NCBI GenBank assembly: GCA_965116025.1
Contig: OZ220480.1
Location: 1,152,001-1,216,000, forward strand
From: an uncultured candidatus Porisulfidus sp.
GTDB lineage: Bacteria; Pseudomonadota; Gammaproteobacteria; Poriferisulfidales; Poriferisulfidaceae
Length of the DNA: 64,000 nt
Direction of reading: 5' to 3'
In this document: one piece after another, positions 1 to 64,000 of the stretch
Numbering within the stretch: position 1 is the stretch's first letter
Layout: every line of letters begins with the position of its first letter
The notes under the pieces: generated by a model
The model's input: the letters and a program-made list of their open reading frames with translations, nothing else
Database searches by the model: none
Told to the model about the DNA's origin: nothing
Translations under genes and position numbers: made by a program

Positions 1-2098
1 CCCCCGGCGCCGCCGTCGGCGTCGCCTTCACCTCGTTCGACCAGACCGACCTAAGGGTCGACGCGCCACTGCCGGCACTGGCGTACAGCCGAAACGTGTA
101 TTCCGTCCCGTTCGTCAGACCCGATACCGTCGCGCTCGTCGCGCCGCCGTCCGAGACCGTCCCGGGCGTTGTCGCGCTCGGGCCCCAGACATCCGAACTC
201 TCCTTGTATTCGTAACCCCAGCTCGTGATCGTGAAACCCGGCAGCGCGTTCCAACTCAGCGTCACCTGGCCGTCGCCCGCCATCGCCACGAGACCGGCCG
301 GCTTCGCCGGACGCCCTCCCGCCACCGTCGCCGTCGGCGTCGCCGACTCCTGGTTCGACTGTGGGCCCGCGCCAGCGGAGTTCCTCGCCCGAACCCGAAA
401 CGTGTACTCCGCGTCGTTGTCCAGCCCCGTCACCGCGTGGCTCCGGGTCGTCGCCCCCGAGCCCGGAACGTCGGTCCATCCGCCCCAGCCGCCGCTTCCC
501 TTCCTTTGCCGGTATTGCCAAGCCGAGATCGTCGCGTCCTCCGGGTCGGTCCAGGACAAGGTCACCCGCCCGTCGCCCGCCGTCGCGGTGAGACCTTTCG
601 GCTTGGCGGGCTTGCTCGAGAGCGTGGGATCGACCAGCGTCCCGTCCGCTTCCACGTCGTCCCCGACCGCGTACCCCGGACCGTCCTCCAGCGCGATCCG
701 GTAGTCCTGATTGGTCTCCGCCTCCGAATCCAGCACCGTCTCGATCATCACCGTCGCCGTCATGACCATGCTCGTCCCGAACTCCGCGACGAAGTTCCTC
801 AGACCCAGCGCGCCCTCGATATCGGCCGCGTCGAAACTGCTGGAACCCCCCCGGGCCGCCAGCCGCAAGCGCACCGTGAGGTCGCCCGTCCGTGCCTTGT
901 CCGACGTGATCGTCAGGCTGATATTCTCCCCCTCCGTCGCGTCAGCCGGATCGGTCAGCAGCTGCAGCGTCGGCGTCACGTCCGACACCTCCACCTCCAC
1001 GGAGTCGACGCTCAGCGAGGAGCCGTAGGCCGCGTCCCCGCTGGACGCCGCGTGCGTCAGCTCCACGTTCTCGTCGTCCGCGTTCTCGTCCGCCGCCGCC
1101 GACACCGTCACCGTCTGGGCCACGCCGTAATCGCCGGTGGTGAACGTCAAGCTCGAAGGCGAGGCCGTCACCCCATCCCCGGCCCCGCCCACCGTCACCG
1201 TCACCGCCGCCGCTGGCTTCGTGTCCAGCTTCACCGTGTACGTCCTGCTCTCGCCCTCGCCCAGCATCAGCAACGTCGGCGAGACCGTCACGCCGAGGGG
1301 CAGGGTAGCCGTCGCCTCGAAGGAACGGGGTCTCGCAAACGTGAGCCCCGCGCCGGGCAGAGTATCCGCGCGTATGACATAGAAGGTGTACGTGGCGCCG
1401 TTGGTAAGACCCGTCACGGTGTGTGTTCGAATCGCCGTACCGCCGGGAATTGGCTGATGGTCGCCGTAGGCGCCATCGCCCTCCTTCTGCCGGTACGCCC
1501 ACCGTTCGAAACCCGAGGAGCCCGTGTAGGTCCAAGCTAATGTCACCTGCCCATCGCCCGCCGTGGCGGTCAGGGGCGGGCTCGAGGTGCCGGTCGGCGT
1601 CGCCGTCTTTTCCGTGATCGCGCCCTTGACGCCGTTTTTCACGGCGCGCAGCCTGACGGTGTAAAGCAGACCAGCGTGCGCGTTCTGGATATTCAGGAAT
1701 TTAACAGTAGTGGTGAAAGTCGGGATGGAGATCCAGTCTCCATAACTGCCCGTTCCGAACTTGTACTGATATTCCCAGCCGGTGACGCCGGCTATTTGGT
1801 TCCATCGCAATTGCACTGTATAGTCGCCCGACGTGAGGCTCAGCGTCGGCGCGGCGGGCTGTTGCTGCGCCCGCGCGTCCTGCGGCGCGAGAGCGGCGGC
1901 GAGGGTCAGCAGAAGAGTAGCGGCGCATGCCGCTGTCAGGCGTCGGGCGACCCTCCAGATGCCGCGCGCCGGCTCAGGCTCGCGCGCGGACACGAGATAT
2001 AGGGGGGGGGGGGGGGGGGGGGCGAGCGAAGCCAGAGCGCCAGCGCGCTTCCTGGCGACGATGTTCCGCATTGCGAATTCGTCCGTCATCATGCTCAT
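1..2098 (-). CDS. Large secreted/surface fibronectin type III repeat protein, 5' part only (runs off the left edge)
   Basis: Not in the ORF track because it has no stop in the window. My translation from ATG 2098 (AGGAAG RBS) gives MSMMTDEFAMRNIVARKRAGALASLAPPPPPPLYLV..., a signal-peptide-like segment (TLLLTLAAALAPQDARA-Q), then FN3 motifs (VQLRW..WEYQYK..LLYTVRLRAVK; VSGLTNGTEYTFRL..SNEVKATP). The frame at both ends is consistent. Confidence 0.85.
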   Translation of the reverse strand, partial: MSMMTDEFAMRNIVARKRAGALASLAPPPPPPLYLVSAREPEPARGIWRVARRLTAACAATLLLTLAAALAPQDARAQQQPAAPTLSLTSGDYTVQLRWNQIAGVTGWEYQYKFGTGSYGDWISIPTFTTTVKFLNIQNAHAGLLYTVRLRAVKNGVKGAITEKTATPTGTSSPPLTATAGDGQVTLAWTYTGSSGFERWAYRQKEGDGAYGDHQPIPGGTAIRTHTVTGLTNGATYTFYVIRADTLPGAGLTFARPRSFEATATLPLGVTVSPTLLMLGEGESRTYTVKLDTKPAAAVTVTVGGAGDGVTASPSSLTFTTGDYGVAQTVTVSAAADENADDENVELTHAASSGDAAYGSSLSVDSVEVEVSDVTPTLQLLTDPADATEGENISLTITSDKARTGDLTVRLRLAARGGSSSFDAADIEGALGLRNFVAEFGTSMVMTATVMIETVLDSEAETNQDYRIALEDGPGYAVGDDVEADGTLVDPTLSSKPAKPKGLTATAGDGRVTLSWTDPEDATISAWQYRQRKGSGGWGGWTDVPGSGATTRSHAVTGLDNDAEYTFRVRARNSAGAGPQSNQESATPTATVAGGRPAKPAGLVAMAGDGQVTLSWNALPGFTITSWGYEYKESSDVWGPSATTPGTVSDGGATSATVSGLTNGTEYTFRLYASAGSGASTLRSVWSNEVKATPTAAPG
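2002..2022. repeat. G21 homopolymer (C21 on the coding strand) within the 5' end of the FN3 gene
   Basis: 21 consecutive G counted directly; encodes the A-PPPPPP-L stretch in frame. Confidence 0.9.
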
Positions 2099-2157
2099 GG
2101 CTTCCTGTTCGTCACGGACTTCCGTCGCCAAACGCCGAGCGGCAGTCTCGCCAATGA

Positions 2158-2166
2158 ATTGTAGCA
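2158..2166 (-). promoter_or_regulatory. Putative extended -10 promoter (TGcTACAAT) for the FN3 gene
   Basis: TGnTACAAT about 60 nt upstream of ATG 2098. Confidence 0.4.
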
Positions 2167-2387
2167 GAATGAATCCGCTCGCCCAGGCCCTTTTTCAGGC
2201 GCCGAGGGGGGGGTCAGGGCGTGTCGTCGTGGGATGGGCGCGAGGGGTCCGCAGCAGCGCTCAGTTGACGAACTCCACGTCCTCTTTCGAGAACCGCGAC
2301 TCCACATCGCGCGCGTGGCGAACGATCTGGGCCGCAAGCCGCAGGCAGCGCCGTCGCGGCGGGTATGATGGGCGTGGGAATCGGCGC

Positions 2388-3119
2388 ATGTGGCGAAAGG
2401 CGACAGAGGAAGGGCAGGATCATATCGAATATGATCCCAAGTGGATTTCCCGAGCGTCGCCCGATCTGTTCGATCCGCGCTACCTGGAGGCGCGAGGCAT
2501 GCTGTCGAGCGTTAGCGGGGGTCGGGGCACGGTCCGACTGTTCTCTTATGAGGATAGGTTGTACGCCTTGCGGCACTACTACCGGGGCGGTTGCATGGCG
2601 CGTCCCTTGGGAGATCGCTATTTGTGGACCGGCCCGTATCGGTCGCGTCCGGCGCGTGAGGCGCGGCTTCTGCGCCATCTGGCGAGACAGGGCTTGCCCG
2701 TGCCCCACCCGGTCGCTTGGCGGGTGGTCCATGATCGCCTTGTGTATCGCGCCGACTTGATCGTCACCGGGATCGCGAGCGCTAGCTCCCTCACCGAGCG
2801 CTTGCGCGAGCGGGCCATACCGGTGGAAGCATGGGAAGACCTCGGCGCGTCGTTGCGGCGGTTTCATAACCTGCAGGTTTGGCACGCCGATCTCAATCTC
2901 GGCAACATCATGATCGATGCCAAGAGTCGGTTTTTCCTGATCGACTTCGACCGATGCCGGATTTTATCCGGAGATTTCTGGAAGCGGAGCAATCTCCGGC
3001 GCCTTCACCGGTCGTGCCTCAAGGAACGGTCGAGGAATCCAGGGTTTCGTTTCCGGGATCAGGATTTTGACGCTTTGTTGCGGGGATACGCCCGAGGGTG
3101 GGCGCGGTCCGATTTGTAG
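2388..3119 (+). CDS. kdkA: 3-deoxy-D-manno-octulosonic acid (Kdo) kinase
   Basis: GGRGTV, LRHYYRGG, HADLNLGNI, LIDFDR and NLRRLHRS motifs; adjacent to waaA; start placed at MWRK. Confidence 0.88.
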   Translation: MWRKATEEGQDHIEYDPKWISRASPDLFDPRYLEARGMLSSVSGGRGTVRLFSYEDRLYALRHYYRGGCMARPLGDRYLWTGPYRSRPAREARLLRHLARQGLPVPHPVAWRVVHDRLVYRADLIVTGIASASSLTERLRERAIPVEAWEDLGASLRRFHNLQVWHADLNLGNIMIDAKSRFFLIDFDRCRILSGDFWKRSNLRRLHRSCLKERSRNPGFRFRDQDFDALLRGYARGWARSDL

Positions 3120-3316
3120 CGGGAGGACTCTGCCTGAGGTCTTGTGGGCGATTCAGTGTCGCGTCACGGGAGGCATGATGGCGAGAATCACGACGCGCTG
3201 AAGGCGCGGTTCGAGAAGCGCGGGTCAAATTCCAGCCGTTCTCGCCGGAAGCCGTCTTGGCGCCGCGGGGGTTATGGAGGAGGGAAGCGAGGCCGATTCT
3301 TTCGCCCGGTGGGCGT

Positions 3317-4597
3317 TCAGTCCAAAACGGAATGGCGGCGTAAGGCCTCGATATAGCGCGGAATCAGCTGGCCGCCCTCCCGGCTCCGCGCCCGCGCCCG
3401 CTCGCCGATCCGCTGGGCTTCCCGCGGGCGCTCGAGCCATCGGGAAAAAATCTGGCCCAGCTCATCGATGTCACGCGCTTGCCGCAGTCCGTCGCAGGCC
3501 AAGAGCTCCCGAACTTCCGCTTCGAAATGATCCGTGTGGGGCCCGACCGAGCAGGCCTTGCCGAGCATCGCGGGCTCCATCACGTTGTGCCCCCCGCGCG
3601 GAACCAGGGAGCCTCCTACGAACACGAAAGCGGCATGCCGGATCCACCACGGCGCCTCGCCCAGGGTGTTGGCGAGATAGATTTGGTCGCCGTCGCGAGG
3701 CTGCCGGTCGCGGGTGTGCAGTCCAACCCGAAAGCCGAGCTCCTCTAGCCGTTTCAGGATGTCTGGGGCGCGATCTGGATAGCGCGGCATCAGCGCCAGC
3801 AGCTGGCCTCGGGAGTCGAGCGTCTTCCAGAGTCGGGCGATCGCTTCCTCCTCGCCCTTGTGCGTGGAAACGGCCAGGACGTAAGGGCGGTGGATCGGGG
3901 CGCCGTCGGGGAGGTCGTCGACGCTCGCCGCGAGTTTGATATTCCCTAGATTCTCGATTCGCTCGGGTGACGCGCCCAAGGCGGCGAAACGCTTGGCATC
4001 CTCGTCGCCGCGCGCCAAGATGCAGCGCGGCTGGCGGGCCGCTTGGCGTAAAGCGGAGCGGAGCGGAAAAGGAGGAGTTCGCGTTCGCCGCGACAGACGG
4101 GCGTTCACCAGCGCCATGGGGATGTCCAGCCGTCGCGCGGCGCGAAAGAAATTCGGCCACAGCTCGGTCTCCAGGATCAGGATGGCCTCAGGCGCCAGAC
4201 GCTTGAGCCATCGCCGGACGACCGACGGGTGGTCGAGCGGAAAATACACGCAAGGAAGCCCGCGCATTAGCGCGCGCGCCATGCGTCGTCCGGTCGGCGT
4301 CGTGACGCTGACGAGAAGATTCCGTCCGCTTTCCCGCAACGCGCGAGCGAGGGGAAGCGCCGCGCGCACTTCGCCAACCGAGCAGCAATGCAGACAGATT
4401 CTGCCTTTCAGGTCGTTGGGCAGCTTTCGCGCGTAGCGCTGTGCCAGGTACTTCCCGCCGCCGTCGCGCGCGGCGCGCGCGAGGGTGTACAGAAGGGCGG
4501 GGAGGACGGCGGCGAAGGCCAGCGCGCGATAGATGAGAGGGACGGAGCGCCCCGGCTCTGGCTTCAAGGCGCTCAGTCGAGCAGGCCGTTGACCCAC
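3317..4597 (-). CDS. waaA: Kdo transferase (exact start uncertain)
   Basis: HCCSVGEV, ETELWPN, NARLS, GGHNVMEPA motifs. Confidence 0.92.
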   Translation of the reverse strand: MGQRPARLSALKPEPGRSVPLIYRALAFAAVLPALLYTLARAARDGGGKYLAQRYARKLPNDLKGRICLHCCSVGEVRAALPLARALRESGRNLLVSVTTPTGRRMARALMRGLPCVYFPLDHPSVVRRWLKRLAPEAILILETELWPNFFRAARRLDIPMALVNARLSRRTRTPPFPLRSALRQAARQPRCILARGDEDAKRFAALGASPERIENLGNIKLAASVDDLPDGAPIHRPYVLAVSTHKGEEEAIARLWKTLDSRGQLLALMPRYPDRAPDILKRLEELGFRVGLHTRDRQPRDGDQIYLANTLGEAPWWIRHAAFVFVGGSLVPRGGHNVMEPAMLGKACSVGPHTDHFEAEVRELLACDGLRQARDIDELGQIFSRWLERPREAQRIGERARARSREGGQLIPRYIEALRRHSVLD

Positions 4598-5913
4598 TCG
4601 ACGTCTTCCACGCTGAGCTGGCCGGTGGCGTGGCGCAGGCGCAGCGTGTCGATGATGTAGTCGTAGCGGGAGCGAGAGTAGTCCCGCTCGGCGGCGTAGA
4701 GCCGGCTGGTCGCCTGCACCACGTCGACCGTGTCGCGCGTGCCCGCCTCCAGGCCCGCTTGGTGCGCCTCCAGATCCACCCGAGCGGATTCGAGCGCGCG
4801 CTCGAACGCGCTCACCCGCGAGGTCCCGGCCGTGACGTCGCGGTAGGCGGAGCGCGCCACCCTCTCGATTTCCCGCCGCGTGGCCAAAAGCTCAGCCTGG
4901 GCCGCCTCTCGCTCGAAGATGGCTTGGCGGGTGCGGTAATACGTCGTGCCCCCCGCCAGCAGGGGGATCCTCAGTCGAAGCGAGATTCGGTCGGTTTTCT
5001 GCGTGTTCCCTCCCGGGATGAACACGCCGCCGGTGTCCGTGGAGTCCTCCAGAGACGCCATCAGGTCCAGGGTCGGCCAGTGCTTCGCCTCCTCGAAGCG
5101 CACGGAATGCTTGGCGACGCTCACCGCATGTTTCTGAATCAGGTAGTCCAGGTTGTGCAGTAGCGCCGCGTCGGCCCACTCTTGGATGTTGGCGGGTTCC
5201 GGGGCGGTCGGGCGAAGCCGCTCCGACAGGGAGGACAGGAGCTCGTGCGGGTGCGCCGTGAGCGTCGTCATGACCTCCAATTGGTTCTCCAGGTCGTTCT
5301 GGGCCTCAATCTCCCGGGCGACCGCCAGATCGTGGGACGCTTGGGTTTCCTTGACTTCGACGATCGCCGCGAGTCCGACCTCGAAGCGGGCTTTGGCTTG
5401 CTCCAGCTGCAGGGCGATGGCGTCTTTCTCCTTGCGGGAGAACAGCACGGCGTCTTGCGCGGCCAGAACGTCGAAATAAGCTTCCGCCGTCCGCATGATC
5501 AGCCACTGCCGGACCGCGTCGCGTCGCGCCAGCGCTCGGGCCGTGTTGGCCTCGGCGCGGTCCAGCTCGACATACAGGTCGTGGTGGTACAGCGTCTGCG
5601 TCAGGGTCAGCCGCTCGCGCTGGTTCGTATAGCGGTCGCGGCCGCCGCCGCGCGTCGCCGCGTAGACCCTTTGGGTCGATTGCCGAATCTCGGTGAGGTT
5701 GTACTCGAGACCGATGTGCGGCAACCAGTTCGCCCGAGCGATGTTATCTCCTTGTGCGACCGCCTGGAAGCGGGCCTCGGCGATCTGCAGCTCGGCATCG
5801 TTCTGCTGGGCGAGCAGATAGACGTCGAGCAGCTTTTCGGCGGCGTGGGCGGTCCCGGTCAGGACGCACGCGAGGACGAACGCGATGTTTCGTAGAGTTG
5901 GCATTTGGTTCAT
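4573..5913 (-). CDS. tolC: TolC family outer membrane channel
   Basis: Signal peptide, AEAYFDVLAAQD, ARFEVGL, GTRDTVDV, RYDYII; in the pcm-rhodanese-tolC-waaA arrangement. Confidence 0.88.
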   Translation of the reverse strand: MNQMPTLRNIAFVLACVLTGTAHAAEKLLDVYLLAQQNDAELQIAEARFQAVAQGDNIARANWLPHIGLEYNLTEIRQSTQRVYAATRGGGRDRYTNQRERLTLTQTLYHHDLYVELDRAEANTARALARRDAVRQWLIMRTAEAYFDVLAAQDAVLFSRKEKDAIALQLEQAKARFEVGLAAIVEVKETQASHDLAVAREIEAQNDLENQLEVMTTLTAHPHELLSSLSERLRPTAPEPANIQEWADAALLHNLDYLIQKHAVSVAKHSVRFEEAKHWPTLDLMASLEDSTDTGGVFIPGGNTQKTDRISLRLRIPLLAGGTTYYRTRQAIFEREAAQAELLATRREIERVARSAYRDVTAGTSRVSAFERALESARVDLEAHQAGLEAGTRDTVDVVQATSRLYAAERDYSRSRYDYIIDTLRLRHATGQLSVEDVEWVNGLLD

Positions 5914-5918
5914 TGGTA

Positions 5919-6242
5919 TTAGTATGTGGGACAGTTCGGATCGATCTCGCGCGCCCAGGCATCGATGCCTCCGCTCAGGTTCAGCACCCGGGAGAATCGC
6001 ATGCGCCGCTCGAGAAACAGGCAGACCGAGCGGCTGCGGACGCCGTGGTGGCACAGCACCACGGTCTCCCGATCGGGGTCCAGCTCCGGCAATCGGGCCG
6101 TCAGCTCCCTCATGGGGATGCGGTGGCTGCGCGGCAGACTCGCGCGCTCGATTTCCCAGGGCTCGCGGATATCCAGAAGCAACGGTGGCGGGGCGTCCGA
6201 GTCTAAGCGTCGCCGAAGCTCGGCGGGAGAGATCTCTCGCAT
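5919..6242 (-). CDS. Rhodanese-like domain protein
   Basis: LLDIREPWE, CHHGVRS, NLSGGIDAW. Confidence 0.88.
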   Translation of the reverse strand: MREISPAELRRRLDSDAPPPLLLDIREPWEIERASLPRSHRIPMRELTARLPELDPDRETVVLCHHGVRSRSVCLFLERRMRFSRVLNLSGGIDAWAREIDPNCPTY

Positions 6243-6244
6243 GG

Positions 6245-6919
6245 CTAGCCGATGGCGGATGGAGGGGCGATGGGATCCAGATCCAGCTCGAACAGGCGCT
6301 TCTGATACGTTTTGCCGGGCGAATGCTGCCGGACCAGACGGGCCTCCATCACGGGAGGGCGCCCGACCACGACGAACAGGCGCCCCTCGGGCTTCAGCCA
6401 TCGCTCGAAATGGGGGTCATAGTCTGGCATTGACGCGGTGATCGAGACCGCATCATAGCGGATATCCGTCTGGTAGGACCAAGCGTTCATGGCGCGCGTG
6501 GAAACCCAGGGGGATTCCGATTCCCCGACTTGGCCGGGCTCGCCGTTCCACGGGGTCGAGGCGAGCGCCTTTCCCGCGGCTTCCGCGAGCTCCGGATGAA
6601 GCTCGAGGCTGTCGACGCTGGCGCCGAGGTGGCGCATGCAGGCGGCCAGGAATCCCGACCCCGTTCCGACCTCCAGGATCCGCTCTCCTGGGCGTGGAGC
6701 GAGGGATTGCAGCAAGAGCCCCTGGTCGCGGGGCGACATCATGCGTTGCCCGCAAGGCAGGGGGATGGCCATGTCGGCGAACGCCTGGCCGGAATGCTCG
6801 GATGGGACGAACTTCTCCCGGGGAACGCGCAGGAACGCGTCCAGCGCGCGCGCGTCCAGCACGGAGCCTCCGCGCAGTTGCCGTTCCACCATGTTGTGGC
6901 GCGCGGTTTCGATGTTCAT
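6245..6919 (-). CDS. pcm: Protein-L-isoaspartate O-methyltransferase family protein
   Basis: ARHNMVERQLR, VPREKF, LEVGTGSG SAM-binding motif. Confidence 0.82.
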   Translation of the reverse strand: MNIETARHNMVERQLRGGSVLDARALDAFLRVPREKFVPSEHSGQAFADMAIPLPCGQRMMSPRDQGLLLQSLAPRPGERILEVGTGSGFLAACMRHLGASVDSLELHPELAEAAGKALASTPWNGEPGQVGESESPWVSTRAMNAWSYQTDIRYDAVSITASMPDYDPHFERWLKPEGRLFVVVGRPPVMEARLVRQHSPGKTYQKRLFELDLDPIAPPSAIG

Positions 6920-6990
6920 GGGCGAGGGGGATGGTCGAGCGCCTTCGAGGGCGCGTCATTTTACAAAGGTCGCGGAGTCGCCGCCGGCGG

Positions 6991-8892
<1,902 letters not shown>

Positions 8893-9083
8893 TTATACAA
8901 GCCGGAAGCGTTCCACCGGATGAGCGGGGCGCGAACTCTCTCCTGGATCTCTATGGAATCCCCGACGAGGAGGCGGGATTCGTCTCGTAGTCAGAGAGCG
9001 GTCCGCCCCGAGCGATGAGTCCGGGAAAGCCGGGCTCGCCTGTGCTACACTCTCAAACCCGGAATTCTCGCGAGGAAACGACG

Positions 9084-10151
9084 ATGGCGAGCAATCTGAA
9101 GCATATCCGTGGCGACTGGTCTCACGAAGTCCTGCGCGGCACCGCGGCTTCCGAGTATATCAACGGCGAGGGTGGTGACGACTATATCTTCGCCGGCGAC
9201 AGTTTTGACACGATCTGGGGCGGAAGTGGCGACGACTGGCTCTACGGTCAAGGAGGCAACGATGACCTGACGGGCGAATCGGGCGACGATAATCTCGCTG
9301 GCGGCAAAGGCAACGATTGGCTCAATGGTGGCGAAGGCGCCGACAGGTTCGCGTTCCGCCTCGGCGACGGCTTCGACTACATCTACGATCTGCAAGCGGA
9401 CGACACGATCGTGTTCGTCTGGGGCGACGGGGACGCTGGTCCCCTCAAGTTCACGGAACGGGATGGCGAGGCGGTCATCGTCTATGGCGATGGCGGCACC
9501 GACGATGGCTCCCTGAAAACCCTCTTCTATAGCGAGACCGACGAGAACGGGAAACTCTGTTACACCCGCGAGAAGGCGGTTGGTGGCGACGGAGGAGGCA
9601 CCGTCACGATCGGCGGAATGTCGCTGGCCGAATTCAAGGCCCTCGGCATGGGCATCACGGCCCATGGTGGCGATGGCGACAACACGCTGCACGGCACTTT
9701 CGGCCGCGATACGCTCCACGGCGGCAAGGGCGACGACAAGCTAAAGGGCAAAAGCGGCAATGATCGACTGCATGGCGAGGAGGGCGACGATAAATTGATG
9801 GGACATAAAGGAGACGATATGTTGGCCGGTGGTGGTGGCGACGATATCCTCAGGGGTGGCAGAGGCGACGATTTGCTCGCTGGCATGACTGGCGACGACA
9901 TGCTGTGGGGCGGCCGAGGTGCCGACCTGTTCTCGTTCCGCAAGGAGGACGGCGCCGACATCATTCGCGACTTCCAGGATGGCGACAAGATCCGCTTTGT
10001 CGAGGTCGGGCATGGGTACGATGGGCTGACGATCACCAACGACGCCAACGGCAACGCCGTGGTCACCTACGGAGGTGGCCAGGGCGGAACCATCACGTTG
10101 CTGAACGTTGATTCGGAGTCCCTGACCGAATCCGATTTTCTGTTCGCCTGA
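9084..10151 (+). CDS. RTX (hemolysin-type calcium-binding) repeat protein, likely T1SS substrate
   Basis: Many GGxGxDxL nonapeptides in two blocks, C-terminal ..LTESDFLFA, no Sec signal; GAGG RBS before ATG 9084. Confidence 0.88.
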   Translation: MASNLKHIRGDWSHEVLRGTAASEYINGEGGDDYIFAGDSFDTIWGGSGDDWLYGQGGNDDLTGESGDDNLAGGKGNDWLNGGEGADRFAFRLGDGFDYIYDLQADDTIVFVWGDGDAGPLKFTERDGEAVIVYGDGGTDDGSLKTLFYSETDENGKLCYTREKAVGGDGGGTVTIGGMSLAEFKALGMGITAHGGDGDNTLHGTFGRDTLHGGKGDDKLKGKSGNDRLHGEEGDDKLMGHKGDDMLAGGGGDDILRGGRGDDLLAGMTGDDMLWGGRGADLFSFRKEDGADIIRDFQDGDKIRFVEVGHGYDGLTITNDANGNAVVTYGGGQGGTITLLNVDSESLTESDFLFA

Positions 10152-10238
10152 GGCTCCGCGCCAGTCGGGGCGCTCGGTGGTACTTTTCGCTGGGCGTGAC
10201 CTTAGCGTTAGCGAATCGGTCTAGGGGTGCGCCGGCTC

Positions 10239-10262
10239 AGGGAGGGCGCGACGCTCCCTTTT
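10239..10262 (+). terminator. Putative intrinsic terminator after the RTX gene
   Basis: AGGGAG...CTCCCT stem followed by a short T run. Confidence 0.45.
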
Positions 10263-10290
10263 CGAGTCTCCAGAGAATCCGCCAATCCGA

Positions 10291-10461
10291 ATGGCTGGGG
10301 CGAGCAGCGGTTGGGACAAGCTGGCGAAAACCCTCAAGGCCGAAATTCATCCCGGCCTGATCAGGCTTATCGTGACATCCGTTCTCTCTTTATTCGCGCA
10401 CGCGGTCAAGATCGTGGGTGATCGAGACGTCGAGAGCTTGAAAATAGTGGAGCTGGAATGA
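10291..10461 (+). pseudogene. C-terminal remnant of a Type III RM Mod-like DNA methyltransferase
   Basis: Reads MAGASSGWDKLAKTLKAEI...AVKIVGDRDVESLKIVELE*, with AYRDIRSLF in a shifted frame. This resembles Mod C-termini as I recall them (WxKLAKTLKAEID..AYRGTVSLPF..AVKIVDDRGIESLK). Its TGA overlaps the next ATG. Confidence 0.6.
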
Positions 10462-10811
10462 TGGGCCAGTCGGTTGGAGATTTGCAGAGCGAGAACCGGG
10501 CGCTCGCGCGAATCAAGGTGTCCCAAGATGTGGTCGCGGAATTCTGCCAGCGTTGGAAGATCACGGAACTGTCTTTGTTTGGCTCGGTTCTACGCGAGGA
10601 TTTCGGCCGTGAAAGCGACATTGACGTTCTCGTTTCGTTCAAGCCTGGCAACGTTCCGGGACTGGGGTTCGTCAGCATGGCGGATGAGTTGGAAAGCCTG
10701 TTCGGACGGTCGGTGGATGTCCTTGCGAGGTCCGCGGTGGAGCGAAGCCAAAACCGTCTTCGTCGCAAGGAAATTCTGGGATCGGCCAAAGTCATCTATG
10801 CGGAAGAATGA
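10458..10811 (+). CDS. Minimal nucleotidyltransferase (MNT/MntA-type antitoxin)
   Basis: LFGSVLREDFGRESDIDVLV (GSx10DxD), LFGRSVDV. Confidence 0.88.
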   Translation: MMGQSVGDLQSENRALARIKVSQDVVAEFCQRWKITELSLFGSVLREDFGRESDIDVLVSFKPGNVPGLGFVSMADELESLFGRSVDVLARSAVERSQNRLRRKEILGSAKVIYAEE

Positions 10812-10893
10812 AGTCTACCTGCGCGATATGCTTGTCGCGTCCAGCAATGCTTTCGAATTCGCGCGAGGCATGACCTATGAGGCCCGAACGTGA
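10798..10893 (+). pseudogene. Truncated HEPN/DUF86 (HepT-type) toxin
   Basis: MRKNEVYLRDML...FARGMTYE is a typical DUF86 N-terminus overlapping the MNT end; it stops after 31 aa, before the RX4-6H motif. Confidence 0.72.
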
Positions 10894-10894
10894 G

Positions 10895-11030
10895 CGTGAT
10901 CGAGCCGAGTTCGATTGTCTTGACGAATGCGCGCGCGCCGTCAACGCGCAGGGTGGATTTGGCCGCTGGGACCGGCTGATATCGGGAGGATCAGACGAAA
11001 CGCGGGATATTCTCGCGACGCGCGCCGGCC
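10895..11030 (+). pseudogene. C-terminal remnant of a Type III RM Res-like subunit
   Basis: LDECARAVNAQGGFGRWD...TRDILA resembles Res C-termini as I recall them (LDEWVxAVNxHGGFGRW..DIL). Confidence 0.5.
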
Positions 11031-11078
11031 AGCGAGTCGCCATCTTGAATGATCAAGAAATCGAAAGCTACCCTCGAA

Positions 11079-12236
11079 TCAGTGTCGTCCTCGCCAGCCA
11101 TTTTCTGATTCCCGTCCATCATCGCGCAAGACGCTTTCCACCCGAGGATTCAGTAATTTCCACTTCTGGCCCGTTCGCTCAAGATCGCCCTTCAGCGTAA
11201 CCATGGCACCCTCGCGGGCTTGTATCGCCCGCTCGTAATCCGTTCGCTCCAAATCCGCCGTGACCATTAGCTCCCGTCCGTCCATCTTGGTCTTCAATTT
11301 GATCTTTCCGCCAGCGTCCTCGTCCGCTCGCGCCAAGACGTGAACGAAGCCATGGAGTCTCGCGTCGAATCGTGGCGCGCGCTTCCGAAACGCGCGCGCC
11401 ACCTCGTGCAGCATCGCGGCATCTGGTCGACCGAACCGGAATATGGACCTTGGTGGTGTCATCGGTCGCGTTCGCGCCCATTCGATGCCTACGTCCAGCG
11501 TCGCGAAAGGCTCGATCATCTTGACCAGCGCCTCGCAAAAATTGGCGCTCAACTCCCCTGGTAACGACATCTTCGAAGGCGTCTTTCTCGCCGGCGCTCC
11601 GCTCGCTCGTTCCGTCACTCGGCGCGCCGCGTCAAGAGCTTCGACGAGCCGTCTCGTCATCCGCCGCGCGTCTGGCGCGTCCGGGTCTTCTGGATCCTCG
11701 ACTGGTGACGGAAGGGACGATGGTATGGCCGGCGTCAGCAATGTCACGGCCAATCCGCCTCGGCTCGCTGGCCCAAACCGCATCTGTCTCAGCAGTTCCG
11801 TAGTTTCCCGATTCGCCCTTTCTCGGTATGCCGGGCGAGGTCCACGGAGCGAGCGGGTCGTGGATAGCACCATGTCCCGAACGCCCTCGAAAAGCCTCAA
11901 GCCGTCGTCGAGAGGAAGGCCGCCATGGTTCCTTTCTGGCGTTTGAACGCGAATAACGTCGCGGTCCGCCGTCACCAGCGAGTGGTACACCGTCAGCTCG
12001 TCCTGACGGGAAACTCGCGCGAAGGTCTCGATCAGTTCCGCCACCACGCTCGCGTAGTCTCCAAGGCGCGTCGTGCGCGGCACGACGATTTCCGGCAACG
12101 CGTCGCTGATGTAGATGTCCGAGCGCTCGCGGTACGATGCTCGCTGACTCCAGCCAGTGGCGCGGGCGTATGCGGACAGCGCCGCTGGCGAGATCGCCAG
12201 TAGCGCGTCACGGTCGCGAATGCTGACCTGCATCAA
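11079..12236 (-). CDS. Hypothetical protein (385 aa)
   Basis: Long ORF with globular composition; no motif that I can assign. Confidence 0.7.
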   Translation of the reverse strand: MMQVSIRDRDALLAISPAALSAYARATGWSQRASYRERSDIYISDALPEIVVPRTTRLGDYASVVAELIETFARVSRQDELTVYHSLVTADRDVIRVQTPERNHGGLPLDDGLRLFEGVRDMVLSTTRSLRGPRPAYRERANRETTELLRQMRFGPASRGGLAVTLLTPAIPSSLPSPVEDPEDPDAPDARRMTRRLVEALDAARRVTERASGAPARKTPSKMSLPGELSANFCEALVKMIEPFATLDVGIEWARTRPMTPPRSIFRFGRPDAAMLHEVARAFRKRAPRFDARLHGFVHVLARADEDAGGKIKLKTKMDGRELMVTADLERTDYERAIQAREGAMVTLKGDLERTGQKWKLLNPRVESVLRDDGRESENGWRGRH

Positions 12237-12526
12237 GATTTCTTTCTCAAGACTCTCGTCATCAGTTTTCGCGGACGCTCTGGAAGTCGGGCGCTTTCCG
12301 CCGTGATCGTTCCAGCCATCACCTCGTGGAACTTGGGCGCCGGACCGAGGTAATTGAGGAATTCGAAAGTCGACGCGACCTGGGGCTCGTCGGCACTTGA
12401 ACGCTCACTCTACCACGCGCGGCTTTCCCTTGAGCTTGGTGGCGCGAGCCCGCCATGATTCTCGCTGGATTTGCGCTGGAGCGCGGTTTCTGATAAAGTG
12501 CGCCGCGCAAGAACGGACCTTATCCC

Positions 12527-12763
12527 ATGTCTCGAATCTGCCAAGTTACCGGCAAGCGCCCGATGGCGGGCAACAACGTCTCGCACGCGCACAACAAGAC
12601 GCGGCGGCGTTTTCTGCCGAATCTTCACACCCAGCGCTTCTGGGTGGAGAGCGAGAATCGCTGGGTGAAGTTGCGAGTCTCCCGCAAGGGGATGCGCGTC
12701 ATCGAGAAGAAGGGCATCGACGTGGTGCTCGGAGAGCTTCGCGCCCGCGGCGAGCGGGTCTGA
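12527..12763 (+). CDS. rpmB: 50S ribosomal protein L28
   Basis: [32 protein letters not shown]. Confidence 0.98.
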
Positions 12764-12768
12764 CGGTC

Positions 12769-12936
12769 ATGGCCAAGGCGGTTCGGGAGAAGATCAAGCT
12801 GGTGTCGAGCGCCGGCACCGGGCATTACTACACGACCACCCGAAACAAGCGAACGGCCACCGGCAAGATGGAGATCAAGAAGTACGATCCGGTCGTGCGC
12901 AAGCACGTCCTCTATAAGGAAGCGAAAATCAAGTAG
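12769..12936 (+). CDS. rpmG: 50S ribosomal protein L33
   Basis: [18 protein letters not shown]...[11 protein letters not shown]. Confidence 0.98.
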
Positions 12937-12940
12937 GAAT

Positions 12941-12975
12941 CCTGACCGCTTTCGGTCCGGCGTTTTTCGTTTTTC
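12941..12975 (+). terminator. Intrinsic terminator after rpmG
   Basis: GACCG-cttt-CGGTC hairpin followed by T runs. Confidence 0.6.
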
Positions 12976-13001
12976 CTGGTCCCGCGAGAAAGCGGGATTC
13001 G

Positions 13002-13298
13002 CTACTCGGGACAGGGACAGGCGCAATCGCCTCGGTTGTTCCAGCAGCACCCGCCCCGCATTTCCGTTTTCGCGTCTTTCCAGATCCCGCAACTCCCTCC
13101 GGTCGTCCTCTGGCCCAGCGGGTCCTTGACGCGGAACCCATACCGGTCCTTGACGGTCACGGTCACGTATTTGATGGATGGCTCCTCGGCCACGGTCCCG
13201 GCGCGCGCGTCCTCGTCATCGAACAGGGAGCCGACGGTCTCGCAACCGGCCAGGGCGAGGGGAAGAAAGAGTGCCAAGGTCCAGGAATATCTTTTCAT
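13002..13298 (-). CDS. Small lipoprotein with a Cys-rich C-terminus
   Basis: MKRYSWTLALFLPLALAG-C lipobox; ends ..SCG..GGCCWNNRGDCACPCPE. Confidence 0.75.
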   Translation of the reverse strand: MKRYSWTLALFLPLALAGCETVGSLFDDEDARAGTVAEEPSIKYVTVTVKDRYGFRVKDPLGQRTTGGSCGIWKDAKTEMRGGCCWNNRGDCACPCPE

Positions 13299-13339
13299 TG
13301 TCAGGGAAAGCGAGGATGTTTGGTTCAGGGGAATGACGC

Positions 13340-14563
13340 TCAGGCGGGTCGCAGCGAGTAGCGGCACAGATGACGCGCGAACCGCTGGAGCCCGGCGATG
13401 CCGGTGCGCTCGGCCTCCGCGCACCATTCGTCGAGCCGCCCGCGCATGATCCGGTATCCCTCGTTCCGCGCGCGGATGATCTCTTGCAGCTTGCGCTGAT
13501 AGCGAATGACCTCGCGCAGGCGGGGATGTCGGGACAGAAGTTGCTGGAGCTGGCTGTGATCGAGGGGCGTCAGTCGGTGCTCCAACGTGGGCAGCATCTT
13601 GCCCAAGCGCTTGAGCCCAATGCGGTAATGGCCGGTGGCGCTCCGCATCTCGGCGCGCAACGTCGGCATCAGCACCTTCCGGGCGTACTGGCCCATGACC
13701 ATGATGCGGCTGGAGATCAGAGCCTGCATCGTTTTCTGGTCGATCTGGGTCTGCGCCCGCCGCAGCTCGAGCCGGGGAGCCTGACGCAACACTTTCGCCA
13801 TCCGCAACGCGCGGAGCAGGCGAATGTACATCCAGCCGATGTCGAATTCCCACCAGCGCATCGAGAATCTCGCGGAGGACGGGAAGGCATGGTGGTTGTT
13901 GTGCATCTCCTCTCCGCCGATCAGGATGCCAATATTGGCGATGTTGGTGGAAAGGTCGTCCGTGGCGAAGGATCGGTAGCCGAATCTGTGCCCAATTCCA
14001 TTGATCACACCGGCCGCGAAAAACGGAATCCACGTCATCTGGATCGCCCACATGGCGAGCCCTGGCAACCCGAACAGAACCAATTGCGCCAGCAATAGCA
14101 GAACGATTCCCAGATTTCGTTGGCCAGCGTACAGATGGCGCTCCAAGAAGTCGTCTGGCGCGCCGCTCCCATAGCGACGCAGAGTCTCTTCCCGCGCGGC
14201 TTCTTCCTGGTACAGGCGCACGCCGGACCACAGCACGGCGCGAAGGCCGGAGACGGCCGGGCTATGCGGGTCGCCGGCGGTCTCGCAGGCCGCGTGGTGC
14301 TTGCGGTGCACCGCGATCCACTCCCGGGTCACCATGCCGGTGGTCAGCCAAAGCCAGAAGCGGAAAAAGTGCCGGACCGGTGGGCTAAGGCGCAATCCGC
14401 GGTGCGCTTGCTCTCGATGCAGGAAAAGCGTGACTGAGACGATGGTGATGTGCGTCAGTCCCAGAATCAGCAGGAGGTAGCCCCAGGCTGGCATCAGGAA
14501 CAGGCCGTGCCAGAGGGCGATCAGTTCGCTTGTCAAGGCGGCGGGGATATTTGGAAGAATCAA
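13340..14563 (-). CDS. DesA-family acyl-CoA/fatty acid desaturase
   Basis: His boxes HREQAH, HRKHH, HNNHH; WWEFDIGW. Confidence 0.9.
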   Translation of the reverse strand: MILPNIPAALTSELIALWHGLFLMPAWGYLLLILGLTHITIVSVTLFLHREQAHRGLRLSPPVRHFFRFWLWLTTGMVTREWIAVHRKHHAACETAGDPHSPAVSGLRAVLWSGVRLYQEEAAREETLRRYGSGAPDDFLERHLYAGQRNLGIVLLLLAQLVLFGLPGLAMWAIQMTWIPFFAAGVINGIGHRFGYRSFATDDLSTNIANIGILIGGEEMHNNHHAFPSSARFSMRWWEFDIGWMYIRLLRALRMAKVLRQAPRLELRRAQTQIDQKTMQALISSRIMVMGQYARKVLMPTLRAEMRSATGHYRIGLKRLGKMLPTLEHRLTPLDHSQLQQLLSRHPRLREVIRYQRKLQEIIRARNEGYRIMRGRLDEWCAEAERTGIAGLQRFARHLCRYSLRPA

Positions 14564-16515
14564 GGATCGGTTCGCAGTCGGATATTACCATAGGTGTCCA
14601 CCCTCGCCCGCCAGCGAGGCGAGACCCGGATCGTGGCGGTGTCCTCGAGAATGATGGCGGGCCCCTCCACCATCTGGCCGGCCGCCAGCTCGGCGCGCGC
14701 GTAGACCGGAACCGGTCGATCCAGGCCATGCACCGTCGCGTGGTCGAGAGGCGCCGCCGGGTCTCGCGCCGGCCAGGGAGGCAGGGCTGGCGGAGAGGAC
14801 GGATCTATCAGGCTGATCCGAAGGCTGACCAGTTCCACCGGCATGTCGAGCGCGTAGCCGTAACGCTCGCGGTGGCGGGCGTGAAAGCCTTCTCGCGCTT
14901 GGGCCACTGAGGTCCAGGGCAGGCGCAGGACTTCAGACTGCCCCTCGTAGCGCAAGTCCAGATCGCGCGACGAGAGCCAGGATGCCGAGATCTCCCTCCC
15001 GACATCCTCGTGGACCCGCTCAGCGAGCTCATGGAAGCGGCGCTCGATTCCGATATCGTCGAAGTCCGCTAGCCGTCCAGGAACGCTCCGGGACAGTTCC
15101 CGCCCCCGCGGCGCCAGCAACAGGCCGAGCGCGGAGAAGATCCCGGAGTGGACCGGAACCATCGCCCGCGTCATCGATAGCGCGTCGGCCAGTTCGCACA
15201 GATGCAACCCGCCGGCCCCGCCAAACGCCATCAGCGTGAAATCTTTCGGGTCGTGGCCCTGGCGCACCGAGACGACCCGCAAGGCTTGGGCCATGTTCTC
15301 GTTCACCAGACGCTCGATGCCCAGGGCGGTCTCACGCGATCCCATCCCCAATTCTCGCGCCAGTCGTTCGAGCGCCGATTCGGCCGCCTCGACATCCAGG
15401 GGCTGGTCGCCTCCCAGCCGGGTTCGCGCCGGCAACCAGCCCAGCGCGACGTTCGCGTCGGTCACGGTGGGTTCCACGCCGCCGCGGGCGTAGCAGGCGG
15501 GGCCGGGTCGGCTTCCGGCGGAGCGCGGGCCGACCCGGAGCAGTCCTCCGGCGTCCCGGTACGCCAGCGACCCTCCGCCAGCCCCGATGGTATGCATGTC
15601 CGCCATCGGCACCGAGACGGGAATGTTTCCGATCTTTCCCCGGGACGTGATCCGGACTCCCCCGTCCAGCAACGCCACGTCGGTGGAGGTTCCTCCCATG
15701 TCCAGGCTCAGGACGCGCGCGTCCCCGGACTGTCGTCCGATCTGAAGGGCGGCGGCCAGTCCTCCGGCTGGGCCTGACAGCAGCAGTCGCACCGCGTGCC
15801 GCGATGCCAGCCGACCCGGTAGCGTGGCGCCGTGGCTCTGCATGACGTCAAGCTGGGCGTTCGGCAGGGATTGGCCCAGGTCGTCAATGTAGCGCCCGAC
15901 CCGCGGGCCGACGTAACTGTTGAGCCAAGTCGCCATGCCACGCTCGTATTCCCGGATCTCAGGCAATGTCTCGGACGAGCGGGAAATGAACAGATCACCA
16001 GGCAGGGCGCGCGCGATCCGCCGTTCGTGGCGGTCGTCCAGAAACGAGAACAGAAGGTTGATCGCCACCGCCTCGGGATTCAGCTCCTCGATTTTCCGGC
16101 GCAGATCGTCCAGATCCTCCTCGGTCAGGGGCTCCAGCTCCTCCCCCTTGAAGGAGACGCGCCCCCCGATCTCGACGCGAAGCTCCTCAGGCATGGGCGG
16201 CTCCTCGGGCGTTGGGGTCAGGTTGTAGAGCTCATCGCGCGCTTGGCGGCCCAGACTTAGGATGTCGGCGAACCCGCGATTGGTGATGTAGGCGCACCGC
16301 GCGCCTTTGCGCTCCAGGACGGCGTTGGTCGCGACGGTGGTTCCGTGGACCAGATGAAACGCTCGCCGTGGGTCGATGCCCATCTCCCGTAATCCGCGCC
16401 GGATCGCCCGCGCCGGAGAATCCGGGTCGGATGGAACCTTGTGAACCCGCCAGGACTCGCCGTCCAGCATCACGAAATCCGTGAAGGTTCCCCCGGCGTC
16501 AATGCCGACGCGCAT
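14560..16515 (-). CDS. Hydantoinase/oxoprolinase family protein, A subunit
   Basis: GIDAGGTFTD, HGTTVATNA, SGPAGG, DMGGTSTD, GAGGGS. Confidence 0.92.
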   Translation of the reverse strand: MRVGIDAGGTFTDFVMLDGESWRVHKVPSDPDSPARAIRRGLREMGIDPRRAFHLVHGTTVATNAVLERKGARCAYITNRGFADILSLGRQARDELYNLTPTPEEPPMPEELRVEIGGRVSFKGEELEPLTEEDLDDLRRKIEELNPEAVAINLLFSFLDDRHERRIARALPGDLFISRSSETLPEIREYERGMATWLNSYVGPRVGRYIDDLGQSLPNAQLDVMQSHGATLPGRLASRHAVRLLLSGPAGGLAAALQIGRQSGDARVLSLDMGGTSTDVALLDGGVRITSRGKIGNIPVSVPMADMHTIGAGGGSLAYRDAGGLLRVGPRSAGSRPGPACYARGGVEPTVTDANVALGWLPARTRLGGDQPLDVEAAESALERLARELGMGSRETALGIERLVNENMAQALRVVSVRQGHDPKDFTLMAFGGAGGLHLCELADALSMTRAMVPVHSGIFSALGLLLAPRGRELSRSVPGRLADFDDIGIERRFHELAERVHEDVGREISASWLSSRDLDLRYEGQSEVLRLPWTSVAQAREGFHARHRERYGYALDMPVELVSLRISLIDPSSPPALPPWPARDPAAPLDHATVHGLDRPVPVYARAELAAGQMVEGPAIILEDTATIRVSPRWRARVDTYGNIRLRTDP

Positions 16516-16592
16516 GATTCTCCCGCGTTTCGCCGCCCGATGTTAAAATGAGAATGCCTCTGGGAGGCCGCTGATTCCGGTCGTATCCATCC

Positions 16593-17579
16593 ATGTCCTC
16601 GATCTCGCCGGGCTTTCGAATCGAATATTTTTCGGGTCCGGCTCCTCCCCGACACTCCGAGCGGACCCTCGCGCGTATCTTATACGGCGCGCGCTCGTCG
16701 GCCAGCGATTCCGCTCTAGAGCTGGCGTTGCCACCGTTGGGTCGATCGATCCTGTGCGAGCGTTGGACCAGCGACCGAATTGAGCGACGCGGAAAAGCCC
16801 GTGGATTTCGATTCGTTCGCTTCGGCTCGCGAATGCTGGCTTACGCGACGTTCGAAGAGGACTCGCCGGACTTGCGCCCGCTAGCGCGGCGAATCTACCG
16901 GGATTTGCTCCAACTCGCGCGCGAGCAGGGGTGTCCCTGGATTCTGCGCGTATGGAATCACTTCCCGAACATCGTCGAGTCAGCGGGCGGCCTGGATCGC
17001 TATCGCTCCTTCTGCGAAGGCCGCCGCCAAGCCATGCTTGAGGACGGGCGGGAGACCAGCCGAATCTTGCCGGCCGTCACCACCACCGGCAGCGTCGCGC
17101 CAGGGTTCGCGGTGTATTTTCTGGCGGGCGTCGAGCCTGGAAACCCGATCGAGAATCCCCGGCAGACGGCCCCCTCGAACTATCCAGAGCACTTGGGTCC
17201 GCACGGCCCCTCGTTTTGTCGGGGGGTGTCGCATGTCGCGGACGGACAGTCCGCCCTGTATCTGTCCGGCACCGCCAGCATCACGGGGCACGCGACGCGC
17301 CACTCTGGCGACGCCGCGGCCCAGGCCCAGGAAATCCTGCGCAATCAGGCGGCCGTGATCGAGCAGGCCCGCATTCAGGGCGCGCGAGACCCGGAGCGGT
17401 TGCGTCAGCTCCCGTTCCAAAAGATCTATTTGGAGAATCCAGAAGACCTTCCGGCCGTCCAGCGCGAGGTGGAGGCCGTCATGGGGAAGGGCTTTCCCTG
17501 CCACTTTCTGCGCGGCTCCCTGTGCCGGCGCGATCTTCTTCTGGAAATGGAGAGCGCTTACCTGCATGAGCCTGACTGA
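16593..17579 (+). CDS. FkbO/Hyg5/XanB2-like chorismatase family protein
   Basis: LRVWNHFPNI, RYRSFCEGR, IENPRQ, PSFCRG, LSGTASITGH, LCRRDLLLEME. Confidence 0.8.
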   Translation: MSSISPGFRIEYFSGPAPPRHSERTLARILYGARSSASDSALELALPPLGRSILCERWTSDRIERRGKARGFRFVRFGSRMLAYATFEEDSPDLRPLARRIYRDLLQLAREQGCPWILRVWNHFPNIVESAGGLDRYRSFCEGRRQAMLEDGRETSRILPAVTTTGSVAPGFAVYFLAGVEPGNPIENPRQTAPSNYPEHLGPHGPSFCRGVSHVADGQSALYLSGTASITGHATRHSGDAAAQAQEILRNQAAVIEQARIQGARDPERLRQLPFQKIYLENPEDLPAVQREVEAVMGKGFPCHFLRGSLCRRDLLLEMESAYLHEPD

Positions 17580-18378
17580 CTTCCCGCACGCCGTTCCCCG
17601 GCTGATTCTGTTCGATTGGCACGCGACGCTGGTGGACACCCACGACGCGATGTATCACGCGGTCGACGATATTCTGCCGAAACTGCAGGAACTGGGTCTG
17701 TTCGATCGGATGGTCCCGATCAAGGAGAGCCGCACTCTTGAGGATGCCAAGCTGGTTCGCTACGTCCGCGAGCACAGACGGCTGCACCCCAAAATCCGCG
17801 AGGCTCGGGCGGTTTCCCGGACCGATATCTTCGAGGTGCTTTTCGGTCGCGATCAAGAGGCCAAGGATCGCGCGCATCGCGCGTTCGACGCCGCGTACCG
17901 AAACCACTGCGGATCGGTGACTCCGCTGGAACCGGACGCTCTGAGAACCTTGGGCCATCTGCGAGACATGGATATTCGTCTCGGCATGCTGAGCAACCGG
18001 AATCGGGAGTTCGTGGTTCGGGAGATGGATCTGCTTGGGGACCGTGGCTGGCGGGAGGCGTTCGAGGTGGTCGTGTGTGGCGACGACGCGCCGCGACGCA
18101 AGCCCCACCCGGATCAGATACGGGAAGCGCTACGGCGTCTTGGCGAGTGCCCGGGCATGCATTGCTGGTACGTCGGGGACAGCACGACCGACGTGGCCGC
18201 CGCTCGCGAAGCGGAAGTGGCGGCGGTGTTCTACAACGGGGCCGGTTGGGAGCGGGACTGGATCGACCGGATCTTCCCTGGTACCGTCAGCTACCCGTAT
18301 CGCCCCCACGCGGTGGTGGCCAACCTGCATGAGTTGCTGCATCAGGCGCGGACGTTGCGGTACGCGGTTTCCGAGTAG
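17566..18378 (+). CDS. HAD family hydrolase
   Basis: LFDWHATLVDT, LSNR, KPHPD, YVGDSTTD. Confidence 0.88.
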   Translation: MSLTDFPHAVPRLILFDWHATLVDTHDAMYHAVDDILPKLQELGLFDRMVPIKESRTLEDAKLVRYVREHRRLHPKIREARAVSRTDIFEVLFGRDQEAKDRAHRAFDAAYRNHCGSVTPLEPDALRTLGHLRDMDIRLGMLSNRNREFVVREMDLLGDRGWREAFEVVVCGDDAPRRKPHPDQIREALRRLGECPGMHCWYVGDSTTDVAAAREAEVAAVFYNGAGWERDWIDRIFPGTVSYPYRPHAVVANLHELLHQARTLRYAVSE

Positions 18379-18385
18379 CCACCGG

Positions 18386-18730
18386 TCAGGAATCCGGGAT
18401 TTTCAGCCGAGTCCGCCACTCCACGTGCAACGCGTTGTCCCTGAGGTTGGGTCCTTTGGGACCGCCGTGCGAGACGCTGTGGCTTTGCGGTCCGTACACG
18501 TAGTCCAGGTAGGCGAACACCGCGTCCGCCAAGCCCTCGCAGGGGAGTCCGAAGTCGCTCGTCACCCGGGGAAGCTTCTCGCCATCGACCTGGATGACGT
18601 GCGCCATATGGTGGGCGTGCAGCTTCCCGCGATACTCGACGTCGAACAGGACCTTCGAGACCAAGGTCTGGCCTTCCTGGCGTATCTCGTCCGGGAAGAG
18701 GCCGTGGAAGGTGAGCAGGGCGGTAGCCAT
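18386..18730 (-). CDS. Hypothetical protein (114 aa)
   Basis: Coding-like ORF filling the gap between neighbours. Confidence 0.6.
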   Translation of the reverse strand: MATALLTFHGLFPDEIRQEGQTLVSKVLFDVEYRGKLHAHHMAHVIQVDGEKLPRVTSDFGLPCEGLADAVFAYLDYVYGPQSHSVSHGGPKGPNLRDNALHVEWRTRLKIPDS

Positions 18731-18759
18731 GGGAAGCGGAAGGCGTTACTATAAAGAGA

Positions 18760-18981
18760 ATGATATACCGACTGCGAACGGATATCGCCGTTTTCGAGTT
18801 GCGACAGGAGCCGCTCGGCATGTGGGATTTGTGGGTGGATGGCACGCCGACTCTGACGTTTCCCATCCCCGAGGAGGCGGCCCAGGCGGTGGTGGATCGG
18901 AAATCTGGTTATTCCGTTTGGGACAACGAGGGACGCGACGCTCCGGCGGACCTGTCTGGCTGGGAACGGGTCGAGGAGTAG
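18760..18981 (+). CDS. Hypothetical protein (73 aa, Trp-rich)
   Basis: Coding-like ORF ending just before a hairpin. Confidence 0.65.
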   Translation: MIYRLRTDIAVFELRQEPLGMWDLWVDGTPTLTFPIPEEAAQAVVDRKSGYSVWDNEGRDAPADLSGWERVEE

Positions 18982-19012
18982 CCGCGAAGACCGCTTCTTT
19001 GAGATAAAGGAA

Positions 19013-19030
19013 AGGCGCCCGGAGGCGCCT
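19013..19030. terminator. Hairpin between convergent genes
   Basis: AGGCGCC-cgga-GGCGCCT, with a T-rich tail on the minus strand. Confidence 0.55.
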
Positions 19031-19054
19031 CTCCAATCTCCGAAGACGGACGGA

Positions 19055-20690
<1,636 letters not shown>

Positions 20691-21129
20691 CTAGTGTTGG
20701 TTCCCTGATGTTGGCGGCCCGTGGCCTTGATCTCTATCATATAGCATCAACGGATCCCCTTCCTTGGATCCGGGCGCCCAGAAGCGCGCCAAAACCGGTT
20801 TGTCCAGGCGCTTGGGACTCTTCGCGTATTGGAATATTGAGAAGGAGCGCGAGAATGGGTGGCCTTGATGTCAACCGCGTTGCCGGTGATTTCCTGGCGC
20901 GCCGTCGGAGGATGTCCAGATGCGCGCCCTTACCCCTTTGGCGTAGCCTGTTTAGATCGGATATCGGGGATAATTCCGCACGTCATGCTTTGCCTGCGCT
21001 AGCATCACTTTCGTAGCAATGCCCAATTCCATCCTCATGATTGAGACCATGGGGCGAAGATTCTACGCGGTTGCTCAATGTCGATTGGATGGTTGAGCGA
21101 TCAGGCTCTCGTTCTAGTAGGATGGCGTA

Positions 21130-21363
21130 ATGATTGATATGAAGAACGCCCGAGATTTCCTCAATCCGCAGGATCGTGCACGCCTCAGTGAAGCTGAGAT
21201 ATTTCAACTTCTTCAAGAGGCGGCGCAGCAATACGCGGAATATAGGCGTCTTTCGGATATTGCTGATATTTCCAAAGTGAAGGAAGTCAGACATCCCAGA
21301 TACTCTTGGGATGATCCGATAGGGTTGGCAGTAACGGAACGGGAAAGCGGCGGACTGGTCTGA
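21130..21363 (+). CDS. Small hypothetical protein (77 aa) in a lower-GC insert
   Basis: Helical-looking ORF ending YSWDDPIGLAVTERESGGLV. Confidence 0.6.
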   Translation: MIDMKNARDFLNPQDRARLSEAEIFQLLQEAAQQYAEYRRLSDIADISKVKEVRHPRYSWDDPIGLAVTERESGGLV

Positions 21364-21699
21364 TCTTCAGATGGAATTGAATGGATTTGACCCCGGTGAA
21401 TGAGGCGACCAATTATCTAAAGATGGAGGGCACGGAATAGAAGCTCGTGAGCTGGGGTCCACCAAAATGGTAAGCGAGGCCACGAGCGGATCGTGGACAC
21501 GATGGCGGGCATCAAGCGGGAATTATGGAAGATGCCGCCACCTGCTTGGATGGACGATCACTTGAGGAATGTCCTTGCTTTCCGCGCTTGCTGGAGCGAT
21601 GGACCGCGGCGACTCCATCTCGCTGATCCGTCACGCGGCTGGCTGACCGTCTCGGTTAGGTGGTTCGTCCAAGGCCGATTCCGGCGCTCCCAAAAATGA

Positions 21700-21724
21700 G
21701 AAGGGGCGCCGCGGGCGCCCCTTC
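21700..21724 (-). terminator. Hairpin after amtB copy 2
   Basis: GAAGGGGCGCC-gcg-GGCGCCCCTTC, with a T run shortly downstream on the minus strand. Confidence 0.6.
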
Positions 21725-21744
21725 CATAAGCGGTTCGAGCTCGA

Positions 21745-23590
<1,846 letters not shown>

Positions 23591-23661
23591 TCAACTCCGG
23601 CCAATGGCCGCGTCGTCTCCTGAAATCCTCGCCCCAGAGCTGGCGGCTCTGGCGAGGTCCC

Positions 23662-24729
23662 CTAGCGGTCGCTGGATCCGCGGCGCGAGTATCCCGCCCG
23701 CGTCAGCAACTCGTAGGGAATTGTACCACTTTTCTCGGCGACTTCCCGGACTGGCATGCGCGCGCCCCATAGTTCCACCAAGTCCCCGATGGCGACGGAG
23801 CCGCGCGCGAGGTCGATGGCGATCAGGTCCATGGAAACGCGGCCCAGGATCGGGAAGCGCTGGTCCCCGACGGCGACCTCCGCGCCCCCGCTCGACGCCC
23901 GCGGGTAGCCGTCGGCGTAGCCGGCCTCGACCAGTCCGACCCGCATGTCCGAGGCGCATTCGTAGTCCGCTCCGTACCCGATCCGCTCGCCAGCGCGACA
24001 TTCGCGGATCGTCAGCAGGGGGGCCTCCAGAGTCATGACCGGGCGCAGGTCCGCGGCGGGACAATGCGACGGCGCGACTCCGTACAGCATCAGTCCGGGG
24101 CGGATCCAGTCCAGATGGCTTTCGGGGTGACGTAGCACGGCGGCGGAGTTGGCGGCCGAGCGCTCCTCAGGCGCCGAGATCCTGGCGAATCGCTCCAGTT
24201 GCGCGGTGGTCTCGGCGTCGCCGGGCTCGTCGGCGCAAGCCAAGTGCGTCATCAGTCCGATCGGTCCGGCGCGCCACGGCAGGGCGCGCATGCGCGCGAG
24301 ACAGGATTCCGCCATCTCCAGGTCGACGCCGAGTCGGTTCATGCCGGTGTTTACTTTCAGCCAGAGCCGGAGGTCCGTGGTGGGGGTCCGGGCGCGCTCC
24401 AGCAAGGCGAGTTGCTCGAGGTCGTGCGTGACCGGGGAGAGGTTTTGGGCGACCGCCGTCTCCAGTTCCGCGGGGGTCCGGACTCCGTGCAGCAGGACGA
24501 TGGGGTCCGGCACGCCGCCGTCGCGCAGTTCGGCGCCTTCGCCTAGGGTCGCGACCGCGAGCGCGTCCGCGTGTCCGCGAAGGGCCCGGGCGCAGGCGAG
24601 GGCGCCGTGTCCGTAGGCGTTGGCCTTGACCACCGCCATCAGCGAGCCGTTCGGCGCGCGGGCGCGCGCTTGTCCGCAGTTGTGGACCAGATTGGGGAGG
24701 GAGACGCGGACCCGGGCGGGCCGGCTCAT
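23662..24729 (-). CDS. alr: Alanine racemase
   Basis: AVVKANAYGHG, TGMNRLG, GYADGYPR, GRVSMD; ATGA overlap with dnaB. Confidence 0.95.
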   Translation of the reverse strand: MSRPARVRVSLPNLVHNCGQARARAPNGSLMAVVKANAYGHGALACARALRGHADALAVATLGEGAELRDGGVPDPIVLLHGVRTPAELETAVAQNLSPVTHDLEQLALLERARTPTTDLRLWLKVNTGMNRLGVDLEMAESCLARMRALPWRAGPIGLMTHLACADEPGDAETTAQLERFARISAPEERSAANSAAVLRHPESHLDWIRPGLMLYGVAPSHCPAADLRPVMTLEAPLLTIRECRAGERIGYGADYECASDMRVGLVEAGYADGYPRASSGGAEVAVGDQRFPILGRVSMDLIAIDLARGSVAIGDLVELWGARMPVREVAEKSGTIPYELLTRAGYSRRGSSDR

Positions 24730-26159
24730 GGGGAGGAGTCGTAGTCGGGCGGGGCTACGTCGTGGTAGTCGTCCGTTCCATGCTGCGTGAAGTGGTAGTG
24801 CTTCTTGGTGAAGACCAGATTCATGTCGAAGCACGGGCCATTCCGGTTTTTCGCCACTTTCAGCACCGCGTTGGCGATATCGGGGCTCGACATGTTTTCG
24901 TCACTGGTGGATTTGTACAAGAACATGACGATGTCGGCGTCCTGCTCGATGGCTCCGGAATCGCGCAACTCCTGCAGCTTGGGCGCGTCGCCCGCCTCGC
25001 GCCCGGCCCCTTGGCGGTTGAGCTGAGACAGGCACAGCACCGGAGCGTTCAGCTCGACGGCGATCGCTTTCAGCTCTCGGGTGATGATGGCCAGCTCGGC
25101 GTTGCGATTGTTGGCGTCCCGGCCCTCTCCAGGGATCAGCTGCAGGTAGTCGATGACGATCAGGTCGAGCTTGTTGCCGTGTCTCGCGCGCAATCTCCGC
25201 GCCATGCGACGGATCAGGGCCGGAGTGGGGGAGGACACCTCGTACACGTACAGGTTGGGCTTGGTCAGCATGGTGAGGGCTCCCTCGATAGCTTTCCAGT
25301 TGGCGTCCTCCAGCCGTCCTCCGCGCAGCTTGTTCTGGTCGACTTGGGCGACCATGGCCAGCAGGCGGTCGGCGAGCGCTCGCGCCGACATTTCCATGCT
25401 GAAGACCGCGACCACGTCCTCCTCGTGATCCTGAATGCCTCCGGCGGCGACGTTGAACGCGATGTTCATGGCCAGACTGGTCTTGCCCATGCTGGGACTC
25501 GCGGCGAGGATGACCAGTTCGCCAGGTTGCAGCCCAAACGTTTTGCGGTCGAAGGCGTCAAAACCGGTTGGCGTGCCGGTCAGCAATTGCTTTCCGGGGT
25601 TGTCGCGCAGCCACTCTTGGCAAGTCTCGATCATTCCGCTGGCTTCGCCCGCCGCTTTCCCGATGCGCGTGAAATCGTCGCGCCCATGCCTTTCGGTGTC
25701 GGAGACCTGCAGGATCAGGCGTTCCGCCTCGCTAACGATCTCGTCGGAATCTCTCCCGCGCGGGTCGTTGATCAGGGCGATGATGTCGGCGCAGGCCCGG
25801 CGCAACTGGCGTTGCGTCGAGCATTCCTGCACGATGCGAACGTAATGCTCGACGCGCTCGGACATGAAGTTCTCGTCCACGATGTGGCAGACGTAGTCCA
25901 GGATTTCCGGATGGTCTGAGTAGTCCGCGTGGCGGCGCAGTCGGTCCGAGGCGGTGACGAGGTCGACCGCCTTGCCCTCGCTCTCCATGGAGTGGATCGC
26001 GTCGAAGATCACGCGGTGGCTGGCTTCGCCGAAATCGCGGGCCTGGAGGTACCCGATCTTGTCCCAAGCGCTCTCGTCGTTGATGAGCGCGCCGAGCACC
26101 GCGCGCTCGGCATCGATCGGCTCGACGGCGGAAAGGGCTAGGGGAGCGTCTTCGTCCAT
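24726..26159 (-). CDS. dnaB: Replicative DNA helicase
   Basis: AERAVLGAL, PSMGKT, FSMEM, IDYLQL, LSQLNR, SGAIEQDAD, KNRNGP. Confidence 0.93.
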   Translation of the reverse strand: MDEDAPLALSAVEPIDAERAVLGALINDESAWDKIGYLQARDFGEASHRVIFDAIHSMESEGKAVDLVTASDRLRRHADYSDHPEILDYVCHIVDENFMSERVEHYVRIVQECSTQRQLRRACADIIALINDPRGRDSDEIVSEAERLILQVSDTERHGRDDFTRIGKAAGEASGMIETCQEWLRDNPGKQLLTGTPTGFDAFDRKTFGLQPGELVILAASPSMGKTSLAMNIAFNVAAGGIQDHEEDVVAVFSMEMSARALADRLLAMVAQVDQNKLRGGRLEDANWKAIEGALTMLTKPNLYVYEVSSPTPALIRRMARRLRARHGNKLDLIVIDYLQLIPGEGRDANNRNAELAIITRELKAIAVELNAPVLCLSQLNRQGAGREAGDAPKLQELRDSGAIEQDADIVMFLYKSTSDENMSSPDIANAVLKVAKNRNGPCFDMNLVFTKKHYHFTQHGTDDYHDVAPPDYDSSP

Positions 26160-26295
26160 TCCAGAGAGATTCTAGAGATCGACGGGCTTGAGGCGCGAGC
26201 TCGCGGCGATTCGGTAGCTCATACTGTCGCGGACGCGGGAGGCGTTGTCAATAGAGCGATTAGTACGAAAACCGGGGGGAAATCCGTGGGACGCC

Positions 26296-26315
26296 TGTGG
26301 AAAAACCGTGGACAA
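26296..26315 (-). promoter_or_regulatory. Tandem DnaA-box-like sites upstream of dnaB
   Basis: Minus strand reads TTGTCCACG-gt-TTTTCCACA; the second matches TTWTNCACA. Confidence 0.55.
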
Positions 26316-26316
26316 C

Positions 26317-26877
26317 CTACTGGGACGCTCGTTCCGCATCGCCCGAGCTCTCTTCCGCGGCATCCGGCGCGGCGTCCGCCTTCGCCGAGGCGGTCTCCTC
26401 CTCTTCCAGCTCGACCGGAGTCTCGACCACGGCGCCGGATTCCACGACGATGAGCATGGTCGTCTCGACGTCGGTATGCAGGCGCGCGGTGACCGAATGC
26501 TCGCCCAGGCCGCGCAACGGGCCATCGGGCAGCCGCACCTCATGGCGCTCCAGCTCCCCGCCCGCCTCGGTGGCGGCGCGCGCGATGTCGCCGGCGCCGA
26601 CCGAGCCGAACATCTTGCCTTCCTGGTTGGTCTCCACCTTGACGGTGATCCGGAGCCCGTCCAGCTTCTCTTTCCGACGCTCCGCCAGCGCCAGCGTCTC
26701 TCCCGCCTGGCGCTCCAGCTCTTCCCGGCGCTCCTGAACCTCGGCCAGGTTGGCCTCGGTCGCGTATTTCGCCTTGCCGGCCGGAATCAGGTAGTTGCGC
26801 GCGTAGCCGGGTCGCACGCGCACCACGTCGCCAAGCGAGCCGAGTCGCTCGACGCGTTCCAAAAGAATGACATCCAT
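26317..26877 (-). CDS. rplI: 50S ribosomal protein L9
   Basis: MDVILLERVERLG..GYARNYLIP; acidic C-terminal tail. Confidence 0.96.
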   Translation of the reverse strand: MDVILLERVERLGSLGDVVRVRPGYARNYLIPAGKAKYATEANLAEVQERREELERQAGETLALAERRKEKLDGLRITVKVETNQEGKMFGSVGAGDIARAATEAGGELERHEVRLPDGPLRGLGEHSVTARLHTDVETTMLIVVESGAVVETPVELEEEETASAKADAAPDAAEESSGDAERASQ

Positions 26878-26894
26878 CTCGTTGTCTCCGATTT

Positions 26895-27788
26895 CTAGGA
26901 AAGGTCTTTGTCGTTCGCCGTCCGCTCGCGCCATCCTAGCAGGTCTCCGGCCGCGCCGGCCACGGCCACGGCCAAGAGCGCTTCCTGCACGCTCAGCAAC
27001 ACGACGTAAAAAGGGATCAGGGCCGCCGGCCGGTAGCGAATCCGGTCGGCCAGCCGGTGCGCGGCGGCGACTCCCGGGAACAGGAACGCCGCGGTCAGGC
27101 ACAGGGACAGGCCCAGCATGAACGGGGTTGGGAACGCCCAGGACATGGCGAGGACCGCCAAAAACATGGCGCTCGCGGCCCGCCCGTGGTGGAGCGCCCG
27201 GAATTCCCGCGCGAAGAACGGGGTCTCCACCAGCGCGCTCTGCCAGCGGCGGGCGAGCAGAAGCAGCAGGCTCGACAGTAGCGCCAGGCTGGCCATCATC
27301 AGCTCGTTCCCGATCTGGATCAGCAACTCCGTGGGCAAGCCTCGGAAGGGCTCGGGGCGCTCCCCGCGAAGCGTCTCCAGGGTTTCTCTCCAGGCCTGAT
27401 CCAGATCCAGCGGCAACAGGTCCATCGCGTGGGCTCCGGCCCAGGCTCCCAGAAAGCCGCCCAAAATCGCCAGGGACAGGGAATCGGTCCAGCGCAGGAA
27501 GGCGGCGAGGAGCGCCGGGGCGCCGAGAAACAGCAACGGAATCAGGGCCGCCATAGGGTCGCCCAGGTAATACTCGCCCAGGGCCGCGTAAGCCATCCCC
27601 GACGCCGCCAGGATCACGGTGGCGTCCCGCGGGGGGCGCGCCAAGACCATGAACGCCGCGGCGACGCCCGCGAGCAGGATGCCGAACAGCATCGCCGGCA
27701 CATGGATGGCCACCACCTGCAGCGCGATCAGGCCCCCGACGATCGGAAATGGAGGCCCGCGCAGGAACCGCCCGAGCGTGGCGAGCAT
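26895..27788 (-). CDS. Membrane protein (DUF2232/YybS-like)
   Basis: Multiple hydrophobic segments, LARRWQSAL; occupies the usual position between rpsR and rplI. Confidence 0.72.
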   Translation of the reverse strand: MLATLGRFLRGPPFPIVGGLIALQVVAIHVPAMLFGILLAGVAAAFMVLARPPRDATVILAASGMAYAALGEYYLGDPMAALIPLLFLGAPALLAAFLRWTDSLSLAILGGFLGAWAGAHAMDLLPLDLDQAWRETLETLRGERPEPFRGLPTELLIQIGNELMMASLALLSSLLLLLARRWQSALVETPFFAREFRALHHGRAASAMFLAVLAMSWAFPTPFMLGLSLCLTAAFLFPGVAAAHRLADRIRYRPAALIPFYVVLLSVQEALLAVAVAGAAGDLLGWRERTANDKDLS

Positions 27789-28018
27789 CAGTGGTTGTCG
27801 CAGTACGGCAACAGGCTCAGATAACGGGCGCGTTTGATGGCGGCGGACAGCCGGCGCTGAAACCGCGCCGGAACGCCGCTGACTCGGGCCGGCATGATCT
27901 TCCCGGTCTCGGTGATGTAGTCGCTCAGCAGATCCAGGTCCTTGTAGTCGATCTCCGACGGGTCGCTTCGCGCGAGGCGACGCGCGCTCTCGCGTTTGGG
28001 TTTGTGGTGACTGGGCAT
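27788..28018 (-). CDS. rpsR: 30S ribosomal protein S18
   Basis: [30 protein letters not shown]. Confidence 0.96.
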
Positions 28019-28023
28019 GGTCG

Positions 28024-28602
28024 TTACTCTCGGGTTTCGGAAGGTGGGGGCGCGGGCTTCCCGGCGGCCGGGTCCTCGCTCGCCTTGGTCTCGGGTCCGG
28101 GTTCCGTCGCGCTCTCGTCTGGCGCGGGCTCCTTGGCCGGGGTGGACCGTGGGGACGCTTTCTCCTCGCTCTCTTTCTCGTCGGTGGGCTCTGGCGACGA
28201 CGCTTTCCTCGGAGCTTCGTCCGAGGCGGGCTTTCTCGATTCCTTCGATCCGTCGCGCCACTCTTTATCGGATCCTTCCTCCTCGTCCGACTTGGCGAGC
28301 GGCGAGGGCTCGGTGATGGCGCGGTCCTGGTGGATGATCAGGCTGCGCAGCACGGCGTCGTTGAACCGGAACGCGTGCTGGATCTCCTCCAGCGCCTTCG
28401 AATCGCACTCCACGTTCATCAGGACGTAGTGGGCTTTGTGCAGCTTGTCGATGGAATAGGCCAGCTGACGTCGGCCCCAGTCCTCAAGGCGATGCACCTG
28501 TCCGTCCCTGCTGGTCACCATTTTCATGTACCGCTCGATCATTTGCGGTACTTGGTCGCTTTGGTCCGGATAGACCAGAAACACGATCTCGTAATGTCGC
28601 AT
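28024..28602 (-). CDS. rpsF: 30S ribosomal protein S6 with a long low-complexity tail
   Basis: [28 protein letters not shown]. Confidence 0.97.
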
Positions 28603-28607
28603 GCGCG

Positions 28608-28656
28608 CTCTCCCTTCGGGTTGTCAGCCCCCCGCCGGCGCGGTGGGGCAAGGAGT
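28608..28656 (-). promoter_or_regulatory. Putative S6:S18-binding leader RNA
   Basis: CTCCTT..hairpin..ACAACCCG-AAGGGAG; the 5' arm can pair with the SD sequence, as in known rpsF leaders. Confidence 0.5.
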
Positions 28657-28678
28657 CGTTGTCGGGGCGCGCATTCTA

Positions 28679-29380
28679 TCAGAACCCGCTCTCGCGCCCG
28701 GGCGCCGCCGCGACCGGGGCGACGCTCTTGTGGGGCAGGAACAGCCCGCAACCGAGCAGGCGCCCGGGCCCAAGCCCGTGGCACTGCAGATTCAGGGACG
28801 CTTCCGGCTCGAGCCCGTCCAGCATCAGGCTGCGGCAGCGCGCCGTGGCGTCGCCGCTTCCGCGGACGGGGTGGGTCCGTCCGGCCATCATGCGCGGCGC
28901 TTGGACGCCGATGGCTTCCAGGCGCTCGGCGCACAGATCCAGAAACTCCTCCTCTTCCTCAGTCTCGATCGCCACGTACCGGGCGAACGCCGTGCCCTGC
29001 GGCTGCAGCGCGCGCGGCTTGCCATCCTCGATTCGCATCCGGTCCGGTCCGACCCGCAGGGTGGTTCCGGGCAGGGCTCGCGCCTCCTCCAGCCGGTGGC
29101 GCGGAAGCCGCAGCGCCAGCCGGGCGCGCCGCGACAACGGCAGATAGGCGGCCGGGTCGTCCGGGCGGATCCAGCCGTTTCCGGATTCGGCGCCGTGGAC
29201 GGTGTGGATGCCGGCGAGCGGCTCGTCTTCCAGCCAAGGCCAGACCGAAAGCAACGCCGCGCGGAGATCCTGGGCATGGTCGACCGGCAAGGCCGCGCAA
29301 CGCATCCGATAGCGAACGTCCACCACGTCGGACGCGGCGGCCGGCGGCGGAGCGTCTGGTTCCCGCCAGCGCGCGGTCAT
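28679..29380 (-). CDS. cas6: Cas6-like protein (type I-MYXAN/Cmx6-like), orphan
   Basis: N-terminal LPVDH and C-terminal G-rich loop GLGPGRLLGCGLFLPHK; ATGA overlap with the upstream gene. Confidence 0.8.
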   Translation of the reverse strand: MTARWREPDAPPPAAASDVVDVRYRMRCAALPVDHAQDLRAALLSVWPWLEDEPLAGIHTVHGAESGNGWIRPDDPAAYLPLSRRARLALRLPRHRLEEARALPGTTLRVGPDRMRIEDGKPRALQPQGTAFARYVAIETEEEEEFLDLCAERLEAIGVQAPRMMAGRTHPVRGSGDATARCRSLMLDGLEPEASLNLQCHGLGPGRLLGCGLFLPHKSVAPVAAAPGRESGF

Positions 29381-29568
29381 GGGCGGCGGGCCGTGAAGAA
29401 ACTCTCCAGGCGCTCCTCCCAGTCGTCTGGAGTGTCGGGGAACGGAGGGCGGACGTCCAGACTGAGGAAGCGCTCTCCCGCCTCGATGCGGTCCGCGATC
29501 AGCTCCTTCAGGCTCGCGAAGGAATCCAGGTCGGGACGGGCGATCAGGATCTCGCTCAGGGTTAGCAT
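29377..29568 (-). CDS. Small acidic protein (63 aa)
   Basis: MLTLSEIL...FLSLDVRPPFPDTPDDWEERLE; overlaps both neighbours. Confidence 0.78.
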   Translation of the reverse strand: MLTLSEILIARPDLDSFASLKELIADRIEAGERFLSLDVRPPFPDTPDDWEERLESFFTARRP

Positions 29569-30440
29569 GGGAAGGTGGCGCGGTCCGTGTAGCGGGCTCG
29601 GTACAGCAGGCGGGGGCGGTCCGCGGAATCGGTATAGGCGCTCCGGCAATGCAACGCATTATGCGCGATCAGCCCGCACCCCGCCTCCAGACGGAGCGCG
29701 CGCCGAGCTTGCGGCAGGGTCTCCAGCAGTTCCCGGATTCGGTTTCGGGCGGCCTCGGCCTCGGGACGCCAGCGGACGTGGATGGCGCGCTCGGTGTAGC
29801 GCGCATGCAGGCGTCCATCGTCGAGGGAGAAGACCGGACCACGGAATTCGGCGCGGCGCTCCGCGCCGCTCTCGTCGTGGGCGGGCACCGCGAAGGCCCG
29901 CGGGTGCGCCAGGGCTTGGACCATAGCCGGGTCCTCGTCGCGCAGGGCGATGTACAGAAGGCGCGGATCCAGCAACCGGTTGACGCCGCCGTCCAGCGCC
30001 GGGCGGACGCAGTGCAGGATGAAGCTCCGGATCTTGCGCGAGTCCGGCAGGTAGTAGCCGTCGGTGTGCCACCGCAGACGGTTTCGGGTGTACGGGATGA
30101 ACCGCCCGGCCGCGTCCTCCCGCGCCGTCAGCCGGGCCACCCCGTCCGCCTCGGCGCACTGGTGATGGTCGAGATTCGCGAGCCCTAGTCGCTCGCCCAA
30201 GGCCAGAACGTCTTGTGGAGCGAGGGCGCGGTCCGTGGCGTAGTGGACGATACCGCTTGCGCGCAGACGAGAGATCAGGGCGCGGGCTTCCGCGTCGCTT
30301 AGATGGGCGGGGTCGCGCAGCGGAACGGGCGCGAGGTCCGCCACGCTCTCGTCCAGCGTTCGCTCTCGCCACGCGCGATAAGCGTCCGCGCGATCAAGAT
30401 CCCACCAGTCGGGACGCGCGGGAAAGGAGGGGTCAGGCAA
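29562..30440 (-). CDS. TauD/TfdA-family Fe(II)/2-oxoglutarate dioxygenase
   Basis: WHTDGYY (HxD), LHCVRPA..GG, HNALHCRSAY; probable TTG start overlapping the aminotransferase stop. Confidence 0.82.
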   Translation of the reverse strand: MPDPSFPARPDWWDLDRADAYRAWRERTLDESVADLAPVPLRDPAHLSDAEARALISRLRASGIVHYATDRALAPQDVLALGERLGLANLDHHQCAEADGVARLTAREDAAGRFIPYTRNRLRWHTDGYYLPDSRKIRSFILHCVRPALDGGVNRLLDPRLLYIALRDEDPAMVQALAHPRAFAVPAHDESGAERRAEFRGPVFSLDDGRLHARYTERAIHVRWRPEAEAARNRIRELLETLPQARRALRLEAGCGLIAHNALHCRSAYTDSADRPRLLYRARYTDRATFPC

Positions 30441-31614
30441 GAAGGTCGCGCAGGCGCGAGACGCCTTCCTCAAGGGTCGGCATGCCGGTGGCGAACGAGA
30501 CCCGGACGTGGCCGGGCGCGCCGAACGGGAGTCCGGGCACCACGGCGAGACGCGCCCGGTCGAGCAGCAGGGTGGCGAACGCGATGTCCGTGGGGCAGTC
30601 CAGCCGGCGCATGGCCTCGCGGACGTTCGGCAGGCAGTAGAACGCGCCATCGGGCTTGAGGCAGTGGACGCCAGGCAGCTCGTTGAGCGCCGCCACGACG
30701 TAGTCGCGCCGGCGCTCGAAGGCGGTCACCATCTCGGGCACCGAGGACTGGTCTTCCAGCAAGGCGGCGCGGGCGGCGGCCTGGGCGATCGAGCAAGGGT
30801 TGGACGTGCTCTGCGACTGGACCGTGAGCATGGCGTCGATCAGGCTCGCCGGTCCGGCCGCGTAGCCGATCCGCCAGCCGGTCATGGCGTAGGCCTTGGA
30901 GACGCCGTTGACGATCAGGATGCGGTCGGCCAGATCCGGCGCGACCTGCGCCAGATTGTGGAATGGCGCGCCGTCGAACCGGATCAGTTCGTAAATGTCG
31001 TCGGACGCCACGAGCACGCGCGGGTGGGCGCGCAGCGCCTGGGCGATTCCCTCAAGGTCCTCCCGGCGCAGCATGACGCCGCAAGGGTTCGAGGGGCTGT
31101 TGAGAATCAGCAGTTTCGAGCGCGCGGTGACCGCCCGGTCCAGTTGCTCGGCGCTGGGTCGGAAGTTTCGCTCCAGGGTCGTCTCCAGAAACACCGGCTC
31201 GCCGCCCGCCAGCCGCACCATGTCGGGGTACGAGGCCCAGTACGGGGTCGGGATGATCACCTCGTCGCCGGGATCGATCAGCGCCTGCAGGCAGTTGTAC
31301 AGGATCTGCTTCGCGCCCGCGCTGACCAGGATCCGCTGAGGCTCGAAAAGCAATCCGTTGTCGCGCTGGAACTTGTGCGCGATGGCCGCGCGCAAGGCGG
31401 GCGTGCCGCCGACCGCGGTGTAGCGGGTCTGTCCGTCCCGGATCGCCTGGACCGCCGCGGCGCGAACGTTCTCTGGCGTGCCGAAATCCGGTTCCCCGGC
31501 GCTCCAGTCGATGATTTCCTGCCCCGCCTCGCGCAGGCGGCGGGCGGTGGCGGAGACGGCCAGCGTCGCGGAGGGCTCGCAACGTCCGACCCGTTTCGAG
31601 AGGGCGTGTTCCAT
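30433..31614 (-). CDS. Class I/II PLP-dependent (aspartate-type) aminotransferase
   Basis: AGEPDF, NSPSNP, SDDIY, SKAYAMTGWRIGY. Confidence 0.93.
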   Translation of the reverse strand: MEHALSKRVGRCEPSATLAVSATARRLREAGQEIIDWSAGEPDFGTPENVRAAAVQAIRDGQTRYTAVGGTPALRAAIAHKFQRDNGLLFEPQRILVSAGAKQILYNCLQALIDPGDEVIIPTPYWASYPDMVRLAGGEPVFLETTLERNFRPSAEQLDRAVTARSKLLILNSPSNPCGVMLRREDLEGIAQALRAHPRVLVASDDIYELIRFDGAPFHNLAQVAPDLADRILIVNGVSKAYAMTGWRIGYAAGPASLIDAMLTVQSQSTSNPCSIAQAAARAALLEDQSSVPEMVTAFERRRDYVVAALNELPGVHCLKPDGAFYCLPNVREAMRRLDCPTDIAFATLLLDRARLAVVPGLPFGAPGHVRVSFATGMPTLEEGVSRLRDLLA

Positions 31615-31713
31615 CGCGCGGGGTTTCGGTAGCGCGTTTCCGGTGGCGCGTAGTGTACCGCACCCGCGACTCGGTATACACTTATAAGGTTCCACTCTAC
31701 GGAGGCGATTCGA

Positions 31714-33735
31714 ATGCCATCCGCGTTTGACCTGCAGGCGGATTTCGATCCGGCGGGCGACCAGCCCGACGCCATCGCGGGCCTGGTCGCGGGCCTGGCC
31801 GACGGCCTCGGCCACCAGAGCCTGCTCGGCGTCACCGGCTCCGGCAAGACCTACACCATGGCCTGCGTCGTCGCCCAGGTCCAGCGCCCGACCATCGTGC
31901 TGGTCCACAACAAGACCTTGGCCGCGCAGCTGTATGGAGAGATGAAGGAGTTCTTCCCGAACAACGCGGTGGAGTACTTCGTGTCGTACTACGATTACTA
32001 CCAGCCGGAAGCCTACGTGCCGTCCTCGGACACCTTCATCGAGAAGGACGCTTCGGTCAACGACCATATCGAGCAGATGCGCCTGTCCGCGACCAAGGCC
32101 CTGTTCGAGCGCCCCGACACCATCATCGTCGGCACGGTCTCCTCCATCTATGGTTTGGGGGATCCCCAGTCCTACCACCGGATGGTGCTGCACCTGAGTC
32201 GCGGCGACCGCACCGGGCAGCGCGGGATCCTGCGGCGGCTCGCGGAGCTGCAGTACAAGCGCAACGAGGTCGATCTTCGCCGCGGCACGTTTCGGGTGAA
32301 TGGCGACGTCATCGACGTGCATCCGGCGGATTCGGAGCGCGAGGCGGTGCGCGTCGAGCTGTTCGACGACGAGGTCGAGCGCTTGCGCTTCTTCGATCCT
32401 CTGACCGGAGAGGTCAGCCGCGACGTGCCGCGGCTGACCATCTATCCGAAGACCCACTACGTGACCCCGAAGAAGGTGCTGGAGCGCGCGGTGTCGCGGA
32501 TTCGCGAGGAGCTCGACGAGCGTCTCGCCTACCTGCAGTCGCGGGAGCGGCTGGTGGAGGCGCAGCGCCTGGAGCAGCGCACCCGTTACGACCTGGAGAT
32601 GATCGAGGAGCTCGGCTATTGCGCCGGGATCGAGAACTACTCGCGCTATCTGTCCGGACGGGAGCCGGGCGAGCCGCCGCCGTGCCTGCTGGACTACCTG
32701 CCGGACGACGCCTTGATGTTCGTCGACGAGAGCCATGTCACGATTCCTCAGTTCGGCGGCATGTACCGGGGCGACTACTCGCGCAAGAAGAACCTGGTCG
32801 ACTACGGGTTCCGGCTGCCGTCAGCGCTGGACAACCGGCCCCTGAAATTCGAGGAGTTCGAGGCGCTGGCGCCGCAGACCATCCACGTGTCGGCCACGCC
32901 CGGGCCGTACGAGCTGAGACTGGCGGGGCAGGTGGTCGAGCAGGTGGTCCGCCCGACCGGCTTGGTGGACCCGAGCGTCGAGGTGCGTCCGGTCGCGACG
33001 CAGGTCGACGACCTGCTGTCCGAGATCCGCGCGACCGCCGAGGCCGGCGACCGGACGCTCGTGACCACGCTGACCAAGCGCATGGCGGAGGACCTGACCG
33101 ACTATCTGCGCGAGCACGAGGTCCGGGTCCGCTATCTGCACTCCGACATCGACACCGTGGAGCGCGTCGAGATCATCCGCGATCTGCGGCTCGGCAAGTT
33201 CGACGCGCTGGTCGGGATCAACTTGCTACGCGAGGGGCTGGATATCCCGGAGGTCGCGCTGGTGGCGATTTTGGACGCGGACAAGGAGGGATTTCTGCGC
33301 TCGGAGCGCTCGCTGATCCAGACCATCGGACGCGCGGCGCGGCACGTGAAAGGCCGCGCGCTCCTGTACGCCGACGAGATCACCGACTCGATACGCCGGG
33401 CCATGGAGGAGACCCGGCGCCGCCGCGACCGACAGCGGGAGTTCAACCGCGAGCGAGGCATTACTCCGAGGAGCGTCGAGAAGCGGGTCGCTGACATCAT
33501 GGAAGGAGCGGGTGGCCGCGCTCCCGGAAAGCGTGGCAAGCGAATCCGCTCCGCGGAGCCCGAGCCGATCGAGTCGATGGCGCCGGAGGAGGCGCTACGG
33601 AAGATCCGGGAACTGGAGAAGCGAATGCATGGCCACGCGCGGGAGCTGGAGTTCGAGGAGGCCGCGCGACTGCGCGACCAAGCGCGCGCGATCCACGAGC
33701 GGACGTTTGGCGCGCGGCTCCAGGAGGCCGGCTGA
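31714..33735 (+). CDS. uvrB: Excinuclease ABC subunit B
   Basis: [32 protein letters not shown]. Confidence 0.98.
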
Positions 33736-33740
33736 TGACG

Positions 33741-34742
33741 CTATCGGTGGCCGACGCGGACTAGGGTGCGGCCCTGACCCCGGCCCTCCAAAAATCCCGG
33801 GAAGCGGCCGGGCAGGTCCTCCAGATCGACCGTGTCCGTCACCAGCGGCTCCAGATCCTCCGGCTGGAGCGTCGCGAAAATCTGGTTCCACGCTCGCGCG
33901 CGCGGACCCGGCGGGCAGTTCGCCGAGCTCACGCCCAAGATGCTGACGCCGCGGATGATGAACGGCATGACGGAGCCTTGGAACTCGTTTCCAGTGGCGA
34001 GCCCGACGCTGACCACGGAACCCCATGGCTTCGTTATGCGAATCAGAGCGGCCAGCGTGTCGCCGCCCAGGTTGTCGATGGCCCCGCCGATTTCGGATTT
34101 CGCCAGGCCTCCCGGGCTGCCGCTCGGCTCGAAAGGCTCTCGGACCTCGCCCGCTCCAAGAGCGCGCAGAGCCGCATGCGCTTCGGGCTTGCCCGTCATG
34201 GCGATCGTCGGATAGCCCAGCTTGGAAAGCAGAAGGATGGCCAAACTGCCGACGCCGCCGCTCGCTCCGGTCACCAGGATCGGCCAGTCTTCCTCTTCCG
34301 CGTCGACGCGATTGTCCCTCAGACGGTCGATGGCCAGCATGGCGGTCAGCCCCGCGGTGCCCAGAATGGCCGCCGAGCGCGGAGTGAAGGGGGGCGGAAT
34401 CCGAATCACGGATTTCGCGGGAACGCGCAGGCGCTCGGCGAACCCGCCGTCCCGGGTCTCGGACAGCCCGCACCCGGTCACCAGAACCGCTTGGCCAACC
34501 TCGAGGTCCTCGCCCTCGTCGCTCTCCACATAGCCAGCGGCATCGATTCCCCCGATCAGGGTCGGGACGCGCAAGATCGGCGCCGCGCCGGTCGCGGCCA
34601 TCGCGTCCTTGAAGTTGATCGCGGAGAACTCCGTGGCGATCACGACCTCGCCGGCGCTCAACTCCTCCAGAGACACCTGATCGAGCTCGCAACGAGGCTC
34701 TCCCTCGGCGCGCAAGCGCAACGCGCGGTAGGAACCGCTCAC
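33741..34742 (-). CDS. YhdH/AcuI family MDR oxidoreductase (acryloyl-CoA reductase-like)
   Basis: INFKDA, GIDAAG, GTAGLTA, TGASGGVGS, PFIIRGV; GTGA overlap with purK. Confidence 0.85.
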   Translation of the reverse strand: MSGSYRALRLRAEGEPRCELDQVSLEELSAGEVVIATEFSAINFKDAMAATGAAPILRVPTLIGGIDAAGYVESDEGEDLEVGQAVLVTGCGLSETRDGGFAERLRVPAKSVIRIPPPFTPRSAAILGTAGLTAMLAIDRLRDNRVDAEEEDWPILVTGASGGVGSLAILLLSKLGYPTIAMTGKPEAHAALRALGAGEVREPFEPSGSPGGLAKSEIGGAIDNLGGDTLAALIRITKPWGSVVSVGLATGNEFQGSVMPFIIRGVSILGVSSANCPPGPRARAWNQIFATLQPEDLEPLVTDTVDLEDLPGRFPGFLEGRGQGRTLVRVGHR

Positions 34743-35887
34743 GCGCTCAATTTCTGGTGAAGCGCGCGCGCGCGCGCGCGGGCGATTTCCGGATTCGCGT
34801 CCAGCACGCAGATGTGTCCCATCTTGCGTCCGGGGCGCGCCTCCTCCTTTCCGTACAGATGCAGGCGGACGCTCGGATCGTCGCCAAGGATCGTCCAGTC
34901 CGGCTCGCCGTCGCGCCAAAGATCCCCAAGAAGGTTGATCATCGCGGCGGGCGTATGCTGATCGGGCGCGCCGAGCGGGAGACCGCACAAGATCCGCGCC
35001 TGCTGCTCGAACTGGGAGGTGGCGCAGGCGTCCAGCGTGTGATGGCCACTGTTGTGAGGGCGCGGCGCCATCTCGTTGAAGAGCGCCCCGTCGGCCGTGA
35101 CGAAATACTCGACTGCCAGCACGCCCCGATAGTCCAGCGCGTCGGCGATCCGGCGCGCGCTGTCCTGGACGCGCTCCCGCAGGTTTTCGGGGATATCGGC
35201 CGGAGCGCTCGAGCAATGAAGAATCCCGTCGCGGTGCTCGTTCTCCACGACCGGATAGACCACGGACCGGTCGCCATCTCGGGCCACGATCACGGAAACC
35301 TCTCGTCGCAGGTCGAGTCGCCGCTCCAGCACGCACGGGACGTCGCCGAGTTGGGAAAAGGCCGCTTCCGCGTCGGCGAGACTCTCGACGGGAGCCTGCC
35401 CCTTGCCGTCATAACCCAGCCGGTCGGTTTTCAGGATGCAGGGCGGGCCGACCCGTTCTAGCGCGGCGCCGATCCGTCCAGCCTCGTCGACGGGCTGATG
35501 CGGCGCCGGCGGGGTGCCTGGGGCATGCGTCGCGGCGAAGCGCTTCTCCGCGATCCGGCTTTGCGCGACGGCCAGGGGCCGGGCGCCGGGCCATACCGGG
35601 ATTCGCTCGCTCAGCCGCCGCACGGCTTCGGTCGGGACCGACTCGAACTCGTAACTGGCGGCCTCGCACAGCTCGCCAAGTTGATCCAGCGCCTCCGCAT
35701 GGTCGTACTCGGCGACCAGATGCTGGTCGGCCAGGAGTCCGGCCGGACAAGGATTTTTCGGTTCTAGCACGACGACGCGGTAGCCTAGCTTCCGCGCGGC
35801 CTCGGTGAACATGCGGCCTAGCTGGCCGCCGCCCAGCATGCCCAAGCGGGCGCCTGGCGCGAGGGGCCTAGTCGATTTTCTGCTCAA
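34739..35887 (-). CDS. purK: N5-CAIR synthase
   Basis: [35 protein letters not shown]. Confidence 0.96.
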
Positions 35888-36365
35888 GGACGGCGCGGGT
35901 TTGGGCGGCCCGGAAGTCGTCCAGACGCTCCGAAAGGTCCGGGTCCGCGTCCGCCAGCATGGCCGCCGCGAACAGCGCGGCGTTCGCGGCTCCGGGCGCG
36001 CCGACCGCGAAGGTCGCGACTGGAACGCCTTTCGGCATTTGCGCGATCGACAGCAGGGCGTCCCAGCCCTGCAGCGCGGTCGCGTTGATGGGAACGCCGA
36101 GCACTGGCACCGGTGTCATGGCCGCTATCATGCCCGGCAAGTGCGCGGCCCCGCCGGCGCCGGCGATTACGCAACGGACTCCGCGCTCGCGGGCTTCGCG
36201 GGCGAATTCCGCCATCAGGTCAGGGGTTCGGTGCGCGGACACGACCCGCGCGAGGTAGGGGATTTCCAGCGCGTCCAGTTGCTCGGCCGCGGCCCGCATG
36301 GTGTCCCAATCGCTACGACTCCCCATCACGATGGCGATGGGCGGCTCCGAATCCGGATAGGTCAT
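35868..36365 (-). CDS. purE: N5-CAIR mutase
   Basis: [32 protein letters not shown]. Confidence 0.97.
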
Positions 36366-36565
36366 GAGTGACGGCGCGAGGACTTTCGGGAATGGCGAAT
36401 TATACTGCGTAAGCATATAATGTATTCGCCTTGATGGTTGCTGTTCCCTGATTCAGGGAAAATTCCATGGTGCGCTGTTCTGCCGATTCCCCAACCAGGA
36501 TAGGTCGCTAACCGAGACCAAATTCCATATAACTCGGCATATCGGGAAATCAGGTTTAACGAAAA

Positions 36566-37681
36566 ATGTCATCCGTTCACTATCACGAAGGACGTTTCCC
36601 ACCAGACCAATATCTTGACTGGCCTAGGTTAATTCCATTCATTGGTCCGACGGCGGCGGCGGTCGCGCGTTACGATGGGACGCTTGCCGCGATTCCGAAT
36701 CCTGATGTATTGCTATCACCCTTGATTACTCGGGAAGCGGTTCTCTCTTCGCGTATTGAGGGCACGCAGGCCACCATGGGAGAAGTGCTGGAATTCGAGG
36801 CCGGACGAGAACCCGCCTCGCCGGAACGCCGAGAGGATATCCATGAAGTGCTTAATTACCGGGCAGCTATGCGCCAGGCGGAAAAGATGCTAGATAAGTT
36901 GCCGCTGACCCAGCGCGTTTTCCGTGAGGCACACTCCGTGTTGCTTGCTGGGGTGCGTGGACAAGGAAGATCTCCTGGTGAGTACCGGCGCATTCCAAAC
37001 TGGATCGGACCGCCTGGTTGTGCCATTGATGATGCAAAATTCGTTCCCATTGGCGCGGAGAAGCTTCCATCCGCCATGGCCGCGTGGGAGCGTTACATCC
37101 ATGAAGAAACCCCTGACCGGTTAGTGCGACTCGCCATTCTGCATGCCGAGTTCGAGGCCCTGCATCCATTTCTGGACGGCAACGGACGCTTGGGACGGAT
37201 GCTGGTCCCTCTTTTCCTTTGGCAGACCGGAATCATAGGGGCGCCCGTGTTTTACATCAGCGCCTATTTCGAGGCCCGGCGCGATGCTTACTACGACGGT
37301 CTGCTTGCTGTCTCTCGCGATGATGACTGGACCGGTTGGTGCCTATTTTTTCTTGAGGCGGTGCGAGCGCAAGCTGAAGATAACCTGGTGAAGACCAAGG
37401 GCATTCTGGATTTATATGAGGAAATGAAAGACCGTGTGCCTCGCATGACTCGCTCCCAATATGCCGTTCGCGCCCTGGATTGGGTATTCAAGCGACCTAT
37501 TTTCAAGGGCGCCGACTTCATGGCTGGTGCGCGAATTCCAGAGTCCACCGCACGACGGATTCTCGGAATTATGTGTAAAGAGGGCATCTTGAAGGTCGTT
37601 TTCGAGAGGAGTGGGCGTCAGGCAGCCGTTTTGGCCTTTCCCAAATTGCTTAACATCGCGGAGGGGAAAACCGTATTTTGA
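36566..37681 (+). CDS. Fic family protein with an N-terminal inhibitory-type motif
   Basis: HPFLDGNGRLGR; SSRIEG; lower GC than the flanks. Confidence 0.92.
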   Translation: MSSVHYHEGRFPPDQYLDWPRLIPFIGPTAAAVARYDGTLAAIPNPDVLLSPLITREAVLSSRIEGTQATMGEVLEFEAGREPASPERREDIHEVLNYRAAMRQAEKMLDKLPLTQRVFREAHSVLLAGVRGQGRSPGEYRRIPNWIGPPGCAIDDAKFVPIGAEKLPSAMAAWERYIHEETPDRLVRLAILHAEFEALHPFLDGNGRLGRMLVPLFLWQTGIIGAPVFYISAYFEARRDAYYDGLLAVSRDDDWTGWCLFFLEAVRAQAEDNLVKTKGILDLYEEMKDRVPRMTRSQYAVRALDWVFKRPIFKGADFMAGARIPESTARRILGIMCKEGILKVVFERSGRQAAVLAFPKLLNIAEGKTVF

Positions 37682-37772
37682 CGTTCATCTATGGCGGACA
37701 AACTTGTTTGTCCGCCACATTTCGCGAAATATGGCGGACAAACGCTCTTTACTGCAATATATGAACGTCAAA
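37677..37772. repeat. Nested inverted-repeat element
   Basis: 12-bp terminal IR (TTTGACGTTCAT/ATGAACGTCAAA) enclosing three copies of TGGCGGACAAAC in alternating orientation. Confidence 0.85.
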
Positions 37773-37878
37773 GAGACCGCGCCTGGGTCCGGGAAGCGGG
37801 CCCGTTCGATTCGGCGAAGCCACGCCCTTGGCTGGCTTCTCGCCGGGAGAGACCGCTTTCGCCAGCGTCTCCGCGAGC

Positions 37879-38802
37879 ATGCCTCCCGTCTTTAGGACCA
37901 ATCTCGCCCGCTTGCCGCTTCTCGCCCGGGGCAAGGTGCGAGATCTGTACGAGATCGACGCGGATCATCTGCTGATGGTGGCCACCGACCGGCTGTCGGC
38001 TTTCGATGTCGTGTTGCCGACTCCGATCCCTGATAAGGGAAAGATTCTGACCGCCATCTCCGAGTTCTGGTTTGATCGTCTTAGGCGCGTCGTGGGGAAT
38101 CACCTTTGCCCTCTGGATCTGGAGGATTTGCCGCTGGGGCCGGGAGAGCGGGAAATGCTGGCGGGTCGCGGCATGCGGGCGCGACGGCTTGATCCCTTGC
38201 CAGTGGAGGCGGTCGTTCGCGGCTACCTGATCGGATCGGGTTGGAAAGACTACCAGCGCGACGGACAGGTATGCGGCATCGACTTGCCAAGCGGTCTGGA
38301 ACTGGCCGCGCGCCTTCCCGAGCCGCTGTTCACTCCCGCCACCAAGGCTCGTCCGGGCGAGCGCGACGAGAACATCAGTTTCGAGGCGGTGGCGGATCTG
38401 ATCGGAAGGGAGCGCGCGGAAGAGGTGCGGGACGCGAGCCTCCGGTTGTACGCGGAGGCCAGCGCTCACGCCCGCGAGCGCGGGGTCATCATCGCCGACA
38501 CCAAATTCGAGTTCGGGCTGGACGCGGAGGGAACGCTGACGTTGATCGACGAGGCGCTGACTCCGGATTCGTCCAGATTTTGGGACGCGGACGAGTGGCG
38601 TCCGGGCGAGCTGCCGCGCAGTTTCGACAAGCAATTCGCGCGCGATTGGCTGGAGACCTTGGGCTGGGACAAGCGTCCGCCCGGGCCGGAGATCCCGCCC
38701 GACATCGTGGAGCGAACCGCCCAGCGCTATCGACAAATTGGCCGCCGTCTGCGCGGCAAATCGATCTTCGACGAAAGGAGACCCAACCTATGGCAAACCT
38801 GA
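37879..38802 (+). CDS. purC: SAICAR synthetase
   Basis: GKVRDLY, TDRLSAFD, ADTKFEFG, DEALTPDSSRFW. Confidence 0.96.
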   Translation: MPPVFRTNLARLPLLARGKVRDLYEIDADHLLMVATDRLSAFDVVLPTPIPDKGKILTAISEFWFDRLRRVVGNHLCPLDLEDLPLGPGEREMLAGRGMRARRLDPLPVEAVVRGYLIGSGWKDYQRDGQVCGIDLPSGLELAARLPEPLFTPATKARPGERDENISFEAVADLIGRERAEEVRDASLRLYAEASAHARERGVIIADTKFEFGLDAEGTLTLIDEALTPDSSRFWDADEWRPGELPRSFDKQFARDWLETLGWDKRPPGPEIPPDIVERTAQRYRQIGRRLRGKSIFDERRPNLWQT

Positions 38803-39155
38803 AAGAGCCCGGAAAGACCCCGGAAGTCCGGATCGCGGAATTGGAGAAGTACGTCGCCCGCATGCGCGTGGGCCTGATCCTGATCGGATCGATCATCCTG
38901 TACCAGGGCACCGCGGATATGGGACTGCTGGGCCCGACCCGGCTGTACGCCACGGAAGTCTACGCCAGCCAGTTCATCTTGGAGGACGAGGACCAGAAGG
39001 TGTACGGACGATGGGAGGTGACGGAAGAGGGGGACCCGGCGCGGTTCATGGTGTTCGGTGACGGTCCAGATTATGTCCTGATTCGCGCGGATGGCCTAGA
39101 GCGGCGAGCGGATCGCGTTCCAAGCGAGCCGGTTCCGGAAGCCTCGACCGATTGA
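38790..39155 (+). CDS. Hypothetical single-pass membrane protein
   Basis: AAGGAG RBS; one hydrophobic segment. Confidence 0.65.
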   Translation: MANLKEPGKTPEVRIAELEKYVARMRVGLILIGSIILYQGTADMGLLGPTRLYATEVYASQFILEDEDQKVYGRWEVTEEGDPARFMVFGDGPDYVLIRADGLERRADRVPSEPVPEASTD

Positions 39156-39297
39156 CGGTGGGGAAGCGGATTCTGGTTTGGTATTGGCGGACGAGCGCCG
39201 GGTCTGGTTTTTCGCGGCCTTCGGGCATGCTTCGCCATGGCGGTCGCGCTCATCGCGTCTCCGAGCGCTCGCCCCGAATAGTCGATCCAACGCCATA

Positions 39298-39376
39298 AGC
39301 GAATTTCTTACCGACATGATGAGCGAATAATGGTATAACTGAAAAAGCGAATTAACGCGCGACTAGATCAGCGAGA
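39298..39376 (+). repeat. Four AGCGA(AT/GA) direct repeats with an exact 24-bp period over the fic promoter
   Basis: Copies start at 39298, 39322, 39346 and 39370; TGGTATAAC lies between the second and third. Confidence 0.7.
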
Positions 39377-39385
39377 AATCCCACG

Positions 39386-40912
39386 ATGGCGTCACCTTCC
39401 GAAAAACTGGCCGCTTCGCTCGACGCGCTCAACAAGCTGCAGGAGCGTGGAAGCGTCGCGATACGTTCCGCGGACCTCTCCAGAACGCACAGGGAGCGAT
39501 TGCTGAAAAACGGTTTCTTGGAGGAAGTCCTCAAAGGTTGGTACATTCCCTCTCGCCCCGACGAGGCGAAGGGCGGTAGCGTTGCTTGGTACGCCTCTTT
39601 CTGGCGGTTTTGCGCGGCATACCTCAACCATCTCAAGGGCGATGACTGGTGTTTGTCTCCCGAACAGTCGATCATTCTTCACGCCGGGAACTGGTCGGTG
39701 CCGCGGCAATTGCTCGTGCGCTCGGCGAAGGCCCGAAACAACGTGACGGTCTTGCCGCACGGAACGTCGTTGCTGGACATACGCGCGAGTTTGCCATCCG
39801 CCAAGAGCGTGAGCGAAATGAACGGCCTTTGGGTTTTCGCCCTTCCCGCGGCGCTCGTGGCTTGTGGTCCGCGATTCTTCACGCGAAATCCGACCGATGC
39901 GCGCGCGGCCTTGTCCACGGTCGTCGACGCGTCGGAAATCCTGGTGCTGCTGCTCGAAGGGGAACACAGCGCGATCGCGGGGCGCTTGGCGGGCGCGTTC
40001 CGTGACATTGGACGGGACTTGATCGCGGACGACATTCTGGCGACCATGCGCGGCGCCGGATACGAAGTTCGGGAAAGCGATCCGTTCGACCAGGCGCCCA
40101 TCAAGTTGGAAACCCGCGAGCGGTCGCCCCATGTCAACCGAATTCGGCTGATGTGGCGAGAGATGCGGCCCGTCGTCCTGCGGCATTTCCCGGAGCCAGG
40201 CGCCCGACCTATTGATGCGAACGCGTATATGCGGCGCGCCGAGAGCGTGTACGTCACCGACGCGTACCATTCGCTCTCGATCGAAGGGTATCGCGTGACC
40301 CCGGAACTTATCGAGCGAGTCCGCTCGGGAGACTGGAACCCGGAGCGAAACGAGGACGACCGGGAAAGACTCAACGCTTTGGCGGCCCGGGGATATTGGC
40401 AGGCGTACCAAAGCGTCCGATCCAGCATCGAGCGAATCCTGTCTGGCGAGAACGCTGGAGAAGTCGTGGAGAGCGATCATCGCGCATGGTACAGGGAGAT
40501 GTTCGCTCCAGGGGTGGCGGCCGGCATTCACAAGCCCGCCGATTTGGCGGGATACCGCGACGGGCCAGTCTTCATACGCCATTCCATGCATATGCCGCCG
40601 AGCCGGGAGGCCGTCCGGGACGCCATGCCCGCGTTCTTCGATCTGCTTCGGGAGGAGGAATCTCCGGCGATTCGAGTCGTCCTGGGGCATTTCATCTTCG
40701 TGTATATCCATCCATACATTGACGGAAACGGGCGCGTCGGGCGCTTTCTGATGAACGCCATGCTGGCCAGTGGCGGATATCCGTGGACGGTCATTCCGCT
40801 GGAACGGCGCGGGGAATATATGGAGACGCTCGAAGAGGCCAGCGTGAGACGGAACATCAAGCCGTTCGCCAGATTTTTGGGCGAGCTCGTGAAAGCGGGG
40901 ATGGCCGATTGA
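39386..40912 (+). CDS. Fic family protein (508 aa)
   Basis: HPYIDGNGRVGR; SLSIEG. Confidence 0.92.
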   Translation: MASPSEKLAASLDALNKLQERGSVAIRSADLSRTHRERLLKNGFLEEVLKGWYIPSRPDEAKGGSVAWYASFWRFCAAYLNHLKGDDWCLSPEQSIILHAGNWSVPRQLLVRSAKARNNVTVLPHGTSLLDIRASLPSAKSVSEMNGLWVFALPAALVACGPRFFTRNPTDARAALSTVVDASEILVLLLEGEHSAIAGRLAGAFRDIGRDLIADDILATMRGAGYEVRESDPFDQAPIKLETRERSPHVNRIRLMWREMRPVVLRHFPEPGARPIDANAYMRRAESVYVTDAYHSLSIEGYRVTPELIERVRSGDWNPERNEDDRERLNALAARGYWQAYQSVRSSIERILSGENAGEVVESDHRAWYREMFAPGVAAGIHKPADLAGYRDGPVFIRHSMHMPPSREAVRDAMPAFFDLLREEESPAIRVVLGHFIFVYIHPYIDGNGRVGRFLMNAMLASGGYPWTVIPLERRGEYMETLEEASVRRNIKPFARFLGELVKAGMAD

Positions 40913-41053
40913 TTTTCATCGCGCCCTGCAAAGAGCCCCAGGGTGCAGCGAGGCTTTCCTCACGCCTGGACAGGTTGCCGAATCCGCGTGGCGCGCCGGG
41001 TTTGGCGAGAAAGGTCGAAATCTGCTAAACTAGCCGCCGCGCGAGACGCACTA

Positions 41054-41497
41054 ATGAGTAAAAAGACACTGACCCGTAGCACGGCCAGCGCCACGCCCGG
41101 CGCGGGCGAGTGGTATGTGGTGGACGCCGCCGACAAGATTCTTGGCCGCCTCGCGACCCAGGTGGCGCATCGCCTGCGCGGAAAGCACCGGCCCGACTGG
41201 ACTCCGCACGTGGACGCGGGCGACCATGTCATCGTGCTCAACGCCTCTTCGGTGCAGGTGACCGGAAACAAGCGGGCCGACAAGATGTACCATCGCCATA
41301 CGGGCTATGTTGGCCATTTGCGGAGCGAATCCTTCGGGGATCTGCAGGCCCGCGCTCCCCAGCGCGTCATTGAGATCGCGGTTCGCGGGATGCTCCCCAA
41401 AACCCGACTGGGCCGCCGCATGCTGCGTCGGCTGCATGTTTATGCCGGGGACGAGCACCGGCACGTCGCCCAGCGACCCGCCGCGTTGGAGGTCTGA
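41054..41497 (+). CDS. rplM: 50S ribosomal protein L13
   Basis: [24 protein letters not shown]. Confidence 0.97.
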
Positions 41498-41499
41498 CC

Positions 41500-41889
41500 A
41501 TGAGCGCCGTTCATTTGGGCACTGGACGTCGCAAGAGCTCGACCGCGCGGGTGCGTCTGAGCGAGGGAACCGGGGAGATGCGAATCAACGACCGCTACCT
41601 CAAGGACTATTTCGTTCGAGAGACGGCCCGAATCCAGGTTTGCCAGCCATTGGTCGTGTGCGGAATGCTGGGCAAGCTAGATCTGGATGCCAAGGTTTCC
41701 GGGGGCGGCATCAGCGGCCAGGCCGGAGCCATCAAACTCGGCATCGCCCGGGCGTTGCTTTCCTATAGCGAAGAGAATCGCGCGCAACTGCGACAAGGCG
41801 GGTTTCTGACCCGTGATGCAAGAATTGTCGAACGAAAGAAAGTCGGACTGCGAAAGGCCCGCAAGGACGTTCAGTACTCCAAACGTTGA
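41500..41889 (+). CDS. rpsI: 30S ribosomal protein S9
   Basis: [28 protein letters not shown]. Confidence 0.97.
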
Positions 41890-42052
41890 GTTTCGAGTCT
41901 CTGGGGCATTCCGGGAATTCCGGAAAGGCTTTCACCATCTTCGAAGACCAGATCCACGCTTAGAGCGGACCGTTCGGGTCGCGCGTCATGGCTGATGGAT
42001 GTCTTGGTCTACCATATGAAGCGCGACTTCAACCAATATGAGGGGAAATAAC

Positions 42053-42958
42053 GTGAAAAATTGGAAATTCATCGCCGCCTTAGCGGCGGTTCTGGCCGGT
42101 CCTGTCATGCCGGCCCATGCCGAGATCGATCTCTCGGCGAACTTCGGCATCATGTCCGATTACATCTACCGCGGCTTCCACCAGAGCGATGCCGTGGCCA
42201 ACGGCGGAATCGATCTGGAGACGGGTCCGTTCTACTTAGGCGTCTGGCTCGCCGACCTCGATTCCGGCAGCGGAGTGGAGATCGACGTGTACGGAGGATT
42301 GGCTTGGGAGTTCGAGAGCGGCTTCTCGGCGTACGTCGGCTATACCGCCTATCGGTACACGGAAGACGACGACGGGACGCTTGAGGTCAAGGACAAGATG
42401 AAGGAAACCGTGGAGGATGACGGCACCGTGAAGCGACTGACCGTCTATGCGGACGCGAATTCGAACGAGTATCTGCTCACTCCTGCCAACGTGGAGAACG
42501 AGAACCTGACCGGCGTGGAGAAGCCGGACGGTGTCGCGACTCTTCCAGCTTTCGGCGATCTGACGAAGCTCACGGTCGAGGAGTGCGTGGGCGGCGGGTT
42601 CGACCAGGACTATGATGAGATCAACCTGGGCGTGGGGTACGCCATGGACGATTTCTCGGTCAGCCTGGACTACGCGATCGGCGAGCATGAGAATGGTCAT
42701 ACATGCGGTAGCGAGGACAATGACTATGACATCGCCACGCTAACTCTGGACTATAAGGGCGCGTACGTGACGTTCGGGACTTACGGCATCAGCGAGGATG
42801 ACGTGGACAAGGGGGAGCCGGAAGGCGACTACTTTGAAATTGGCTACGCCACCACGATCCACGATCTGGACCTCGCCGTGTATCTGGTCGATTCCGATGA
42901 GGACATCGACGACGAGACCCGTCTTGGAATGAGCGTGGGCTACGCGTTCGGGCTGTAA
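42053..42958 (+). CDS. TorF/TIGR02001-like putative outer-membrane porin
   Basis: Signal peptide, SDYIYRGFHQS, GGIDL, EIDVYGG, C-terminal aromatic strand (VGYAFGL); GTG start with GAGGGG RBS. Confidence 0.75.
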   Translation: MKNWKFIAALAAVLAGPVMPAHAEIDLSANFGIMSDYIYRGFHQSDAVANGGIDLETGPFYLGVWLADLDSGSGVEIDVYGGLAWEFESGFSAYVGYTAYRYTEDDDGTLEVKDKMKETVEDDGTVKRLTVYADANSNEYLLTPANVENENLTGVEKPDGVATLPAFGDLTKLTVEECVGGGFDQDYDEINLGVGYAMDDFSVSLDYAIGEHENGHTCGSEDNDYDIATLTLDYKGAYVTFGTYGISEDDVDKGEPEGDYFEIGYATTIHDLDLAVYLVDSDEDIDDETRLGMSVGYAFGL

Positions 42959-42992
42959 CCCGTCCGTCGCTCGGAGATATCCGGAATCGGGG

Positions 42993-43030
42993 AGAGGCCC
43001 GCCCATGCGATGGGCGGGCCTCTTTCTTCT
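42993..43030 (+). terminator. Intrinsic terminator
   Basis: AGAGGCCCGCCCAT-gcg-ATGGGCGGGCCTCT followed by a T-rich tail. Confidence 0.8.
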
Positions 43031-43099
43031 GGAGCTATCTTTGAAGCGCTTCGTCGTGAGCCAGCGCGTGGCGCATGGGGAAGCGGTCGCGCGGAATCG

Positions 43100-43189
43100 T
43101 GGCGGAGAGTGAGGGATTCGAACCCTCGGTGCGACAAGCCGCACAACGGTTTTCGAGACCGCCCCGTTCGACCACTCCGGCAACTCTCC
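43100..43189 (-). tRNA. tRNA-Ser(CGA)
   Basis: Cloverleaf with long variable arm, anticodon loop CT-CGA-AA, GGTTCGAATCC, CCA end. Confidence 0.96.
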
Positions 43190-43292
43190 ACCCTATAGCG
43201 TATCATCTATCCAGGATTGGCCCGGGGCGCCGCGTGGCGTTTCATGTAAAATGCGATCTTCCGAATGGCCAAGGCGGATGCCGCTCCCACAT

Positions 43293-44546
43293 ATGAACTT
43301 ACAAGAAAACACCGCGGCGCGACCCGCGCCATCGTTCGTTCGGCATTCCCTGCTGGGGTGTTTGGCGTTGCTTCTAATGGCCTGCGGAAGCTCCGGAAGC
43401 AAGACCTTGATACCGAATGAAACGGTGACCTCCCCGAATGAACAGACGCAACGGCACGCCACGGTCAAGCACGCGATTCCAGCCACGAGCATCGCCTCTG
43501 CGAGGGAGAAATTCACTGGCGCCACGGAACTCTCGCTTAACGCGGCGCAACTCGCTAGCAACAGACTCATAATCATTAGAAAAGCTGGCCGTTATTCGAG
43601 CACGGGCGCTTTGCTGGCGAGGACCACGGATGCTGACGCGACTCCCCCCACGGTTGAGCACGTTGCGGTGGAAGCCACCTGCGCGGAGGGAAGCGGCCCC
43701 ACGAGACCGAAGTGCGTCTTTGGAATGGATGGTCTGCGCAACGCGGTCACGAACCATCTGGGCTTGACGAATGAGGATGATCAGGGGGAGAACGATGTCG
43801 GATTCCTGAACTCGTCCTTTGATCGCGAACCCATCATGTATTACAAGGATGTCGCGCTGTCGCAAGTGCGAGGGAAGGGAACCGACACGAAAGACAAAGC
43901 GGGGGATGATCCGGACGAGAACGCGTACGAATACGTGGGTTATGACGGCATGTTGATCCACAGCATGTTTTTTGTCGGGATCCATAAATTCTTCGATGAC
44001 GACGAGGAATTGATGCACGTGCGCCTCGGGAATGCCTCGATCGGAAAGATCTACGACCAGGAATCCGACACCACCGGCATCCAAAACCCGAATCTCAGCC
44101 TGACCGGAACCGGCGTCATGGTCGGCGCGGAAATCAAGCAGAAGACCTTGGAGAACCACCTCGTGCAAGGTGACGTGGCCATTGATTACGATCATACCGA
44201 TTCGACGGTCGATATTACCGTCACGGGCATAAAAAGGCTGTTGGGAACCGATCCCGCTTGGTACGCGGCCTCCGCCCGAACGGGCGCCAGCAATCCGCTC
44301 AAATGGTCGGGATTGAGCGTCGAGAATTCCAAATTCACCGCCACGGGTTCGGGGAAGAAGATACAGGGGTCGTTCTATGGAACTCCGAGCACCAGCGAGG
44401 GTGATGATCCCGACAATGGAGCGTATGAGATCGGAGCTGCTTTCCATCACATTGAGGCTTCGCACGCCACCGAGGCCAGATATTCGATTTTCGGCGCTTT
44501 TGGCTCTAAGCTAAGTCCCCCCGAAACCAACGGAGGCGGGTCGTGA
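43293..44546 (+). CDS. Surface lipoprotein with a TbpB-like C-terminal beta-barrel
   Basis: LLLMA-C lipobox with GSSGS linker; C-terminal IQGSFYG..EIGAAF..IFGAFG. Confidence 0.7.
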   Translation: MNLQENTAARPAPSFVRHSLLGCLALLLMACGSSGSKTLIPNETVTSPNEQTQRHATVKHAIPATSIASAREKFTGATELSLNAAQLASNRLIIIRKAGRYSSTGALLARTTDADATPPTVEHVAVEATCAEGSGPTRPKCVFGMDGLRNAVTNHLGLTNEDDQGENDVGFLNSSFDREPIMYYKDVALSQVRGKGTDTKDKAGDDPDENAYEYVGYDGMLIHSMFFVGIHKFFDDDEELMHVRLGNASIGKIYDQESDTTGIQNPNLSLTGTGVMVGAEIKQKTLENHLVQGDVAIDYDHTDSTVDITVTGIKRLLGTDPAWYAASARTGASNPLKWSGLSVENSKFTATGSGKKIQGSFYGTPSTSEGDDPDNGAYEIGAAFHHIEASHATEARYSIFGAFGSKLSPPETNGGGS

Positions 44547-44626
44547 TGGATGCGGAAGGAGAGGGGCAGGTGGCGCGAGACGCTTCCGCCAGGGTATCCA
44601 GATTCCCGAAACGGAGCCTCGACGAT

Positions 44627-44700
44627 TGGCTGGGGGAGAGGGATTCGAACCCCCGCTGGCGGAGTCAGAGTCCGCAGTCCTGCCACTAGACGATCCCCCA
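44627..44700 (-). tRNA. tRNA-Gln(CTG)
   Basis: TGGGGGA acceptor, anticodon loop CT-CTG-AC, GGTTCGAATCC, CCA end. Confidence 0.96.
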
Positions 44701-44748
44701 GCGGCACGGTTAAAATTATACGCTCATAGAATCAGGAGGATTTTCGTG

Positions 44749-44988
44749 ATGGCTGAAGAATCTGGTAAGCCAGATGCCGAAGAGCAGAGCGATTCTGGAG
44801 CTTTGCGCTTGGAGGCCCGGGAATACGACGCGATCGGCCCCATCCACTGCGGCGTGACCCGCGAGGGGCTGGTGGCGATTGGTGGGCGGCAGTTCCATGT
44901 GAAGGATGGCGAGCGGCAGACCGCCGAGCACGTAGGGATCACGGTGCGTCGCGCTGGCGAGACGTATACCTTTTCGAAGATGGAGTGA
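44749..44988 (+). CDS. Hypothetical protein (79 aa)
   Basis: AGGAGG RBS, coding-like composition. Confidence 0.65.
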   Translation: MAEESGKPDAEEQSDSGALRLEAREYDAIGPIHCGVTREGLVAIGGRQFHVKDGERQTAEHVGITVRRAGETYTFSKME

Positions 44989-45031
44989 TTTCGCGCGGGG
45001 CGAATTCGTTCCCGCGCTTCCTTCGCCAGAG

Positions 45032-45931
45032 TCAAGTTGCCGCTTCGGCCGCGATCAGCGTGCCGATTCCTTCGCGCGTGAACACCTCTAGAACCACCGC
45101 GTGCGGAGTCCGTCCGTCAATGATGTGAGCGGTGTGGACGCCAGCGTTCAGCGCGTTCAGCGCGCAGCGGGTCTTGGGCACCATGCCGCCATTTATCGTC
45201 CCGTCATCAATCAGGGCCTCGACATCCGACGGCTTGAGGCTGGTGAGCAGTTTCCCCTGGGCGTTCAGCACTCCCGGCTGATTGGTCAGCATGATTAATT
45301 TCTCCGCCCGCAGCGCGACGGCCATGTGACTGGCAACCGTGTCCGCGTTAATGTTGTAGGTTTCGCGGTCGGCCCCGATCCCGACGGGCGCGATCACGGG
45401 GATCTTCCCGTCGTCTTCCAGTGCCAAGATCGGGCCGGGGTCGATACTCGCCACCGTTCCGGTATGGCCGAGATCAATGATTTCCGGCACGTTCATGTCC
45501 GGGGAGAATGGCTTCAGTTCTAATGGTTTAGCGTGAATGAAGCCGCCTCGCTTGCCCGTGACACCGGCGGCGCGACCCCCATGCCGATTGACCAGATCGA
45601 CGATCTCCGTGTTGATGATGTCGCCTAGGACCTTTTCGACCACATCCATGGTCTGCCGGTCGGTGACGCGCACGCCATCAATGAAACGGCTTTCTATGCC
45701 GAGTTCTTTCAGGCGGACGCCTATCTGGGGGCCACCGCCGTGCACGACGACCGGTTTGATGCCTACCTGCCGCATCAGCGTCAAATCGCGCGCGAAGCTG
45801 CTCTTCAACGTCTCGTCGATCATCGCGTTGCCGCCATACTTGATGATGACGGATCTTCCCGAAAACGCCTGCATGTAGGGCAGGGCCTCGACCAGAACGC
45901 GAACGGTCTGCTGGGCGGATCGCCGGTCCAT
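45032..45931 (-). CDS. argB: Acetylglutamate kinase
   Basis: IKYGGNAM, VHGGGPQI, NINAD, GGMVPK. Confidence 0.96.
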   Translation of the reverse strand: MDRRSAQQTVRVLVEALPYMQAFSGRSVIIKYGGNAMIDETLKSSFARDLTLMRQVGIKPVVVHGGGPQIGVRLKELGIESRFIDGVRVTDRQTMDVVEKVLGDIINTEIVDLVNRHGGRAAGVTGKRGGFIHAKPLELKPFSPDMNVPEIIDLGHTGTVASIDPGPILALEDDGKIPVIAPVGIGADRETYNINADTVASHMAVALRAEKLIMLTNQPGVLNAQGKLLTSLKPSDVEALIDDGTINGGMVPKTRCALNALNAGVHTAHIIDGRTPHAVVLEVFTREGIGTLIAAEAAT

Positions 45932-45981
45932 GCCGTGTTCTCGCGCGGGCGGATTGGTGAAAAATCGGTGAGGGACGAGAC

Positions 45982-46058
45982 TGGTCGGAGTGAGAGGATT
46001 TGAACCTCCGCCCCCTGCCTCCCGAAGGCAGTGCTCTACCAGGCTGAGCTACACTCCG
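45982..46058 (-). tRNA. tRNA-Pro(CGG)
   Basis: CGGAGTGTAGCTCAG.., anticodon loop TT-CGG-GA, GGTTCAAATCC, CCA end. Confidence 0.96.
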
Positions 46059-46141
46059 AAACCGGAAGCCGGGCGCGCATTGTACACCCCGAGAATCTTG
46101 AGTGCTCGCTCCGCTCCGCTCTCTGATCGTTTCAGGGCGAC

Positions 46142-46176
46142 AAAAAAGCCCGCCGACGGAGGCCGCCGACGGGCTC
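46142..46176 (-). terminator. Terminator after hsp20
   Basis: AGCCCG..CGGGCT hairpin followed by T6 on the minus strand. Confidence 0.65.
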
Positions 46177-46193
46177 GGATGGAACCCGCTGGA

Positions 46194-46631
46194 TTAGCTG
46201 GTCTGGACCGTGATGCGGCGCGGCTTGGTGGCGGCGTGCTTGCCAATCTGAATATGCAGCACTCCGTCCTTGCCATGCGCCTCAATCGCGTCCGAGTCGA
46301 TATCGTCCGGCAACCTGAAGCTGCGCTGGAACGAGCCGTACGCGCGCTCGATCCGGCGATAGCGCCTCTCGCCTTCTTCTCCGGCATCGGTCTCGGCCAG
46401 ACGCTGGCCCTTGATGTGGAGAATATCGCCGTCCACGTTGATTTCCACGTCTTCCGGCTTGATTCCGGGAAGGTCGGCCGTGACCAAATAGTGTTCGCCT
46501 CGGTCTTCGAAATCCACCGCGGGAGCCCAATCCGATTGGATCTGGCCGCCTTCGCTCTTGGCTAAGCCGCGGAACAGCTGATTCCAGTGGCCCAGCGAAT
46601 CGAACGGGTCGAAATAAATGCTTGGATACAT
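46194..46631 (-). CDS. Hsp20/alpha-crystallin small heat shock protein
   Basis: WAPAVD, ADLPGI, ERAYGSFQRSFRLP, DGVLHI. Confidence 0.94.
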   Translation of the reverse strand: MYPSIYFDPFDSLGHWNQLFRGLAKSEGGQIQSDWAPAVDFEDRGEHYLVTADLPGIKPEDVEINVDGDILHIKGQRLAETDAGEEGERRYRRIERAYGSFQRSFRLPDDIDSDAIEAHGKDGVLHIQIGKHAATKPRRITVQTS

Positions 46632-46667
46632 GGTTGTTCCCTCCAAAATGGTTTCCTTGCTTTAAAA

Positions 46668-46696
46668 AGATAGGATTGACCGCGGAAAATTTCAAG
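46668..46696 (-). promoter_or_regulatory. Sigma32-like promoter for hsp20
   Basis: CTTGAAA-N15-CCTATCT, close to the CTTGAAA..CCCCAT consensus. Confidence 0.6.
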
Positions 46697-47189
46697 AGGA
46701 AGGCGAGGTCGGCTCGAATCGCTGTCGTTTCCGGTTTTTGCGCGCTTGGTCGTGCGGATACAGGCATCCGCCCATGGCGATGTAGGCTCCAGCTTTCGCG
46801 GTGAGCGCGGCCGCGATGGCGAAGCCCAAGTTGAAGGGGGCATCGGTTTGGCGGAATCGGGCCGGGCTCATAGCCCCGGTGAGCACGATGGTCTTGTCTG
46901 GGATATCGGCCAATTTCGCGGCGGATTCCGTCATGGTGTCCGTGCCGTGGATCACCACGACCCGCGAGGCGTCGCAACTCGCGGCCGCCGTATGCAAGAT
47001 TTGGCGGTCGTCGTCGGTCATGTCCAGGCTGTCTTTGCGCATCACCTCAATCAACTCCCACCCGTCTCGCATGCCGGCCTCGGCCAAGATGTCAGATGCG
47101 CAGGGGGCCCCCACACTGTACTCGCTCAATGCGTCGTGGTAGACCTTGTCAAAGGTCCCACCGCAGGTGAGGATCGCCAATCGCGTCAT
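46692..47189 (-). CDS. Short asparaginase-domain protein (N-terminal domain only)
   Basis: TCGGTFDK, KDSLDMTD, HGTDTM, VLTGAM. Confidence 0.87.
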   Translation of the reverse strand: MTRLAILTCGGTFDKVYHDALSEYSVGAPCASDILAEAGMRDGWELIEVMRKDSLDMTDDDRQILHTAAASCDASRVVVIHGTDTMTESAAKLADIPDKTIVLTGAMSPARFRQTDAPFNLGFAIAAALTAKAGAYIAMGGCLYPHDQARKNRKRQRFEPTSPSS

Positions 47190-47205
47190 GCCGGGTTGAG
47201 CTAGC

Positions 47206-50200
47206 CTATCCGCCATCATGCTGGCTGTATTGACTGTAGCCCAAGCCTCGCACGTGCGGCTCTTTCCCGAGCAACGCCCGAAGGCGCGCCAATTTTTGGC
47301 GATCCCAGCCCATGGCCGTGGCCACCGCATCGTCCCAAGTCTCGCGCACGTCGCAATCGCCCTCCCGAAACTGCGGAACCATAATGCTTTTGGTTTTCGT
47401 CCAGCAGTCGGCCAAGATCCGACAGACTCGCCGTTCGCTGACATCGGGAATTCTGATGCTGTTGGTTTCCTTCGCGCTGTATGTCGGAAACGCGAGTTTA
47501 CGGCCCGGCGTCCGCATCAGTTGCAGGCGTCCCACCGTCGAATTCAGCCAGACCGCCAATGCCTTCGCCTGCGTCACCGTCAGTCCGGTGACCGGCATCC
47601 AGCCGTTACCGACGTACGCTTTCTGGCTCGCGGTCGCGGTGAGTCGCCCCGTGCTGGTGTCTTGTCCGGCAGTGACTAGCAGATATCCAGATTTTTGCAG
47701 GAGTTTTCGCGCTATCGGATATATGCCGCCATTCTCTTCGTGGGCTTGTTCATCTCGTCGCTTGGGAATCCAATATTCGTCTGGTTCGCTCCGTATCGTC
47801 ATTTGGCTGTCCGCCCCTTTTGATTTCAGGATCGGGAAACTGCCCGGCGCGCCCGCTTCCGCTGGCTCGAAATCCCCGCGGAGCACTTGTCCGGTCGCGT
47901 GCGCTTGGAAACCAGCGGCTTTGATGCTGGGGAGCGTATCGTCGCTCGCATAGTTGCTCGCGGCCTCAGCCAGCTCGGGAGAGCGCCATGCCGCGGCGCT
48001 CCAGTCGCCGGCCTCAATCCGTTCCTCTGGCCAATGGAACACCTCGCCCCAGCCATGCTCCAAGGCGCCTCGCTCGCAATGCGAGAGGCATTGATGCAGA
48101 TTCTCCACTTCCGCCTCGTCCATAGGGAGGCGGTCCAGGTTGATGAAACGAGTGGGTGATGGAGAGTCGGCCGCGTTGTCCGCGCGCTTTTTGGCGATGA
48201 TAACGCTTTCGTTAATATTGGTGTTTTGACTCATGTTGACCTGCCCGGGCTGGTGGCAGGTGAGCACCGTGTGGATGTGATAGCGCCGGGCGAGAAGCCA
48301 TCGCTCATTCAGTCCGGATGTGGCGCATAAAGTTATTGTTGGGTTGATCATCGCCAGCACGCCGTCTTCGTGAAGGCACTGATCGGCCAAAGCGACAAAT
48401 GTCGGACCGATAGAGTTGCCGCTCCCGAAATTCGCCATTTCCCTATCCGAAGCCGTTAGCTTTCGCTCTATAAGGTCCACGCGGTCGCGCAAATCTTTCT
48501 GCGTATCTTTCAGAAATTTCTCGCCCATCTTGGCCCGGTTGGTGAAAGGTGGATTCATGATGATCAGATCCGCGTTTTTCACCTCCCTCACAACGTCCTC
48601 GATTTGGCCGCTGACTCCCTCGTCTTCGCACCAGATGGCGTTGGTCCCAATTTCTTCTTCCATCAAAGCCAGTTCGCTGGACCTGGGGCTGATACCGCGC
48701 CGTCCCAACAATTCCAGCGTTCCCGCGAACACCTGCAGGCTCAGCTCGCCATCCGGGCCGTATGGCATCAAGTGCAGGCCCATCCTCTGATAGCGGATTT
48801 CCTTATGCCCGGTCGTCAATTGCGCGGCCGCGAGTTGCAGAGATATCGGGTTGATATCCAATCCCTTCAGGGTGTCTTCCACGGCCAGCCTTTGCAGCCT
48901 GGCGATCTGCTCCTCGCTCGCGTCCCGCGCCTTAGCGCGGCGTTTCATCTCCGCCAGGACGGCGGCCAAGAGCGTGCCGCTCCCGCAGGCCAAATCGACG
49001 ATCTTGCGAGACCGCAAGACGGTCTCGTCCGTCCAGTCCATATCTCCGCAAACATCTAGCGCGAGCCGGGCGACGATGGAGCCCGCTATCGGCTTGGTGA
49101 AGTAGGCCCCATCGCTGGCCTGGTTGCCCATAACCCGATTGAAAAGTGGGCCAGCGTGGTCAGCCCCTAGATTGGCATAAGTGTCCGCGATGCGCGCGGA
49201 TTCCGTTGTCAGATGGCGCAAGGCTCGCTCTAGCCCAGCCAGCTTCCGGGTATCCTCGATCAGCTCGATGACATCGACCGCGGGCCTCAGCACGGGCTTG
49301 TAATCGCGGTCCAGAATGCGGCCCCATGTCCGCCGCGCGAGGCGCACTATGTCGGGATCGTTTTTAATGATTTCCAGCTTGTCAATCTTCCCGATCCAAC
49401 GGCTCTGGGCGATGCGTTGATGGAGCATGGCCGCGTTCATCATCAGCAAGGCCGCGATAACGCAACCATCCGCCTGTTCCTCGCGCTTGCTCTCCTTCAG
49501 GTGGTTCAGGTCGAAATGCCTGTCCAGAACGGGTTGCAACCCGTCGCTTCTCAGATGGTGCGCGGCTTCCTTGATGCTGTCCTCGAGAATGTTCAGATCC
49601 CGGATGACGCGATTTTCCGCCAATCCCGATCGGGACAGCAAGTTCATGCTGATCGCGTGACCGTGCTCGCTATCCATATCGGTGAGCATTAACAGCTGTT
49701 TAGCTACCCGCTCGGTCGTCTCCTCTCGATGTTTTTTCTTCGTTTTGACGGTAGCGCGCCGTCCCGCGCTCTTGTTGATCATTTTCTGGGCCTTCGCCTT
49801 GGATTTTCCGATATCCACCGGGCCGCGGTCGCCCTTGGAGGAAGAGGTCGGTTTGGCTCGCTCAACGGTGTCGATACGGATTTCGTTTTTTCCGTCATCG
49901 TTCTTTTTGCCAGTAATGATCAAGGCGAGATCCAGCGCGTCAGCTTTCGTCGAATCGGGCAGAAGAGAAAATTCCTTATCAATGGCGCTTTGCCCATCCA
50001 GCACCCGTTCCACGGCTTTTTCCGCCTCTCCCGGGGGGCCCGCGTGCGTCCGATAGCGGATTCGTTTCGTTGCTCCATCCGCGATCGCGATCAGAGTGTG
50101 TTGCGTTTCGGGCGCTTCGGGCAGATACAGCCGCAACAACTCGGACAGGTCGTCCTCGATGCGACTGTCATGCGCGCGCAAGGCGAGCAGGATCTCTCCC

Positions 50201-52248
50201 AGTTCCTGCCACCCCTCTCCCATGGAGCTGGCGCTCAGCCAGCGCTCTGGGTCCACGTTGGGCGGGATTAATACTGGACAGACGATGTAGCCTCGCTCCT
50301 TGCCCGGCGCGGAGCGCATGACTCGGCCAACGGCCTGAATGACGTCTATAGGGCTTTTCCTTGGCTCTAGGAAGGCCACCGCGCTCAACGACGGAGAATC
50401 GGTGCCTTCACCGAAAATGCCTACGTTGATGACCCCATGCGGAGCTGTGGCGTTGGCTTGGGCCAGCCGTAATTTTTCGTTCTCCCGGGCCGCCACGTTG
50501 CTGCTGGCGTCCAAATGCTCAAGCGTGTATCGCGTGGCCTCCTGTTTCCGCCCGTCGGCGAGCAGCCAGCGCCGCAGCCAATCCCTCACGGCGCCCGTTT
50601 GCAAGTCTTTCGCCATATTTTTGGATTTGTCCACGGTGTTCATGAACGCGATGCAGGACTTAATCGTCACGCGTTCCTTGTCGCCAGGAACGGACGTGGC
50701 TCCTCCCATCGCGAGAGTGAAGGCGAGTCCCTTGAGATAGTGGGCGGTGGTCAGGGCGTTCCTTCCTTTGCTCTCGGTTTTCTTCGCGAGTTGATTGGCT
50801 TGCTTGAACGCGTCCTCATCGTTGATCCCCAGCGCGATGATTCGGTAGTCGGCGAGCCAGCCGTTTCTCACGGTCTCCACGTAGCTCTTGCGATACAGTT
50901 CCACGCCAAAAATAGTTTCATCATCCATGGTGCGAACTATCCAGTCGCCGTCTTTCGATGGCTTGCTGGCGTCATAAACGCGAGGCGTGGCGGTTTGGTA
51001 GATCCGGTAGATGGTCGGGAACGCTTCGTTGTCGTGGCACAGCGTGAATTCGCGCAACCGCTTTTCTTCCTCGGCGCTCGCGTTGGCGTTCCCATTCTTC
51101 TTCTTGCGGCGCAGGCCAGCGGTGCGGTGCGCCTCGTCCGCGATGAGAACCTTGATCGTCGCGCCAGATTTCTCGAGGGCGTCCGCGATGTTTCGCCCGC
51201 TTTGGTAGGTGCCGAAAATCACGCTGATTCGATCGCTTTTCCTGCCTTCCGCTATCCAGCCCGCGATTTCATCCGGATTCGTGGTGACGTGCCCGATCAC
51301 CTCCGATTCGCTTACGAAACTGTAGTCTCGCGTCGGATCATCAACGGCGTTCCTAGCTCCCTCCCGCTTGGGGTCGAATCCGGCCGTTTTGTCGGAACAT
51401 ACGGCGAGAGGACGGAGTTTGATCCGCGCATGCTGAAGATACTCCCGCCGGATTTGCGCGACCAGCGCGATCGACGGGCAGAGAACGACGGACAGTTCGC
51501 CCAGCGCGGTCAGTTCCTCGACGATTCGCAGGGAGATGCGCGTCTTGCCGGTGCCGCATGGCAGGATGATCTTTCCTCGGGCTTGGCCTTTGGGCAGTCC
51601 GCCGCTGTCCGATTTCTCGTGCGCCCTTAGAATGCGCGCGCTTTCGCTAACGGCCTCGCGTTGCATGCAGGTTTTGGTTCGCTTCGGCGGTTCGCTCGTC
51701 TGGTCCGGATCAGCAGGCACGCCGCGCGAACGAGTCTCGCTGGCCGATGTATCGGGGCCTAGCGCGTCATGCTGCCGCTGCAGATCATTGGTGATAAGGA
51801 CCGTTTTTATGGGCTTGTCGGCCATCAGCAGGTTTTGCTGGACATTGGCGGATAGCGGGGTGTTGCCGTTGGTGACGAGCCAGCGCTCCGCCCAAAAATC
51901 TCCAGATGACGCGGCGGCGAAACTGTCGATCTCTTGCTTGGGGATGGCTGGGCCTTTTCCTCTCTCATCCAGCATGCGGGCCTTGCACTGGATGGCGATG
52001 CATTCGCCATCGCCACGTTCCGCGACGAGGTCTATGCCGGTATCTTGACGATTGGAGCCAGGAAATCGCGCCTTCCGTTCCGGCCAATCTCCCCATTCAT
52101 GGCATGCGGTGATGTCCCACTCTTTGATGTGAGGAGCGATGCGGACGGTGATATCTTCAAGCCAGCGCCCGTCGCTAGGGCGGAGACCGCGCTCGGCCAC
52201 CTCGGCGAGCGCTTCCGCGATAATGGCCTTGACGCTCTCATTCTCCAT
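47206..52248 (-). CDS. Fused nuclease-helicase-methyltransferase (Type ISP-like restriction-modification enzyme)
   Basis: Mrr-like DTGIDLV..AIQCK; SF2 motifs PCGTGKT, DEAH, TATP, QAVGRVMR; MTase DLACGSGT and NPPF. Confidence 0.88.
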   Translation of the reverse strand: MENESVKAIIAEALAEVAERGLRPSDGRWLEDITVRIAPHIKEWDITACHEWGDWPERKARFPGSNRQDTGIDLVAERGDGECIAIQCKARMLDERGKGPAIPKQEIDSFAAASSGDFWAERWLVTNGNTPLSANVQQNLLMADKPIKTVLITNDLQRQHDALGPDTSASETRSRGVPADPDQTSEPPKRTKTCMQREAVSESARILRAHEKSDSGGLPKGQARGKIILPCGTGKTRISLRIVEELTALGELSVVLCPSIALVAQIRREYLQHARIKLRPLAVCSDKTAGFDPKREGARNAVDDPTRDYSFVSESEVIGHVTTNPDEIAGWIAEGRKSDRISVIFGTYQSGRNIADALEKSGATIKVLIADEAHRTAGLRRKKKNGNANASAEEEKRLREFTLCHDNEAFPTIYRIYQTATPRVYDASKPSKDGDWIVRTMDDETIFGVELYRKSYVETVRNGWLADYRIIALGINDEDAFKQANQLAKKTESKGRNALTTAHYLKGLAFTLAMGGATSVPGDKERVTIKSCIAFMNTVDKSKNMAKDLQTGAVRDWLRRWLLADGRKQEATRYTLEHLDASSNVAARENEKLRLAQANATAPHGVINVGIFGEGTDSPSLSAVAFLEPRKSPIDVIQAVGRVMRSAPGKERGYIVCPVLIPPNVDPERWLSASSMGEGWQELGEILLALRAHDSRIEDDLSELLRLYLPEAPETQHTLIAIADGATKRIRYRTHAGPPGEAEKAVERVLDGQSAIDKEFSLLPDSTKADALDLALIITGKKNDDGKNEIRIDTVERAKPTSSSKGDRGPVDIGKSKAKAQKMINKSAGRRATVKTKKKHREETTERVAKQLLMLTDMDSEHGHAISMNLLSRSGLAENRVIRDLNILEDSIKEAAHHLRSDGLQPVLDRHFDLNHLKESKREEQADGCVIAALLMMNAAMLHQRIAQSRWIGKIDKLEIIKNDPDIVRLARRTWGRILDRDYKPVLRPAVDVIELIEDTRKLAGLERALRHLTTESARIADTYANLGADHAGPLFNRVMGNQASDGAYFTKPIAGSIVARLALDVCGDMDWTDETVLRSRKIVDLACGSGTLLAAVLAEMKRRAKARDASEEQIARLQRLAVEDTLKGLDINPISLQLAAAQLTTGHKEIRYQRMGLHLMPYGPDGELSLQVFAGTLELLGRRGISPRSSELALMEEEIGTNAIWCEDEGVSGQIEDVVREVKNADLIIMNPPFTNRAKMGEKFLKDTQKDLRDRVDLIERKLTASDREMANFGSGNSIGPTFVALADQCLHEDGVLAMINPTITLCATSGLNERWLLARRYHIHTVLTCHQPGQVNMSQNTNINESVIIAKKRADNAADSPSPTRFINLDRLPMDEAEVENLHQCLSHCERGALEHGWGEVFHWPEERIEAGDWSAAAWRSPELAEAASNYASDDTLPSIKAAGFQAHATGQVLRGDFEPAEAGAPGSFPILKSKGADSQMTIRSEPDEYWIPKRRDEQAHEENGGIYPIARKLLQKSGYLLVTAGQDTSTGRLTATASQKAYVGNGWMPVTGLTVTQAKALAVWLNSTVGRLQLMRTPGRKLAFPTYSAKETNSIRIPDVSERRVCRILADCWTKTKSIMVPQFREGDCDVRETWDDAVATAMGWDRQKLARLRALLGKEPHVRGLGYSQYSQHDGG

Positions 52249-52640
52249 CGATTTTTCCGGCTACCGTGGAATGATGTCGGGTCCAAAGGCCATGCTGGAG
52301 AGGGAGGCCATCCGGGATGGCTCATGCGTTTGTCGCGTGATTCTCCCTGCGAGAGGCATTGTACACATCTGGCTGGACGCGTCCGCCAATCGGTGTGGGA
52401 GCGAAGTGGAAATATGGAGAGTGGACCGAGCGAGTCTCGGGAAATTTGGCTGATTCGCGGGTACAGGTGTTTGGACCGTTCCCGTAATGAGGGGCCGGAG
52501 CGCGTGACCCATGGCCTCCCGGAGGAGGAGCCCTCCCACCGAAGGTTGGATGCGCGCGCGTGGTCTGCCAAACGTCGTCAGGTATGGGACTTGCTAGGAA
52601 GCCCTAGCTTCTCGCTGAAAGCCTGAACTGGGGAATCGCG

Positions 52641-53486
52641 CTACTCGATGTTTTGGATCTGCTCGCGCATCTGCTCAATCAGCACTTTGAGCGCGAGTGC
52701 TGTGTTGGTGGTGGCGACATCCGGCGCCTTGGAGGCCAGCGTGTTCGCCTCGCGCGTGAACTCCTGCATCAGGAAGTCCAGTTTCCTGCCCTGCGCGCCC
52801 TTCCCGTCCAGCACCGCCAGGGCCTCCTCAAGGTGACTGTCCAAGCGGGCTAGCTCCTCATCGACATCGGCCCGCATTACTTGAATAGCGATCTCCTCTT
52901 CCAGTCGTTGAGCGTTCACGGACGCCTTCAATTCCTCCAGTCGCGCTTGCCATCGCTCGCGCATGGCTTGTTGGACGGACGGCCTCTGGGACCGTAGCGT
53001 CTCGATATGCCGCCCGACTTCTTTCAACTGCTCGCGCAAGACGCGCGCCAGACGGTCTCCCTCGTCCTGTCGCTGTCGAGCGAACGCCTCCAGAGCCTCT
53101 TCGTACGCGCGCTGGGCCACGGGGGCCAGCGTGGATTCCGACGCGGGAGAGGAGCTCCACGTCGCCGGCAGATCCATCACGCGAGCCGGATCGGAATGAG
53201 GGAACAAGCGCCGGGTCGTGCTGACCAAGCGGCGTAGCTGGACCGGATTTATGGACGCGGGCTTCGAGTCGTCCGTGGCTCGCCGAAAATTGGCGGTCAC
53301 ATCGACCTTTCCTCGGGAACAAACCTCTCGCAACCGCGCGCGCCAAGCGGGTTCCAGCCTGGCGCACTCCCGGGTCAAGTGGAATCCGGGTTGCAGGTAA
53401 CGGTGGTTGACGGACCGGATCTCCACCACCATCTGCCCGCGCCCGGCGTTCGCCTCGGCGCGGGCGAACGCGGTCATGCTGCGCAT
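52641..53486 (-). CDS. yicC: YicC/YloC family endoribonuclease
   Basis: MRSMTAFAR, EIRSVNHRYL, GRKLDFLMQEF.REANTL.SK, EQMREQIQNIE. Confidence 0.93.
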   Translation of the reverse strand: MRSMTAFARAEANAGRGQMVVEIRSVNHRYLQPGFHLTRECARLEPAWRARLREVCSRGKVDVTANFRRATDDSKPASINPVQLRRLVSTTRRLFPHSDPARVMDLPATWSSSPASESTLAPVAQRAYEEALEAFARQRQDEGDRLARVLREQLKEVGRHIETLRSQRPSVQQAMRERWQARLEELKASVNAQRLEEEIAIQVMRADVDEELARLDSHLEEALAVLDGKGAQGRKLDFLMQEFTREANTLASKAPDVATTNTALALKVLIEQMREQIQNIE

Positions 53487-53525
53487 GCGCCGGAAGGTCG
53501 GCCGCGACAGCGCGGAACGGTTGTA

Positions 53526-54935
53526 TTACAGGCTGTAGTACATGTCGAACTCGACCGGATGGGTGGCGGCCCGCAGGCGGGTAACCTCCTCGCGCTTGAG
53601 TTCGATATAGCCGTCGATGGCATCGTCGTTGAAGACGTCGCCAGCCTTGAGGAAATCGCGGTTGGCATCCAGCTCGTCCAGGGCCTGATCCAGCGCGTGA
53701 CACACGTGCGGGATGCTCGCTTCCTCTTCCGGCGGCAGATCGTACAGGTCCTTGTCCATTGGCTCGCCCGGATCGATCTTGTTGCGGATCCCGTCCAGGC
53801 CGGCCATCAGCATGGCGGCGAAGGTCAGATAGGGGTTTCCGCAGGCATCGCCGAAGCGGACCTCGATGCGGCGCTGCTGTGGGTGCATGACGAACGGGAT
53901 GCGGACGGCCGCCGAGCGGTTGCGCGCGGAATAGGCCAGCAACACCGGCGCCTCGAAGCCCGGAACCAGTCGCTTGTAGCTGTTGGTGGAGGCGTTGGCG
54001 AACGCGTTGAGCGTCCGCGCGTGCTTCAGGATTCCTCCGATGTAGTGCAGGGCCAGGTCCGACATCCCTCCGACTCCGTCGCCAGCGAACAGGTTCTTTC
54101 CATCCTTGCTCAGCGACTGGTGCACGTGCATGCCGTTGCCGTTGTCGCCGACCAAGGGTTTAGGCATGAAGGTCGCGGTCTTGCCGAAGTTGTGCGCGAC
54201 GTTCAGCACCACGTACTTGAGGATCTGATTCATGTCGGCGCGGCGCACGAGAGAATCGAAGCGGGTGCCGATCTCGCACTGTCCGCCGGTCGCCACCTCG
54301 TGATGGTGCACCTCGACTGGCACGTCCATATCCGCCAGCGTCTCGCACATGACGGAACGGATGTCCTGCAGGCTGTCCACGGGCGGCACCGGAAAATACC
54401 CGCCCTTGGGTCCCGGGCGGTGTCCAATATTCTCGTCGAATCCTCCGCGGCCCGAGCTCCAGCTGCCTTCTTCGGATTCGATCTTGTACATGCATCGGTG
54501 CATCTCGTCAGCCCAGCGGACGCCGTCGAAGACGAAGAATTCCGGTTCCGGTCCAAAATACGCGGTGTCGGCGATGCCCGAGGACTTGAGGTATTCCTCG
54601 GCCTTTCTGGCGATGCCGCGGGTGTCTCGCGCGTAGGGGCGCATGGTGGTCGGCTCGATCACGTCGCAACGCAACAGGAGCGTCGTCTCGGTGTAGAAGG
54701 GATCCAGGACCGCGGTGCTTGGGTCCGGCATCAGGATCATGTCCGATTCGTTGATGCCTTTCCAGCCGGCGATCGATGAGCCGTCAAACATTTTTCCGCT
54801 TTCGAAGACATCCTCGTCAATCGTGTCGGCGGGCACGGAGACATGGTGCTCTTTGCCACGGGTGTCGGTGAAACGGAAGTCGACGAAGCGAACTTCTTCC
54901 TCGTCGATGGTTTTCAGGATTTCTTCAGGATTCAT
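53526..54935 (-). CDS. glnA: Glutamine synthetase type I
   Basis: [30 protein letters not shown], adenylylation site DKDLYDLP. Confidence 0.98.
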
Positions 54936-55359
54936 GGCAAACGCTCCAGAGTGGCTGGTTCAGGTGGCGAGGGATGAGGCGACATCGCCCGCGCGTCCGA
55001 TTTCGTCTCGACGCGGTCCCCTTCCAGAGGCGATTATACATCCGCGACCGATTTTACTGATTAAGACGGCCGCCGCATCGCAGAGGAATCTCCCGGCTTG
55101 AATGAGAGTCGGGGAACCTTCTCGGTTTCGGGAGCTGCCCATACGGCGGTCGCGGTGGCAGTCGAGTCTCCGATGCGCCACTGCACGGCTTCGAACAGGA
55201 TCAGGAGGGCGCTCCATAATTCCGCTATCGATTCAGTCAAGCGGTCCTATCCCGAATTGGAACGTCTTTAAGGCGGACGTGAGAGGCTTTCTCCATTGGG
55301 CTTGTCGCGACCAGGGAGATGGGAAGTTCCTCGGCGCTTCTCTTCTCCCGCCTTCTCTG

Positions 55360-55644
55360 TTACAGGTTCTCCCGTCTATCTTCTAGCATCTCTTCGGCGC
55401 GGACCATTCGCGTCGCCTCTTTGAAGTACTCCAGGAAGCCTTCCGGGTCTAGCCAATAGGAATACAAAGCGGCCACCCGATCATAGTATCGGCATTCCAG
55501 AAACATTCGGAACTCATCCTTGGTCAGATCTTCATGCAAGGCGAGGGTCAGGTTCTGGGCCAAATTCGGCCGGACCGCCAGGATCAGGCGGAGCATGCTG
55601 GATCTTTCTGAAGGGCGGAGCGCGAATTCACGGAGAAGGCGCAA
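55360..55644 (-). CDS. Hypothetical protein or gene fragment
   Basis: Protein-like ORF with an uncertain TTG start. Confidence 0.45.
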   Translation of the reverse strand: MRLLREFALRPSERSSMLRLILAVRPNLAQNLTLALHEDLTKDEFRMFLECRYYDRVAALYSYWLDPEGFLEYFKEATRMVRAEEMLEDRRENL

Positions 55645-55737
55645 TGCCTCCGCCGTCGAGAGCGGGGGACGGGAAGGGCTACATGGCCGAGCCCCGCGAT
55701 CAGCCGGGAGGTTTCCGTCGCGCCCGCGCGGAGATCT

Positions 55738-56175
55738 TCAGAGCTCTCCCTTCGCTCGCTGGCCGCAGTAGAAGGCGAGCCCGGACGAGTCCGACGTGAA
55801 CGTGATTTTCGCGCCCTTGTCGAAGTAGACGATATCGCCCACGGTCGCATGGAAAGTCTCGCCACCTTCCTCAGCCAAGGTCATCTCGCCAGAGACGATG
55901 AATTTCACCTCGTTGTACGTATAGGCGTATTCGAGGGGCTCGCTTTTCGTCAGGCGGAACAGGCCGCAGGTCATCGGCGCGTTCTCGCTCGACGTGACGA
56001 TATCGGTCAGCGCGGCCTCAATGTTTTCGATGCCCATGGAGGCCAGTTCCATGCTGGCGGCGCCCTTGTGGGGAGTCATTTTCGCACCGCCATGGCCGTC
56101 GGCGATGGCGGCGCCCGACCCCGCGAGCGCGGCGGAAAGGAGCAGGGAGAGGATCGTTGTATTGAGCGTTCGCAT
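55738..56175 (-). CDS. EutQ/DUF861-like cupin with a signal peptide
   Basis: MTCGLF..YTYNEVKFIVSGE..GDIVYFDKG; N-terminal hydrophobic leader ending AIA-D. Confidence 0.78.
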   Translation of the reverse strand: MRTLNTTILSLLLSAALAGSGAAIADGHGGAKMTPHKGAASMELASMGIENIEAALTDIVTSSENAPMTCGLFRLTKSEPLEYAYTYNEVKFIVSGEMTLAEEGGETFHATVGDIVYFDKGAKITFTSDSSGLAFYCGQRAKGEL

Positions 56176-56352
56176 GATGTTTGCCTCGGGTTGTTGTAAT
56201 GAATCGCGCTGGCTTGGAACCATTGCCGATTCGCCAGCCTGCAGTATCATAATGATACCCTGATTCGCGAGATGGACCGTCATGCCGCGCGCCGCGCGGG
56301 TGGGATTCCCAGCGTATCCAGCTTCAACGTCACACCACGGAGGACTCTCGAT

Positions 56353-56922
56353 ATGGCGAGCTATGGACTGAACGACATCAAGCCAGGACTGAAGATCATG
56401 GTCGACGGCGCTCCTCATGAGGTCGTGGACAGCGAGTTCCGCAAGCCTGGCAAGGGACAGGCGTTCACCCGGATGAAGGTGCGGAATCTGCTGACCGGCC
56501 GAACCAATGACAAGACGATCAAGTCTGGGGATGCCGTGGATCCCGCGGACGTGCGGGAAATCCGCGTTCAGTATCTGTACGCGGACGGGGACGCGGCGGT
56601 GTTCATGTCTCCAGAATCCTATGAGCAGTATTCAATCCCCGCCTCCGTGCTGGGCGAGGCGGCCTCGTGGATTCGCGCGCAGGATCTCTGCTCCGTGCTG
56701 CTGTACAACGATCAGCCGGTCAGCCTGACTCCGCCGCAATTCGTGGAGCTGAAAATCGCCGAGACGGATCCCGGGGTGCGTGGCGACACCGCGTCCGGTG
56801 GCGTCAAGCCCGCCACGCTGGAGACGGGCGCGGTCGTGCGCGTGCCGTTGTTCGTCGAGGTTGGCGAGACGATCCGGGTGGACACGCGCGACGGCGCGTA
56901 CGTGTCCCGAGTGCGCGACTGA
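56353..56922 (+). CDS. efp: Elongation factor P
   Basis: KPGKGQAF (Lys34 type), PGVRGDTASGG.KPA.LETG. Confidence 0.97.
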   Translation: MASYGLNDIKPGLKIMVDGAPHEVVDSEFRKPGKGQAFTRMKVRNLLTGRTNDKTIKSGDAVDPADVREIRVQYLYADGDAAVFMSPESYEQYSIPASVLGEAASWIRAQDLCSVLLYNDQPVSLTPPQFVELKIAETDPGVRGDTASGGVKPATLETGAVVRVPLFVEVGETIRVDTRDGAYVSRVRD

Positions 56923-56923
56923 T

Positions 56924-57832
56924 CTATTCGGCGGCTTCCCGCGGGGGCGCGGTCTCTGGCAGGAGCAGGGCTTGGCCGTAGGTCACCGCGCCGTCAGGCT
57001 GGATGGCGGCATCCCAACGCCGGTCCTGGTGGGCACTGAGGAACACCACGGTCGAGCCCAAGTGGAAGCGCCCGAGCTCCTCGCCTCGGCGAAGCTCGAC
57101 CTTCAGGGGAGTCTCGCCGTATCGCCAGCGCGTGACCGACCTCCGCCTCGGCGCGACCAAGCCGTGCCAGCTCGTCTCGATGGAGGCCACGTTGACGGCT
57201 CCGACCATGACGATGGCGAAGGGGGCGCCGTCCGGGTCCTCGAACAGGCTCGCCATCCGCTCGTTGCGCGCGTACAGTCTAGGGATGCGCTCGACCGCGT
57301 AGGGGGCGACCGTGAACTGGCGCCCGGGAATATGGAGCATCTCGGTCAGGCGGCCGTCGGTCGGCATGTAGATCCGATGGCAGTCGTTCGGGGAGAGGTA
57401 GATGGTGGCGAAGCGCCCCTGCGCGAACTCGGGATGAGCGCCGCCGAGCAACTCGTCCACGGTGAAAATCCGCCCTTTCGCTTGGATGACGCGTCCGTCC
57501 TCAATCCGGCCGAATTGGCTGATCCGGCCGTCGCAAGGCGCCGCCAGCGCGCTCGGGTCTTCCGGCCAAGGCCGCGCGTCCGCCTTCATGGCGCGGACGA
57601 ACAGGGCGTTCAGGGTGGGGTACGCCTCTGGATCCTCGATTTCCGCGTCCTCCATGCGAAGCTGGAAGAAGGAGACGAACGCGCGGATCAGCAGATTCTT
57701 GACCTTGACGGTCTCGATCCGGGCGAGACCGCCAGCCGCCGCGGACGCCCAGTGGTGTGGAAAGCAAAGGAAGGCCCAGGCCTTGAGGTCGAGCAGGCGC
57801 TTTCCCCAAGAGGATCTGGAGGACGCGCTCAC
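56924..57832 (-). CDS. psd: Phosphatidylserine decarboxylase proenzyme
   Basis: PCDG, QAKG, IYLSP.DCH, ARNER, LGST cleavage motif; GTGA overlap with the SCO gene. Confidence 0.93.
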   Translation of the reverse strand: MSASSRSSWGKRLLDLKAWAFLCFPHHWASAAAGGLARIETVKVKNLLIRAFVSFFQLRMEDAEIEDPEAYPTLNALFVRAMKADARPWPEDPSALAAPCDGRISQFGRIEDGRVIQAKGRIFTVDELLGGAHPEFAQGRFATIYLSPNDCHRIYMPTDGRLTEMLHIPGRQFTVAPYAVERIPRLYARNERMASLFEDPDGAPFAIVMVGAVNVASIETSWHGLVAPRRRSVTRWRYGETPLKVELRRGEELGRFHLGSTVVFLSAHQDRRWDAAIQPDGAVTYGQALLLPETAPPREAAE

Positions 57833-58437
57833 GAGGCACGCCCGATCAGTTTCCGAAGATCCGTGGCGATGGCTTTGGCGTCTAGCGGAGTGGTGAGCAC
57901 TCCAGCGAGTCGCGCCTCGGGGTCGATCAGCCAAGCTCCGCCGCTATGGTCGACGAGATAGCCGGTGGTGAGATCTCGCCTGGAGTGGAACGCGCCGAGC
58001 CGTCGGGCGAGATTAGCGATTTCCTCGGGCTTTCCGGTCGCGCCCACCGTGCCTCGACGGAAGTGGCTCACGTATCGCGCCAGGGTCTCGGGGCTGTCGC
58101 GCTCGGGGTCGACTGAGACGAACACGATCCGAGCGTTTTTCTCATCCAGGATTCGCAGGGCGACGGTCAGCTTCTGCATGGAAGGCGAGCAGATGTCCGG
58201 GCAGTGGGAATAACCGAAGAACAGCAGACTCCAGTGACCAAGAAAATCCTCTCGCTCCAGCGTCTCTCCGTCGTGGCGCGCGAGAGAGAAGGCGGGCAAA
58301 GGGCGAGCCTGGCTTCCAAGCGCGGTGATCGCCTCGTATTCTTCCGTCTCGCTGGAGTTCATCCAGTGGAAATACGCGACCCCGGCGAGAGCGAGGGCCG
58401 GCAGGAGAATGAGCGCGCGCTTCAAGAATCTGTCCAA
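57829..58437 (-). CDS. SCO1/SenC family copper chaperone
   Basis: FGYSHCPDIC, VSVDPERD, VDHS. Confidence 0.92.
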   Translation of the reverse strand: MDRFLKRALILLPALALAGVAYFHWMNSSETEEYEAITALGSQARPLPAFSLARHDGETLEREDFLGHWSLLFFGYSHCPDICSPSMQKLTVALRILDEKNARIVFVSVDPERDSPETLARYVSHFRRGTVGATGKPEEIANLARRLGAFHSRRDLTTGYLVDHSGGAWLIDPEARLAGVLTTPLDAKAIATDLRKLIGRAS

Positions 58438-58458
58438 AAAGCGGAGCGAGTGATTCTA

Positions 58459-60306
58459 TCAGTCAAATCTCCATTCCAGTCCGGTGCTGAAATTCCGTCG
58501 GGGAGCCGCGTATCCCCGGATTTCCTGGTAGGAGTCGTCGAGAAGGTTGCGGGTCTCGAAGAGCAGGTCCAGTTTCGAGGTCAAGGCGTGGCGCGCGGTT
58601 AGGTTGATCAGGTTGTGGTTGTCCAGAGCGGTTCCACCGTCCAGCAACCCCCGCGCCGTCGTGAAGTCCAGACGGAATCGCCACTGGGCCGATCTTCGCG
58701 ACAGCGCCAGGCGGTATTGGTGCCGGGGTCTCCGGACCTCTTTCCGGTCGTCCGCGTCCCCCGGAGCGGGTTCGGTGGCCTGCAGATAGGCGTAGTCGGC
58801 GGAGAAGGTCCAGCCCGGATGCGGATCGAATCCGAACTCCAGTTCCGCGCCCCAGCGGTCGGAATCTCGGACTCCATTGATGGAAGTGGGCAGAAGGGGA
58901 CCCCCTAATCCATCCGGGTCGTGATATTGGATCTCATCGCTCAGGCGTTGGTCGAACACGCTGACGCTGATTCGGCAGCAGGCCCCGCTTGGGTTGTGCT
59001 CAATGCCGATCTCGGTATTTCGGGAGCGCTCCGGCAACAGGTTGGGGTTGCCTTGGAAAGCGTTGGGAAAATAACCGTAGCGCTCGGTCAGGGTTGGGTT
59101 GGCGATGCCGATGCCGCTCGCCAAATAGAGCCGCGTCGGATGGTCTGGCCACTGGTAGGCGAGGGAGACGCGCCAAGTGTCGGCGTCCTCGAAGTCCTGG
59201 TTGTTGTCGCGGCGCAGCGCCAAGTCGAGCGTCATTTGGGGGTCGGGCCGCCATTTCAGCGTCGTGAACACGCCGGAAGACAGGAAACTCAGAGGCTCGA
59301 TGCCGCCACGGTCGTAACGTTCCCGCTCCCATTCCATCCCGGCTCCGACGGCGCAGGGCCGACCCAGAAAGCACTTCTCGAAATCGCGCCAGACCATCCC
59401 GTCCGCTTGGACGCGGCGTCCCCGGGTCTCGGTGATGGAAGTCTCTTGATGATTCTTGTTCGACGTTCGCAGATAGCCGACGCTCGCCTGATAGTGGAAC
59501 GAATCCGTTCGCGAGCGCAGGATGGCGTTTCCGTAGGTCCGCAGGTTCCTCGAGGTGTTGTTCTGGTCCGAGGGAAGCGGCCAGCCACCATCGTATTCCA
59601 GGTTCGCATGCGTATGGCGGGCGGAGAGTCGCAGGTCCGTTCGGGAAGAGGGACTCCAGAGCGCGCTCCATTGCGCGGTATTGTTCCGGTATCCGTCCCG
59701 CTCCGAGCCTGAGAGCGAGACGTTCTCGCCATCCGTCTGAAAACGGCGCGCGCTGGCCTGCATGCGGAAGTCGTCGGTCTCAGTGGCGAGCCGGAGCGTG
59801 GTTTCGTGGCGCCGGTTCGATCCGGATTTTTGAGTCAGGCTGGAACGTCCGCCCGTTCGGCTGACCAGGTTCACGACGCCGGAGATCGCCTGGCTTCCCC
59901 ACAGGGGGCCTGGCGCGCCGCGCACCACCTCGACGCGCTCGATTCCGGCGGTGGAGAGGTGGGCGAAATTCACGACACCACTGGTGGGGTCGCTCAGGTC
60001 GACGCCATCCAGAAGCACGCGCGTATGGCTGGATTCCCCGCCGCGCATCCTCAATTCCGCGAGCGTCCCGGCGCCGCCCAGCTGACTGACGGAGAGCCCT
60101 GGAATCTCGCGTAGCACGTCCGCGATGGAGATTCCCGCTCCTTGCCAATCGTCCAGATCGATGACGGTGACGCGGCCACTGATGGCGTGCGAGGCTTGAG
60201 GGAAGCGCGCCGCCGTGACGATGATGGTCTCGATATTCTGCGCGGCGGGCAGGGGGGAAGCGCCCAGCGTGGCGAGCGCGAGCGAGGAAAGCGTTTTCTT
60301 GAGCAT
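58459..60306 (-). CDS. btuB: TonB-dependent receptor, BtuB-like
   Basis: TonB box ETIIVTA, plug motifs MRGG and IERVEVVRG, C-terminal WRFD; directly downstream of a cobalamin riboswitch. Confidence 0.85.
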   Translation of the reverse strand: MLKKTLSSLALATLGASPLPAAQNIETIIVTAARFPQASHAISGRVTVIDLDDWQGAGISIADVLREIPGLSVSQLGGAGTLAELRMRGGESSHTRVLLDGVDLSDPTSGVVNFAHLSTAGIERVEVVRGAPGPLWGSQAISGVVNLVSRTGGRSSLTQKSGSNRRHETTLRLATETDDFRMQASARRFQTDGENVSLSGSERDGYRNNTAQWSALWSPSSRTDLRLSARHTHANLEYDGGWPLPSDQNNTSRNLRTYGNAILRSRTDSFHYQASVGYLRTSNKNHQETSITETRGRRVQADGMVWRDFEKCFLGRPCAVGAGMEWERERYDRGGIEPLSFLSSGVFTTLKWRPDPQMTLDLALRRDNNQDFEDADTWRVSLAYQWPDHPTRLYLASGIGIANPTLTERYGYFPNAFQGNPNLLPERSRNTEIGIEHNPSGACCRISVSVFDQRLSDEIQYHDPDGLGGPLLPTSINGVRDSDRWGAELEFGFDPHPGWTFSADYAYLQATEPAPGDADDRKEVRRPRHQYRLALSRRSAQWRFRLDFTTARGLLDGGTALDNHNLINLTARHALTSKLDLLFETRNLLDDSYQEIRGYAAPRRNFSTGLEWRFD

Positions 60307-60401
60307 GCCGGTCCTGATCCATGGACCGGGCGGGCAAAGGAAAAATGCACGGCCAAGCGGCCGCGCGTCACCCCGGTCGCCCACCGCGGCCGTGATAATT
60401 C

Positions 60402-60569
60402 AGGATGGGGCCGGTCTCCGGGCTCGCGAGGGGTTTCTTGGACGCTCCCTTCCCAGGCTGAAGCCCAGTGGATCTCGCGTCCCTCTCGCCTACCGTTGCG
60501 GGGGCAGCGCCGGCGTTGCGTTCGCGCACCGGCTTCCCTGTTTCATCTGTCGGGCAGACACCCCATCCC
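60402..60569 (-). ncRNA. Cobalamin riboswitch
   Basis: AGGGAAGCCGGTG..CCGGCGCTGCCCCCGCAACGGTA..CCACTG..GGGAAGG..GAGCCCGGAGACCGGCC; P1 GGATGGGG/CCCCATCC. Confidence 0.92.
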
Positions 60570-60612
60570 GCGTAGCGCGATCAGCTTAACACGAGGCGCT
60601 AGCCGAGAGAGG

Positions 60613-61317
60613 TTAGGTCGCGCCATCGGCGGGAGACAATTCTTCCAGGATCAAGCGAATCGCGCCCGGCGGGTCGCTGGCGCGCACCACCGGCCGCCCT
60701 ACCACCAGATGGCTGGCGCCGGCCTCGGCGGCCTCTCGGGGAGTGGCCGTCCTCTTCTGGTCGTCCGCGCTCGCGACGAAGCGTATGCCGGGCGTGACGA
60801 TCCAGAGGCCGGAACCGAATTCCTCGCGGACCTGCCGCGCTTCCCGGGGCGAGCAGACGATACCGGAGAGACCGGCCCGCGCGGCGAGCCGGGCCAGCCG
60901 CGCGACCTGCTCGCGCGATGAGCGTTGCCCGATGGCTTCCAGGTCCTCGTCGCTAAGTGAAGTCAGGGCGGTGACGGCGACCACATGCATATCGTCGCCC
61001 GCCGCCTCGCGGGCCGCGTCCAGCATGGCGGGCCCTCCAGAGGCGTGCACGGTGCACATCCAGACTCCCGCCTCGCGCGCGGCGTGGCAGGCGGCCGCCA
61101 CCGTGTTCGGAATATCGTGAAACTTGAGATCCAGGAAAACCTCGAAACCCTGTCGCCGAAGGTCCAGAACCAGCTCTGGACCGCCCTTGACGAACAGCTC
61201 GGAGCCGACCTTGAGGCGACAGTCAGAGGGCGAGAGGCGATCCGCGAGCTCCACCGCCTCTCGGCCGCTCAGGCCATCCAGGGCGACGATCAGGCCCGGC
61301 GCCGAATCCGCGGGCAT
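60613..61317 (-). CDS. pyrF: Orotidine 5'-phosphate decarboxylase
   Basis: IVALD, FLDLKFHDIPNT, VTPGIR, VVGRP. Confidence 0.96.
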   Translation of the reverse strand: MPADSAPGLIVALDGLSGREAVELADRLSPSDCRLKVGSELFVKGGPELVLDLRRQGFEVFLDLKFHDIPNTVAAACHAAREAGVWMCTVHASGGPAMLDAAREAAGDDMHVVAVTALTSLSDEDLEAIGQRSSREQVARLARLAARAGLSGIVCSPREARQVREEFGSGLWIVTPGIRFVASADDQKRTATPREAAEAGASHLVVGRPVVRASDPPGAIRLILEELSPADGAT

Positions 61318-61326
61318 GAGAGGATG

Positions 61327-62523
61327 TCAGACCAAGTAGGGACGGTGCGGGGCCTTCTCGGCATAGGGCTCGATCGGCTGCAGCGTGTCCCACCGTTGGC
61401 AACTCGGGCACTGCCAGTACAGCTTGCGCACCTGAAACTGGCACTCCGAGCATTCATGGGTCGGCCGATCGGCCAAATAGCGGTCCAGCGTGGTCAGGAT
61501 CTGGCGCATGCTCCGCTGGTCGGCCGCGACCCTGTTCTCGGTGATCGCCTCTACGTACTCGCGTAGCAATACCAGCGAGGACGGATTGGACTGGAAGGTG
61601 CCGCTGAAGATATCATCCAGTTCGCCACCACCATGTTGGCGCAGGTCCTCGACCAGGGACAGCGCCGGAAACAGGGCGTGCGGCTGGGTTCGCGCGCTAT
61701 GCAGGAACTGGCGGAATCCGTCCGGGTTTCCCTGCGCTTGATAGGCCTTGTGGATGAGCTGGATGATCTGGGGCGCGAAGGCTGGACGTTTCTCGTAGGC
61801 GTCCCGATAGTGGCGGATGGCGGCGTGGTAGTCGCGCCGCCGGCTGGCGATGTTGCCGAGCATGATGTGCGCTCGCGCGCAGTCGCGGTAGTGGCCCAAG
61901 GCCTTGTGCGCGTTCTGGACCGCCTGCTCCTCGCCATTGCCGCTGGCCAGGGTCTCCAGCGCGATCTCTCCTAGCTCGCAGTAGTACTGGGCGATGATTT
62001 CCTGTTGCGGTCCTCCGCCCTCGCGCTCGATGTTGCGGGCGACGTGGATCGCTTTTTTCCACTCCTTCTCCTGTTCGTAGATTTCCCGCAGATGGCGCAG
62101 GGCCTCCAGTTGGTGGGCACCGGTGTCGAGCACTCCGCGGAGCAGATGCTCGGCGCGGTCGAATAGTCCGGACTTGAGGTAATCGCGGGCCAGCTCCAGC
62201 AATACGTCAGCTTTGGTCCGGTCGTCCAGATCCGGCCGCGCGATCAGGTTCTGATGCAGCCGAATGGCGCGCTCCACCTCGCCGCGCCGGCGCAATAGAT
62301 TGCCGAGAACGATGTAGGTCTCGACGGTGTCGGCGTCCAGGTCGACCACGTTCACGAACAAGTCGATGGCCTTGTCAGGCTGCTCGTTGAGCAGGTAGTT
62401 GATGCCCTTGAGATAGTGCCCGGGGACGGGTTTGGCCTTTCTGTTCCGCATGTCGCGCCGCGCCGCCCACCAGCCGGTCAGCGCCGCGACCGGGAGCAAG
62501 AGCCAGAGCAGGGCGCTCGTCAT
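61327..62523 (-). CDS. lapB: Lipopolysaccharide assembly protein B
   Basis: GINYLLNEQPDKAID, TPRs, C-terminal CxxC..WQCPSC. Confidence 0.93.
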   Translation of the reverse strand: MTSALLWLLLPVAALTGWWAARRDMRNRKAKPVPGHYLKGINYLLNEQPDKAIDLFVNVVDLDADTVETYIVLGNLLRRRGEVERAIRLHQNLIARPDLDDRTKADVLLELARDYLKSGLFDRAEHLLRGVLDTGAHQLEALRHLREIYEQEKEWKKAIHVARNIEREGGGPQQEIIAQYYCELGEIALETLASGNGEEQAVQNAHKALGHYRDCARAHIMLGNIASRRRDYHAAIRHYRDAYEKRPAFAPQIIQLIHKAYQAQGNPDGFRQFLHSARTQPHALFPALSLVEDLRQHGGGELDDIFSGTFQSNPSSLVLLREYVEAITENRVAADQRSMRQILTTLDRYLADRPTHECSECQFQVRKLYWQCPSCQRWDTLQPIEPYAEKAPHRPYLV

Positions 62524-62524
62524 G

Positions 62525-62815
62525 TCAGGCCTCGTGAATCGGCATGCGCCGCAGGTTGCGGACTTCCTGGTACACCAAATCGTATTTTCGCCGTAGGCGG
62601 GTGAATCGGAAGCGGTAGCGCAACACCATCCAGCCGCCAAGGCCGATGGCCAAGGACAGCCCCAGTCCCAGCGCGGCCAGCAACGCGAGCCCCAGCTGGA
62701 GCGTGTATTCGGCGAAATACAGATTGACGCCGACCGGTTGCGGGTTGGACATCACCAGCATCAGCCCGAGGGCCATCACCATCAGGAAGATCAGAAGCGC
62801 GCCCAGTTTATTCAT
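62525..62815 (-). CDS. lapA: Lipopolysaccharide assembly protein A
   Basis: Two TM segments, ends EVRNLRRMPI; directly upstream of lapB. Confidence 0.82.
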   Translation of the reverse strand: MNKLGALLIFLMVMALGLMLVMSNPQPVGVNLYFAEYTLQLGLALLAALGLGLSLAIGLGGWMVLRYRFRFTRLRRKYDLVYQEVRNLRRMPIHEA

Positions 62816-62897
62816 GGCAGGAATCGGTCCCGGATATAGAGCGACCTATGACTATATCACGTGCGGAAATCTTCGACTCTCTCTTGAAGTGCCGTGG

Positions 62898-63111
62898 TTA
62901 TGCGAGCGTCAGGCGTTCGCCCTTCGGTTATGGGATGGGCCCGACCAAATTCCCATCTTGTTCGACTCATAACCCTACGGCATTTTTGATTTGGCCTGAT
63001 TCGATTTCTTGGTCGTTGCCGTGCGCCATGTGGCTGGGCAATTCGGAAATTCTTGCGATGAACGTTTGGTTCTCATTGTTCCAATGAGAAAATAAGCTTG
63101 CGCTTGCGCAT
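62898..63111 (-). pseudogene. HicB-family antitoxin pseudogene
   Basis: MRKRKLIF/(+1)HWNNENQTFIARISELPSHMAHGNDQE..GL*VE..PIP*PKGERLTLA*: short HicB pattern with one frameshift and two nonsense codons. Confidence 0.75.
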
Positions 63112-63179
63112 CAGTTGTCCGGTCTCTCTCGACTCCCGATGAATCAGTTCTTTGATCATCAGGTATGCTATTTCCCCGA

Positions 63180-64000: not shown

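Follow-up and report, generated by a model that had tools for sequence, protein, structure and literature searches.

Cas6 is the enzyme known for making CRISPR RNAs. The closest described relatives of the Cas6-like protein analysed here are the Cmx6 proteins of type I-MYXAN/I-B, with the Cas6 of a type I-B CAST Cascade (PDB 8fcj_B) as a solved example, and a Cas6-like domain is also present in Csb2, the Cas5-Cas6 fusion of type I-G. Two further known groups bear on the genes that accompany this protein, namely the TauD/TfdA oxygenases, such as TmpA and gamma-butyrobetaine dioxygenase, and the products of dsrR and dsrS, small accessory genes with regulatory roles that are found together with dsrAB in sulfur-oxidising bacteria. 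Grimm et al. (2010) reportedly found control by DsrR to be post-transcriptional. A 2024 survey of Dsr evolution describes DsrR as taking part in regulating sulfur oxidation (PMC11406059); the words Cas6, CRISPR, TauD and dioxygenase do not occur in the main text of this survey, and our literature search returned nothing linking Cas6 or Cmx6 to TauD or dsr (supplements, which lay outside the search, might list such genes).

The locus studied here (Table 1) lies in a 64-kb stretch of the genome of an uncultured Candidatus Porisulfidus species (the window; genome positions 1152001-1216000). The original prediction described it as an orphan Cas6 coupled into a metabolic operon of four overlapping minus-strand genes flanked by core genes (uvrB, rpsF), with no CRISPR array. 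All four open reading frames and their three junctions were recovered exactly as predicted, with an 8-nt overlap between the aminotransferase and TauD-like genes (TTGCCTGA, 30440-30433), ATGCTAA between the TauD-like and p63 genes (29568-29562) and ATGA between the p63 and Cas6-like genes (29380-29377), all read on the minus strand, and the flanks were found to encode UvrB and the ribosomal proteins S6, S18 and L9. We are highly confident that the last of these genes encodes a relative of the Cmx6 Cas6 proteins that belongs to a dsr-linked accessory gene set.

Table 1 Genes of the locus, with positions given within the window.
Feature	Position	Strand	Evidence
Aminotransferase, class I/II, 393 aa	30433-31614	minus	PF00155 E 4.5e-78
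TauD-like Fe(II)/2-oxoglutarate oxygenase, 292 aa, TTG start	29562-30440	minus	PF02668 E 6.5e-19
p63, 63-aa acidic protein, translationally coupled on both sides	29377-29568	minus	Conservation in relatives; no Pfam/NCBIfam family
Cas6-like protein of 233 aa; member of a dsr-linked subfamily within the Cmx6 Cas6 proteins	28679-29380	minus	PF09559 E 1e-51; TIGR02807

A Cas6 subfamily independent of CRISPR

By sequence and by fold, the last gene encodes a true member of the Cas6/Cmx6 (type I-MYXAN/I-B) family. The protein scored 176.1 bits against PF09559 (cut-off 26.7) and 114.1 bits against TIGR02807 (cut-off 98.85), and matched 8fcj_B in the PDB with an E-value of 1.2e-25; for comparison, the CRISPR-linked Cmx6 of another genome (G020) scored 173.7 bits. 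The RAMP fold implied by the original assignment was borne out by an AlphaFold2 model (pLDDT 88.6) with two ferredoxin-like domains, for which the top Foldseek matches were the type I-B Cas6 structures 8fcu_B and 8fcj_B (TM 0.74-0.81), followed by P. furiosus Cas6 and Cse3. Both predicted sequence hallmarks are present, LPVDH at residues 31-35 and the Gly-rich loop GLGPGRLLGCGLF at residues 202-214, in which G202...G212 are invariant. H35, the last residue of LPVDH, is invariant in 71 sequences and is placed by the model between strand 1 and helix 1, the site where Cas6e carries its catalytic histidine; it aligns with a histidine in the canonical Cmx6 of G020, and the equivalent residue in 8fcj_B is asparagine. 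In addition to the double ferredoxin-like fold, D34, H35, H59, R87, R91, R134 and the Gly-rich loop (GLGxxRxxGCGxF) are common to the Cas6-like protein and the CRISPR-linked Cmx6 of G020.

Within this family the protein falls into a separate subfamily that is independent of CRISPR. A GxGWxRP loop was present in 120/120 relatives of the Cas6-like protein and in 0/150 canonical Cmx6 representatives, and an inserted loop, W-x-R-P-x-D-P after GAESGNG, is invariant but modelled with low confidence. In a quick maximum likelihood tree, all 40 dsr-linked sequences were placed to the same side of a branch supported at SH-aLRT 100, and a C-terminal PHK extension, which distinguishes the subfamily further from Cmx6, was found in 88 of the 120 relatives. 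The subfamily also differs in having a lower isoelectric point (median pI 6.2, n=120, versus 9.85 for canonical Cmx6, n=128), a difference that counts against a role with RNA, with the two copies of G020 lying closer together (9.67 for the dsr-linked copy and 10.05 for the canonical Cmx6). Unlike Cmx6, its members have no cas neighbours and no dependence on an array, and are found instead beside a fixed set of genes encoding the TauD-like oxygenase, p63 and a DsrC paralogue.

The predicted absence of a CRISPR array holds for the window, in which a k-mer scan of the whole genome detected no array-like candidate, but not for the genome, whose one array (~39-40 repeats) and accompanying type I-G cas genes occupy genome positions 340-352 kb, ~840 kb from the Cas6-like gene. 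The genome-wide searches with cas profiles, which covered PF09559 and Cas1, gave one match each. The idea that the gene is a displaced cas6 whose product acts in trans on this distant array would be compatible with the hairpin-forming 36-nt repeat and with a score above the NCBIfam cut-off for Cmx6, but we consider this explanation extremely improbable. The array is adjoined by its own Csb2 (genome 346-348 kb), which shares a Cas6-like domain with the protein studied here but belongs to a different family (TIGR02165) and has an unrelated gene context, and, in the type I-G system studied in Thioalkalivibrio sulfidiphilus (PMC9638904), cleavage of the repeat is carried out by Csb2 alone. Across the order, the Cas6-like gene was found in 40/41 genomes and Cas1 in 18/41; 22 of the 23 related genomes without a Cas1 match still carry the Cas6-like gene, and in one family with genomes of ~1 Mb the counts are 12/12 for the Cas6-like gene and 0/12 for Cas1. 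Furthermore, G020 encodes a full I-MYXAN locus, including a Cmx6 and an array of its own, in addition to a separate dsr-linked copy, and the conserved neighbours of the Cas6-like gene are unrelated to cas genes. As the original prediction had proposed, the Cas6-like protein does not work for CRISPR.

A conserved module divergent from dsrAB

The conserved unit consists of the TauD-like, p63 and Cas6-like genes in this order, usually followed by the gene of a cysteine-less DsrC paralogue and that of a 67-aa protein, and is normally divergent from dsrAB. Around the Cas6-like gene, the TauD-like gene was present in 27/30 loci and p63 in 29/30, while around p63 (80 loci listed of ~580) the TauD-like gene was present in 75/80 and the Cas6-like gene in 73/80. 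A divergent dsrA was found in 39 of the 40 loci with enough flanking sequence, the DsrC paralogue in 38/53 loci and the 67-aa gene in 50/53. The statement in the original prediction that similar trios occur in sulfur-oxidising proteobacteria proved correct, with examples in Thioalkalivibrio, Thiohalophilus and Thiohalobacter, and the survey of homologous neighbourhoods that it called for recovered the TauD-like gene, p63 and the DsrC paralogue as neighbours and no cas genes beside them. The recurrent trio was thus anticipated, but the dsrAB cluster with its DsrC paralogue was absent from that first reading. The module resembles dsrR and dsrS in comprising small accessory genes that accompany dsrAB, and differs from them in encoding different proteins in a divergent transcription unit.

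In the genome analysed here the arrangement is altered. The genes dsrABEFHCMK lie at 1099881-1106010, ~75 kb from the trio in the window, and the genes for the DsrC paralogue and the 67-aa protein are likewise located elsewhere in the genome, away from the trio. The first three genes of the module are relocated behind the aminotransferase gene in this genus, in which 15/16 loci have this linkage; among the 80 listed p63 loci (of ~580) it was observed in 14, all of them from Candidatus Porisulfidus or near relatives. The aminotransferase, for which aspartate transaminase is the nearest NCBIfam model with a score under the cut-off, is a neighbour in this genus only and lies outside the conserved module, so that the 'metabolic operon' of the original prediction is a rearrangement confined to the genus.

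After the Cas6-like gene, most lineages encode a member of the DsrC family (TIGR03342, 99 bits) in which both cysteines are missing (RspA-type) and whose invariant C-terminal arm ends in GLPESRRKGGY. This paralogue is a true member of the DsrC/TusE/RspA group, in contrast to p63, which has no profile similarity to it. Relatives of p63 nevertheless carry the public NCBI name 'sulfur relay protein DsrC', which appears to be a misnomer on sequence grounds, as hhalign of p63 against DsrC and RspA-type proteins gave a probability of 0.4% over 12 columns and no Pfam or NCBIfam match was obtained.

The distribution of p63 is nested within that of dsrA. Among 400 genomes of the class, a set that includes related genomes and whose counts are therefore not independent of each other, 105 had both p63 and dsrA, 2 had p63 only, 22 had dsrA only and 271 had neither; p63 was accordingly accompanied by dsrA in 105/107 genomes and present in 2/273 genomes without dsrA, and in one of the two p63-only genomes the contig ends beside the TauD-like gene. 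The 22 of 127 dsrA genomes that lack p63 indicate that Dsr does not strictly need the module. With phototrophy considered as a reason for these absences, PufLM was found in 1 of these 22 genomes and in 0/107 genomes with p63, in a sample with few phototrophs. The module was contiguous in 5/5 checked genomes of 0.9-1.2 Mb, with the DsrC paralogue after the Cas6-like gene in all five. In two genomes of another class, a dsrA-linked TauD-like gene and p63 occur with no Cas6-like gene within 1.5 kb, indicating that the oxygenase pair can exist without the Cas6-like protein.

Despite its small size, p63 is a real gene, given its conservation in 29/30 of the loci taken around the Cas6-like gene and its 1687 clusters of relatives. 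It is acidic (pI 4.4), with 15 invariant positions in 18 sequences, and was modelled by AlphaFold2 as three helices (pLDDT 88.3). A Foldseek search of the PDB with this model returned 0 matches, an HMM search of the PDB gave nothing below an E-value of 0.029, and matches in the ESM Atlas were limited to the proteins' own clusters. A search for fused forms gave four longer relatives, one of which is a TauD-p63 fusion represented by a single sequence on a 1.5-kb contig.

The TauD-like protein scored 69.3 bits against PF02668 (cut-off 27) and has the HxD...H iron triad (H125, D127, H264) together with R277 and R281, all invariant in 17 sequences. The proteins of solved structure closest to it are TmpA (6npb, E 8.5e-7, with a match confined to the catalytic half), gamma-butyrobetaine dioxygenase, DfmD and FrbJ. 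It shares with these TauD/TfdA oxygenases the PF02668 domain, the triad and the conserved arginine, but differs in its length of only 292 aa, in a match that is weak and limited to the catalytic part, and in its fixed partnership with a 63-aa protein and dsrA. All NCBIfam equivalogs scored far under their cut-offs, the best being TmpA with 31.4 bits (cut-off 400), and neither NCBIfam nor PDB matches assigned the protein to a characterised enzyme (taurine, TmpA, BBOX or TMLH).

A search of five loci with Rfam recovered only tRNA and two sub-threshold microRNA look-alikes, and no relevant RNA target. A conserved 17-nt element, CCTACCCATGGGGTG (TATCYC-N4-GRGRTA), occurs between dsrA and the TauD-like gene once per genome in 5/5 genomes. 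Many U-G pairs suggested a plus-strand RNA hairpin, but this reading was rejected, with covariation not above that of shuffled alignments (49/500 reach it). The core of the element also recurs in either orientation in the gap that precedes the 67-aa gene, and in this respect it behaves as a DNA operator would. The element was not found in the genome analysed here, and a degenerate copy discerned by eye upstream of dsrA was ruled out by its wrong spacing.

Possible roles of the module

We tentatively favour an explanation, which may hold, in which the Cas6-like protein, the oxygenase and p63, whose translation is coupled, would act together as a Dsr-dedicated device. The Cas6-like protein would keep the ancestral hairpin-binding, and perhaps hairpin-cutting, site and act on a sulfur-oxidation transcript, and the oxygenase with its p63 partner may tie this action to the supply of oxygen, 2-oxoglutarate or iron. 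The residues and Gly-rich loop in common with the Cmx6 of G020, together with the placement of H35, speak for such an RNA site. That the trio works through RNA at all is possible rather than probable.

A complex directed at protein rather than RNA appears somewhat unlikely. The Cas6-like protein would no longer bind RNA and would serve with p63 as a scaffold or recognition subunit that presents a Dsr protein to the TauD-like hydroxylase, with the invariant C-terminal arm of the cysteine-less DsrC paralogue as a candidate substrate, or would aid the maturation of DsrAB/DsrC. Overlapping stop and start codons at each junction suggest that the proteins are made in matched amounts, the subfamily has largely lost the positive charge seen in canonical Cmx6, and in the majority of loci and all five of the ~1 Mb genomes the Cas6-like gene is followed by that of the DsrC paralogue, whose C-terminal arm is always the same. 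Retention of the module in such streamlined genomes, in which few dispensable genes persist, is no less compatible with a role in maturation or an enzymatic function than with regulation, and the occurrence of the TauD-like gene and p63 beside dsrA without Cas6 in another class points in the same direction. However, D34, H35, H59, several arginines and the Gly-rich loop are still invariant, and since these residues are common to the RNA-cutting Cmx6 their conservation would be unexpected in a protein that had given up its RNA site. The proteins are joined by no robust fusion, the one TauD-p63 fusion being a single sequence, and the enzymes of solved structure closest to the oxygenase have small-molecule substrates. 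This last observation, together with the intact Fe/2OG triad, would suit a role in small-molecule metabolism, as implied by the heading of the original prediction, in which the TauD-like protein (with the aminotransferase in this genus) hydroxylates a small substrate, for instance an organosulfonate or quaternary amine, and the Cas6-like protein is an accessory or passenger. TmpA, gamma-butyrobetaine dioxygenase, DfmD and FrbJ are all small-molecule enzymes, and the aminotransferase stop codon overlaps the TauD-like start codon in this genus. We nevertheless regard such a role as improbable, because the aminotransferase is linked in just 14 of the 80 listed p63 loci, the oxygenase is tied to dsrA (39/40 loci, 105/107 genomes) and not to transport or catabolic genes, and the Cas6-like protein is too constant (73/80 listed loci) and too conserved for a passenger.

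Returning to the Cas6-like protein as part of a Dsr-dedicated device acting on RNA, its most specific form is speculative and rather doubtful: Cas6 would have been exapted once in sulfur-oxidising Gammaproteobacteria as a housekeeping RNA factor, its cutting or clamping of a hairpin gated by the Fe/2OG oxygenase and p63 so as to tune Dsr oxidation to oxygen. If true, a Cas protein would here have a task that is inherited vertically, unrelated to defence and kept even in symbiont-sized genomes.

For the annotation of these genomes, 'type I-MYXAN Cas6' does not signal the presence of CRISPR, and the name 'DsrC' is wrong for the 63-aa protein. For sulfur microbiology, up to five uncharacterised genes are added to the oxidative dsr gene set. 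For CRISPR biology, the subfamily is a clean and widespread case of a Cas protein with another job, and the coexistence of canonical and recruited copies in one genome provides a built-in comparison. A subfamily of Cas proteins has left defence and become a near-constant companion of a main pathway of sulfur oxidation.

The four-gene locus and its Cas6 subfamily

The source genome is a single contig of 2.02 Mb (62.7% G+C, 99.4% complete), and the closest named relatives are 'Candidatus Porisulfidus' MAGs, which are sponge-associated sulfur oxidisers. The four minus-strand ORFs of the original prediction were all found as described, with the junctions TTGCCTGA (30440-30433), ATGCTAA (29568-29562) and ATGA (29380-29377) read on the minus strand, and with UvrB on one side of the locus and S6, S18, L9 and DnaB on the other. 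Within the latter flank, the genes for S18 and L9 are separated by a hydrophobic ORF of 297 aa that matches no Pfam family (window 26895-27788, minus strand), and the S6 protein (window 28024-28602, minus strand; 192 aa) has an acidic and proline-rich C-terminal tail.

Coordinates of the features discussed. L numbers denote excised loci, C1 a contig of the genome named (the window's own unless stated) and G020 a relative in the same order.
Feature	Location	Strand	Match or remark
Aminotransferase	window 30433-31614	minus	PF00155, E 4.5e-78
TauD-like Fe/2OG oxygenase	window 29562-30440	minus	PF02668, E 6.5e-19
p63 (63-aa ORF)	window 29377-29568	minus	no family match
Cas6-like	window 28679-29380	minus	PF09559, E 1e-51; TIGR02807 score exceeds cut-off
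dsr operon, own genome	1099881-1106010
DsrC paralogue, own genome	C1:269843-270178
DsrC paralogue, example	L051:8938-9279	plus
67-aa gene, own genome	1020691-1020888
67-aa gene, example	L057:9430-9633
Two-box element	dsrA/TauD-like intergenic regions of L048-L113, e.g. L097:6742-6789; also L024, L032, L033
TauD-like/p63 pair of another class	L124:535-1692 and L123		dsrA divergent in one of the two
CRISPR array, own genome	342279-345139		~39-40 copies of 36-nt repeat
Type I-G genes around array, own genome	340-352 kb		Cas4/Cas1, Csb1, Csb2, Cas3g, Cas3-extension protein
Type I-G locus, sub-coordinates	L002:17955-19706; L003:279-3139 and 3212-9918		complete locus
1784-aa protein, own genome	L002:12311-17665 (genome ~334-340 kb)	minus	DUF4011, AAA_11/AAA_12 helicase, MTES_1575 nuclease
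Type I-MYXAN locus of G020	L120 (G020:C1:1384000-1403000)		canonical Cmx6; array of 36-nt repeat spans 5.4 kb

The Cas6 identity was borne out by an AlphaFold2 model (pLDDT 88.6; 71-sequence alignment as input), whose best Foldseek match is to Cas6 from a type I-B CAST Cascade (8fcu_B and 8fcj_B, TM 0.74-0.81), with further Cas6 and Cse3 structures ranking next; 8fcj_B was also recovered by sequence with the Cas6-like profile (E 1.2e-25). Alignment with the CRISPR-linked Cmx6 of G020 revealed D34, H35, H59, R87, R91, R134 and the G-rich loop in common, whereas the window's kind has an additional loop W-x-R-P-x-D-P after GAESGNG, invariant in sequence and modelled with low confidence, and a C-terminal PHK extension. 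The motif GxGWxRP is present in 120/120 listed relatives of the window's protein (hereafter the dsr-linked subfamily) versus 0/150 of the best representatives from a search with the canonical, CRISPR-linked Cmx6 as query (1328 representatives at E <= 0.001). In a quick maximum-likelihood tree, arbitrarily rooted, that combined 40 dsr-linked rows (each third one among the 120) with 90 canonical rows (the first 90 of 128 at 190-240 aa), the dsr-linked rows all lie to one side of a branch supported at SH-aLRT 100. On the whole, the dsr-linked subfamily is far less basic than canonical Cmx6 (median pI 6.2 versus 9.85), with a range that reaches 9.5 and with values of 9.67 (dsr-linked) and 10.05 (canonical) for the copies in G020.

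The predicted absence of a CRISPR array held within the window, where a genome-wide scan gave no array-like candidate, but not for the genome as a whole, which has an array in a type I-G locus. One repeat-spacer unit of this array is exactly duplicated (L003 2846-2919 and 2920-2993), and the gene for the 1784-aa protein just upstream of cas4/cas1 looks like a defence gene. A PF09559 search of the genome returned one match, to the Cas6-like gene of the window, which lies 840 kb away from the array. Of 41 genomes of the order, 40 encode the Cas6-like gene and 18 encode Cas1, which supports the core idea of a domesticated, CRISPR-independent Cas6; in family f2, whose genomes measure 0.9-1.2 Mb, it is 12/12 versus 0/12. 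The relative G020 encodes a full type I-MYXAN locus (cmx6, cas3, cmx1, devR, devS, cas4/cas1 and a long array) and also, 1.1 Mb from it, a Cas6 copy of the window's kind.

A conserved unit and its association with dsr genes

Among 30 loci of the order around the Cas6-like gene, 29 contain p63 and 27 the TauD-like gene, with the same order and direction, and the three genomes without an adjacent TauD-like gene encode one elsewhere. The only locus of the 30 without p63 is L024, from a relative with a 0.9 Mb genome (G018, 86% complete), in which 45 nt separate the TauD-like gene from the Cas6-like gene. A scan with the p63 alignment, using one genome per species, gave 580 relatives, and the neighbourhoods of the best 80 contained the TauD-like gene in 75 cases and the Cas6-like gene in 73, with several of the misses at the ends of contigs. 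The aminotransferase is linked in 15/16 loci within the genus and in 14 of these 80 best p63 loci, all from this genus or next to it, so that the 'metabolic operon' originally proposed to include it needs correction.

The TauD-like protein retains H125, D127 and H264 together with conserved arginines; among solved structures it comes closest to TmpA and gamma-butyrobetaine dioxygenase, in a weak match to the catalytic half only, and none of the NCBIfam equivalogs came near its cut-off. In 44 sequences of the acidic p63 (pI 4.4), 12 positions are invariant, among them D38, P41, F43, D45-T46-P47 and W50, and the confident three-helix model of the protein (pLDDT 88.3) had no match in the PDB. NCBI and UniRef label its relatives (proteins P0279, P0300, P0308 and others) 'sulfur relay protein DsrC', a name that appears to be wrong, as comparing its profile against DsrC and RspA-type proteins indicated no relation (probability 0.4%).

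Outside the genus, flanking-ORF clustering and family searches place the unit divergent from dsrABEFHCMK, with dsrA divergent in 39/40 loci whose upstream flank reaches 3.5 kb or more. The unit is followed by a DsrC-family gene in which both cysteines are absent and whose C-terminal end is a near-invariant arm, ...GLPESRRKGGY (the true DsrC of the dsr operon ends in ...CKYAGLPKPTGCV), and next by a conserved 67-aa gene without a family match; where the downstream flank was sufficient, these occur in 38/53 and 50/53 loci, respectively. The Cas6-like, paralogue and 67-aa genes are contiguous beside the dsr operon in 5/5 checked genomes of 0.9-1.2 Mb, and the set is scattered in the window's genome.

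Across the class, an even draw of 400 genomes (dsrA defined by TIGR02064, E <= 1e-30) gave p63 in 107 and dsrA in 127, with both in 105, p63 only in 2, dsrA only in 22 and neither in 271; no test statistic is attached to these counts because related genomes are not independent. One p63-only genome has a contig end at the TauD-like gene, where dsrA is expected, and the other is 81% complete. A phylum sample yielded two genomes of another class with p63 adjoining a TauD-like gene, in one case (L124) with dsrA divergent and a sulfide:quinone-reductase-like gene downstream, and no Cas6-like gene was detected within 1.5 kb of the pair in either. This suggests, as a lead from two genomes only, that the oxygenase-p63 pair is an older dsr-linked core to which the Cas6-like gene was added later.

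A two-box element near dsrA

The intergenic region (~440 nt) of 39/51 loci with divergent dsrA contains two boxes, the first being CCTACCCATGGGGTG and the second, exactly 17 nt on, the palindrome TATCYC-N4-GRGRTA. This composite element occurs in one copy per genome in 5/5 genomes, save one chance-like additional match, and related copies lie upstream of the TauD-like gene in 5/11 of the loci from families f2, f3 and f4 that hold this gene; no copy was detected in the window's own genome. In the gap preceding the 67-aa gene, where the core CCC-N3-5-GGG(G)ATA occurs on either strand, it is enriched (28 matches in 4.7 kb versus ~0.08 per kb elsewhere). The stem has many U-G cells, yet its covariation does not exceed that of shuffles. 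Given this null result and the either-strand core, a DNA operator is a better fit than a Cas6 hairpin, perhaps one for the DsrC paralogue, and the element probably serves as operator for the promoters that drive dsr and the module in opposite directions.

Possible roles of the module

Our tentative first choice is that the Cas6-like protein would still bind a specific RNA stem-loop, and perhaps cut it, since the residues common with the RNA-cutting Cmx6 remain invariant. They include a histidine at the position that the catalytic histidine occupies in Cas6e. Second-best, and possible rather than probable, is a protein-directed complex in which the Cas6-like protein would be a scaffold and the oxygenase would modify a protein of the Dsr pathway, for which the DsrC paralogue, with its invariant arm, offers an obvious candidate substrate; the subfamily's reduced positive charge and the retention of the module in very small genomes lean towards such a complex. 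A small-molecule role together with the aminotransferase appears unlikely, fitting poorly because that link is limited to one genus. Trans-processing of CRISPR RNA by the Cas6-like protein is highly improbable, being contradicted by the distribution of the gene relative to Cas1 and by the presence in the genome of Csb2, which in the type I-G system of Thioalkalivibrio sulfidiphilus cuts the repeat alone and remains on the hairpin, according to passages of a published study (PMC9638904).

The individual proteins are already annotated in public databases (Cas6/Cmx6, TauD family, 'DsrC'). Full-text searches of openly available main texts found no account of a Cas6/Cmx6 gene linked to TauD or dsr, and a survey of how Dsr evolved, published in 2024 (PMC11406059), does not use the words Cas6, CRISPR, TauD or dioxygenase in its main text. 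The novelty appears to lie in the module, in its dsr link and in the split of the Cas6 family, for which the two Cas6 copies in G020 are a natural pair for comparison. The observation behind the original prediction is confirmed. This Cas6 belongs to a distinct subfamily that is independent of CRISPR, coupled to an Fe/2OG oxygenase and p63, inherited with oxidative dsr genes and usually encoded beside them.
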